From positions 186,001 to 250,000 of the forward strand of contig NIVC01000225.1 in assembly GCA_002269645.1 (NCBI GenBank): a stretch of DNA of 64,000 nt, given 5' to 3'. The stretch is from Macrostomum lignano (lineage: Eukaryota). The notes below the pieces were generated by a model. It ran no database searches, was not told where the DNA came from, and worked only from the letters and a program-made list of their open reading frames with translations. Shown here in pieces: positions 1 through 64,000 of this stretch; within the stretch, counting starts at the first letter, position 1, and each line of letters starts with the position of its first letter. The position numbers were made by a program, and so were the translations under genes.

Positions 1-1814
1 CTCGGGAGCCATCATCGCCCGCCACCCCCGATCGGGCGGGGGTGGCACCCCCGACTGGCAGTTCCCGTTCGCGCCACAGTTCAGAGAACTGCCAGTGAGC
101 TGATATTTGCCAGTAGGAAAACTGTCTGAGACACCCTCAGACAGCTGAGATCTCTGTCAGCGAATGCAGCTGCACTGCGGCAGGCTGGGTGACTTTTTGA
201 GCCTGCAGCCTCAGGTGATCCCCAGCCCCGGCGCCGCTTCCCCATCAATCTCGGGATTTCTCGCACCCAGGAGGGCTCTAGCCGCTGTCACTCTTCCCTC
301 TTCACCGACCAATATTCCCACTTTTCATTTCCACCCTTCCATTCTTGCTTCCTCTCTCTGCCTGCCACTCGCTGGGAAGTTTTATCCCGTGTCCCAGCAT
401 CTCTGCCTCATCACCCCAGGCGCCCTGGCATTGTTTGTATTATCGATCCCAACCTAAGACTTCTCCTTTCCCTTCAGCTCACCCATTTTGCTCCCCCAAT
501 TCTAAGAATTTGCCACTCTAGGCAACAGACCAATGCAGCAGATGTGAGCAGACCCCCCTGCTTTTTGCTCCCGGCCTCGGGCTCTCGAGAAATTAACAGG
601 CACTCATCATGTGCGCCTTCTTGCTCCCGCGCGCAGCTGCTGCTGGGCAGGTGCAGCCTCTAGCAGCAGATATCCACCTCATCCTTATCCGGGATCGCCC
701 ACACCATGCTTCTCTGTCCAGCTCAGGCCGCGGTGCCTAATCAGCCGTGAATTTCGCTGCCCGCCGGGCCTCGGTCCTCTTTTGCACTCAAAGCGATGCT
801 GAGGATTCCGCAAATGGCATCCATAGTGAGGCTGGGAATCGGTTCCCTGTAATGCTTTTTGCCCCCCCCCGGGGCTGAAAATAGAATCCCGAGCTAGCAA
901 AATTCCTGCTTGTGCACTTCTCACTCTTCTCACTACACCGCTATTTCTTACTGAAGCCGCGGGCTTCCCGGCCTGCCCGCCACCAAGTTTGTTCCCAATT
1001 TTACCCCCCCCCTCAATTTAATATTTAGTCTCCCAGTCAGTTTTCTGACACATTTATTATCCCTCCTCGCCTTTATCTCCGCCCGGCCAGCCCAGCTGAT
1101 CCTACAGGCGGATTAGCTGCCTGTGCAGACCAGCCTCCCGAACTGCCGGGCAGAAAGTGATGAAGCAGCCGCGGGGAGGCTGGGCGGGGCTGAATAATAA
1201 TTTAATAAGCGCCGCCGCGAGCATGAAAGGGGCCGGCCGGGGCCGTAGGTCCGCGCCCGCCCCCCTCGCCTGACTTTTAATCGCCTCTCCCGACTCGCGG
1301 TAGGGGGGGGGGCGAATCAATTTTTCTGCCTGGAGACTCGGGACAGGCGGAGTCGAGGAGGCCGCCGAGCTCGGATTCCGCCTGCCAGTCTGAATCGATT
1401 GCGCAGCTGCCGCGCGAAGGAGATTGAGCACACAGTCTTCGCGTGCTCAAGTCAGGCAGCCTTTTGGAGACAGGGCGGGCGATTGACATGAGTGGGAGTC
1501 TCCCGACGGGGTTCAGCACTCTTCTTTGCCCCCTGACCCTCCGCAGCCGCTGCTGGTCCCAGAAATTCCCTGTCTCAGAAACGACAGACGAATGCTTGCA
1601 GTCCCTCTGTGCAAACATTTGAATTCGCGAATATATTAATTTTGCCCCACTGTGTATGCACAGCTGCGCTACTGACTACTTAGACCAGTAGATAGCGAGT
1701 GCGTGCTGATTCTGAAAAAAATTATCTTTATTTCTTAGAGAAACTACAAGCAGTTTAGATCTGCAGATGCATGTACACTCTCGCACATGAAATATATTGG
1801 CAGCTAGATTAGCT

Positions 1815-2270
1815 ATTTGGCTGCTTCATCATCCTAGATTGGCACTCAATTTGGTTCCTTCATCATCCTAGATTAGCTATCCATTTGGCTGCTTCATTAT
1901 CCTAGATTAGCAATCCATTTGGCTGCTTCATCATCCTAGATTAGCAATCCATTTGGCTGCTTCATCATCCTAGATTAGCAATCAATTTGGTTCCTTCATC
2001 ATCCTGGATTAGCAATTCATTTGGTTCCTTCATCATCCTAGATTAGCAATCCATTTGGTTCCTTCTTCATCCTAGATTAGCAATCCATTTGGTTCCTTCA
2101 TCATCCTAGATTAGCAATCCATTTGGTTCCTTCATCATCCTAGATTAGCAATCCATTTGGCTCCTTCATCATCCTAGATTAGCAATCCATTTGGTTCCTT
2201 CATCATCCTAGATTAGCAATCAATTTGGTTCCTTCATCATCCTAGATTAGCAATCCATTTTATTCACAAT
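1815..2270. repeat. 34-bp minisatellite CTTCATCATCCTAGATTAGCAATCCATTTGGTTC
   Basis: Period read directly (2041 to 2075). Confidence 0.9.
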
Positions 2271-3183
2271 CTCAACTGGTTAGACTATAGTTATCTGTTA
2301 GATTCCTTCCTCCATACTGGCTAGATTAGCAATCCATTCTGTTATTAAAATAACAGGCTAGGCCAGCGGTCCATGCTGGAGCATACCCAGCTACATGCTA
2401 GACTCGCATGGCAGGCCGCACCCGAGTTTGTCCTCATTCTTGAAGGTCAAACCAAAACCGCAGCTGACCATCGAGTCAGCTGAGGAGCAAAGCAGGTTGA
2501 GGAAATTGAGTCATAATTAAGGAAATGAAAGGCCCGCAGCATGCAGCAGCACCAGGTCACGTGAGGAAGCCGCCAGGCTAAATGGAGCGAGGCCAGGCTC
2601 AGGAGCTGAGCTCTCCAGGCACTTGCTACATGCAACTGCTGCTGTTGCTACCCAAACTGCTACAGCAAGCGAAATCTCTTTGATCTCAGCTGAATGTACT
2701 TTTACAGTCTCTGGTGGGTCACAGTTTCGTGAGGATGGCCTATTTAGAAAGCTACGAGTATATTAACCCGAGTGAGACCAGCCGTCATGAATTTCCACAA
2801 TCAGCAGTCCAACCTGTCAGCCGGTGTCAAGCCGTCCAGTGAAATCCGAGGCCGCCTCCGTTGCAGCTCATCGGATTGACTCGAATCATTTCTCAGCCTC
2901 GGGGAATCAATCGCTTCAAGATGGGGCTGACGTCCAGCTTCCTTCTCTTCCAACTCCCGCTGGTTTCGCATTGCACCAACTGAGTGCCCTGAGGGATCTG
3001 GGAGGGCGTGCTGGGCCTGCAGCGTGGCTGCATGTCGATGTCTTTGGGGGTTGCGAGCCCAGCCAATAGCAGCCCGCCTATTCAGCGATTCAGGGGAAAG
3101 ACGGGAGAGGTGAAAGAAAGCAGCGCTTAAGAAACCGCCCGAATCTTCGCCTTCCCGCCGCTCTCCTGCTGTGCTTACCAAAC

Positions 3184-3426
3184 ATGTCGCTTCCGTCTCC
3201 GGCCCTGAGCCGCAGGAGCGGCAGCTCGAGTCATGTTACCTACAGTCCTCTCAGCTCGCCAGGACTCAACCGGAAAAAGCCGTTGACATGCAAATTGCTG
3301 CCACAGAAGAAGAGAATTTTCCCCATAGACAGCGAATTGGACAGGCCAGCGTCTCCGGCCGCTGGCGAGCTGGCCGGCCGGCCAATAATTAGGGATAAAC
3401 GCATCAAGGATTTGTTCCGAGCAAGC
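3184..3426 (+). CDS. Possible first coding exon (Ser/Pro-rich), perhaps of the PDZ gene
   Basis: ATG at 3184, open frame MSLPSPALSRRSGSSSHVTYSPLSSPGLNRKK...DLFRAS ending at a strong GTGAGT donor at 3427 (phase 0). The link to downstream exons is not proven. Confidence 0.3.
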
Positions 3427-3616
3427 GTGAGTTTCGTGACGAATGTACACTAAATTTACGTGTCGTGACGTATGTAAAGTCGTGAGGTACAAACAATTGT
3501 TGGGGTGGTCTATTTCGGTAGTCTAGCTAGAGCATCTATTTCGTTTATTCTACTCACAGAGGATCAATTCCTCAATGTATGGCCAAAGCATCGAATTAGT
3601 TTTCCATGACCAGAAT

Positions 3617-4040
3617 ACCAATTCTGCATAGTCTATGGCTAGAGAGAACCAATTCTGCATAGTCTATGGCTAGAGAGAACCAATTCTGCATAGTCTATGG
3701 CTAGAGAGAACCAATTCTGCATAGTCTATGGCTAGAGAGAACCAATTCTACATAGTCTATGGCTAGAGAGAACCAATTCTACATAGTCTATGGCTAGAGA
3801 GAACCAATTCTACATAGTCTATGGCTAGAGAGAACCAATTCTGCATAGTCTATGGCTAGAGAGAACCAATTCTGCATAGTCTATGGCTAGAGAGAACCAA
3901 TTCTGCATAGTCTATGGCTAGAGAGAACCAATTCTGCATAGTCTATGGCTAGAGAGAACCAATTCTGCATAGTCTATGGCTAGAGAGAACCAATTCTGCA
4001 TAGTCTATGGCTAGAGAGAACCAATTCTGCATAGTCTAGG
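3617..4040. repeat. 31-bp minisatellite ACCAATTCTGCATAGTCTATGGCTAGAGAGA
   Basis: Period 3617 to 3648; near-perfect copies. Confidence 0.92.
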
Positions 4041-6020
4041 ATCAGAGCATTGAATCAGTAGTCTATGGCCGGAGCATCGGCCAGGTCCGCAATTTGCGTT
4101 ACACAGTAATTTCTGTTCAGAGCGTCAACAAAGTCATCTGACATCTAGGGACCGTGCATGGAACGAACAGCCTTCTGCACCTCTTCTGCTATGGTCTGTA
4201 CGGCTAAAACAAGAATCAAATCACATAAAATGCATTAACAAACGTCAGTTTTGATTCTTAACAGTCGAAGGTCTTGCTGCAATTTATCACTTGATTATTT
4301 TGCTGCCACTCCACCCGGCGGGGACCGGGTCCCTTCCGGCGAAGTCTACAATGCCGAAACAAATGCATATGATCGGCCAATTGCGAAATGGAATTGGCCT
4401 TTCGCTGTCGCGAGGTTGAGGCTCGCGGGGAGGCCCGCGCTGGGGGGGTTGACTGTCGCAGACGTCCTGCAGATGCTTCCAGCGGCAAAGCCCGGGCTGC
4501 AGTTCCCGCCGCCGTCACCCGAGACGCATTGAGAAAGGCACTTGTATAGCCAAGACTGCGCTGTGACCGAGTGGCCAAGAGAAAATGCGGGGGGGGGGCG
4601 TTCCGTTGCTTCGGGTCTGAAAGGAAAGTTAAAAGAAACAGCACAAGATGCTGGTACTGCCCGTTGCACAAATCCTCGACCTCAGGGTGTTTGAGGGGCG
4701 GAGGAGGGCGCGCGCGCCGTGGCCGCCTGCGCAGCGCAGCAGCCGGGCCGGTCCGTAATTGCGCAGCTTGCTGGGTAGTGAATTTCTGCGCCGCGATGCC
4801 CCGCTAAATGTCTCTTGGCGAGTCACCCAACACCGCACCAACAGTTTGTCCTCGGGTCAGTCACGGGGCTGCTGGGATTAGCCTGGGCGAGAAATCCTGA
4901 CTGACCCCCCGGGGTGGCGAAGAAGGTCACTGCTGGGAGATTCGTTTCGCAAAAGGGGAAAATAAACACAGCGGGAGAACTGGAATGCCCGCCCCATCAG
5001 AGAGATGAAGCCCCGAGTTTCCCAGCCAGCCTCCCCACCTCGCCCGCTGTCCCGTGGGAACCCGGCCGGATCCGGTGCCAACTTGCCAGACCGCGCCGTC
5101 CAAGGAGCGGTGCAGCTCCCAGCTCGCTGCACACTCTGTGGCCCGCCAGCAGCTGCGAATCCCCAATTAGGCGCCGGGTCTCACAGGCCGGGGCCCGAGC
5201 TGTCCTGAACCCGTGCCAGCTGTCGCCCCGAAACCCGACAAACTGGGAGCTCGATCCGCCACCAGTGGCTGCTCCCCGCGCCTTAATCAATTCGACAGTC
5301 AGGCGTTCCTCAGCCCTCCCTCCTTCCATCTCCCTTCTTCCTCTCGCATTCCAGCATCCGAGACGCCCACTGTAGCCAGCCGCATGATGCCGCATCTGCT
5401 TATCTCGCATTCTCCTGACTCCCGACCAGCAGCCTTCCCAGCCTCATCCTGCACTTTCCCGCTTTTCTCTCGCTCTCTCCCACTCTCTTCTATTGCCTCA
5501 CAAACCACAGCGCCAGTGACCAGCCGAAGGCTTCGCGGGGCGGAGATGGGCTGATGGGGCTCAGTGATGAAGCAAGCAGTGCAGGAAGCTGAGAGAGGCG
5601 CCTCGAAAAACAGCCGCAGGAAAAGCACACCTGCCTCATTCTTTTCTTTTCTTTTTCTCCTTCTATCGCTTCCCGCCACTCTTTCACTCAGTCACCGCCC
5701 TCGCGCTGCGGTCATTCAAGCTGTTCTGGGTGCACCCGCTCCGCCCTCGCGGGCATCCATCTCGGCGGCTGGAACCTGCCAGGCCGCTGCTGCCCGATGC
5801 GCAGATTCCAGCATCCCTTCTCCAGCGGCCGGCTCTGACAGCTCCAGACCCTAATTAGCAAAGCGAGAGGGCGCCAGTGCGGCATAATCGGGCTTTCAGC
5901 GCATTCGGAGCCGCAAACTGACTCGCTGACTGACAAGCCCCGCTCCCGACCCCTCCAAAACATCCCAATTTTTGTTCTCCATCAGTTACGCTCGCCTTGT
6001 TACTCCGCCTACCTGAACAG

Positions 6021-9000
6021 GATATCCGCTGCCACTCGGCCCCCAACTCGCCGCGGGTGTCCTACTGCACCTCCCCGGCCCTGGCAAGCTGCCGCTGCAG
6101 CAGACATGCGGCCCCGCTCAGCAGGATGCCGCCAGCATTCGCAGGCAGCGCAACGCCTCAATGTGCTCCGCCAGCACCCTGCAGATGCAGCAGCACCGTC
6201 GGATTCAGCAGCTGCAGCAGCAGCCGCCGCCGCCGCCTTACCCCGGCAGCTGCCGGTCCCTTCTAGTCGGCTGCGGCGCCGCGGCAGGCAGCCAGAGCTC
6301 GCTGCTAAGCTGCCAGTCGACAGTCTCGTACGCCTGCCGGGTGCAGGAGGTGCGCGAGATCAGCCTCGGCCGGCACAACGGCGAGCCGTTCGGCATGAAA
6401 GTCGAATTCGTTGGCGGGGTGAGCGCTCCGGTTTCCTCATCTGCCCCGCGCCCTACTCGAAATCCCCGCCTCTCTCGTGGATCGGGCATGGCTGGGCTGG
6501 GTTAGACCGGGACGGTTTCCCATCGCGTGAGGGGCAGCTCGAGAACATCGAGCCGAGGTGGCAAAGGGAGGCTGCAAGAGAGAGACAGCTGGGAATTGCT
6601 TCCCCATCATCTGCACGCGAGTCCATCTGGAGGAGCGAAACTCTACCCTCGCCTCACCTCGGCCCCCGCTCGACCCTCGCTCTAATCATCTGACGGACAG
6701 TCCGCCAGGGGGGAGGGCGGCAAGATTGCAGTTGGCAAAAATCAAGACCGAGTCCTGGCTGCGCCGATTGGCAAAGTGGAGCCGCCTCTGGGAGGCAATT
6801 AGAAGCTGAGCGAGGCAAGTGGGATGGACTTTCACACCCGGTGTTTGGTCGGGAAGGGACTGATTAGAAGTGCCAGCTGGACTGCACTACTGACTACTCT
6901 TAGCGGAATCATTAGAAACTCAAGCCAAAGCTATAACTGGTCTCACTTCTTGAGTTTAGTTAACCGCAAGGGCGTTGAGGGCTTCGGGCGCTGCCGCAAC
7001 TCAACACGACAGTCGATCAGCAGCGCTACTATGCTCGGCAAGCAGTTACGTATTTGCCCAGTGTACAATGCCCCTAGATTTCTTGTGCATTGGGTTAGCC
7101 TTCGAATTGGAGTGCTTCGCACGGCAAGCCTTAGGCTAATTTTTCCGTCCACGAACCTCAATAGTGTCTCAGGAGCCAGACGGTGCTCACTCCCACCGTG
7201 TCTCAGTGTCTCGGAACCTCATTTTAATCTCGCCCTTCAGTCGTTCTTCATCACCCACGTGGTCGCCGGATCCGTGGCTGCCTACGCTGGACTGAAGTCT
7301 GGCGATGAGATAGTGGCCATCAACGGCCGACAGCTGGAGGGCATGTCGACCAGGGATGTGCTGCAGATCATCAGGTGCGAGGTGTCCGTGCGGTTGGCCT
7401 ACCGGCCCAGGTGAGAGACTGTTGCGGTGCTGCTCAGTGCATTGCCGTCCCTTATTGACGCTCGTAGAGTAATTTTTCATCATCAATGATAGTCAAAAGT
7501 ATGCGTTTGCTATTAACATTCGTGTTCTGTACCAACATCCGTGTTCTGTATCAACATCCGTGTTCTTTACCAACATCCGTGTTCTGTATCAACATCCGTG
7601 TTCTGTACCAACATCCGTGTTCTGTATCAACATCCGTGTTCTGTACCAACATCCGTGTTCTGTATCAACATCCGTGTTCTTTACCAACATCCGTGTTCTG
7701 TATCAACATCCGTGTTCTTTACCAACATCCGTGTTCTGTATCAAAATCCATGTTCTGTATCAACATCCGTGTTCTGTATCAACATCCGTGTTCTGTACCA
7801 ACATCTGTGTTCTGTATCAAAATCCATGTTCTGTATCAACATCCGTGTTATTTATCAACATCCATGTTCTGTATCAACATCCGTGTTCTGTACCAACATC
7901 TGTGTTCTGTATCAAAATCCATGTTCTGTATCTACATCCGTGTTCTTTATCAACATCCGTGTTCTGTATCAAAATCCGTGTTCTGTACCAACATCCGTAT
8001 TCTGTATCCACATCCGTGTTCTTTATCAACATCCGTGTTCTTTATTAACATCCGTGTTCTTTATCAACATCCGTGTTCTGTATCAACATCCGTATTATGT
8101 ACCAACATCCGTATTCTGTACCAACATCCGTGTTCTGTACCAACATCCGTGTTCTGTATCAAAACCCATGTTCTGTACCAACATCCGTGTTCTGTATCCA
8201 CATCCGTGTTCTGTATCAACATCTATGTTCTGTATTAACATCTGTGTTCTTTATCAAAATCCATGTTCTGTATCAACATCCGTGTTCTTTATCAACATCC
8301 GTGTTCTGTATCAAAATCCATGTTCTGTATCAACATCCATGTTCTGTATCAACATCCGTGTTCTTTATCAACATCCGTGTTCTGTACCAACATCCGTGTT
8401 CTGTACCAACATCCGTGTTCTGTATCTACAACCGTGTTCTGTATCAACATCCGTGTTCTGTATCAACATCTGTGTTCTGTACCAACATCCGTGTTCTGTA
8501 TCAAAACCCATGTTCTGTACCAACATCCGTGTTCTGTATCCACATCCGTGTTCTGTACCAACATCCGTGTTCTGTATCCACATCCGTGTTCTGTATCAAC
8601 ATCTATGTTCTGTATTAACATCTGTGTTCTATATTAATGTCTGTGTTCTGTATCAACATCCATGTTCTGTATCAACATCCGTGTTCTTTATCAACATCCG
8701 TGTTATGTACCAACATCCGTGTTCTGTACCAACATCCGTGTTCTGTATCCACAACCGTGTTCTGTATCAACATTCGTGTTCTGTATCAACATCTGTGTTC
8801 TGTACCAACATCTATGTTCTGTATTAACATCTGTGTTCTGTATTAACATTCGTGTTCTATATTAATGTCCGTGTTACAAATAACATCACCCTTGATGCAC
8901 TAGAAAAACCGTGTTACAACAACAAAATCGGTGTTCAATCATACTGAACTTGCACCGACTGAGACACCGGGGCTCAATAAAGTTATCCCAAACCCCTGCA

Positions 9001-9650
9001 CCGACAGAGCGGTCGTGGCCCGGATACGCGAGGTCCGCTTAATGAAAGACAACGGAGTGGTCGGCGTGCGTCTGCAAAAGAAGCCCGATGTGCGTTCTGA
9101 AATTTCACAATTTCGCTTGCTTATTAGCGTCTGAATCTGAATTTGATTCTGATGTTTAACCAATCGGTACCATCTTCGCCCACAGGGACTTTACATTGAA
9201 TTCGTCAAGCTGGGCACCCCGGCGCATGCGGCAGGGTTGAAGGAGGGCGACCAGGTGTTGAAAGTGAACGGCCACTTTGTCACCGAGTGGTCTATGGAAG
9301 GCGCCATGGCGCTGCTGAAGTCGCTGACAGAGCAGCTGGTGCTGCTGGTGAGGGAGACGCTACCGCTCGTGGCGGCGCAGGCCCAGCCGGCCGGCCACCG
9401 CCGTCAGGCTGCGCTGCCGTCTGGCCACTACGTCAACCTGCGCTCGTCATCGCGGTCAACTCTAGCCTTGGCGCCCGCCTGCTCGCAGCGAACCTCGGAC
9501 GGCTACTCCGCGGCCAAAGAGGCGGAGGCGCTTTGCGGCCAGGCGGTCTACGCCGACAAGCAGCTCCCACCGGAATCTGCGCCAGAATCGGCGCCAGCAT
9601 CCGCGCCGGAATCCGCGCCAAAATCCGCGCCAGCTGTTGAGGCTTCCTGA
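6021..9650 (+). CDS. Tandem-PDZ scaffold protein, syntenin-like (5' end unresolved); exons ~6021-6418, 7241-7410, 9008-9089, 9186-9650
   Basis: GT-AG sites with matching phases (0,2,0) join PDZ-a (VREISLGRHNGEPFGMKVEFVGG/SFFITHVVAGSVAAYAGLKSGDEIVAING...) and PDZ-b (IREVRLMKDNGVVGVRLQKKPD/GLYIEFVKLGTPAHAAGLKEGDQVLKVNGHFVTEWS...), which resembles syntenin PDZ1. PPxY motif (QPPPPPYP) upstream; AATAAA at ~9944. Confidence 0.8.
7510..8870. repeat. 19-bp minisatellite AACATCCGTGTTCTGTATC (PDZ gene intron)
   Basis: Direct reading; source of spurious ORFs 7486-8865. Confidence 0.92.
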
Positions 9651-10114
9651 AATCTTCTGCCTCTCCCAGCAGCAGAAAGTCCTGCTTGAGAATTTCCGAC
9701 AGTTTGCTAGTGTGTGGCTATTTTGCGATGTTACTACTTTGCCCCCGTCTGTGCCGACCCGTTCAGCCGATTCGTCACGCAGTGAAGTACTTGAAGTACA
9801 TGTAGAACGCTTGTACTTGTACAGGCTTTACTGAATGACGGTAGACAGTTGCATATCACAATATTTTTTGCAGAAAGCATCTTTTATTTTTGTCATTTGT
9901 CTGCTTTATGAGCTTTTGACAGCATTTTGCGTATTGTTCAATAATAAATTGAGGCATTGTTGAGTGTGCTTGACAAAGTGCGCCGAGTTATTTGAGCTTT
10001 TTAGAGCAAAGTTCGAAAAGGTTTCTGCTTGTTTTCGATGAGTCTGCATCACCTGATTTGTTCAGAGTTCGGTGCAAGAAAATGATTTTGGTTATGAGGT
10101 CTGAAGACCTGAGT

Positions 10115-10570
10115 ACAGGATGGCACTGAGATCCAGTGACGGAAGACCTTATTAATAAGTACAGGATTGTATTGAGATCCAGTGACTGAAGACCTCATTA
10201 ATAAGTACAGGATTGTATTCAGATCCAGTGACTGAAGACCTCATTAATAAGTACAGGATTGCATTGAGATCCAGTGACGGTAGACCTCATTAATAAGTAC
10301 AGGATTGTATTCAGATCCAGTGACTGAAGACCTCATTAATAAGTACAGGATTGAATTGAGATCCAGTGACGGTAGACCTCATTAATAAGTACAGGATTGT
10401 ATTCAGATCCAGTGACTGAAGACCTCATTAATAAGTACAGGATTGAATTGAGATCCAGTGACGGAAGACCTCATTAATAAGTACAGGATTGCATTGAGAT
10501 CCAGTGACGGAAGACCTCATTAATAAGTACAGGATTGCATTGAGATCCAGTGACTGAAGACCGTATTAAT
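10115..10570. repeat. 46-bp minisatellite (GAAGACCTCATTAATAAGTACAGGATTGTATTGAGATCCAGTGACT)
   Basis: Period 10142 to 10188. Confidence 0.9.
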
Positions 10571-11848
10571 ACTTTAAAAGGAAGTCTTTCCTGCGATCAG
10601 CAGCTTCTTCTTGGGCTCCTTAAACAGCAGCTTGCCTTGATAGCAGTTCATTTGAGCTCACTCACGGTCTTCGGAGCCCTAAGTTTGTTTTCCTTCGATG
10701 AGCTCAGTGACTCTGAGGCAACTCAGGAGGGCATCTGATTTTCATTTTTCATCGGTGTTTTCAGTTCCTTTCAATCTGCTCTGTGCATCAAAGGCTTCGA
10801 TTCATGCAAGAAGCTCTTCTGTGTTGCTTAACGGCAAAGTTTCTCTCAGTTTGATGCTCATCCTGCTTGCGAGCCAAAATGGAAGTCTACTAGTAAACAC
10901 AGTGACAAGTCAAAACACATCTGCACACGAAAAAGAGGTGAACGAGCGATAGCTCAAATGCAAACCTTTTATTGATATTTCGTGTATGACAGAGCAGGTG
11001 CCAAGCAAATATTTAATCGATATTGTTTGGGGTTAAAAAGCATGCACGCATGTGCAAGCTCAACCATTCAATACACGGGCGTAGAAGGATACAGAAATAG
11101 CGCACGAGACAAAAAGATGCTACAGCAGGCACTCACTGAGTACAAACTAAAATGCAAACCCAACCCAACTTTTCATTTTTGATTTCAGGCCACTTATTTA
11201 TCTAAACCAGGCATATAACCTACTATGAGTAGTGCAAAGAGCGTTTTCGAAACTTTTCATAACCTTTAGTCCGTAGCGAACTGTTTTAATTAGTCCCAAA
11301 ATTTCTTTTTATATTTTTTATGCCTTGAAGCCGTGTGAGTGCATCCCTGACCTGGCCTGACGGCGGTTTCAGCGTCGCTAGAGGAGTCATCAGGTTCGTT
11401 TTGGTTCATTTCGTTCAGGTGCAGTTTTGAGCATGTGCAGTTTTGAGCATGTGCTGTTTTGAGCAAGTACAGTTTTGAAAATTTCTATTTAATGGAATTT
11501 CTTATTAGCAAAGGTTTATGACCAAACTCTTTTTTGATCAACGTAATCCGCAAGGATGAAGCCAGCACGCCACAAGGAGCAAATGAAGCCATCGATGTGA
11601 TGAAGGAGGCTGAGCCAGAATCCCGTAGCGAGCTCAAAACGCTGTCCGTCTTGCAGCCAACAAAATCCCATGCAGGTAGCCCCCCCCCCCAGTTGCCAGC
11701 GATCCCCAGCCCAGGCTGCTCAGCCGCCGCCAACGAGAGCTCCACCCGGCAGGCGCAGCCGATTGGCCCTGCCAGGCCACAAAACGGCCGGGGCTGGCCG
11801 GCAGCAGCGAAGCGCCCGCCCGAGACCCGCGCCCCGACCTGCAGATCA

Positions 11849-14800
11849 ATGCGACTCCTTGGACGGCACCGCAGCCTCTGCTGGCTTCTGACTGTCGCGG
11901 CAGGTGAGCGCCGATGGGGAAGGAAATCCCCAGGGAGAATAGCCCCCGCCCTCCATCCCCGATCGCTTGCCGATCGATGCCGCAAACTTCACTATGGGAT
12001 TTGGAATTTTGGGATGCTGGATTCCCCTGCCACTTGAAGCAAGAAATTAATACTTTCACCTGGAGCCGGGAAAGTGCAGGACCAGCTGAATGGGAAATGG
12101 GAGGCAGCGGCTGTCAGCTCCTCTCCGGGCTGCGAGCGGGTCAGGCAAATTTTAAGTGGCCAGATAGCAAAATTGAATTGAATTCCTGTGCGTGCCCCGG
12201 CCAGGCAGTAGATGAGTGCTGAATTGGTTTGATCCACAAAGCCTGCGATTTTTAATCAATGCAGGCGGCCCCCTCATCTGATGAACTGCCAGCAGCCAGC
12301 GAGGGGCTGTGCGAGTCCTTTGCTAGCAATTTGTTTGCATTGTGCCTGCAATTTTTGCCCCGCAGTAAATTTTTACTCCATCCTCATTATTCTCCCGGTC
12401 CATGCAATTATCTGCGTAATCTGCTGCGCTTGCTCTTGCTGCTTTATGTGTTTGCAGCGCTGAGAGTCCTCTTTGTGCGAGACAGTGAGCCCAGATGCCC
12501 CCCCAGTGAGCCCAGATGCCCCCCCAGTGAGCCCAGATGCCCCCCCCAGTGAGGGCTGCAAATGCCCCCCCCCAGTGAGGGCTGCAGATGCCCCCCCCCA
12601 GTGAGGGCTGCAAATGCCCCCCCAGTGAGGGCTGCAGATGCCCCCCCCCAGTGAGGGCTGCAAATGCCCCCCCCCAGTGAGGGTTGCAGATGCCCCAGTG
12701 AGGGCTGCAGATGCCCCCCCCCTCAGTGAGGGCTGCAGATGCCCCTCCCCAGTGAGGGCTGCAGATACCCTCCCCAGTGAGGGCTGCAAATGCCCCCCAG
12801 TGAGGGCTGCAGATGCCCCCCCCCCAGTGAGGGCTGCAGATGCCCCAGTGAGGGCTGCAGATGCCCCCCCCCCAGTGAGGGCTGCAGATGCCCCAGTGAG
12901 GGCTGCAGATGCCCCCCCCCAGTGAGGGCTGCAAATGCCCCCCAGTGAGGGCTGCAGATGCCCCAGTTAGGGCTGCAGATGCCCCCCCCTCAGTGAGGGC
13001 TGCAGATGCCCCCCCCAGTGAGGGCTGCAAATGCCCCCCAGTGAGGGCTGCAGATGCCCCAGTGAGGGCTGCAGATGCCCCCCCCCTCAGTGAGGGCTGC
13101 AGATGCCCCCCCCCAGTGAGGGCTGCAAATGCCCCCCCCAGTGAGGGCTGCAGATGCCCCAGTGAGGGCTGCAGATTCCCCCCCCTCAGTGAGGGCTGCA
13201 GATGCCCCAGTGAGGGCTGCAGATGCCCCCCCCCCCAGTGAGGGCTGCAAATGCCCCCCCAGTGAGGGCTGCAGATGCCCCAGTGAGGGCTGCAGATGCC
13301 CCCCCCCCTCAGTGAGGGCTGCAGATGCCCCCCCAGTGAGGGCTGCAAATGCCCCCCCAGTGAGGGCTGCAGATGCCCCAGTGAGGGCTGCAGATTCCCC
13401 CCCCCCTCGGGGGCGGGGGCCGCCGGAGTAACGATCTGATATGGAGAATTGTATTTCAGGTTTGTCAGTTTTATGGTTCAGTCTGGACGGGGACGCCACT
13501 TACTGATCCATGATCTGCATGGCTGGGCAGTCTGGCCCATGTCTGCTTAAAGAGAAAAAACTTTCTGATATTTGTTCGACCCTGCTCAAGTGTTTCGTTT
13601 TGAGTTCGGCAGAAGCAATACAACACAGAGAATTCTTTGCAGGGAATGAAGGAAAGACGGCTGGCTCGTCTCATCCCTGAGCCCTGCAAGTTAGAGCTGG
13701 AAATGCAGAGCAGGGCGGCTGTCCCCCACCCCCGCCAGACCAAGGTTTGCCAAATTAAACTGAGGGGGTGCCAGGCCGCATGCCCGAAATGTTAATCAGC
13801 TCTCTCGGACCGGGCAAAGGGGACTCACAAGTTGGTAAGTGAGAAAGCACAGGCCAGGAGGGCAGGAAGGCACTGGAAGAGGCTCGGAGGCAGGACAGAT
13901 GGCACTGGATAATGAGGAAACTGGGCCAGCAGACTGCGACGGGACAGATGCAAGCGCGTGATAACAATAGCTGCTGTGGCCGCAGAGTGATGAATCGGGG
14001 TGTGCAAAGGCGGGGTAGCAGTTACAGGAGTCACCTGGCTAATAGTGCAAGTTGGATCATCAGCAATTCAGACGATGGTTGAGTGCACTCAGCGCCTTGT
14101 ATGATGTGACTGCAGAGGCCTATTGTGCAACACATCGGCAGCAGCTCCCTATGACTTTGGCTAGGAAAACAGTCAGAAATGGCTTAATGGATTCTGGGGA
14201 TGGAGTTGAAAGCAAAGCAACGCAGAGAAAGTGGAGAACTGAGAGAGATTCTGCGAGGGCCGCGCGGGACTTGAGAACTCGTTGGATTTTGGGATTCTGG
14301 GTGGCAAATAGGGTGATACATTCTTGTTGAACGGGAGATAAGAAGAGATTAGTGTCAGAGTACGCGAGAGTTCAGTATGGATTAATAGGGACGCTGAGGT
14401 ATCGGCTGCTGTTGCACCTGGATCATCTGTACTACTGAGGAGACTGCTCTCAGTGCAGAATCCGAGGCAGGTAAAAAACACTTCCTAAAGCCAGAAATCT
14501 CCCATCAACCTGCCGTTCTCTGCTTCTGGCCCGCACGGCAAAAAAGTTAATTTTGCGGAATGGAAGCCCCCGGCAGGAAGACGGCGGTGGGCGGTGCTCG
14601 GCTTCCCTCCAGTCTTTCGGGCGGAAACCGCGCCGGCCCCGCCAGACTGCCGCTGAGGTCGGGGGCTTCAGACTCATTAGGCTTATTGCTGCCGAGGAGA
14701 ATTGGTCAGATATGAAATATGCTCCAATGTGGAAGGGGAGTTCCGAATCAGACAGATTCCATTGACTGAATTCCATCGTTGAAAAATTATCCCCATCCGA

Positions 14801-17800
14801 ACTTCATTTCTCCCAGTTTTGCCCTGCATTTCGGCGGCGGAGACGGCGACAACAGTGACTGTGGAGGCCGGCGACTTCGCCCTGCTGCCCTGCCTGGTCA
14901 GCGGCCTCAGCAAAGTTGAGGTGAGTTCGCTCAGGAGTTTCATCCAGGCTGGGGTCACTTCCCCAGGTGCGACAGCTGAGGGGATTCAGTCAGGCTGGGG
15001 TCACTTCCCCAAGTGTGTCAGCTGAGGGGATTCACTCAGGCTGGGGTCACTTCCCCAAGTGTGTCAGCTGAGGGGATTCACTCAGGCTGGGGTCACTTCC
15101 CCAAGTGTGTCAGCTGAGGGGATTCACTCAGGCTGGGGTCACTTCCCCAAGTGTGTCAGCTGAGGGGATTCAGTCAGGCTGGGGTCGCTTCCCCAGGTGC
15201 GACAGCTGAGGGGATTCACTCAGGCTGGGGTCACTTCACCAGGTGTGACAGCTGAGGGGATTCACTCAGGCTGAGGTCACTTCACCAGGTGTGACAGCTG
15301 AGGGGATTCAGTCAGGCTGGGGTCACTTCACCAGGTGTGACAGCTGAGGGGATTCACTCAGGCTGGGGTCACTTCACCAGGTGCTGCGACAGCTGAGGGG
15401 ATTCACTCAGACTGGTGTGAGTTTTCCAGAAGGAATTCCATCAGCGCCTGCTTACCAATTAGATTGATTGCCATTGCTCTGAGGCCGTGGGTTGTGCATT
15501 CCGCATATCGGTGCCCCTGACCCCCTAACTTCTGACTTGCGCTCTACAGAGCGGAGCTGCATTCGCATTCACAGCATCGCGTGCCTGAGGCCAGGGGAAG
15601 AATCACTAAAAGCTGACTATGAAAATGTTTGTCAGAAAAAAGATGAAGACAAGAGGTCCGCCATGCGGGTGGAGGGTGCGGGGAGCGATATGGCCAAGCA
15701 TGAGGAGCTCCGTGGAATGCTGAGCAGAGGGAGCCGCGCGGAACCTGCGTGACTGGCAGAAGTCCTGAGCAGTTTTTGTTTCCAAGAAAAGCCAGCAAGG
15801 GATTTCTGCGCCGGAGAGCTTGGCATGCAGGTTTTTTGTCAGCAGAGCTGTCCAGCTGGAATACCAAATTCTCGGGCAGAATTCCCACCGGCTGGGAGAA
15901 CAGCGCTTCATCTGCGGTTGAGAAATTCCCTTGGGCGAGGCAGTTGGAGTGTCGAGTCGCTGGGTGCCGGCCACAGATGCGGAAGCCGCTTTGACTTTCA
16001 AAAATCACTGAGGCGGTTGCTTGTCGCGGCAAGCATAGAGGGCATTGAGGCACTGAGGCACTGAGGGCACTGAGGGCACTGAGGGCACTAAGGACACTGA
16101 GGACACTGAGGGCACTGAGGACACTGAGGGCACTAAGGACACTGAGACACTGAGGGCACTGAGGGCACTGAGGGCACTAAGGACACTGAGACACTGAGGG
16201 CACTGAGGGCACTGAGCCCAAGCAGGGCGCGGCAATGCTCACAATGGCGCCAAGTGCATTAATCACGTGACAGATTTTATAAGAGTTCGTCTGACTGCTC
16301 ATCTTTGATATTCTCGCCTAATCTTTTTCTTCCTCACTTAAGAAAACATTTTTAGATAAAAGGTATTTCTCCTCAAATAATAAGCTCAAGATTCTCCTAC
16401 AGGGTAAAGCCAGAATTTTTTCTTTTCTTTGCCGAGAAGCCGAAAAGCACAAAGTCAAAGCTTATATTTTTTACAAATGCACGGCATTTTACATATGCAT
16501 TTTTTACATTTTTACATTTACAAGATTATCCCATACGCGCCAGTGTATTCAGTACAACCTTGTGCGCCAATCAGCACCGCGCCTCAGTGCAGCCTTGCCA
16601 AGCCTCCAAATTTCATCAGCACGTCGACCACATGTGTCTGCATCAGCTCTGACTTCGTTGGTCACTGCCGGAGCTTCTGGACCTTCAACAAGTGGCACCA
16701 GGTGACCATGAACACCCTGTTGCGAATTTCTCTAGTTTCGCTGATCAGGCCTCGACAGTGGGCAAACCTCAACTGCTGGACATCCTTAGCCAGTCCCTCA
16801 AGCGTTCCGTCTTCACCCCGACGCCGTCGGCATATGTGATTGACGTGCTGATGAAATTTGGAGGTTTGGCAAGGCTGCACTGAGGTGCAGTGCTGATTGG
16901 TGCACAGGGGTGCACTGAATACACTGGCGCTTATGGAAAAATCCGATCTTCTGGCAGAATCGTCAAATATCTCGACGGTCCGGTGGGCTGGCGACTTGGT
17001 TCTTGCTTGAGAAGGTGCGCAACAAAAAGTTAGCCGGCGCTTTTGAATTTTGTGTGCCTGCGTTACTCCATTCAGGCGCAGCAAAAAATGTCAGGGGCGG
17101 GTGATTCCCCTTGGTAGTTGGACGGGCGGAAGAACGGTTTGGCATTCCTACTGTTGATCTGAGATGATTATGAAATAATTCTATTGCCAGCAAAGCAACA
17201 GCGCAGCCGTGTCGCGACCTTCTCCATCCTTTCTTCAGTTCACCTGCACTTGTCTCCGCTGCTCCTCCGCTGTTCTCTCTTTATCGCTCGCTTCTGATTG
17301 GCTCATCAGTTTTCATCTCTACCCCAGTCTTATACGTACATTGAGTCCCGATAAATGTACGCATTAAAAATAAACTTTTAACTTGCGCCCACCCCACTGG
17401 TGAATACTATACATTGAATTTAATTTAATGATCTTTTATTCATTCAGTTTCTCTACAAAGAAAGTTCTGTCTCAAGTAGACATAACTCTACAAGCATTCA
17501 AAGTTTAAATCTCCGTAGCTTTGAGCCTTCAGAACTCTTCCAAGAAACGTAGAGCCCCGTCTGTCTTCTAGTGGCCCTTGAGGCACAAATTTGGAACGCA
17601 GCATACGGGTCTCCGGGATGAAGTCGTCGAGGGCCAGAGGCTTCCGCATTTTTCTCGGCCAGTAGAGCCGGCATTCGAGATCTGCTGGATACAGTTTCTG
17701 CTGGATGAGCTGGGTGGGGTCTCTGTAGGGAGATCGGAGCTGGCCGGGATAAAATATTTTGGCGGGCGCGCAGTTGTAGTGGAAATTTGAAACCCGACCC

Positions 17801-20800
17801 GGCCATGGGAAGCCGCCGGAGTCCCGGTTGGGGGCATTTAAGAATAAACTGCCCAGCGTCTGCTCAGCATCTGCTCAGCCTCCGGTCACCCTCGTCTCTA
17901 CGCGGACCGGTCGGATTTCGTGCCGCCGGAGCTTCTCTTTTGAGGAGGAGAAAAGTTGTGGACTCTCGGGCTGGCAAAATCCCACCTCCTCTTGAGCTCA
18001 CCGTGTGCTCACCACCATCTTCAGGCTTCCTTAATCTTGCACTCTTCAGCGCCTTACTGGCTCGTACCTTTTGTCTCGGCTAGTTAGAATCTTTACTTGT
18101 ATTATTAGCTTTCTGTACGGTTGAGCGAGTCGGACATGTGGCTGTGCCATGCTCTGTATCCTAACCCTAACCCTAACCCTAACCCTAGCCCTAACCCTAA
18201 CCCTAACCCTAACCCTAGCCCTAACCCTAGCCCTAACCCTAGCCCTAACCCTAGCCCTAACCCTAGCCCTAACCCTAGCCCTAACCCTAGCCCTAACCCT
18301 AGCCCTAACCCTAGCCCTAACCCTAGCCCTAGCCAAAGAAGCAGTGCAATGCAGATCCGAATGATAAACGCCAAGCGGAGTACCTTTTATGGAATATAGC
18401 ATCGCTTTGATTTGCTATCTAACGAGTAGAAGGACAGATATGCTAAGTAGCAATGCGTGCCGAGATTTCATATCCGAAGATTTTTGATATGATCAACCTT
18501 TGTATTTTGAGCCAAGAAATTCGTATCTCTCAGTTAGTCACGGCGGCAGTCTCCAGTGCACTGCTCCGGCATTGATAATATTGCAATAGTTATTAATCTG
18601 GGATCTGACAGAGATATCAAACAGACAGCTTGCTCAGGCCGCCACAGGCCGTGTATCTCCATGGCCGGAGCAGGGCTGATAGGAAACAGCTAATCAAGTT
18701 AATCAGAGGCATTGCCGGCATTGCGAATGTATGAATTGGATTGACAACAGGGCTGAGCGTCTTTGATTGATTGCCCGCCCGCTCTGCGCCAGGCCAGACG
18801 CCGGCCAGCCGAACCTGGTCAGGACATGTCACCGCATTCGCACCCGGCCCGGGGTCTGCGCCGCTTTTTCTGACTTATTGTGCGGCTTGATGGGGAAACA
18901 AAGGGCGCGGCCCCTGGCCTGAACGGGCGCATGCATGCACAGGCTGCACTCCTGACAATGCTCAAGTCTCAAGGATGACCCAAAAACATTTTTATAGGAA
19001 GACACGCTGGCCTGGTTCGGGCCGAACTCGCCGGACTTCCCGCTGACTGTTGGCGACCGAGCGTTCACGCCGGACTCGAGGTTCGGCGTCGAGGCCCGGC
19101 AGCTGGGCCATTTTCTGGAGTTCAGTCTGAGCATCAGCTTTGCCGCGGAGAGCGACTCGGGCAGCTACCGCTGCCAATTTGGCAGCCCGCCACGGAGACA
19201 GGAGGTCCTCCTGACTGTGCGGGGTGAGCGAGGGATCGATGGCCGTAAAGCTGCTTAAGATCTGGGGCGTTAGGTGGGTTCAGGAATGAGGGGTGGGGAC
19301 AGCCGGGGCGTGAGGTGGGTGCAGGAATGAGTGGTGGGGACAGCCGGGGCGTGAGGTGGGTGCAGGAATGAGGGATGGGGACAGCCAGGGCGTGAGGTGG
19401 GTGCAGGAATGAGGGGTGGGGACAGCCGGGGCGTGAGGTGGGTGCAGGAATGAGTGGTGGAGACAGCCGGGGCGTGAGGTGGGTGCAGGAATGAGGGTTG
19501 GGGACAGCCGGGGCGTGAAGTGGAACGAGAAATGATGCAGGCATCTCGGCATTGCTCGTGTGGCTATTTTTAAAAGTCCTTAGTTTTGGGAGGAAGACCG
19601 AAAGTGGAGATGCCCAACCTCAGCCCTCATTCCTGCAAGCAGCACACCCTTGACCACACCCAGGTTGCAGGAGGAAGTGAAACTTAGCAACAAATCGATG
19701 GCTAAGATTAGCAACAAGACCAATTAACAGAGTCGTAAGTTTTGAACTTAGTCATGCCCACTAAGGATGTCCATTTTTTAGATTAAGAATTTTGCTCAAA
19801 ACACGAAGTTTAGGGAAACATGAGACCGCAGCCGTTATTTGGCTATTTTTAGATACTTATTAAGGCTTTTGTTAGCTGGCATAATTGCTAGTTTCGCTGT
19901 GCAAAATTTCTGTTATGGAATAACAATGGCAGAAATCACTGATTGCCTCAGACGCAGAGCTGAGATCTGTGGAGTCAGGTGTAGGCGAAACGCCTAGGGT
20001 AGGGGGTGGCATTGAGCAGAGTCTTATGCCCCCGGCCCTGCCCGCTAATGATACACGGGTGGGATCGTCATTAGTATGGCGCGGCTGATGGAGCCGGGCA
20101 GCTGGGGGTGCGTGATTATTCGCAGTTTGAGCTGGCGGGGAGGCTGCACCGAGCTAAAAAGACAAACCGCTGGGAGCAGGATGCGAGCTACAGATGAAGT
20201 ACATTTGCTCGCCGAGCTGTTACGCGCGCATCCGGCCTTTACCTGCCCGCACCCCACGCCAAATGCTCGCATTTCAGGCGGTCCGACCGAGGTGGAACAC
20301 GACTCAGGAAGTGAGTAACAGCTGGCGGCTCTGTTTGCTCAGATGGGGCACGGGAGAGGAGAGCTCGGGGGCTTGGAGAGAAGTGCAGTCTCCCTCTGCT
20401 CTGTTGCTACTTTTTCTGGCCGTTTTCATCTATTAGAAGCAGAAGACAGAACAACAAAAGCGCTCCGGTTAAAGACCGACTGTGACCGAGTGACTGAAAT
20501 GCCTGCTGAGACTGGATTGGCCACTTCAGCGAAAGGGAGTTTGTCCAGAAAAGCAAGTCTGAGGGGAGATGCTCACGCAGTCTCGGGGGAGATGCTCACG
20601 CAGTCTCGGGGGAGATGCTCACGCAGTCTCGGGGGAGATGCTCACGCAGTCTCGGGGGAGATGCTCACGCAGTCTCGGGGGAGATGCTCACGCAGTCTCG
20701 GGGGAGATGCTCACGCAGTCTCGGGGGAGATGCTCACACACTCTTTGGGAGATGCTCACGCACTCTTTGGGAGATGCTCACGCAGTCTCATGGGAGATTT

Positions 20801-23800
20801 TTAATGGCTCTCAAGGAGATTTTTGTGGAGTCTTAGGGTAGATGCTCCGTAGTCTCATGAAGTCTTACGGGAGATCCTCACTAGATCTGGGGGGAGATTT
20901 TTGTGGAATCTCGAGAGGAAAGAGATTATCATGGGATAATCTCAGCGGGCTCAAGTCTCGGACGGATTCACGGTAGGACGAACTTCAAAGGGGAGATTCT
21001 CAGGTCAGTAGTCGCACACAGGAAAGCGCAGCCCAAATCACCTGTCAGTTTCGGTCAATGACAGGCCTGATTGGCTTTCTTTCAGCCTCCGAAACTCCAC
21101 TCGCCTCAGGTGATCGGAACAGCCCCTGACTTGGCAGATAAACATGCATTCTGGCACTCCATGGCTGCACCATCGCAATGTCTAATTTCCGGAATGCCCG
21201 GCCTCGCCCCTTCCCTCCCGCTCCCGTCACCGCCCTGGGAGAGCCGCTTTCGCACCTGCTGTCTGCCCAGTCCAACATTGTGATGAGTTGCCGGGCGGGG
21301 CCAGAATTCATCATTCTGCCACCCCCGCGCCCCCACTTAAAAAATCCCCTCAACGTTTTTTCGAAGGAAAACAACATTTTCTTAATTGCTCTTTCAATCT
21401 CTTAGGGAGATTAAGGAAAATGGTTGAACCACTTTTCGGACTTCGGTTTCTTAATTAAGAATGAGGGTGGGCCTTCCTGTCTATAGAATTCTGTGCAGTG
21501 GCCATCCTGACTGCGCCGCGTTTTAGTCACCGCTAATATGTAGGAAAACTCCCTGCGAGTTCCCACGGGGCGTTGCCAATGGGCGTTCCCTTCTCAATGG
21601 AGATTCCTAAGGGAAATTCCTAAGGTAGACTACAAAGGGGGTTCCAAAAGGGATTCCCAAAAGGATTCCCAAAGGAATTCCCGGGGAATATTGCAAAATA
21701 GGAGTTTAAATGGCGAATTCCCGAGGTTCTCAATGTGGTTTTCCCTAGGGGGATTTCCAAAGGGAGTTGCGACAGGGTTTTCCCTAGGGGGATACCCAAA
21801 GGGGAGTTGCCACAGGGTTTTCCCTAGAGGGATTTCCAAAGGGGAGTTGCCATAGGGTTTTTCCTAGGGGGATACCCAAAGGGGAGTTACCACAGGGTTT
21901 TCCCTAGGGGATTTCCAAAGGGGAGTTGCTACAGGGTTTTCCCTAAGGGGATTCCCAAAGGGGATTTACCAAGGGGGTTTCTAATGGCGGAGTTTCCAAG
22001 CGTTTACTAAGCCTTATTTCGTTAGCCATATTTAGAAAAACTTTGCGCCAGAAAACTCTCGAGCCCCTGGTACGCACAAGGGGGAGAACAGCTGCAAATT
22101 CCCGCTGCTGGGTTCGGCTCTACTGGCTAGCAACTATTTAGAGCTGATTATGAAAAGTGCTCAATTCGAAATGCAGACTGTTCAAATACTTTGGAAAGTC
22201 TCGAGTAGTCATGGGAAGTAAAAATTCGAGTTTATGCTTGCAGTTTTATGGTCACAGTGGGATCCGCCAGTCCGCATGTCTCGCAGTCATTAATAATTAA
22301 TTAGGGTGAGATCATCCTGCAGACGCTGATTTGGCCTTTTTTGCCTGCTCGATCCGTGTCCGAACTCTCTGAAAACCAAGATTTACAGTCAAGACAGCTC
22401 AGTTAGGAACACTGCAACACTGCAACACTGCAACACTGCAACACTGCAACACTGCAGCACTGCAACACTGCAACACTGCAGCACTGCAACACTGCAACAC
22501 TGCAACACTGCAACACTGCAACACTGCAGCACTGCAACACTGCAACACTGCAACACTGCAGCACTGCAACACTGAAGCACTGCAACACTGCAACACTGCA
22601 ACACTGCAACACTGCAACACTGCAGCACTGCAACACTGCAACACTGCAACACTGCAGCACTGCAACACTGAAGCACTGCAACACTGCAACACTGCAACAC
22701 TGCAACACTGCAACACTGCAACACTGCAACACTGCAACACTGAAGCACTGCAACACTGCAACACTGCAACACTGAAGCACTGCAACACTGCAACAATCCA
22801 ACACTGCAACACTGCAAAACTGCAACACTGAAGCACTGCAACACTGCAACAATCCAACACTGCAACACTGCAACACTGCAACACTGCAACACTGCAACAC
22901 TGCAACACCAGAACGCCACTCTCCCCGCCAGTCTCCACAGTCCTGCCCAGGCTGGTTCGCCTCGGCGACACGGCCAGCCTGCGCTGCAGCAGCCTCATGA
23001 GCCGCCAGGAGGAGATCGACCTCAACTGGCAGCGGGCTAGCGGGCTCTGGGCGGTTGGCGACGAAGCCGACCGGATCAGCCGGACCAAGCAGATCAGCTC
23101 CGAGGGTCGCCGCACCCGCCTGACTTCCTGGCTGAACATCCGGGACGCAAGGCTGAGCGACGCCGGCGAGTTTCGCTGCGTCCGCAGCCTGCGAGGCGTC
23201 GACGGAGTTGAGAGGCGGGACACCGCCACGGTGCTGCTGAAGGGTGAGTTGCCTGAGGGCTGAGGTGACTGCTGAGCTGCTGAAGGGTGAGTTGCCTGAC
23301 GGCTGAGGTGACTGCTGAGCTGCTGAAGGGTGAGTTGCCTGAGGGCTGAGGTGACTGCTGAGCTGCTGAAGGGTGAGTTGCCTGAGGGCTGAGGTGACTG
23401 CTGAGCTGCTGAAGGGTGGGTTGCCTGAGGGCTGAGGTGGGTGCTGAGCTGCTGAAGTGGGTTCTGAGCTGCTGAAGGGTGAGTTGCCTGACGGCTGAGG
23501 TGACTGCTGAGCTGCTGAAGGGTGAGTTGCCTGAGGGCTGAGGTGACTGCTGAGCTGCTGAAGGGTGAGTTGCCTGAGGGCTGAGGTGGGTGCTGAGCTG
23601 CTGAAGTGGGTTCTGAGCTGCTGAGGGGTAGGTGCTGAGCTGCTGAGGTGGTTGCTGAGCTGCTGAGATGTAGGTGCTGAGCTGCTGAGGTGGTTGCTGA
23701 GCTGCTGAAGAAGGGTGCTGAGGCTGTCAACCGGCCACGCTCGCCCGCAGTCCGGCTGAGCCGCAGCCAGTTCCTACAGCTTCGTCGGACAACGCGGGCG

Positions 23801-24212
23801 CCGATGCTGGCGGCCACCCGAGCGCCGCCGCCAGAGCCGGCCAGCTGGCAGGTCGGCGCTGACCGCCTGGCCGGCAGCAGCGGAGGCCGCGGCAGCGGCC
23901 ACGGCTCAGAATCGCCTGATTTCACGGACAGAGCTCAGAGCGATGGTGAGTCACAGTGTGAAGAATCTGGTAGATTTCCGAGCCCACCCAGAGCTCACTC
24001 ATTCACTCACTGGTCGTCTCATCCGCATCCCAGCCTCCGCAGGGCGAGCGGCAGTGGAGCGTTACGGACTGCATCAGGGGCTGGACGGCGAGTCTGGGCG
24101 GCAGCAGCATCGGGGGCGGCCCGCAAACTCGGCAGTCCGGCCCGGCGCGCTGGCTGCGGCGCCCGCTCTGGCTGCGGCGCTGGCTGTTTGGCGCCATCGA
24201 TCTGCCTGCTGA
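11849..24212 (+). CDS. Two-Ig-domain, predicted GPI-anchored cell-surface protein (Dpr/wirin-like), 356 aa; exons 11849-11903, 14817-14920, 18998-19223, 22932-23243, 23751-23945, 24034-24212
   Basis: All six exons join in phase via GT-AG. Signal peptide MRLLGRHRSLCWLLTVAAVLPCISA. Ig1: LLPC...LAWFGPNSPDFPLTVGDRAFTPDSRF...DSGSYRC (LTVGxxxFTxDxRF matches the Dpr D1 signature). Ig2: SLRC...LNW...DAGEFRC. C-terminal NSA...LAAAPALAAALAVW hydrophobic tail without a cytoplasmic domain. Confidence 0.85.
12485..13410. repeat. AGTGAGGGCTGCAGATG + variable poly-C minisatellite (Ig gene intron 1)
   Basis: Direct reading; unit length varies with the C-run. Confidence 0.9.
14940..15410. repeat. 46-bp minisatellite starting just after the donor of Ig gene exon 2
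   Basis: CAGGCTGGGGTCACTTCCCC...CAGCTGAGGGGATTCA period 14945 to 14991. Confidence 0.9.
16040..16215. repeat. 9-bp repeat CTGAGGGCA
   Basis: Direct reading. Confidence 0.85.
16525..17090. repeat. Inverted pair of a dispersed repeat (arms ~16525-16630 and ~16837-16942; right copy extends to ~17090)
   Basis: Left arm CCATACGCGCCAGTGTATTCAG...CCTCCAAATTTCATCAGCACGTC is the reverse complement of the right arm, with about a dozen mismatches in ~100 bp. Confidence 0.8.
17210..17457 (+). mobile_element. Diverged relative of the same LTR family
   Basis: Shares TGTCGCGAC start, AGTTCACCT(G/T)CACTTGTCTCCG, TTCTGATTGGCTC and TTTCTCTACA end with 33128-33442. No clear TSD; alternative end at 17492. Confidence 0.55.
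18160..18332 (-). repeat. Interstitial telomere-like array (TTAGGG alternating with CTAGGG)
   Basis: Plus strand CCCTAA and CCCTAG hexamers, about 29 units. Confidence 0.9.
19270..19525. repeat. 41-bp minisatellite (CAGGAATGAG...GGGACAGCCGGGGCGTGAGGTGGGTG)
   Basis: Period 19281 to 19322. Confidence 0.88.
20560..20790. repeat. 23-bp minisatellite GGGGGAGATGCTCACGCAGTCTC
   Basis: Direct reading. Confidence 0.9.
21620..21990. repeat. Degenerate repeat GGGTTTTCCCTAGGGGGATTTCCAAAGGGGAGTTGC
   Basis: Several diverged copies visible. Confidence 0.7.
22408..22906. repeat. 8-bp repeat (CTGCAACA)n immediately upstream of the Ig2 exon
   Basis: Direct reading. Confidence 0.92.
23235..23710. repeat. 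43-bp minisatellite containing copies of the exon-4 splice donor
   Basis: Unit contains GCTGCTGAAGGGTGAGTTGCC, identical to the real donor at 23244. Confidence 0.88.
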
Positions 24213-24239
24213 AATTTGACTCTGGGGGCCTGTAAGGCT

Positions 24240-24515
24240 GCAGACCCGCTGTGGGGATCCCTGTCTGCTGGGATCACTGGAGACCCGCTGTGGGGATCAC
24301 TGCAGACCCGCTGTGGGGATCACTGCAGACCCGCTGTGGGGATCACTGGAGACCCGCTGTGAGGATCACTGCAGACCCGCTGTGGGGATCACTGGAGACC
24401 CGCTGTGGGGATCACTGCAGACCCGCTGTGGGAATCACTGGAGACCCGTTGTGGGGATCACTGCAGACCCGCTGTGGGGACCACTGCAGACCCGCTGTGG
24501 GGATCACTGCAGACC
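24240..24515. repeat. 23-bp minisatellite GCAGACCCGCTGTGGGGATCACT (3' UTR region)
   Basis: Direct reading. Confidence 0.88.
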
Positions 24516-25124
24516 CTCTATGGGTACCACTTTGCGAAAAAGAGACTTTTCAAAACATCAAATCGAGTAAAAGCAGGGCTTGAAACCTAAAAAGGGGTTC
24601 AGAGCGCACCCAAGTTCGGAGCATTTCCGAGGGAAGAAGTTTGATTAAATTTTTGTCCGGCAAACCCCGCCATCTCTGGCAAGTATTGGCTGCCTTTCCC
24701 TGCTTTCTGCTTCTCCTTGTTTTGCTTCAGCTCTGCAGGCCCGCGCCCTGTTCGCGGTTATGTTTTGGCGGTCAGTGCATGCCGCCGGGCATCGCCTCTG
24801 AACCCCTTAACTGTTGTTAATTTTTCCCGCAATTTAAGGCTTTAATTATGCTTTTGTTCTCCCAAATGCTGGCATAATTTACAGCTGCTCTGTTTCTCGC
24901 TAATCCGCCTTTTCTTCTCAGCCGATGCAGCCAGTTTATCATCCCATCCGGCAACTGCAGTGTCCGCTCAGCAACTTTATTCTCATCGATTTTGCTAATT
25001 ATCAATAAAATATTGCTTTTCGCGACCGCTCTTGTACAAAATATGATTTGGCTGCATGGTCTCGTCTCGAATGCCTACTTGGCAAAGTTTCATTTTACTG
25101 AGTTCGTTTCTTGGAACTGTGAGG

Positions 25125-25850
25125 GCCAGTATGGCACTGTGAGGGACAGTATGGCACTGTGAGGGACAGTATGGCACTGTGAGAGACAGTATGGCACTGT
25201 GAGGGACAATATGGCACTGTGAGGGACAGTATGGCACTGTGAGAGACAGTATGGCACTGTGAGGGACAGTATGGCACTGTGAGGGACAATATGGCACTGT
25301 GAGAGACAGTATGGCACTGTGAGGGACAATATGGCACTGTGAGGGACAATATGGCACTGTGAGAAGGACAGTATGGCACTGTGAGAGACAGTATGGCACT
25401 GTGAGAGACAATATGGCACTGTGAGGGACAGTATGGCACTGTGAGAGACAGTATGGCACTGTGAGGGACAATATGGCACTGTGAGGGACAATATGGCACT
25501 GTGAGGGACAATATGGCACTGTGAGGGACAGTATGGCACTGTGAGAGACAGTATGGCACTGTGAGAGACAGTATGGCACTGTGAGAGACAGTATGGCACT
25601 GTGAGGGACAATATGGCACTGTGAGGGACAGTATGGCACTGTGAGGGACAGTATGGCACTGTGAGGGACAATATGGCACTGTGAGAGACAGTATGGCACT
25701 TTGAGGGACAGTATGGCACTGTGAGGGACAGTATGGCACTGTGAGGGACAGTATGGCACTGTGAGGGACAGTATGGCACTGTGAGGGACAGTATGGCACT
25801 GTGAGGGACATATGGCACTGTGAGGGACAGTATGGCACTGTGAGGGACAG
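25125..25850. repeat. 20-bp minisatellite GTATGGCACTGTGAGGGACA
   Basis: Direct reading. Confidence 0.92.
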
Positions 25851-26089
25851 TATTTTAGTGTCATTTAGTCTCACTCTGGAGTTTCTAGAATTCAAGGAAC
25901 GAGCAATTCACAACTATACGAGCTATTTCTGCACAAGATCTGTTTTCACTTATACTATTAGTAGCATATTTGCACATTTGCGCCGTCATAATGAATAGAT
26001 TCAAGGAGTCGAATACATACAGAAATCATCCCAAGCGTGAGGCGTTTCTAAGAAAAGATAGGTCAGCAGCCCGCGGCGGGACACGGCAG

Positions 26090-26939
26090 TCACAGCAGGA
26101 AGCTGTCCAGCAGGACGAGCGCCCTCAGGACCAGGCGGGTCTCGCGCGGCCGGAAGCACTGCGCCCCCTGCACTTCCTGCTTCAGCTGGCTGTAGGCTCC
26201 GTCTGAGTCGGCGAACCGCAGGCAGGCCGTCCAGATCTTCCGCTGCTGCTCGGTGCTGATATCGAAGGCCGTCCGCAGGCAGCGCAGGAGGGCGCCAGGC
26301 TCCGGGCCGCCGCACAGGCGGTGCAGTTGGTCCAGCAGGCGGGCGCCGAGGCGAGCCGAGGCAGACAGGCCGGAAGGGTCGGCGGCGTCTTGGCCGGCGG
26401 CAGAGTCGACCGTCCGCGCCAGCTCGGCCAGCTGCTCGGCCAGCTGGTCCTCGGCCTCCCGCTGGCTGCCGCTGGCATCGGCGCTGGGAAATGTTGGGGG
26501 GAGCCAGATGGCCAAATCGATGCGTCAGTCGATCCGCAATCAGCGAGGAGGCAAGCAGCCATGCCTGGCCCCTGAGCCCGCACTCACACAGTGTGTACAG
26601 CGTACAGCTGTATATGTACAAGTTTTACAGGTTTCTCATTATCGAACGATTGTGATTGGCCCTCGGGCGTGGATGGCACAACAAGAATTTTCTGGCCAGT
26701 TTTTTTCAATAAATTAATGCGGATATATTATGCAACAGGCATGCCTTCCGGGAAACACATGTAGCAGCCTCAAAGCTGGTAACAGACCTGGCGATCAAAG
26801 TCTCGCGCAGCTCAGCATTGGTGCTCAAAACTTGGCCAAGCCGGGTCAGAAGCAGCCGGGCCTGCACATACAACAGACTGCGGCCGTTTGCCAACTCGTC
26901 CACAAAGTCCAGCGGCAAACTGCTTAAGTTGCTCTGCAT
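26090..26939 (-). CDS. Hypothetical 230-aa protein; exons 26939-26745, 26691-26588, 26483-26090
   Basis: ACCATG start with an in-frame stop just upstream. Exons join in phase using a 53-nt GC-AG intron (AAG|GCATGC) and a GT-AG intron. Helical, Leu-rich product (LLDQLHRLCGG...LLRCLRTAFDISTEQQRKIWTACL); no family recognised. Confidence 0.6.
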
Positions 26940-28771
26940 GGTTCAATTACAAACATCGGAACTGGATCGATCTTCTACTCGTACGAAGGGAGGGGCTTTT
27001 TGCTTCAGTCAATTCCTCATTGACAAAACTCCTCTACCATAGACAACAGGAGGTTCTAAATACGGCTCGTAGAATGGTCCGCAGACAAATTACCCGACAA
27101 ACTTTTTGTTCGCCGCGAGTTTCGGTAAAGTGAAGGCTTCAGCTACAGCAGGACACGGTAACACCAGCGACAGATTATAGATGCTCTGATATATTACACT
27201 GAGCTACTGAGGTTGACTTACTTACTTGACTGAGCTGCAGGGGGCTCCGTGCGTCCGGAAACAGCGACGAGGCGTTGCCGCCCATTTCACTAACCCCTGG
27301 CGATCAGCTGAGGTTCCCTGTGACTGCTGCAGCAGTGAATCAAGGACAACTTAAGTAAGGACGCAACACTCGAAATCTATGGTAAATGTTTAGAAGGCAA
27401 CATTTCGCCGAAAAATTCAGTACAGTTTTAGGAGGTTTTAATTTTTTCAGCACAAAAATTGTTTGTGCTTTTGATAGGAGGCAGATCCAGTGTTCATCTT
27501 TTGATATGTTGTGCCTTTCTTATTGCTCTATCGATATTCATAAAGTTTTTCGTTCAGAAATATAGTTTTAAAGGCAGGTTTCACCGGAAAAATACACTAC
27601 GGAGATAGGAAATTTCACGATTTTCAACACTAGCTCGTAAAACAGTGATTGAGTCTCAATTAACAGTGTCAGAGAAAGTTATAATCACACTATTTTGTGC
27701 CTCACATGCTGTTCTAACGACGCATTAATCGATTTCTCATGTTAAATTGGTTTTGTCATAATTTTAAACGTTTTCCAATAAAGACAACGTCACAAATCTA
27801 AGTCAAAATTACGTAAAAAACATCGACAGAATTGATGTCATTTCGACGTCGAACTTTGACCTATTTTCAACGTCACTTTGACGTCGCGCAACGTCACCCC
27901 ACTTTGCTACCCGGGATATATGGTTACATTTGCCAAACTGTTCTTTCACTAATTTTTAGAGGCAATATTTCTCGCAACAACTTTTCGGAGCATGGAACAT
28001 GGAGAGCCACATTTACTAAAAAGATTATGTCAATAGGATATTTTTGTTAAAGTCTCCAGTACCATCATCCGACAACAGCAAGGACCACACTGTAGTTTAC
28101 AGGCCAGGGTCGTAAAACTCAAAGATTGTGCATTTTTGGAGGCAAGCTTCTTGGAAAAGTCGACACACTTCTTGGAGAAGGGAAAATTTTTTATCTCAAA
28201 TCAATGATTGCATTTGATCTGGGGCAGTGTAGATTACAATATTTCTTACAAGAAAATTTCTTACATGTAAATAAGCATGCACAGCATGCTAATTAAGATA
28301 ACTTTCATGTAAATTATATGATTGCTACGTTGTATGATGCATTTTCAGTTTTTAATTTTAGTTTTAAGTCCTGTGTTATACTACAGTCGTTCTTGATTAA
28401 AAGCTGTATTGATAAAAATAAGAAAAATACTCTTTCATCTCAAAACCATTTTGAGTGCATTTGATCTGGGGTCCGTATTTTCTATCAACAAAAATTACGG
28501 GTTTTGTCTATATTATCAACTTAAGCAGCAATATTTATACTTATGAATCTAAAAAGCAATTAGATACCCTCTGTACATTAAGTAAAATAATTTATTGTTT
28601 ATAGTTCTCTCGTGATTTTATATTTTCTGTGTTGTCTTGGATACAGCATAGACTTCTTTTTAAATGGACAATCAACAGTATTTACAATTTACATAAAATT
28701 ATCTTAATTAGTTTTGCCTCCAAGTTCTTTTCAGTTTTTCGAGAATTTTTTTACTCCATAAAAATCTCAAC

Positions 28772-29761
28772 ATGCCAGAGGAAGCAGAAACCATGCCTAA
28801 ACCGCATATCTATGTGGAGAGAACACTGGCTGTGATTAAACCAGATGCTGTGCATCATGCTGACGAAATCGAGGACATTATTACTCAAAATGGATTCTCT
28901 GTTCTGCACAAACGGAAGGTGCAACTCACACCAGAACAAGCCAGTGAATTATATTCCGAGCACTTCGGAAAAATGTTTTTTCCCAGTTTGATTACGTATA
29001 TGAGCAGCGGGCCAATCGTTGCCTTGGTCATTGCCAAGGACAAAGCCATCAGCAGCTGGAGGGAGCTCATCGGTCCCACAAACGCTCTGATTGCGAAGCA
29101 GTCTCATCCGGATAGCCTTCGAGCCAAGTATGGCACAGATGACCAACAGAATGCTCTACACGGAAGCGACAGTTTCACGAGTGCGGAAAAGGAAATTCGC
29201 TTCTTCTTTCCAGACAGCATTGTGGAGCCGATTTCAATCGGCGATTCTGCCAAGTCCTACCTTGCCCGGCATGTCAACCCAACCGTGCTCAAGGGACTTA
29301 CTGAGCTGTGCAAGAAAAAGCCCAACGATCCAATTGTGTGGCTATCTAATTGGCTACTAGAAAACAACCCGAATAAACCAAAGGTTTGTAGTCATTTGAT
29401 ATGATGCGATGCTCTAATCTTTCTCATGTAAATACGACTTATACCAAGCCAATGTAAGTTAATTCTTAAAAAGCATTAAAATATCAAAAATTATAAAGCA
29501 GCAAGGTATTGAAATATCTGTGCAAAAAACTAATTATTTAAGGGATATAAATATAAATTATCAACTAAAAATTTTATTAAAAATCCCACCAAACTGAAAA
29601 TATTTCAAACCCAATTGATCAATTTTTAAGTATCAAATAGTTATCCAAATCAAACTGAAAGTGAGCAGATTTGCTTAGGACAAAATGCAAGAAACATTTA
29701 CCATATTTAAACTCATTTTCAGGTTGGTGGCAACTATTCTGTTGAAGAACCTCAGGCATAA
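28772..29761 (+). CDS. NME5: Nucleoside diphosphate kinase homolog 5 (nm23-H5, radial spoke RSPH23) with C-terminal Dpy-30 motif; exons 28772-29383, 29723-29761
   Basis: ERTLAVIKPDAV, MSSGPIVALV, WRELIGP, SLRAKYGTD, NALHGSDS NDK motifs followed by Dpy-30 motif YLARHVNPTVLKGLTELCKKKPNDPIVWLSNWLLENNPNKP. Donor AAG|GTTTGT at 29384, acceptor TTTCAG at 29722, stop 29759-29761, AATAAA ~29857. Confidence 0.93.
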
Positions 29762-30589
29762 ACTGCAAGCACCCAGCTCTACTTGTGTCTAATTGGTTTA
29801 ATTTTTATTATATTTAACAGTTTGACTAACATTGGCATTTTTGCTAATTTACTTCTAATAAAGTATCTAGACTCTTGTTGATATCAGCAGTATAGAACAA
29901 AAAAACATAAAAAAAGTTTTTTATTAAAGATTTTTATTAATATTCTTTCTTATTCCACACATCAAATATTAATGTGAGTAGTAAGTTAAAGCTAAAAACT
30001 ACAACCATGGCACAGCTAATTGTCTCGGATTTATTTATAAGACGATTTTTTTACTTTAAACTATAGATTTCCTGCTCATATCGGTTTTTAACTTTTCATT
30101 AAACAATAAGACTCGCTGAATTAAACAATAGATTGTACTTGTTATACTTGCTTGTACTACTGCATTAGTAATCTATGTCGTTTTGTTTTTAATAATTCGT
30201 TTTTGGAGGGCTGAAAAAAAATTAGCCAGAAAACGCTGCGGGATCTTGGAGCGGAGTTAAAATATATGTTGCAGAACTGCTAAATTAATGCTGATCGTAA
30301 GTGCTGACAACAGGGCTAATATTGGAAGAAAATTGTTGAATAAATAATTTTTTAAGGCCTGAATTGATTAGAATAGAAATAAATGAATTTGCCGAACCTC
30401 TATAAGCTATTAATAACTTGAGTTACTTGACTATTAAATAGCTTCATAATCAGTAATTTTTCTAAACTTTTAATGGCAATTTCTGCGACTCAACCTACAC
30501 ATGGTGCCTCGCCTCCCTGCATATTAGCACTTCAATGTTCGCATTGGCGCCTTAAATTCTATATTGGCGTCTCAATATTTATACTGGCA

Positions 30590-32350
30590 CTTCAATATCT
30601 ACACTGCCGCCTCAATATCTACACTGGTGCCTCAATATCTACACTGGCGCCTCAATATCTACACTGGCGCCTCAATATCTACACTGGCGCCTCAATATCT
30701 ACACTGGCGCCTCAATATCTACACTGGCGCCTCAATATCTATACTGGCACCTCAATATCTACACTGCCGCCTCAATATCTATACTGGCGCCTCAATATCT
30801 ACACTGCCGCCTCAATATCTACACTGCCGCCTTAATATCTACACTGCCGCCTCAATATCTACACTGCCGCCTCAATATCTATACTGGCACCTCAATATCT
30901 ACACTGCCGCCTCAATATCTACACTGCCGCCTTAATATCTACACTGCCGCCTCAATATCTACACTGCCGCCTCAATATCTATACTGGTGCCTCAATATCT
31001 ACACTGCCGCCTCAATATCTATACTGGCACCTCAATATCTACACTGCCGCCTCAATATCTACACTGCCGACTCAATATCTATACTGGTGCCTCAATATCT
31101 ACACTGGCGCCTCAATATCTATACTGGCGCCTCATTATCTATACTGGCGCCTCATTATCTACACTGGCGCCTCATTATCTACACTGGCGCCTCAATATTT
31201 ACATTGGCGCCTCAATATCTACACTGGCGCCTCAATATCTACACTGCCGCCTTAATATCTACACTGGCGCCTCATTATCTATACTGGCGCCTCAATATTT
31301 ACACTGGCGCCTCAATATCTACACTGGCGCCTCAATATCTACACTGCCGCCTTAATATCTACACTGGCGCCTCAATATCTATACTGGCGCCTCAATATCT
31401 ACACTGGCGCCTCAATATCTATACTGGCGCCTCATTATCTATACTGGCGCCTCATTATCTACACTGGCGCCTCAATATCTATACTGGCGCCTCATTATCT
31501 ACACTGCCGCCTCAATATCTATACTGGCACCTCAATATCTACACTGCCGCCTCAATATCTATACTGGCACCTCAATATCTACACTGCCGCCTCAATATCT
31601 ACACTGCCGCCTTAATATCTACACTGCCGCCTCAATATCTACACTGCCGCCTCAATATCTACACTGGCGCCTCAATATCTATACTGGCACCTCAATATCT
31701 ACACTGCCGCCTCAATATCTATACTGGCACCTCAATATCTACACTGCCGCCTCAATATCTACACTGCCGCCTTAATATCTACACTGCCGCCTCAATATCT
31801 ACACTGCCGCCTCAATATCTATACTGGTGCCTCAATATCTACACTGGCGCCTCAATATCTATACTGGCACCTCAATATCTACACTGCCGCCTCAATATCT
31901 ACACTGCCGCCTTAATATCTACACTGCCGACTCAATATCTATACTGGTGCCTCAATATCTACACTGGCGCCTCATTATCTATACTGGCGCCTCATTATCT
32001 ATACTGGCGCCTCATTATCTACACTGGCGCCTCATTATCTACACTGGCGCCTCAATATTTACATTGGCGCCTCAATATCTACACTGGCGCCTCAATATCT
32101 ACACTGCCGCCTTAATATCTACACTGGCGCCTCATTATCTATACTGGCGCCTCAATATTTACACTGGCGCCTCAATATCTACACTGGCGCCTCAATATCT
32201 ACACTGCCGCCTTAATATCTACACTGGCGCCTCAATATCTATACTGGCGCCTCAATATCTACACTGGCGCCTCAATATCTATACTGGCGCCTCATTATCT
32301 ATACTGGCGCCTCATTATCTACACTGGCGCCTCAATATCTATACTGGCAC
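30590..32350. repeat. 20-bp minisatellite CCTCAATATCTACACTGGCG with an 860-bp higher-order duplication
   Basis: Rare variants recur 860 bp apart (GCCGA 31066/31926; ACATTGG 31201/32061). Confidence 0.92.
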
Positions 32351-32904
32351 CTCAAACTCCCTATTGGCGCTGCAACCCAACATCAGTTTCGCGCACTGGC
32401 GCCTCGATCCGGCAGGAGCAGTGGCCATTAGCCGGTGTATTGAGAGACACAAAGCAGCCAGAGGTCTGGAACGGAACGGAGTCGGCAGCAGGTGACTATA
32501 ATTAACAGACTGCATCAAGCAGATGGGGGACGGAAATGCCGGTGGCGGCAGAACAGGCAGTTTTTAATTAATCACTAAGGCGAAATTCATGCTGACTGCA
32601 CCAATCAAATTATTTACTGTCGCTATTTTGGGAACCTGTCAAGTTAGTGACTAAGTCTGAGAGATTCGATGTACTTAATTAACAAAAATTAAGTACATCT
32701 TGAAGGCATATCTCAGAGATGAAAATAAATTTAACAACATTTCCGGGGAAGCGGGGAAAATTTTCAGGAAAAAAATTAAAAACTTGAAGCAATCGACAAT
32801 TAAGGGCAAAGAGCCACATTTTTTGGGCAACCGAAACAAATAGTTGTCCTTGCAGTTCAATAGTTGGCTTTGGGTCAACTTGGTCAGGGTGATCAGGCTT
32901 GACT

Positions 32905-33532
32905 GTTAGGTCAGGTCAGGTCAGGCCATGCCTGGTCAGGTCAGGTCAGGTCAGGTCAGGCCATGCCTGGTCAGGTCAGGTCAGGTCAGGCCATGCCTGG
33001 TCAGGTCAGGTCAGGTCAGGTCAGGTCAGGCCATGCCTGGTCAGGTCAGGTCAGGTCAGGTCAGGCCATGCCTGGTCAGGTCAGGTCAGGTCAGGTCAGG
33101 CCATGCCTGGTCAGGTCAGGCCATGCCTGTCGCGACTTTCCTATTCATTTCTTAGTTCACCTTCACTTGTCTCCGTTTTCTCTCTCTCTGTCTAGCTCAA
33201 TCTTGTTATTCTTATCTCTCTCTCCCTTGCTGCGTTCTGATTGGCTCTCCGTTCTCGCCTCTTTCCTCAGTCGCGCACTCCACCCCCTCTCCTTATTATT
33301 CTGGGCTCAACCCCCCAAAGTTAAATGTTCTATAAATATATCGGTTTGGGCCCTGCGCCTACTTACTGGCTGGCTCTTCTTAGTATTCAATTTAACTCCA
33401 AGTAACTCTCTAGTTTTTAGGCTTGTTCTTATTTTCTCTACAATGCCTGGTAGGGTCAGGTCAGGTCATGTCAGGTCAGGTCAGGTCAGGTCAAGGTTAG
33501 GTCAGGTCAAGGTCAGGTCAGGTCAGGTCTGT
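32905..33532. repeat. (GGTCA)n array with GGCCATGCCT spacers, interrupted by the solo LTR
   Basis: Direct reading. Confidence 0.88.
33128..33442 (+). mobile_element. Solo LTR (315 bp) of an LTR retrotransposon
   Basis: TGTCGCGAC...CTCTACA termini; exact 5-bp direct repeat ATGCC on both flanks (33123-33127 and 33443-33447); internal ATTGG (33241) and TATAAATA (33331); interrupts a GGTCA array. Confidence 0.8.
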
Positions 33533-34318
33533 TGAAGACAGTCGAAGGCCCAGAACGGTGCCTGTCACGACGCCGGTCACAAAAAGGCAGGCGATGACGC
33601 CGCCGGCCAGCAGCAGCAGCAGCCGCCGCCGCCGCCGCCCCATCTGGGGACACCGGCAGCAGCAGCCGCTCTCGTTAATCCTCGGATTGGCAGCCGTCGT
33701 TGAGCTTGACGTCGGCGGTGCTGGCTGACTTGGCGGCGGTGGCGCCTCCTCGGCTGGCAGCCAAAGTCGCGGCGGGGCGAGTTCCGCCTCAGCTTCCTTG
33801 AGCTCCATCAGCGACCTGTCGCCCTGGCCGCTGAGCAGCAGGCGGTTGTCATAGTAATAGTGCACGCTGGGGTCGCCGGCCAGCTCTGGAAGCGGCAGAG
33901 GCTGCGGCGGCAGCGCCAGAGGCGGCGGCGCCACCGAAGCGCCAAATCCCGGCGCCGATCCGAGCAGCGGCCTCGGTGGCCCGATGGCCGGCCGGAATCG
34001 GAAGCCGAAGTCGTCGTCGTTTTTGTCCTCCTCGACTGCCGCTGCCGCCGCCAGCTGGCCGCCGCTGTTGCTGCTTCGAAAAGGCGTTCGTTTCCGCCGT
34101 TGCTTTTTCTTCTGCTTTTTCTCGCTGCCCTCAGCAGAGCCGCGATTTTCGGCACCAGCCGGCTGAGGAGGCAGCGGCGGCGGCGAGGGGCTTTCGGCAG
34201 CGGTTCTGAAGCTGAAGCGGCCGCTGCTGGGCAGGGTGAGCTGCTCCGCCGCGTCGTAGAAGCTGCTGCCCGGCGCCGTGGAAGCGGCGCCCTCAGTCGG
34301 CGCCGCCGGCAGGGCCAT
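33518..34318 (-). CDS. Hypothetical intronless Pro-rich membrane protein with a single C-terminal TM helix (266 aa)
   Basis: GC-rich ORF with an in-frame upstream stop; basic stretch KKQKKKQRRKR; CCCRC cluster, then RRRRR, then hydrophobic LLLLLAGGVIACLFVTGVVTGTVLGL eight residues from the stop. Confidence 0.65.
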   Translation of the reverse strand: MALPAAPTEGAASTAPGSSFYDAAEQLTLPSSGRFSFRTAAESPSPPPLPPQPAGAENRGSAEGSEKKQKKKQRRKRTPFRSSNSGGQLAAAAAVEEDKNDDDFGFRFRPAIGPPRPLLGSAPGFGASVAPPPLALPPQPLPLPELAGDPSVHYYYDNRLLLSGQGDRSLMELKEAEAELAPPRLWLPAEEAPPPPSQPAPPTSSSTTAANPRINESGCCCRCPQMGRRRRRLLLLLAGGVIACLFVTGVVTGTVLGLRLSSTDLT

Positions 34319-34734
34319 TCGCCGGCTGCTGCCCCGCTGCCTGAGTCAGTTCGGGCACCTGCCGGCTGCTGCGGGGGGGATGCTGCACGCTCAGAAACTC
34401 GAATTGCGCTCGGGGGTACAGCGAGTAGCTCGTAGAGAGAGGCTGCCGCAGACCCTCTCAGTCCGGAGCGCGAGTCTCTATAATACCCATTATTGTTCGG
34501 GTGCGGCCAGACTGGGCTGTGGACGTCTCACAGCAGCCGCAGCTGAGGCTGGCTGAGTGTACAAGCGGCCCCACTCACTTCAACTACTTATCGCTTGTGC
34601 AGCCGGTGGAGTAACAATGAGAGCTGAGCCGAGCGCACCGAAGCCTGAGAATGCTATATTTATAAGCTTTGTGTTTTTACTAACTGAGTAACGCCGGGCC
34701 ACCTCTAAGTCGAAACCCGTTCCGCTCAGGCCTC

Positions 34735-35600
34735 ACACTGACAGATTCCTGACATCACACTGACAGATTCCTGACATCACACTGACAGATTCCTGACATC
34801 ACACTGACAGATTCCTGACATCACACTGACAGATTCCTGACATCACACTGACAGATTCCTGACATCACACTGACAGATTCCTGACATCACACTGACAGAT
34901 TCCTGACATCACACTGACAGATTCCTGACATCACACTGACAGATTCCTGATATCACACTGACAGATTCCTGACATCACACTGACAGATTCCTGACATCAC
35001 ACTGACAGATTCCTGGCATCACACTGACAGATACCTGACATCACACTGACAGATTCCTGACATCACACTGACAGATTCCTGACATCACACTGACAGATTC
35101 CTGACATCACACTGACAGATTCCTGACATCACACTGACAGATTCCTGACATCACACTGACAGATTCCTGACATCACACTGACAGATTCCTGACATAACAC
35201 TGACAGATTCCTGACATCACACTGACAGATTCCTGACATCACACTGACAGATTCCTGACATCACACTGACAGATTCCTGACATTAACACTGACAGATTCC
35301 TGACATTACACTGACAGATTCCTGACATCACACTGACAGATTCCTGACATCACACTGACAGTTTCCTGACATTAACACTGACAGATTCCTGACATCACAC
35401 TGACAGATTCCTGACATCATACTGACAGTTTCCTGACATTACACTGACAGATTTCTGACATAACACTGACAGAACCCTGACATAACACTGACAGCTTCCT
35501 GACATTACACTGACAGTTTCCTGACATCACACTGACAGATTCCTGACATTACACTGACAGATTCCCGACATAACACCGACAGATTCCTGACATTTTCCTG
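34735..35600. repeat. 22-bp minisatellite CACACTGACAGATTCCTGACAT
   Basis: Period 34741 to 34763. Confidence 0.92.
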
Positions 35601-35984
35601 ACATTGTCCCGACAGGCTCGAGGCGCAATCCTGACAATGCCAATTATCTTTTGCATACAAAATTGGAATTCAATAAGTTGCGTGGTGAAATCCGATGCAA
35701 ATAGAATCTGTTTGAAGGCCAACTTCAACTTCATCAGCCAGGAGGAAGCGTCTCAAATAGCCATTGCTCAACAGTCGCCCATCCGCAAATGCCGACTTTC
35801 GCTTTTAGCTTAACAGGAAACGCGATTAAATTTCCTGCTACTGCCCGAGAGAGCAATCTCATCAAATTAACTCAATCTGATTGCTCCACTTGCTGAGCAG
35901 CTTTAATCTGCTCGGGACTCAGCTTAGCGAAGCATTTGCGACAGCCTTTTTAGTAATTGCTCAGGCAGCATCTGGTGCGGGGCT

Positions 35985-38627
<2,643 letters not shown>

Positions 38628-38645
<18 letters not shown>

Positions 38646-38928
38646 CAACTTAGTAACTGACTGAGAAAACTAAATAATAACTTTTGACTTGGGAAAGATT
38701 AGCCAGAATACGAAACCGGCCTTTCAACGCTTGGCGTCAAGCAAAAAGGCGCTTAACTCGAAATTCAGGTGCTGCCCAGTCCGAATTCGAATGTCTGTGG
38801 CCAGGGCTGCAGCAGTGAGAAGGGCCGCCGCTAATCCCAGTCCATCAAGTCTCCGCGGCGTTAATTCTCCATTAGTGGCGAGTCGCACCTGTCTTTGGGG
38901 CGCCCGTCAGCCATGTCAGCCTCGGCAG
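38628..38928. mobile_element. Microsatellite-linked dispersed repeat, copy 1 (may extend to ~39255)
   Basis: About 300 bp nearly identical to 62078-62378; both abut (AACT)n on the left. Confidence 0.75.
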
Positions 38929-39257
38929 CCCGGGTCCACTTTCAAACAGACTCGGGACAAAAGCTGAAGGGCCTGGGGAAAATGGCTAAAGAGGGATTAG
39001 CGAGAGGCAGCAGGGCTAATCTGATGTTTTGACAGCCGTGCCATATTGGGAGGGGCGCCCCGCCAGCTCGGGTGTCTGCCATCCTCAGGTGGTGCGGATT
39101 AGGACCAGATTTTCTCCTATTCGAAGCTCCCGGCTGCACTCGAGTCTCGGGTTTGTTTTGCTGGCAGGCCTGAAAATAGACCGCCGGACAGCGGCAAAAC
39201 ACTAATAACTCTGACCCAGCTGCGGCAAGCTCGAGGCTGCGGCTCCCATGAATAAGG

Positions 39258-39554
39258 GTCAGTCAGTCAGTCAGTCAGTCAGTCAGTCAGTCAGTCAGTC
39301 AGTCAGTCAGTCAGTCAGTCAGTCAGTCAGTCAGTCAGTCAGTCAGTCAGTCAGTCAGTCAGTCAGTCAGTCAGTCAGTCAGTCAGTCAGTCAGTCAGTC
39401 AGTCAGTCAGTCAGTCAGTCAGTCAGTCAGTCAGTCAGTCAGTCAGTCAGTCAGTCAGTCAGTCAGTCAGTCAGTCAGTCAGTCAGTCAGTCAGTCAGTC
39501 AGTCAGTCAGTCAGTCAGTCAGTCAGTCAGTCAGTCAGTCAGTCAGTCAGTCAG
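39258..39554. repeat. Perfect (AGTC)n microsatellite
   Basis: Direct reading. Confidence 0.95.
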
Positions 39555-39764
39555 GCATGCACTCAACGCCTTGGGGGCTGGTCTTCACAGCCGCGTGAAT
39601 CATTTGACAAGCCACGGGCAAATCTTCTTGACCGCAGACAGAATCGAACCCACTCCCTGCTCTGCCACCGACGTTCTTGTTTGTCCCGCGTCATTTGCAC
39701 TTGCTAGGAGAGCACGGGACGCAGCCGCCTGGTCGAGCCTAGCGCATCCGATGAGGACTGGCTG

Positions 39765-40110
39765 CTTAGGGCTCTCTTGCCTGACTGTTGTGTTTGGGGT
39801 GGCTGCCTGCGGCTCTCTTGCCTGACTGTTGTGTTTGGGGTGGCTGCCTGCGGCTCTCTTGCCTGACTGTTGTGTTTGGGGTGGCTGCCTGCGGCTCTCT
39901 TGCCTGACTGTTGTGTTTGGGGTGGCTGCTTGGGGCTCTCTTGCCTGACTGTTGTGTTTGGGGTGGCTGCTTGGGGCTCTCTTGCCTGACTGTTGTGTTT
40001 GGGGTGGCTGCCTGCGGCTCTCTTGCCTGACTGTTGTGTTTGGGGTGGCTGCCTGCGGCTCTCTTGCCTGACTGTTGTGTTTGGGGTGACTGCCTGTGGC
40101 TCTCTTGCCT
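39765..40110. repeat. 41-bp minisatellite GGCTCTCTTGCCTGACTGTTGTGTTTGGGGTGGCTGCCTGC
   Basis: Period 39770 to 39811. Confidence 0.9.
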
Positions 40111-40379
40111 CTGTCTCTCGTGCTCTTCCAAACTTCCATTGTGTACAACCCTAACCACCGGGCCACCCTAGAGGATGCGTTACCAAGGGTGACAGGAACG
40201 CCAGCTTGGGTTGCTAAGGGCACCAAGACTGCGTGCTACTCGAAGACTGCGCCTGTGGCACTTACATCAGTTGCGGACCCAAATTTCGGGAGCGGGATGG
40301 GCGGTCACCCCCCGCTTCCCCGCTGCACCTGCCGTCAGTCCAGCCAGTTTCCTTGGAAATCGCTCTGGGGAGCGGCTGG

Positions 40380-40416
40380 CCAATGGCTTGCGACAGCAAA
40401 GTGCCGCTACTATAAA
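40380..40416 (+). promoter_or_regulatory. Putative ILP-A core promoter (CCAAT 40380, TATAAA 40411)
   Basis: Motifs seen 110-140 nt upstream of the ATG; similar arrangement at the paralogs. Confidence 0.45.
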
Positions 40417-40520
40417 CTGCCGGGCGGCTCCGCGGATGCTCCGGCGCAGGCCGCGGCCCCTCTCCGCATCTCCGTCTCGTTCAGCAACCTCTCGCTACTC
40501 TCTCCCATCAGCAGGCCTCG

Positions 40521-41007
40521 ATGCCGAGCTCAGCTGCCGTGTCCGCCTTCGCCCTGCTGGTGCTGGCGGCCATCTGCATGGCGCAGTGCAGCGCCAGCCA
40601 GCACTCCGACGTCATGGTGGTAGGCCCCCCCCTGCTCACTCTGCTGCTCACCCAACCGCTCCCGTCACTGTACTGTGCCTCAAACCCCTCTGCTTTGCAG
40701 GACAGGTACATCAGGAAGTGCGGCTACGATCTCGTCAGGACAATGTGGAAGGTGTGCAGCCGGAGAGGCGTCGCGGTGAAGCGGGGGCAGCTCAACAAAC
40801 TTGGTGAGTAGCGGCGGGTGTCCCCCGGTTGCACTTTCAGCGCTTCAAGCCGCACCCTGTGCGATCATTTCAGTCACCGGCTTGGCCAAGCGGAGCAACA
40901 GGCACCGCCTGCCGGAGCTGCAGTGCCTCATCAAGCAGGAGGACGTGGTGTACCACTGCTGCTGCAACTGGTGCAAGCTGTCCTACCTGGAGCTGTACTG
41001 CGACTGA
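40521..41007 (+). CDS. ILP: Insulin-like peptide A, 111-aa prepropeptide; exons 40521-40619, 40701-40803, 40874-41007
   Basis: Signal peptide; B chain CGYDLVRTMWKVCSRRG (C-x11-C); KR-flanked C-peptide split by a phase-1 intron; A chain LQCLIKQEDVVYHCCCNWCKLSYLELYCD. Confidence 0.92.
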
Positions 41008-41964
41008 CGCAGGAACTGAATTTGAATTGGCGCCACCCTGAACTGGCCAGTCCCACCTCCCCCAGTCTCTCTCTGAACTCTCTCTACAGACCTCCCCAGA
41101 ACGCAGTGAATATACGGAGACCTCACAGAGTCCTGCCGCCAGGACATTTTATTGAAGCTGTTTTAACTTGCTTGTTCAGAGTTGAAGATCTTATTGAACT
41201 TGGCCAATATGCGACAGTCTCTTAGCCCTATAAGTGAACTGGATCGTTTATAACCTGCAGTTGTTTCTTGTTTGTGGACAGAGCTGAGGGGTCAGGCTCA
41301 GTGACCACCCAGAGACTCCTTGACTTACTTAGCGGTTGATTCCGCCAACGCCTGGCGACCACGGGCAGTTGGTGTTGCGGTGTCGCGCAGGGAGATCCGG
41401 TGGTGTCACCCGGTGTCCAGAGCGAGGTGCCTCTCCAGAGAGTCCAGGAGGTGGATGGCCGCTCGCCCGGTCGTAGACCTTGGGTGGCAGAAATTCTCGG
41501 GCTTGAAAATATCTCGGAGACATCCGGGTTTGGGCTGAGGCAGGTGAGCCTGTCCTGAGTAAAAGCCTGATGTCTCTGCAGTTGAGTCCAAGCAGCGCCC
41601 TGTGGAGGGCGGGGGGCGTACGGGGGACAGCCGCGCGGGATTTTGGCAGTCGGGGTGGTCAGCCCACTTCTCCCACCCAGTGACCCCTCAGTGGCAGAAA
41701 CCGCGTGTTTGTCTGCTAAAAGCAGCTGTTTTAGGCCTGGAGTCACTCCCAGACCTCAGAACTGACACAATGAGTTATTCTTGACTGATGCCACTGAAAA
41801 ATTGATTTTGATGTGGCAAAAACAGCGCATGGGGCCGGAATCAGAAAAATGACATTGGATAACATCGGATAGCCAGGAGCTTTGCCACTGGCTTCTTTTG
41901 AGCTTCTGGGCTTCTTTTCTTCTTTTGAAAATTGATTGGATTCCAATGGAAATCGCTTATGTCA

Positions 41965-42380
41965 GCGATGAGTTCCAGCACTGCCCGCTTCTGTCAGAGA
42001 TGAGTTCCAGCACTGCCAGCTTCTGTCAGAGATGAGTTCCAGCACTGCCCGCTTCTGTCAGAGATGAGTTCCAGCACTGCCCGCTTCTGTCAGAGATGAG
42101 TTCCAGCACTGCCCGCTTCTGTCAGAGATGAGTTCCAGCACTGCCCGCTTCTGTCAGAGATGAGTTCCAGCACTGCCCGCTTCTGTCAGAGATGAGTTCC
42201 AGCACTGCCCGCTTCTGTCAGAGATGAGTTCCAGCACTGCCCGCTTCTGTCAGAGATGAGTTCCAGCACTGCCCGCTTCTGTCAGAGATGAGTTCCAGCA
42301 CTGCCCGCTTCTGTCAGAGATGAGTTCCAGCACTGCCCGCTTCTGTCAGAGATGAGTTCCAGCACTGCCCGCTTCTGTCA
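41965..42380. repeat. 32-bp minisatellite GATGAGTTCCAGCACTGCCCGCTTCTGTCAGA
   Basis: Direct reading; near-perfect copies. Confidence 0.92.
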
Positions 42381-42626
42381 GCCCTGAGCTCACGCGCGTC
42401 AGTTCAGCCATTCCCCATCAAAGCCCTCCTACGTCTATTTGCGAGCCAAAAGAGAAAAACATCGATAAATAAATTCCGCAAAGGCAAGCGAGATTTCTGC
42501 TCTTCTTTACTGAAGTGTAAATACTAAAGTGTTTACGGAAACGTGTCCGGGATGATGTCCGGCCCCGAGCTGCCCAGGCCGGGCCCGTGGGCGGCTTGGC
42601 AGCGGCCCGTTGGCCCAGCTGGGTGG

Positions 42627-42661
42627 CCAATGGGAGGCGGCGGGGCTGCTCGGGGATAAAA
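42627..42661 (+). promoter_or_regulatory. Putative ILP-B core promoter (CCAAT 42627, GATAAAA 42655)
   Basis: CCAAT followed by a GC-rich stretch and a TATA-like box about 157 nt upstream of the ATG. Confidence 0.4.
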
Positions 42662-42811
42662 TTGGCAGCCTTCGGGACCGCCCCGGCCGATGCAGGCGGC
42701 CTGGCTGGCTTCCCGCAACACTCACCGACTGACCTTCCCTCTCCACAAGCTCTGCTCAAACTCTGCTCAAGCTCTCCTCACTCCGGCCAATCCAGCAAGA
42801 AGCTGCAGACG

Positions 42812-43515
42812 ATGCGCAGCTCGGCACTGACGCTCTCGGCTCTGGTCCTCCTGGCTGTGGCGCTGTGCGGCAGCGGCTCGCAGCAGATTCGAACCCGGTC
42901 CGGCTCTGGGCTGGCTGAGGTAGGTCTTGAGCTGTTAAAGTTGCATTCAGCGCTATGCTATTCTAAACCAGCACGTTTTCGGCCCCAACGCAGCCTAAAC
43001 TGCCGAGGCTGTGCGGCATCAGGCTGATCAGGAAGCTGTACGAGGTGTGCAAGGACCGCGGCGGCGTCTACAACGGTGGTCTCATGCGCCGCGTCAGACG
43101 CGACACCTCTAGCAGCTCAGGTGAGTTGGCTACCTCAGCCTCCGCCATCAGTGCTCACCTCAGCCTCCATCATCAGTGCTCACCCCAGCCTCCATCATCA
43201 GTGCTCACCCCAGCCTCCATCATCAGTGCTCACCCCAGCCTCCATCATCAGTGCTCACCCCAGCCTCCATCATCAGTGCTCACCCCAGCCTCCATCATCA
43301 GTGCTCACTCAGCCTCCATCATCAGTGCTCACCCCAGCCTCCATCATCAGTGCTCACCCCAGCCACTGCATCAATTTTCAGTCGGCCAGCTCCTGAAGCG
43401 CACCATAGGGCATTCCAAGCTCAAATGCCTGATTCCAAAGGACGACATTGTGCACCACTGCTGCACCTGCGGGCGGTGCACCTTGTCCTACATGCAGCTG
43501 TACTGCAACTACTGA
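42812..43515 (+). CDS. ILP: Insulin-like peptide B, 122-aa prepropeptide; exons 42812-42919, 42994-43120, 43382-43515
   Basis: Signal peptide MRSSALTLSALVLLAVALCGSGS; B chain CGIRLIRKLYEVCKDRGGVY; RRVRR and KR processing sites; A chain LKCLIPKDDIVHHCCTCGRCTLSYMQLYCNY; AATAAA at 43600. Confidence 0.92.
43135..43365. repeat. 26-bp minisatellite in ILP-B intron 2
   Basis: CAGCCTCCATCATCAGTGCTCACCCC units. Confidence 0.9.
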
Positions 43516-44064
43516 TCTGGCGGTGACAATGTCCCTCCACTCAAGGACTGCCCTTCACCTCCCTTTGCTTCTGTTAACCGAGCAATGACTGCGCTATAAA
43601 ATAAACTCTATGAGGCTATTTTACCTGTGCATGACTCGGACTGCGCGATCTCTTTCATTCTTTAATATTCGACAGCACAGCACAGCTGGCCTGCACTGAT
43701 GCTGGCTGACCTTCCGCCGGCAGCTGCAGATCTGCTGCATCAGCCAATACGGTGGGAGACCCGCGCGGTGTGCAAATCCGCGGTAATCCTCCATGCAGAC
43801 GGGCAGTTGGATAATCCTTCGCTTCCAGCAGCGGGATTAGCGTCCCCAGCAATTAGTCTGACAGAGCTCGGGCCCAGTCAACCCCCCAACCACCTGTGTG
43901 TCATCGAATTTCGGCGCTCGTTCAGCCGCAGTCTGAAGAAAGGGGGCGGCAAAATTCGTCAAAGCTGTTATTTCGAAAATTGCTGCCTTCGAGGACAAGC
44001 AAAACGGAGTCGAAGTGTTGTTGTGTATTTTTTCTGCAGATAACTGCAGAGGCTCGGGTGAGAA

Positions 44065-46115
44065 GGCAGATTCAGGACACAGGCAGATTCAGGACACAGG
44101 CAGATTCAAGACACAGGCAGATTCAAGACACAGGCAGATTCAGGACACAGGCAGATTCAAGACACAGGCAGATTCAAGACACAGCCAGATTCAAGACACA
44201 GCCAGATTCAGGACACGGATTGGCAGATTCAAGACACAGAGGCAGATTCAAGACACAGAGGCAGATTCAGGACACAGCCAGATTCAGGACACAGGCAGAT
44301 TCAAGACACAGGCAGATTCAAGACACAGGCAGATTCAAGACACAGGCAGATTCAAGACACAGGCAGATTCAAGACACAGGCAGATTCAGGACACAGGCAG
44401 ATTCAAGACACAGGCAGATTCAAGACACAGGCAGATTCAAGACACAGGCAGATTCAGGACACAGGCAGATTCAAGACACAGGCAGATTCAAGACACAGGC
44501 AGATTCAAGACACAGGCAGATTCAAGACACAGGCAGATTCAAGACACAGGCAGATTCAAGACACAGGCAGATTCAGGACACGGATTGGCAGATTCAGGAC
44601 ACAGGCAGATTCAGGACACAGGCAGATTCAGGACACAGGCAGATTCAGGACACGGATTGGCAGATTCAGGACACAGGCAGATTCAAGACACAGGCAGATT
44701 CAAGACACAGGCAGATTCAAGACACAGGCAGATTCAAGACACAGGCAGATTCAAGACACAGGCAGATTCAAGACACAGGCAGATTCAGGACACGGATTGG
44801 CAGATTCAGGACACAGGCAGATTCAGGACACAGGCAGATTCAGGACACAGGCAGATTCAGGACACGGATTGGCAGATTCAGGACACAGGCAGATTCAGGA
44901 CACAGGCAGATTCAAGACACAGGCAGATTCAAGACACAGGCAGATTCAAGACACAGGCAGATTCAGGACACGGATTGGCAGATTCAGGACACAGGCAGAT
45001 TCAAGACACAGGCAGATTCAAGACACAGGCAGATTCAGGACACAGGCAGATTCAGGACACAGGCAGATTCAGGACACGGATTGGCAGATTCAGGACACAG
45101 GCAGATTCAAGACACAGGCAGATTCAAGACACAGGCAGATTCAAGACACAGGCAGATTCAAGACACAGGCAGATTCAAGACACAGGCAGATTCAGGACAC
45201 GGATTGGCAGATTCAGGACACAGGCAGATTCAGGACACAGGCAGATTCAGGACACGGATTGGCAGATTCAGGACACAGGCAGATTCAGGACACAGGCAGA
45301 TTCAAGACACAGGCAGATTCAGGACACGGATTGGCAGATTCAGGACACAGGCAGATTCAAGACACAGGCAGATTCAAGACACAGGCAGATTCAGGACACA
45401 GGCAGATTCAGGACACAGGCAGATTCAAGACACAGGCAGATTCAAGACACAGCCAGATTCAAGACACAGCCAGATTCAGGACACGGATTGGCAGATTCAA
45501 GACAAAGAGACAGATTCAAGACACAGGCAGATTCAAGACACAGGCAGATTCAAGACACAGGCAGATTCAGAACACAGGCAGATTCAAGACACAGCCAGAT
45601 TCAAGACACAGCCAGATTCAGGACACGGATTGGCAGATTCAAGACAAAGAGACAGATTCAGGACACAGGCAGATTCAAGACACAGGCAGATTCAAGACAC
45701 AGCCAGATTCAGGACACGGATTGGCAGATTCAAGACAAAGAGGCAGATTCAAGACACAGGCAGATTCAAGACACAGGCAGATTCAAGACACAGGCAGATT
45801 CAGGACACAGGCAGATTCAGGACACAGGCAGATTCAAGACACAGAGGCAGATTCAAGACACAGAGCCAGATTCAGGACACGGATTGGCAGATTCAGGACA
45901 CGGATTGGCAGATTCAGGACACAGGCAGATTCAAGACACAGGCAGATTCAGGACACAGGCAGATTCAGGACACAGGCAGATTCAGGACACAGGCAGATTC
46001 AGGACACGGATTGGCAGATTCAGGACACAGGCAGATTCAGGACACGGATTGGCAGATTCAGGACACAGGCAGATTCAGGACACAGAGGTAGATTCAAGAC
46101 ACAGATTGGCAGATT
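44065..46115. repeat. 17-bp minisatellite GCAGATTCAAGACACAG with a 21-bp variant
   Basis: Direct reading; generates the 731/708/441-aa pseudo-ORFs. Confidence 0.93.
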
Positions 46116-46619
46116 CAATTAAGTGGTCACTCGAAAGATAAGAAATGGTTATCATTTCATGTATCTAAACGTTATATACTGGTATATCTGTAACAAAACT
46201 ACATATCTGAGTCGACAACGCTGGCACAGAGCAATATTGAATTCGGCATAATTATTTTGCAGTATAAATGAACTCTAATTTCTTCTATTCAGCGGCAGAG
46301 AAGCCCTATTAAATAATTAACAGGTGAAAAGCTGAAGCGGCAGTGTAAATTGAAAATTCACACACTGCCATCAGTTCACAGCTTGGGAATGGCTGCAACA
46401 GACTATTATCAGACGAAATGCAATTTATATTTAAAGAATTTCGACACCAATAATCTAATCTCGCTCTCCACATTGCGGTCGAACAAATCCTTTTTATAAC
46501 AAATTTTAGTTTTTTTAATCGAAAAATGTATATATATTCATATCTTGTCCCAGTTACTGCCAAAAGTAGGAACGTGCGAATGAAAAAGGTATCTTTTACG
46601 AGCGTAACTTTGAGGTTCC

Positions 46620-48455
46620 CAATCTCTCCCTGAACTCCGGAATCTCTCCCTGGACTGCGGAATCTCTCCATGGACTTCGGAATCTCTCCCTGGACTGCGG
46701 AATCTCTCCATGGACTTCGGAATCTCTCCCTGGACTGCGGAATCTCTCCATGGACTGCGGAATCTCTCCATGGACTTCGGAATCTCTCCCTGGACTGCGG
46801 AATCTCTCCCTGGACTGCGGAATCTCTCCCTGGACTTCGGAATCTCTCCCTGGACTGCGGAATCTCTCCCTGAACTGCGGAATCTCTCCCTGAACTGCGG
46901 AATCTCTCCCTGGACTGCGGAATCTCTCCCTGAACTGCGGAATCTCTCCCTGAACTGCGGAATCTCTCCCTGAACTGCGGAATCTCTCCCTGGACTGCGG
47001 AATCTCTCCCTGGACTGCGGAATCTCTCCCTGAACTGCGGAATCTCTCCCTGGACTGCGGAATCTCTCCCTGAACTGCGGAATCTCTCCCTGGACTGCGG
47101 AATCTCTCCCTGGACTGCGGAATCTCTCCTTAAACTGAGGAATCTCCCTGAACTGCGGAATCTCTCCCTGAACTGCGGAATCTCTCCCTGGACTGCGGAA
47201 TCTCTCCCTGAACTGCGGAATCTCTCCCTGGACTGCGGAATCTCTCCCTGGACTGCGGAATCTCTCCCTGAACTGCGGAATCTCTCCCTGGACTTCGGAA
47301 TCTCTCCCTGGACTGCGGAATCTCTCCCTGGACTTCGGAATCTCTCCCTGAACTGCGGAATCTCTCCCTGGACTTCGGAATCTCTCCCTGGACTGCGGAA
47401 TCTCTCCCTGGACTGCGGAATCTCTCCCTGGACTGCGGAATCTCTCCTTAAACTGAGGAATCTCCCTGAACTGCGGAATCTCTCCCTGAACTGCGGAATC
47501 TCTCCCTGGACTGCGGAATCTCTTCTTGAACTGCGGAATCTCTCCCTGGACTGCGGAATCTCTCCCTGGACTGCGGAATCTCTCCCTGAACTGCGGAATC
47601 TCTCCCTGAACTGCAGAATCTCTCCCTGGACTGCGGAATCTCTCCCTGAACTGCGGAATCTCTCCCTGGACTGCGGAATCTCTCCCTGGACTGCGGAATC
47701 TCTCCCTGGACTTCGGAATCTCTCCCTGGACTGCGGAATCTCTCCCTGAACTGCGGAATCTCTCCCTGGACTGCAGAATCTCTCCCTGGACTGCGGAATC
47801 TCTCCTTAAACTGAGGAATCTCCCTGAACTGCGGAATCTCTCCCTGAACTGCGGAATCTCTCCCTGAACTGCGGAATCTCTCCCTGAACTGCGGAATCTC
47901 TCCCTGGACTGCGGAATCTCTCCCTGGACTGCGGAATCTCTCCCTGGACTTCGGAATCTCTCCCTGAACTGCGGAATCTCTCCCTGAACTGCGGAATCTC
48001 TCCCTGGACTGCGGAATCCTCTCCCTGGACTGCGGAATCTCTCCTTAAACTGAGGAATCTCCCTGAACTGCGGAATCTCTCCCTGAACTGCGGAATCTCT
48101 CCCTGAACTGCGGAATCTCTCCCTGAACTGCGGAATCTCTCCCTGAACTGCGGAATCTCTCCCTGAACTGCGGAATCTCTCCCTGAACTGCGGAATCTCT
48201 CCCTGAACTGCGGAATCTCTCCCTGAACTGCGGAATCTCTCCCTGAACTGCGGAATCTCTCCCTGAACTGCGGAATCTCTCCCTGAACTGCGGAATCTCT
48301 CCCTGAACTGCGGAATCTCTCCCTGAACTGCGGAATCTCTCCCTGAACTGCGGAATCTCTCCCTGGACTGCGGAATCTCTCCCTGAACTGCGGAATCTCT
48401 CCCTGAACTGCGGAATCTCTCCCTGGACTTCGGAATCTCTCCCTGGACTGCGGAA
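46620..48455. repeat. 20-bp minisatellite GCGGAATCTCTCCCTGGACT
   Basis: Direct reading; variant CCTTAAACTGAGGAATCTCCC recurs four times. Confidence 0.93.
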
Positions 48456-48531
48456 TCTTACCGACTTTCCAAGGAATCTCATCTAGACAGCTGAAAATTG
48501 AATCCCACTTTGAGCCGTGAGCACGGCAATG

Positions 48532-48600
48532 CCAATTTTGTCGGAGCGATGGGATTGGCTGCGCCAGGGCTTCTCTTATCCCGGATGCCAGAGGATAAAT
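48532..48600 (+). promoter_or_regulatory. Putative ILP-C core promoter (CCAAT 48532, ATTGG 48554, GATAAAT 48594)
   Basis: CCAAT boxes and a TATA-like box about 133 nt upstream of the ATG. Confidence 0.4.
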
Positions 48601-48726
48601 AAGCTGCAGACCGGTGACCAGCTGCCCGCTTCTGCATCCGCCCGACAGCGCAGTCTCTCCAGCCGGCCCGACCGAACAGGCAAATTTGACTCAAATCTGA
48701 ACTCGACGACTCGCCAGCACCGCGTC

Positions 48727-50475
48727 ATGTCGGCATCAGCTCAGCTGATTCTGCGGTTTGCCCTGCCGCTGCTGCTCCTGGCATTCGCCGCTGGGCCTCA
48801 GCTGGCCGGCTCCGCAACCGTTCCTCCCGATGTGAGGCTGGCCCTGGCAACTGCAAAATGTCATGGCAACTATCCCACAGAAGCCAAATCTTTCTAGCCA
48901 CTAAATATCCTAGTAACTAAATGCCATAGCAACTAAATATCATAGCAAGTAAATCCCATAGCAAATAAACCCCATAGCAACTAACCCCCATAGCAACTAA
49001 CCCCCATAGCAACTAAACACCATAGCAACTAAACACCATAGCAACTAAACCCAATAGCAACTAAACCCCATAGGAAGTAAATCCCATAGCAAATAAACCC
49101 CATAGCAACTAACCCCCATAGCAACTAAACACCATAGCAACTAAACACCATAGCAACTAAACACCATAGCAACTAAACACCATAGCAACTAAACACCATA
49201 GCAACTAAACACCATAGCAACTAAATCCCATAGCAAGTAAATCTCATAGCAAGTAAATCCATAGCAACTAAATCCCATGGCAACTAAATCCCATAGCAAG
49301 TAAATCTCATAGCAAGTAAATCCCATAGCAACTAAATCCCATGGCAACTAAATCCTATAGCAACTAAATCCCATAGCAACTAAATCCCATGGCAACTAAA
49401 TACCTTGACAATCAAATCTATTCGCGGAGTGTGTGAGCAAAAAGCTCGAACTGGTGCCCATGGCCTCTCCATCATTGCAGCAGATCAGCATCCAGCAGTG
49501 CAGCGATAACCTGGTCAAAATTGTCCACTTCGTCTGCCGCAACAGGGGCGGAATCTACGATCAACGGTCCGGCTACCTGGAGCAGGCGGCTCGCTTCCTG
49601 AAGAGGGGCAAGCAGCTGGAGACCGCAGGTGAGGCCACGAGGTCACCTCGTCATCACGTGTGAGGTCAATGGCATTTGAGCTGGAGATCCGTGTGCTGCG
49701 GCTTGACGCTCATGCCTTAAAAACGTGTTGATTTGATGCTTGTCGAGAGAAAATCAATGTAGTTTATCCATAAGTCCATGGTATTTGCTGTGAGGTCCAT
49801 GGTATTTGCCGTGAGGTCCATGGTATTTGCCGTGAGGTCCATGGTATTTGCTGTGAGGTCCATGGTATTTGCTGTGAGGTCCATGTTATTTGCTGTGAGG
49901 TCCATGGTATTTGCTGTGAGGTCCATGGTATTTGCTGTAAGGTCCATGGTATTTGCTGTGAGGTCCATGTTATTTGCTGTGAGGTCCATGGTATTTGCTG
50001 TAAGGTCCATGGTATTTGCTGTGAGGTCCATGTTATTTGCTGTGAGGTCCATGGTATTTGCTGTAAGGTCCATGGTATTTGCTGTGAGGTGCATGGTATT
50101 TGCTGTGAGGTCCATGGTATTTGCTGTAAGGTCCATGGTATTTGCTGTGAGGTGCATGGTATTTGCTGTAAGGTCCATGGTATTTGCCACGAGATGCACC
50201 CCTAACAGAAGGCCAAGTGAAGATCCTTGAACTGAAGTTGAGCTTACCAGAAAAAGCAGTTCAAGCACTCGCACAGCAGAGCCGCAACCCCAGCCCTTCA
50301 CCCCCTGCGCCCCGCAGCCGCCGTAGCCAAGCGCCAGCGCAGCCTGTCCTCGCTGGCCTGCATGATCGAAGACGCTGAGAACATCGTGAGCAGCTGCTGC
50401 TGCCGCGAGTGCTCGCTGTCCTACCTGTACGGCTTCTGCGCCTACCCCGAGCCAGTTGGGAGAGTGACCAACTGA
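48727..50475 (+). CDS. ILP: Insulin-like peptide C, 136-aa prepropeptide; exons 48727-48831, 49481-49628, 50318-50475
   Basis: Signal peptide MSASAQLILRFALPLLLLAFAAGPQLAGSA; B chain CSDNLVKIVHFVCRNRGGIY; two KR sites; A chain LACMIEDAENIVSSCCCRECSLSYLYGFCAYPEPVGRVTN; same intron phases (0,1) as paralogs; AATAAA at 50918. Confidence 0.9.
48895..49400. repeat. ~20-bp CATAGCAACTAAA-based repeat in ILP-C intron 1
   Basis: Direct reading. Confidence 0.88.
49775..50185. repeat. 21-bp minisatellite CCATGGTATTTGCTGTGAGGT in ILP-C intron 2
   Basis: Direct reading. Confidence 0.92.
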
Positions 50476-50835
50476 GTGACCAACTGAGTGACCAACTGAG
50501 TGACCAACTGAGTGACCAACTGAGTGACCAACTGAGTGACCAACTGAGTGACCAACTGAGTGACCAACTGAGTGACCAACTGAGTGACCAACTGAGTGAC
50601 CAACTGAGTGACCAACTGAGTGACCAACTGAGTGACCAACTGAGTGACCAACTGAGTGACCAACTGAGTGACCAACTGAGTGACCAACTGAGTGACCAAC
50701 TGAGTGACCAACTGAGTGACCAACTGAGTGACCAACTGAGTGACCAACTGAGTGACCAACTGAGTGACCAACTGAGTGACCAACTGAGTGACCAACTGAC
50801 CAACTGAGTGACCAACTGAGTGACCAACTGAGTGA
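50463..50835. repeat. 12-bp repeat AGTGACCAACTG overlapping the ILP-C stop codon
   Basis: Direct reading. Confidence 0.93.
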
Positions 50836-51209
50836 CCGCTAAATTAACTAAGCTGTCACTGCTACACTGGAGACAAATTCAAAACACATTAAACCCTTGC
50901 GAACTGCAAGATAACAAAATAAAACAATCTCAAGTCGAGTCCCACTCAAGGGTAACCAAGCGGCTCCGCTGGACCGCGTTGCACCGACTTTGCCGATTCG
51001 AAAAAACACTTTTCGAAGGCTTCTTGGCTTCTTCGTTTTAAATCCCAAAATATGAACCGATTGTTCTCTCTAGTGTCCGCCACGGGCTGGGGAAGTCTTA
51101 CAGAGCAGATTTTCTCTGAGGGTTGTGGCAGTCCGGCAGGGATAAAACTGCACTGAGTAAACTGTGGAAGCCCGGCTGTTCTGCCTGAACTTCATGGGGC
51201 AGTGCAATG

Positions 51210-51450
51210 GGAATTTTGATCGGTGGAGACAGATTGATGGGGATTTTGATCGGTAGGGACAGTGGGATGGGGATTTTGATCGGTAGGGACAGTGGGATGG
51301 GGATTTTGATCGGTAGGGACAGTGGGATGTGGATTTTGATCGGTAGGGACAGTGGGATGGGGATTTTGATCAGTAGGGACAGTGGGATGTGGATTTTGAT
51401 CGGTAGGGACAGTGGGATGGGGATTTTGATCGGTAGGGACAGTGGGAGCC
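51210..51450. repeat. 30-bp minisatellite GGGATGGGGATTTTGATCGGTAGGGACAGT
   Basis: Direct reading. Confidence 0.9.
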
Positions 51451-51879
51451 TGGGACAATTGCAAAATTCATCTGCAGTCAGCTCCATGAAAGCAGACAAA
51501 AACTTTGAACTCACTGAAGACGAGAAAGCCTCATGAGGTTTAGCAGCTCATATTTCAGTCACAGATGTCTGCAGAGCTCAGGTGCGACTGCGGCTGCGGC
51601 GCAAGGGAGGGCAGGCAGCCTGGTGCTCAGCATCGGATGCCAGCTGCTGACTCGGCAGCTCAGGCTCCCCATCAGCGGGGATCTGACTTCTGAAAGCCGA
51701 CACCTCCGGCAGAGCAGCTGCGTCAGTCAGCGGCCCCCCACCTCCAGTTCCAGTTGCCTGCCGCAGCAACGCGCAGCTCTGCTTTCAGAAGAAAGCAAAC
51801 CGGGATTGACAGAATTGCTGCTTCTGAATAAATCTGACAGCGGGACAGCTGAAAGTTTGGGCAAGATCTGGGTCCGAGT

Positions 51880-52410
51880 GGGCGCCAGCTTCAGAAGGGC
51901 GCCAGCTACAGAGAGGCGCCAGCTACAGAGAGGCGCCAGCTATAGAGGAGGCGCCAGCTACAGAGGGGCGCCAGCTACAGAGAGGCGCCAGCTACAGAGA
52001 GGCGCCAGCTACAGAGAGGCGCCAGCTACAGAGAGGCGCCAGCTACAGAGAGGCGCCAGCTACAGAGGGGCGCCAGCTACAGAGGGGCGCCAGCTACAGA
52101 GAGGCGCCAGCTACAGCTACAGAAGGGCGCCAGCTCTACAGAAGGGCGCCAGCTACAGAGAGGCGCCAGCTACAGAGAGGCGCCAGCTACAGAAGGGCGC
52201 CAGCTCTACAGAAGGGCGCCAGCTACAGAGAGGCGCCAGCTACAGAAGGGCGCCAGCTACAGAAGGGCGCCAGCTCTACAGAAGGGCGCCAGCTACAGAG
52301 AGGCGCCAGCTACAGAAGGGCGCCAGCTACAGAAGGGCGCCAGCTACAGAGAGGCGCCAGCTACAGAAGGGCGCCAGCTACAGAAGGGCGCCAGCTACAG
52401 AGAGGCGCAC
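51880..52410. repeat. ~17-bp minisatellite CGCCAGCTACAGAGAGG
   Basis: Direct reading. Confidence 0.88.
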
Positions 52411-52607
52411 GCTACAACTAGTTTGACACAGAATCAAGGTAAACTCACGGAATATTTGCGCCTCAAATATTGATATTTAATCCCAACTGGATGCGGTATT
52501 TTTCTTGTTCCTAAAAAAAACTCTGGGGTTGCCGGTGCTGATATCGAGTTTTTCCAGACAGCAGGGACTGACAACAGCCTGGTGACGCGGGCAGGCAGCA
52601 GGCCAGT

Positions 52608-52972
52608 CTGTGCAAAATCAATCTGAGCGCTTGTGCCAGTGTGTGCAAAATCAATCTGCGCGCTTGTGCCAGTGTGTGCAAATCAATCTGCGCGCTTGTA
52701 CCAGTGTGTGCAAATCAATCTGCGCGCTTGTGCCAGTGTGTGCAAAATCAATCTGCGCGCTTGTGCCAGTGTGTGCAAATCAATCTGCGCGCTTGTACCA
52801 GTGTGTGCAAAATCAATCTGCGCGCTTGTGCCAGTGTGTGCAAAATCAATCTGCACGCTTGTGCCAGTGTGTGCAAAATCAATCTGCGCGCTTGTGCCAG
52901 TGTGTGCAAAATCAATCTGCGCGCTTGTGCCAGTGTGTGCAAAATCAATCTGCGCGCTTGTGCCAGTGTGTG
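52608..52972. repeat. 32-33-bp minisatellite TGTGCAAAATCAATCTGCGCGCTTGTGCCAGTG
   Basis: Direct reading. Confidence 0.9.
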
Positions 52973-53164
52973 AGCTTAGCAAAATGACTGCAGACTCAAA
53001 TTGCGCGCTTCTGTCATGCGTTCTGAGTCAGGCGTCCCGCACCATCCGTCCCGATTTATAGGGGACATTTCTTCGGCTTGCAACGCAAGAACTTTTAAAG
53101 CAGTTAAGATCCTCTCTGCATAAGCTTTAGGAGAATTTATGATCAATTTGACGCAAACAGATAT

Positions 53165-53362
53165 GGTCGACGAGCTGATGAAATTTGGAGGCTTGGCAAG
53201 GCCGCACTGAGGTGCAGTGCTGATTGGCGCACAGGGGTGTACTGAATACACTAGAGCTTATGGGAAAAATCCGACCTACTGGCAGAACCCTTGATTATCT
53301 TGACGGTCCGGAGGGTTGGCGACTTGTGTGCCTGCATTGCTCCGTTCCGGCGCAGCAAAAGA
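53165..53362. repeat. Third copy of the 16.8-17.1 kb dispersed repeat
   Basis: GCTGATGAAATTTGGAGG...CACTGAGGTGCAGTGCTGATTGG...CTGAATACACT...AAAAATCCGA...CTGGCAGAA...GACGGTCCGG matches 16847-17090 with an internal deletion. Confidence 0.75.
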
Positions 53363-54174
53363 ATTGCCCTGGTAGATCAACCAGCAATTGCTTAGGTTCA
53401 GTCACCAGCCAGTGAACAGGTGACTCGCGCAGACGGTCTGTCAATTTTATTTGATTTATTAAATTTACTGTGCGCAGACGCGTGGATGATGAGGGAGGCT
53501 GAGAATTAGGCAGAGGTGCTCAGGCATGAGCTGGATTGCGCAACAGGCGATTGGCTCGGCTTTAACGATCGCATTTCATACTGAAACATTATTATAAATA
53601 ATAAGTTTATATATGCTACTAAAAGCTGTCTTGCACAATAAATTATGTTAATAACAGCGGCACGCGGGGCACACAGCCACAGGGAACTCGGGAATGTACT
53701 TTTGAGCCAGACTGGCGGCACAGTGTATAATGAATAAAGTATAATGAACGTTAATAAACTCGGGCTGGAATGTTGACAGCATAATGTACTGTAAAACTTA
53801 TCATAATAGCAACAGTGGTGGCGTCTCAGTGCCCATGGAAATTTCGTAACGCACGCGTCCATAGCAACCATTTCTCAATAAATCTAAATAGAAGCGGGGC
53901 GGACCCGATGCGGTTGGTAGAAAAAGTGCGCGTATTAAAACAAAAAACAGTTAAAAACCAAAATGTTCGAATCATTCAGGGCGAGAGTTTATGTACAAGT
54001 ATGCAGAGCCAACCGCATCCCGGCATGCTGGGTGGACAAGCAATTGCTTTACTCCTCAATAATCCTCTCAGACAACAGACTAATAACTAACAATAAAATT
54101 AGACTTGTATAAAATAACCCTACAGTTACACAAGACGTTTGCACAGCTTCCAGTCTACATAACAGAATCTTCTT

Positions 54175-54490
54175 CAGTAGCATACTACTTCCGGTTCAGT
54201 AGTGTACTACTTCCGGTTCAACAGTGTACTACTTCCGGTTTAGTAGTGTGCTACTTCCGGCTCAGTAGTGTACTACTTCCGGTTCAATAGTGTACTACTT
54301 CCGGTTTAGTAGTGTGCTACTTCCGGTTCAGTAGTGTACTACTTCCGGTCCAGTATTATACTACTTTCGGTTCAATAAGTATACTACTTCCGGTTCAGTA
54401 GTATACTACCTCTAATTCACTAGTCCAATGCTTCCGTTTCGGTAGCACGTGCTACTTCCGGCTTATTGTTTACAGCACTTCCGGCAGAAT
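54175..54490. repeat. ~22-bp repeat AGTAGTGTACTACTTCCGGTTC (3' of the ATPase)
   Basis: Direct reading; contains ACTTCCGG. Confidence 0.8.
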
Positions 54491-54616
54491 TAGCATACTA
54501 CTCTATATCCAACACAAATACATTGTTTTCCAATTGAACAGTTAAAAATTCACTATAATTCACAGACAGACGCAGCTAAAATGATTAGCAGAGAAGAGTT
54601 CACAGCAGGAAGTGTC

Positions 54617-57600
54617 TTAGAAGCTTTCCAGAAAATCCAGCCAGTTGTTCTTCACCCCGGATGGCCTCAGCCGGAGCACCAGTTTCCTGATCTCGTCGTA
54701 CATGAGGATGAGGAAGCCGAAGGGCATTGCGGGCAGCCACCAGGTGAAGCGGAGGGGCTGCATCTGCAGGGCCTGGTTCAGGTAGGGCACGTAGACCATC
54801 ACGATGGCCAGGCCGGTCTCAAACAGCAGCGAGAAGGACAGGAAATGATTCCACATGCCCTGCTGCAGCAGCGAGTTGCTGCGGGTCTTGCAGGCCAGCA
54901 GGTTGGCCCACTGCATCACCACAATGCTGGCAAAGAAAGCCGAGTGAGCTGTGTACTCCAGGCGCTTGCGCTGGTAATAGGACTGCGGGCAGAGCGCAGG
55001 GGCTTTGTTTGAGCTTGGATTCTTTTTTTAATACTTCCGGAAAGGTGATAAATTTGGTTACAATTTGGTTACAGTTCGCATAGCTGCAGATTCCTACCTT
55101 TGGTCCAATGCTTACCCTAAATCTACTCCCGGTTCTTTGTAGTTTCCTGCTTCCACTTTGATGTAGTTTCCTACTTCCGGCCCCATGTAGTTTCCTACTT
55201 CCGGTTCCATGTAGTTTCCTACTTCCGGTACCATGTAGTTTCCTACTTCCGGCCCCATGTAGTTTCCTACTTCCGGTTCCATGTAGTTTCCTACTTCCGG
55301 TTCCATGTAGTTTCCTGCTTCCGGTCCCATGTAGTTTCCTAATTCGGGTTCTATGTAGTTTCCTGCTTCCGGTTTCATATAGTTTCCTACTTCCGCTTCC
55401 ATATAGTTTCCTACTTCCGGTCCCATGTAGTTTCCTACTTCCGGCCCCATGTAGTTTCCTACTTCCGGTCCCATGTAGTTTCCTACTTCCGGTCCCATGT
55501 AGTTTCCTACTTCCGGTCTCATGTAGTTTCCTACTTCCGGTCCCATATAGTTTCCTACTTCCGGTCTCATGTAGTTTCCTACTTCCGGTCTCATGTAGTT
55601 TCCTACTTCCGGTCCCATAAAGTTTCCTACTTCCGGTCCCATAAAGTTTCCTACTTCCGGTCCCATATAGTTTCTTACTTCCGGTCCCATAAAGTTTCCT
55701 ACTTCCGGTCCCATATAGTTTCCTACTTCCGGTTCTATATAGTTTCCTATTTCCGGTTGCATATAGTTTCCTACTTCCGGTTCTATATAATTTCCTATTT
55801 CCGGTTGCATATAGTTTTGTGCTTCCGGTTCTGTATAGATGTAGGCGTATATTTTCCAACTTACGGCTCTTAGTTCCCCACTTTCAGCATAAAGTTCTAT
55901 CAAAACTGCCTTGTTTCTATTGAGCCTATTGAAAATCCTTAGCCACTTCACACGTACTTAGGGGGTTCAGCAGGTCACTTCCGGTTAGCCTACTTCACAG
56001 CCGCACTCACCCACTCTTGGCCGTAGCTGTCCTCCAGGTCCACGATGCCCTCGCTGTCCCACACCCGGCGGATGCCGAACAGCCGGCGCGGCCAGAAGCC
56101 GTTCTCGGACAGCACGACGAAGTAGGTGAAGAAGCCGCCGGCCGCCTGCAAGATGCCGATGCGGGCGAAGGCCGAGCTGAGTAGCCGCTCGCTCACTAGG
56201 CGGTCCCGGCGCGGATTCCTGGGATCGCGGCGCATGATGTCGCTTTCAGCCTCCTCGTAGGCCAGGGAGACGGCCGGGGCCAGGTCGGTGCCGAGGTCGA
56301 TGCACAGGATGGTGATGGTGCCCAGGGGCAGCGGGATGCTGACCACCAGGAAGGACAGGAAGCAGATGACCTCGGGCATGTTGGAGGTCAGCGTGTAGGC
56401 GATGGACTTCTTGAGGTTGTCGAACAGGATGCGGCCCTCCTCGATGCCCGTGACGATGGAGGCAAAGTTGTCGTCCGCCAGCACCATGTCGGCGACCTGC
56501 GGCGGCGGTTGGTAAAAAATGGCTGAAGCTCAGATCCCCAATCCCCTAACAGGCTCAGATCCCCTATCCCCTGACAGGCTCAGATCCCCAATCCCCTGAC
56601 AGGCTCAGATCCCCAATCACCTGACATGCTCAGATTCCCAATCCCCTGACATGCTCAGATCCCAAATCCCCTGACAGGCTCAGATCCCCAATCTTCTGAC
56701 AGGCTCAGATCCCCAATCCCCTGACAGGCTCAGATCCCCAATCCCCTGACAGGCTCAGATCCCAAATCCCCTGACAGGCTCAGATCCCCAATCTTCTGAC
56801 AGGCTCAGATCCCCAATCCCCTGACAGGCTCAGATCCCCAATCCCCTGACAGGCTCAGATCCCAAATCCCCTGACAGGCTCAGATCCCCAATCTTCTGAC
56901 AGGCTCAGATCCCCAATCCCCTGACAGGCTCAGATCCCCAATCCCCTGACAGGCTCAGATCCCAAATCTTCTGACAGGCTCAAATCCCCAATCTTCTGAC
57001 AGGCTCAGATCCCCAATCCCCTGACAGGCTCAGATTCCCAATCCCCTGACAGGCTCAGATCCCCTATCCCCTGACAGGCTCAGATCCCAAATCCCCTGAC
57101 AGGCTCAGATCCCAAATCCAATGACAGTCTCAGATTCCCAATCCCCTGACATGCTCTGATCCCCAATCCCCTGACAGGCTCAGATCCCAAATCCCCTGAC
57201 AGGCTCAGATCCCCAATCTTCTGACAGGCTCAAATCCCCAATCCCCTGACAGGCTCAGATCCCCAATCCCCTGACAGGCTTAGATCCCAAATCCCCTGAC
57301 AGGCTCAGATCCCCAATCCCCTGACAGGCTCAAATCCCCAATCCCCTGACAGGCTCAGATTCCCAATCTCCTGACAGGCTCAGATCCCCAATCCCCTGAC
57401 AGGCTCAGATTCCCAATCCCTGACATGCTCAGATCCCCAATCCCCTGACATGCTCAGATTCCCAATCCCCTGACATGCTCAGATCCCAAATCCCCTGACA
57501 GGCTCAGATCCCCAATCCCCTGACAGGCTCAGATCCCAAATCCAATGACAGTCTCAGATCCCCAATCCCCTGACAGGCTCAGATCTCCAATCCCCTGACA

Positions 57601-60600
57601 GGCTAAGATGCCCAATCCCCTGACAGGCTCAGATCCCAAATCCAATGACAGTCTCAGATCCCCAATCCCCTGACAGGCTCAAATCCCCAATCCCCTGACA
57701 GGCTCAGATTCCCAATCTTCTGACAGGCTCAGATCCCCAATCCCCTGACAGGCTCAGATCCCCAATCTCCTGTCAGGCGCAGATCCCCAATCCCCCGACA
57801 GGCTCAGATCCCCAATCTCCTGTCAGGCGCAGATCCCCAATCCCCCGACAGGCTCAGATCCCAAATCCCCTGACAGGCTCACCTGCTTGCTGATGTCGCT
57901 GCCCGCCAGGCCCATGGCGATGCCGATGTCCGCCTGCCTGAGCGCCGGCGAGTCGCTCACGCCGTCGCCAGTGACCGCCACCACGTGACCCAGGCGCTGG
58001 CAGCTCTCCACAATGACCAGCTTCTGCTGCGGGGTGGTCCTGGCGAACACGAGCTCCCGGTGAGTGCGCACCAGCTCGTCCAGCTGGCCGCTGGTCATCT
58101 CGGCCAGGTCGGAGCCGTGAACCACGCAGGCGTCGGCCTCCCGCGGGTCCACGTGGGACGGGTCGACGCCGCGCTCCAGTGCGATGTCCTCCGCCGTCTT
58201 GCTGCGGCTGCTAATGATGTCCACGTGGCGGGCGATGGCCTTCGCCGTGATTGGGTGGTCGCCCGTCACCATGATGACCTGGACAGGTGGCGGTGAGATT
58301 CGGATGGGCAGTGGCTGAGATTCGGGTGAGACAGTGGCTGAGATTCGGGTGAGCAGTGGCTGAGATTCGGGTGAGCAATGGCTGAGATTCGGGTGGGCAG
58401 TGGCTGAGATTTGGGTGAGATAGTGGCTGAGATTCGGGTGAGCAGTGACTGAGATTTTGGTGAGCAGTGGCTGAGATTCGGGTGAGCAGTGGCTGAGATT
58501 CGGGTGAGCAGTGGCTGAAATTCGCGAGATTCGGGAAAAGCTAGCATGTCACGCTAGCAACTGCCTACTTATAAGTAGCAAAACACGAGCACGAACAGAA
58601 AAGTTCATCCCTGCGCTCTCCCAGCTCCTCACCTTGATGCCTGCGGAGCGGCACTTCTGCACGGCGTCCGGCACGGAAGCCCTGGGCGGGTCAATCATGG
58701 AGATGAGGCCGAGAAACCGGAGCCCCATGAGCGGGAAGTTCACCTCCTCGGCGTTGAACTCGTATCGCTCGTCGAATTCGTCGGCGGACAGGCGGAGGTC
58801 GCAGAAGCCGAGGACCCGCTCGCCCTGGCCGCCCAGCTCGTTGTAGGCGGCGAGAAAGGAGCGGCGCCACTGGTCGGAGGTCTGCACCTCGCGGCCGTCA
58901 ACCAGCAGGTGCGAGCATCTGTCAAAGATGATCTCCGGAGCGCCCTTCATCACCAGTAGGAAGTTGGAGCCGCGCTCCCGCATCACGTGCACGGAGGCCT
59001 GGGGCGAGGCGGAGGGGTGAAGAGGCACTTCCGGTGAATATTCTTGCTTAGAGTGAAAAGTCAATACTAAGTCACTTCCAATCCAATATTCTAGTCACTT
59101 CCGGTTTCGATGGAAAAGGCAATCCAATAGTCTAGTCACTTTGGTTTAGAGGGAAAAGGCAATCCAATAGTCTAGTCACTTCCGGTTTAGAGGGAAAAGG
59201 CAATCCAATAGTCTAGTCACTTTGGTTTAGAGGGAAAAGGCAATCCAATAGTCTAGTCACTTCCGGTTTAGAGGGAAAAGGCAATCCAATAGTCTAGTCA
59301 CTTCCGGTTTAGAGGGAAAAGGCAATCCAATAGTCTAGTCACTTCCGGTTTAGAGGGAAAAGGCAATCCAATAGTCTAGTCACTTCCGGTTTAGATGGAA
59401 AAGGCAATCCAATAGTCTAGTCACTTCCGGTTTAGAGGGAAAAGGCAATCCAATAGTCTAGTCACTTTGGTTTAGAGGGAAAAGGCAATCCAATAGTCTA
59501 GTCACTTCCGGTTTAGATGGAAAAGGCAATCCAATAGTCTAGTCACTTCCGGTTTAGATGGAAAAGGCAATCCAATAGTCTAGTCACTTCCGGTTTAGAT
59601 GGAAAAGGCAATCCAATAGTCTAGTCACTTCCGGTTTAGATGGAAAAGGCAATCCAATAGTCTAGTCACTTCCGGTTTAGATGGAAAAGGCAATCCAATA
59701 GTCTAGTCACTTCCGGTTTAGATGGAAAAGGCAATCCAATAGTCTAGTCACTTCCGGTTTAGAGGGAAAAGGCAATCCAATAGTCTAGTCACTTCCGGTT
59801 TAGAGGGAAAAGGCAATCCAATAGTCTAGTCACTTCCGGTTTAGATGGAAAAGGCAATCCAATAGTCTAGTCACTTCTCGCCTCACCTGGAATTTGTTGG
59901 CGCTGCTGAACGGAACCTCGCAAATCTTGGGATGTTGGCGCCGGAACTCCGGCACGCCGCCCACGCACCACTCCATGTACTTGAGCAGCGCGGACTCGGA
60001 AGCGTCGCCAATGCAGTCCCGCTGCAGAATCGGCTTTTCCTCTTCGCCGGCTTTGAACTCCGCCCGGCTGCACAGCATGGCGCACCGGCTGAGGGCTACC
60101 CAGTCAGGGGACTGCGGAGGCGCCGGGGCCGCGCCTTCGCCCATCTGGACCTCCGCGATGCGGCCGCTCTGCCAGGTGTGCGTCACCGTCATCCGGTTCA
60201 TTGTCAGCGTGCCTGGCGGGGGCGGCATGTGGTTTTTTAGTTGAACTCAAGTCTGTTGCTAGGCAGTTGCTATGTGGTTTTTTAGGTGAACTCAAGTCTG
60301 TTACTAGGCAGTTGCTATGTGGTTTTTTAGGTGAACTCAAGTCTGTTGCTAGGCATTTACTATGTGGTTTTTAGGTGAACTCAAGTCTGTTGCTAGGCGG
60401 TTGCTACGCGGTTTTACACCCTCAATAGTCTAGCAATCCCGTTCGCCATCGCTCCCACGCCAGACTCACCGGTCTTGTCCGAGCAGATGACGCTGGTGGC
60501 GCCCAGAGTTTCCACAGCCTCCAGGTTGCGGACGAAGCAGTTCTTCGAGGCCATGCGCTGGGCGGTGAGGGTCAGGCAGACGGTGACGGTGGCCAGGAGG

Positions 60601-62010
60601 CCCTCCGGGATGTTGGCCACGATGATGCCGATGAGGAAGATGATGGAGTCCAGCCAGTCGTACTGCATAGCGAAGGAGGCGATGAAGAAGGCGGCGCCCA
60701 TCAGCACGGCGATGACGGTGACGATGTTGATGAAGCGCTCGATTTCCCGGCCGATGGGGGTCTGGCGGGCGTCCAGCCCGGAGGCCAAGTTGGCGATGCG
60801 CCCGATGAGGGTGGCGTCACCAGTGCGGATCACAATGCCGATGCAGTTGCCTGGTGGGGGTGGTGAAATTCCAGCTCAGGCTCATGTGCTCAATCGCAGC
60901 GGGTCTGAAGACAGTGGGATAAAATCCCCATCTCAGGTGCCTCTCTCCCTGAAGCCAGTGGGATAAAATCCCCATCTCAGGTGCACACTCCCTGAAGCCA
61001 GTGGAATAAAATCCCCATCTCAGGTGCACACTCCCTGAAGCCAGTGGGATAAAATTCCCATCTCAGGTGCTCACTCCCTGAAGCCAGTGGGATAAAATTC
61101 CCATCTCAGGTGCTCACTCCCTGAAGCCAGTGGGATAAAATTCCCATCTCAGGTGCTCACTCCCTGAAGCCAGTGGAATAAAATTCCCATCTCAGGTGCT
61201 CACTCCCTGAAGCCAGTGGGATGAAATCCCCATTTCAGATGCTCACTCCCAGCGGGTTTGACGCCACAAAGGATAAAATCCCCATTCTTGGGCACTTACC
61301 CTCAACAGCGTAGGTAGAGAAGAACGCCAGGTTCTCTGTCTCCAGCGGGTTCTCGCTAGTGTACTCCCTGGAGCGCACCTGGGGATCGGACTCGCCAGTC
61401 AGACAGGAGTTGTCCACCTTGAAGCGCTGCGCATTGATGATGCGGACATCGGCTGGCACCTGGTCACCGGCGTTGATCTCGACGATGTCACCGCGGACGA
61501 GTTTGGAAGTGAGGACGCGGCGCTTCTCGCCGTCGCGCAGCACGAGCGCCTGCTGGGGCAGGCTCTCCTTGAACTTGTCGATGATCTGGGCGGACTGGTG
61601 CTCCTGCGGCGGACGGCGGAGTGACAGATTTGTGACTCTGGGCGCGTCGCACATTCTTTATTTAACACAACTAACTGACTGACTGACTGACTGACTGACT
61701 GACTGACTGACTGACTGACTGACTGACTGACTGACTGACTGACTGACTGACTGACTGACTGACTGACTGACTGACTGACTGACTGACTGACTGACTGACT
61801 GACTGACTGACTGACTGACTGACTGACTAACTGACTGACTGACTGACTGACTGACTGACTGACTGACTGACTGACTGACTGACTGACTGACTGACTGACT
61901 GACTGACTGACTGACTGACTGACTGACTGACTGACTGACTAACTAACTAACTAACTAACTGACTGAATAACTAAGTAACTAACTAACTAATTTAACTAAC
62001 TAAATAACTG

Positions 62011-62079
<69 letters not shown>

Positions 62080-62390
62080 ATATCTAACTATCTAACAACT
62101 TAGTAACTGACTGAGAAAACTAAATAATAACTTTTGACTTGGGAAAGATTAGCCAGAATTCGAAACCGGCCTTTCAACACTTGGCGTCAAGCAAAAAGGC
62201 GCTTAACTCGAAATTCAGGTGCTGCCCAGTCCGAATTCGAATGTCTGTGGCCAGGGCTGCAGCAGTGAGAAGGGCCGCCGCTAATCCCAGTCCATCAAGT
62301 CTCCGCGGCGTTAATTCTCCATTAGTGGCGAGTCGCACCTGTCTTTGGGGCGCCCGTCAGCCATGTCAGCCTCGGCAGACTGACTGACTG

Positions 62391-62458
<68 letters not shown>

Positions 62459-62459
62459 G

Positions 62460-62551
<92 letters not shown>

Positions 62552-63016
62552 AAGGTGAAACTAAATTTAGGGACTCACCTGGTAGTAGGAGAAGCCACCG
62601 GTCACAGCGACCACCACCACCAGTACGATGCCGATGTACAGGTTGTCTGCCGGCGGGCTTTCGTAGGCGCCGAACTCCACGCCGTAGGCGATGAAGCAAA
62701 GGATGGCGCCAATGAGCAGCAGCAGGGAGAAGCCGCTGAAGACGGTCTTGGCGATTTGAACCCACTGCGGCGCGGCGGACGGCGGCGTCAGCTCGTTCGG
62801 GCCCTCCTGGGCGAGGCGCGCGTCGGCGTCCTCCTGCGGCAGGCCGTGCGACTCCGAGGACTGCATGTAGTCCATGAGCGCCGCAAGGTCCATGCGGTGC
62901 TCGTCCATCTCGAACTCCTGGCGGAGGTCATCTGTGCGGTGCGGCCGGCCAGTGCGAGAGCCCTTCTCGCCGCGAAGGGTTTCGGCGCGGACTGCCTGCC
63001 GGAAGCTGTTGTCTCT
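54617..63016 (-). CDS. ATP1A: Na+/K+-ATPase alpha-family (P2C) pump, divergent; exons 63016-62579, 61603-61300, 60850-60470, 60212-59887, 58998-58633, 58278-57883, 56496-56011, 54982-54617; short first exon not located
   Basis: Eight exons join in phase to 1020 aa: [49 protein letters not shown] (phospho-Asp), [56 protein letters not shown]. Confidence 0.95.
55125..55830. repeat. 24-bp minisatellite CATGTAGTTTCCTACTTCCGGTCC (last ATPase intron)
   Basis: Direct reading; contains ACTTCCGG. Confidence 0.92.
56525..57882. repeat. 25-bp minisatellite GGCTCAGATCCCCAATCCCCTGACA filling an ATPase intron
   Basis: Direct reading; the last unit merges with the splice donor. Confidence 0.92.
58290..58525. 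repeat. 22-23-bp minisatellite GAGCAGTGGCTGAGATTCGGGT
   Basis: Direct reading. Confidence 0.88.
59070..59875. repeat. 41-bp minisatellite AATCCAATAGTCTAGTCACTTCCGGTTTAGAGGGAAAAGGC
   Basis: Direct reading; contains CCAAT and ACTTCCGG. Confidence 0.92.
60228..60415. repeat. ~45-bp minisatellite (GAACTCAAGTCTGTTGCTAGGCA...) in an ATPase intron
   Basis: Four copies read directly. Confidence 0.85.
60905..61290. repeat. 43-bp minisatellite CACTCCCTGAAGCCAGTGGGATAAAATTCCCATCTCAGGTGCT
   Basis: Direct reading. Confidence 0.88.
61669..62550. repeat. (GACT)n and (AACT)n tracts flanking the dispersed element
   Basis: Direct reading. Confidence 0.92.
62078..62378. mobile_element. Microsatellite-linked dispersed repeat, copy 2 (intronic in the ATPase)
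   Basis: Only a few substitutions versus 38628-38928; embedded between (GACT/AACT)n tracts. Confidence 0.75.
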
Positions 63017-64000
63017 CTGTGGTGCAAGATTTATGAGGCGGAATTAATTTTGGCATTCTTGAAGAATATAAAACACAACTAGAGTTTTAGCCATGTTATT
63101 GCCATAAGCACAGATATAAACATAGGAAGTTTACCTTGCATAAGCCTAAAATATTAATATAAGTCTTTGTCTACAATCATGATGTAAATCTAAACTTGTA
63201 GCAAGAGTGAATTCATTGCTAAAAACAATGCTAAATAGCAAAAAAGCTTTAGATCATCTTAGTTACTCATATTCAAACTGCCAAAGAAGCAGGTTAGAGT
63301 CATGAAAAAATATAAAGTACATTGTTATCAATAAATTTAAAACTTTTATTTTTGAGAAAAAAATGCTATATATTGTGCTTATTTAAGTAAATGGAGAAAA
63401 TAAAAATTGATTTCTATAAAGAGGGTTTATTTCAAGGAGGCTAAATATACAAATAGGAATATACTATTTTTAACAATATCAAACATAGGAAAAAAATTTG
63501 TACAAGTCTAAATCAAAAGCTGTAGCTAATATAACCAGGCATTTACTATAAAATTATGCTTGGATTTTTTCCAGACAGCTTGGATTTGATTTTATGAATC
63601 ATAATTCATTTGAAATATTTTTCTTTTGCTTAATGACCAATTGTGAAAGGTAAATAAAATTAACCAACTTGTTTGTCATTGGAAAAATATACTGTTATAA
63701 TACAGAAACTACCAAGTAGAACGCGCTATTGGTAAAAAATAATTATTCTCTAATTTAACTTCAAATTTTCCAGTCCAGTGTCATGTAGTAATATCTAATT
63801 GATTTTTATAAATGTACAAATAACTTATAACGAGAGAAGAAACAAAATGCTGGAAATCCTGTGGCTAGGAATTTCATAGCAAAAACCCTTTAGTATAGGA
63901 ATTACTGAGCCAACTTCCCGCTGTTCCAAGCTATATTGCTAGGTCTAGGTACAATGCTTGCAAAGTCATTTAACTTTTCGTTGGGTCTAGCGAAAAGAAC

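Follow-up and report, generated by a model that had tools for sequence, protein, structure and literature searches.

Can a Na+/K+-ATPase be maintained by selection once an Asn stands at the carboxylate of its third Na+ site and its terminal tyrosines are gone? The 3:2 stoichiometry of this pump, its Na+-only third site and its C-terminal tail have been studied almost wholly through engineered or disease mutants and, to our knowledge, all those affecting site III and the tail are harmful in their native context. The question is raised by Mlig017217, a gene of the flatworm Macrostomum lignano that encodes a Na,K-ATPase alpha paralog of P-type class 2C (P2C) of 1024 amino acids, found on the minus strand of a stretch of 64,000 nucleotides analysed at its full length (the window). 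Since RNAi, in situ hybridisation and transgenesis are established in M. lignano, a tractable model in the laboratory, the physiological role of the gene is open to direct testing.

Gene structure and comparison of the copies

The coding part of Mlig017217 within the window extends over 54617..63016 (minus strand), as supported by its 1020 codons, eight exons, GT-AG junctions and GenBank identity. All seven internal junctions are GT-AG with C-rich acceptors, stops are absent and GC3 is 0.91. The 1020 codons, counted from the acceptor at 63016, agree with the intact 1020-aa frame claimed by the first-pass annotation, and codons 1-4 (MDDG, exon 1) lie just past base 64000, near 64129, outside the window. 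In the gene model, the exons (all on the minus strand) encode the N-terminus and M1-M2 (62579..63016, MDEH at 62908); the A domain with TGES (61300..61603); M3-M4, with IVANIPEGL at 60597-60623 and the CSDKTG phosphorylation site (60470..60850); the start of the N domain, with TLTMN and the replacement of Q376 by Met at 60199-60201 (59887..60212); the N domain with KGAPE and DPPR (58633..58998); the P domain (57883..58278); and M5, M6, M7 and the L7-8 loop with SYGQ (56011..56496), including the M5 motif of sites I/II at 56359-56397 and CIDLGTD at 56284-56304. The terminal coding exon, as seen by translation and the gene model, occupies exactly 54617-54982 (minus strand) and carries M8, M9, M10, the C-terminal tail and the TAA stop, preceded by a strong acceptor, ctctgcccgcag/TCC.

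The window is one of three genomic loci of this gene (L001, L002 and L003, the last being the window), and the model is 100% identical to GenBank PAA72344, PAA72810 and PAA87570, in an annotation that derives from RNA-seq transcript assemblies (PMC5730564). The same sequence is carried by UniProt A0A1I8FXZ2 and A0A1I8HJQ4, from an independent earlier assembly. Comparing the three loci, 30 coding differences were found, 30 synonymous and 0 nonsynonymous, giving a dS of 0.023-0.036 between copies and a dN of 0 over 2321 nonsynonymous sites, with intron flanks diverging by 2.0-2.5%; the chance of 30 synonymous differences out of 30 under neutrality is approximately 0.24^30. This comparison, which had been proposed as a dN/dS check, bears out the earlier claim that the locus does not reflect random decay. 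After a period of fast sequence change, Mlig017217 now experiences strong purifying selection at each of its three loci, and the interval 54617-54982 represents the final exon of a Na+/K+-ATPase alpha paralog that is transcribed, intact and preserved by selection.

Regarding family membership, the protein has the Pfam architecture Cation_ATPase_N, E1-E2_ATPase, Cation_ATPase, Hydrolase and Cation_ATPase_C, and a phmmer search of the PDB ranked Na,K-ATPase alpha1 best (1344 bits over residues 1-972), with H,K-ATPases at about 1150-1174 bits, SERCA at about 370 and the Artemia alpha2KK structure (8K1L) also among the matches. The P2C catalytic motifs DKTGT (D369), TGES, KGAPE, DPPR and MVTGDHP are all in the translated model, and K501, D710 and D714 are kept. 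All ligands of sites I and II are retained (N324, E327, S775, N776, E779, D804 and D808), confirming through the M5 motif and CIDLGTD that these sites are intact, as had been noted at first; Y771, Q923, E954, K766 and R933 are unaltered, D995 and R998 are present, and the beta-subunit-binding SYGQ motif is found in L7-8 (EDSYGQEW). The four residues S775, P778, W924 and C930, which turn the non-gastric type of H,K-ATPase (ngHKA) into a Na/K pump (PMC9463140), are all in the Na,K state (4/4); the protein has Ser, Trp and Cys at the three positions where H+/K+-ATPase alpha bears Lys (S775), Ile (W924) and Arg (C930), and Asn at both positions where Artemia alpha2KK carries Lys (N324 and N776).

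As for its origin, neighbour-joining gave no informative placement, the long Mlig017217 branch being attracted to an Orchesella paralog (52% bootstrap) and its union with the canonical pumps of M. lignano receiving only 10%. Signature sites (3:1 and 4:1) point weakly to the flatworm/Macrostomum lineage as the place of origin, and a very recent duplication is made less likely by two introns that the canonical gene lacks. Among 5.8 billion protein clusters, no ortholog or fragment above 68% identity was found beyond M. lignano, in searches with the full-length protein, its C-terminal 415 aa and its C-terminal 130 aa, the last returning only 11 candidates and being no dependable negative. Searching by gene ID, no expression data for Mlig017217 were found in the full-text literature or in the supplements of PMC5816591, PMC7336406 and PMC12896417, and a literature topic search returned nothing on M. 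lignano pumps.

The third Na+ site, the tail and other replaced residues

The codon AAC at 54904..54902 (minus strand) encodes Asn890 (model numbering from MDEH), which faces Asp926, the carboxylate of site III, when aligned by HMMER with pig alpha1 (mature numbering of 3wgu_A). The replacement of the M8 Asp reported in the first-pass annotation is thus confirmed by translation and alignment, at a position that is Asp in 234/234 canonical Na,K-ATPases (115/115 and 119/119 in two sets) and where Asn ranks second in frequency across diverse P2C representatives (37/126). Among the site III ligands, Y771 and Q923 are kept and D926 is Asn; in the aligned M8 segment (54872..54937, minus strand), Q923, W924, C930 and R933 are also conserved, and R934 is Ser. 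The Asn codon is AAC in copies L001 and L003 and AAT in L002. Editing (A-to-I) of AAC or AAT to an Asp codon found no support, the fold of the exon scoring z = -0.17 against shuffles and no inverted repeat involving the codon. The same substitution in characterized pumps, D923N or D928N, decreases the Na+ affinity by more than 100-fold and the turnover to 11% (PMC13607240), and computations on D926N indicate a loss of Na+ selectivity (PMC5026471).

At the C-terminus, translation and alignment give a tail ending in WLDFLESF (54620..54643, minus strand; TAA stop at 54617-54619), in place of W(L/V)E(R/K)ETYY, where the canonical tail reads ...PPGNWLERETYY. YY terminates approximately 97% of canonical Na,K-ATPases, and the (K/R)ETYY ending is absent from Mlig017217, which keeps a terminal aromatic residue (Phe) and a free carboxylate; both terminal tyrosines stabilise the occluded E1P(3Na) state (PMC2894553). 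Given how constant Asp926 and the YY ending are in canonical pumps, the changes seen here exceed chance. The earlier description holds for the ending itself and for the eight residues from the Trp to the end in both tails, but the C-terminus as a whole is longer, due to a three-codon insertion, VKN, that precedes NW and has no counterpart in the canonical pump of M. lignano (54647..54655, minus strand, by alignment). A simple frameshift of the canonical tail was rejected, the other frames having no ETYY-like sequence by inspection. The argument from M9, listed at first as LLFET instead of LFEET, is void: position E953 is Phe in canonical flatworm, mollusc and brachiopod pumps, which read FFET, the normal lophotrochozoan state, and E954 is kept.

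These changes belong to a wider divergence, as 80 of 515 near-invariant positions are replaced in Mlig017217 (15.5%), compared to a median of 1 in other pumps and 1-4 in the canonical M. lignano pumps. Because of this extent, the change of D926 alone is not evidence of targeted remodelling. The replaced positions are spread evenly over the domains, with the tail as the only enriched segment (5/6 invariant positions, p<0.001). Across 115 diverse P2C pumps, Asp926 and the YY ending co-vary (25/40 vs 8/75, Fisher 1e-8), the loss of the one accompanying that of the other, which bears on the proposed check of co-occurrence and fits a functional link between the M8 site and the tail. Consequently, the idea of two coordinated changes at a single functional element stands in part, backed by this co-variation and the enrichment of the tail, and is weakened by the 80 replaced invariants and the loss of the M9 argument.

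Two further replacements, N713S and P782C, are absent from the first-pass annotation and bear on the normal cycling of the protein. By alignment, codon AGC at 57955..57957 (minus strand) encodes Ser677 at Asn713 of the GDGVND hinge motif, so TGDGVNDSPA is not fully intact, with D710 and D714 kept. Both canonical sets carry Asn at this position without exception (115/115 and 118/118), as do 141/146 of the diverse P2C representatives, and Ser occurs in 0/379 relatives (146 diverse and 233 canonical). Codon TGC at 56362..56364 (minus strand) likewise aligns Cys746 with Pro782 of M5; Pro stands there throughout the two canonical sets (115/115 in each) and in 131/142 of the diverse ones. Invariant residues are also replaced by Q376M and R506I. 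N713S probably alters the phosphorylation or dephosphorylation kinetics further, and N713S together with P782C might cripple catalysis instead.

Proposed activity of the encoded protein

On balance, Mlig017217 would appear to be a pump that is active but whose third Na+ site is weakened. The replacement of Asp926 by Asn neutralises the sole carboxylate of site III, which is exclusive to Na+, and the tail that stabilises this site is rebuilt by the three-residue insertion and by the exchange of ERETYY for DFLESF. Judging by mutants of mammalian and Xenopus pumps, the protein would still go through its cycle as an alpha-beta pump that uses sites I and II to exchange Na+ (or H+) from the cytoplasm for K+ from outside, and the occupancy of site III may be greatly weakened or lost, so that the apparent Na+ affinity would drop strongly and fewer charges might be moved per cycle. 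The first-pass proposals of a 2Na:2K stoichiometry or of H+/NH4+ handling are overstated in this light, and the Lys in M5 that marks the H,K type is missing. More tentatively, Mlig017217 could be a natural Na+/K+-ATPase with site III switched off, either electroneutral, with two cations out and two K+ in, or acting as an "overflow" Na+ pump of very low affinity, in an intertidal flatworm with large salinity swings.

It is less probable, although conceivable, that the protein is an ordinary 3Na+:2K+ isoform, where the carbonyl oxygen of Asn926 ligates Na+ and other changes compensate, so that the Na+ affinity would be no more than modestly reduced, on the scale seen among mammalian isoforms. 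All the other ligands of sites I-III and the Na,K-specific residues are kept in a protein under strong selection, as are the terminal aromatic residue, K766, R933, D995 and R998. As the terminal Phe is aromatic and its partners K766 and R933 are retained, the tail may still dock. Moreover, the Na+ affinity of D923N can be almost fully restored by single second-site changes (PMC13607240), and unseen compensating substitutions among the 80 changed invariants could bring Na+ binding near normal. However, Asp926 is replaced in none of the 234 canonical pumps, and its loss together with that of YY combines two independent destabilisers of E1P(3Na). The known rescuer E312D, which Mlig017217 does carry and which corresponds to the E314D rescue mutation (PMC13607240), was rejected as a specific compensator, since most invertebrate pumps have Asp there (96/115), and the other positions considered for rescue, G319 and R880, are unchanged. 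If the protein does behave normally, Asp926 and the two tyrosines would be dispensable in the right sequence context.

A catalytically impaired or pump-independent alpha-like protein, kept for a structural, junctional or signalling role as in divergent animal paralogs, seems improbable. Such a role would suit the Ser at position 713, unique among 379 relatives, the changes P782C, Q376M and R506I, and the existence of alpha-like paralogs without Asp926 or YY in Orchesella, Stegodyphus and Ephydatia. In those animal paralogs, however, ligands of sites I/II or residues needed for catalysis are missing too, and Mlig017217 keeps D369, TGES, K501, D710, D714 and all the ligands of sites I and II. 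Besides, its replaced invariants do not focus on the catalytic core, and no nonsynonymous difference among the copies was found over the full length, ion sites included.

The weakening of site III proposed here would lose its second element if the 3' end were wrongly annotated. The first-pass annotation had named an extra terminal exon ending in YY as the observation that would overturn the loss of the tyrosines, and an in-frame candidate does exist: a hypothetical alternative mini-exon at 54395..54451 (minus strand; HVLPKRKHWTSELEVVYY followed by a stop), 165 nt past the Mlig017217 stop, joined to a GGG/GTGAAG donor after RPSG (last exon base 54656), so that the true mRNA would end ...VVYY. 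The mini-exon is the same in all three copies, and the 330 nt past the stop differ at 1-2 positions between them, compared to 2-2.5% in the intron flanks. Its splice signals are weak, though: the donor has no +5 G, present in all seven real donors, and the acceptor is a TAG after a purine-rich tract, where the real acceptors are all CAG after C-rich tracts. The mini-exon overlaps the first unit of a 22-nt minisatellite, from which its YY-stop arises, and the 14.7 kb scanned should hold about 0.6 YY-stop triplets by chance alone, with one observed. It is used in no annotated model, five out of five independent gene models ending in LESF, and the spacing of the spliced tail is unlike that of NWLERETYY. 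Such an artefact is therefore very unlikely, and alternative splicing would leave Asn926 and Ser713 unaffected. Finally, although numerous invariant residues are replaced, a decaying duplicate or a sequencing or assembly error at the Asn codon, the latter raised at first as a possibility, is practically untenable and was rejected, since the copies differ only by 30 synonymous changes and use two different codons (AAT and AAC) for this Asn, the frame is intact with consensus splice sites, and an independent earlier assembly (A0A1I8FXZ2, A0A1I8HJQ4) has the same sequence.

Related pumps

Mlig017217 pairs an Asp-to-Asn change of the RDP/AHC type with a rebuilt tail in a naturally selected and otherwise intact pump, offering a ready background in which to ask what co-changes allow viability, and whether the stoichiometry is altered or the affinity alone. 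The identical site III substitution is known from ATP1A3-D923N in human disease, rat alpha1-D928N and pig D926N; however, those are single, deleterious changes in a canonical background, and the Asn of Mlig017217 is fixed and selected in a background that has diverged with it. Similarly, both terminal tyrosines are missing from the delta-YY and delta-KESYY/KETYY truncation mutants, which are shortened, whereas the tail of Mlig017217 is three residues longer, with its terminal Phe and free carboxylate.

Compared to the canonical Na+/K+-ATPase alpha (pig ATP1A1, 3WGU/3B8E; M. lignano Mlig021528), the protein shares the Pfam architecture, a length of about 1000 aa and 63-67% identity, together with DKTGT, TGES, KGAPE, DPPR, MVTGDHP, SYGQ, the site I/II ligands, Y771, Q923, E954, K766 and R933. 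It differs by D926N, N713S, P782C, R934S, Q376M and a tail with three additional residues ending in LESF, not ETYY. Three intron positions are common to the canonical M. lignano gene and Mlig017217, the latter having two extra introns.

Among natural pumps, the H+/K+-ATPases (ATP4A, ATP12A) are also P2C enzymes, electroneutral and without the use of site III for Na+. They keep the M8 Gln and Asp and the YY end and bear S775K, W924I and C930R, as well as P778A in the non-gastric form (PMC9463140); Mlig017217 has the Na,K state at all four of these positions and scores lower against H,K-ATPase structures. Artemia franciscana alpha2KK (PDB 8K1L) is, like Mlig017217, a Na,K-ATPase paralog that arose naturally, is under selection and has changes in its ion-binding region, and is described as a pump of reduced stoichiometry in an animal that meets variable salinity (PMC10756188). 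It differs in altering sites I/II (N324K, N776K), whereas Mlig017217 keeps N324 and N776 and alters site III. If site III is indeed off, Mlig017217 would be a natural counterpart of alpha2KK and of the engineered HKA-to-NKA conversions, reached via site III.

Divergent alpha-like paralogs of animals (Orchesella cincta ODN02567, Stegodyphus dumicola XP_035207125 and Ephydatia muelleri Em0006g213a) and P2C pumps of protists (Acrasis, Percolomonas, Andalucia, Chilomastix and Paratrimastix) likewise combine a residue other than Asp at 926 with an end other than YY, the ending being usually one terminal aromatic residue in both groups. In the animal paralogs, losses extend to ligands of sites I/II or to residues needed for catalysis (TGES to TGNS, D804 lost, E779 to Gln or Lys), and the protist pumps with Asn in M8 are 35-48% identical to Mlig017217. 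Among these divergent P2C pumps, Mlig017217 stands alone in that only site III, the tail and N713 are not kept.

Gene model and genomic setting

The interval 54617-54982, on the minus strand, is the last coding exon of Mlig017217, a eukaryotic gene of several exons that was assembled from open frames and splice sites into eight coding exons within the window, all on the minus strand: 63016-62579, 61603-61300, 60850-60470, 60212-59887, 58998-58633, 58278-57883, 56496-56011 and 54982-54617. The donors are all GTRAG and the acceptors all CAG after a C-rich tract, while the frame has no internal stop and a GC3 of 0.91. As the first exon, of four codons (MDDG), lies about 130 bases past the window end, the product has 1024 aa, with 1020 codons in the window. 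The translation is 100% identical to M. lignano BOX15_Mlig017217g1 and g3 (PAA72344, PAA72810, PAA87570) and also matches two UniProt models of an independent earlier assembly. The locus has three copies in M. lignano (L001, L002 and L003), the window copy on NIVC01000225.1 being L003. In addition, the gene model is transcript-based, since RNA-seq transcript assemblies, together with TransDecoder, underlie the assembly's GenBank annotation (PMC5730564).

Regarding its introns and 3' flank (54173-62551), nearly each intron is filled by a different minisatellite or microsatellite, with periods of 22, 24, 25 (54 copies), 22/89, 41, 45 and 43 nt, besides (ACTG)n in 102 copies and (ACTA)n; array lengths vary among the three gene copies, and a CTTCCGG core is common to several units. 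Downstream of the pump gene, and convergent with it, are two tandem insulin-like peptide genes on the plus strand (42587-43515 and 48517-50475), one ORF ending in ...HHCCTCGRCTLSYMQLYCNY; the corresponding genes of L001-L003 have precomputed Pfam Insulin matches (L002) or weak matches, and a Pfam scan of the single ORF pieces in the window gave no match. An uninterrupted 210-aa ORF (28772-29404, plus strand) encodes an NME5-like protein with nucleoside diphosphate kinase (E = 3.5e-44) and Dpy-30 motif (E = 1.2e-15) domains, within a markedly AT-rich island (GC 0.35 vs ~0.5 elsewhere in the window). The extreme composition at 35985-38662 (GC 0.25, GC skew -0.90) is due to an (ACTA)n microsatellite of 2.7 kb and ~670 copies. 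Exon-like ORFs at 6824-9650, on the plus strand, with a minisatellite-filled intron between them, have PDZ-domain matches (E = 1e-9 to 7e-4) and are predicted parts of a PDZ-domain gene.

The third sodium site and the C-terminal tail

When the paralog is aligned by HMMER with pig alpha1 (3wgu_A, indexed as in the mature pig protein), its Asn890 (codon AAC, 54904-54902, minus strand) is opposite Asp926, in agreement with the M8 Asp to Asn change proposed by the first-pass annotation; Asp occupies this position in 115/115 and 119/119 canonical pumps of two samples, and the change is far from chance. The loss of the C-terminal YY, proposed together with it, also holds: about 97% of canonical pumps end in YY and the canonical M. 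lignano pump ends in ...YDEIRKTLLRRLPPGNWLERETYY, whereas in the paralog YY is replaced by SF, ERET is replaced too and a three-residue insertion, VKN, is present (54655-54647, minus strand). Meanwhile, 'LLFET' in M9, contrasted with the vertebrate 'LFEET', is no anomaly, as FFET is the ordinary lophotrochozoan state and E954 is kept.

The ligands of the other cation sites, I and II, had been described as intact and are all kept (N324, E327, S775, N776, E779, D804 and D808), as are the site III neighbours Y771, Q923 and E954 and the tail partners K766 and R933, also D995 and R998. The paralog retains D369 in CSDKTGTLT, TGES, KGAPE, DPPR, MVTGDHP, D710 and D714, the SYGQ motif for the beta subunit, and CIDLGTD. 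Judged from its sequence, it is built as a Na,K-ATPase, and not as an H,K-ATPase or an Artemia alpha2KK-type pump.

Compared to 115 canonical pumps, 80/515 positions with an invariance of 98% or higher deviate in the paralog, while the median is 1 in other sequences and the two canonical M. lignano pumps have 1-4. These replacements are even over all domains (9-27% per segment), with the exception of the C-terminal tail, where 5/6 invariant positions are replaced (p<0.001); their number and spread point to a burst of change that is now frozen. Two of them, which the first-pass annotation did not mention, occur even more seldom than D926N. The first is N713S in the TGDGVNDSPA P-domain hinge (Ser codon AGC, 57957-57955, minus strand), present in all three copies but in 0/233 canonical and 0/146 diverse P2C relatives; the second is P782C in M5 (PEITPF to PEVICF, 56364-56362, minus strand), Pro782 being found in all canonical pumps sampled and 131/142 diverse ones. 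Going by N713 mutagenesis, N713S may add changed phosphoenzyme kinetics.

The prior of change at any single invariant position of the paralog, D926 included, is ~0.15, so that the argument of two coordinated changes cannot stand on this gene alone. When 1.84 billion representative proteins were scanned in full with HMMER, 150 diverse P2C-like pumps came out; position 926, scored in 126 of them, is Asp in 44, Asn in 37, His in 16 and another residue in the rest. Among the 115 with a complete C-terminus, the YY end accompanies Asp926 in 25/40 but Asn in 1/35, and any other residue in 7/40 (Fisher 1e-8, uncorrected for phylogeny); this pattern speaks for the M8 aspartate and the di-tyrosine end being functionally linked. 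The commonest end of Asn-bearing pumps is a single terminal aromatic (19/35), the same as in the paralog.

Functional reading and its alternatives

In mammalian pumps, Asp to Asn at site III lowers Na+ affinity more than 100-fold, with a turnover of 11% and persisting K+ activation (PMC13607240), and in free-energy calculations Na+ selectivity is lost at sites II and III (PMC5026471). Because D926N and the tail change are combined with sites I/II and catalytic machinery kept under tight selection, the paralog is most simply read as a working pump whose third Na+ site is weak or goes unused. It may move fewer ions per cycle, or may only have a high K0.5 for Na+. The finding is real: the gene codes for a Na,K-ATPase alpha paralog that is divergent and under selection, and for which altered Na+ handling is a credible proposal. 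That the changes are compensated, leaving an ordinary 3:2 pump, is possible but unlikely, and a non-pumping alpha-like protein is somewhat more doubtful.

A mis-annotated 3' end, where the true mRNA would reach YY through a downstream mini-exon, is very improbable. The weak GTGAAG donor after RPSG, pointed out in the first-pass annotation (last exon base 54656), is indeed in frame with a mini-ORF (54451-54395, minus strand) that has an AAGTAG acceptor before it and codes for HVLPKRKHWTSELEVVYY and a stop. This mini-ORF falls within the 330 nt past the stop (54287-54616, minus strand), which are unusually conserved, with 1-2 differences among the three copies (L001 and L002 compared over the matching stretch), in contrast to 2.0-2.5% in intron flanks and 2.3-3.6% at synonymous sites; either constraint on a 3'UTR or a local gene-conversion tract may account for it. 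However, the donor lacks the +5 G that all seven real donors have, the acceptor is TAG behind a purine-rich tract, unlike every real one, and the YY-stop belongs to the initial unit of a 22-nt minisatellite, its single occurrence in 14.7 kb being close to the chance expectation. Moreover, LESF is the C-terminus of each of the five gene models.

Across the three coding sequences, each of 3063 nt, there are 30 differing sites, 30/30 synonymous (pairwise dS 0.023-0.036; dN = 0 over 2321 nonsynonymous sites), where ~50-80 nonsynonymous differences per copy pair are expected under neutrality and the probability of 30/30 is ~0.24^30 by our own arithmetic. The gene is not decaying, as had been argued from its intact frame, and with Asn spelled AAT in one copy and AAC in the other two, a pseudogene or a read error in that codon is refuted.

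Origin and comparison with other divergent pumps

In the protein collection, nothing outside M. lignano, whether ortholog or fragment, exceeded 68% identity, the short C-terminal search being technically weak. The paralog is closest to the canonical M. lignano pumps (67.5% and 66%), then to other flatworms (~64%) and molluscs (~63%). It forms a long branch whose position is unplaced by neighbour-joining; three intron positions are common to it and the canonical M. lignano gene and two are its own. Signature sites of the lineages give weak support for its having arisen in the Macrostomum line.

Named proteins bearing Asn926 are mostly protist pumps (Acrasis, Percolomonas, Andalucia, Chilomastix and Paratrimastix), while among divergent animal paralogs springtail and sponge have Asn and spider has Ser. 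Highly divergent alpha-like paralogs without Asp926 and the YY end are present in Orchesella cincta, Stegodyphus dumicola and Ephydatia muelleri, with no characterisation found in the literature searched. In those proteins, site I/II ligands or catalytic residues are lost as well (for example, TGES has become TGNS and D804 is replaced), whereas the flatworm paralog is distinctive in that changes to known functional residues are essentially confined to N713, P782, the tail and site III.
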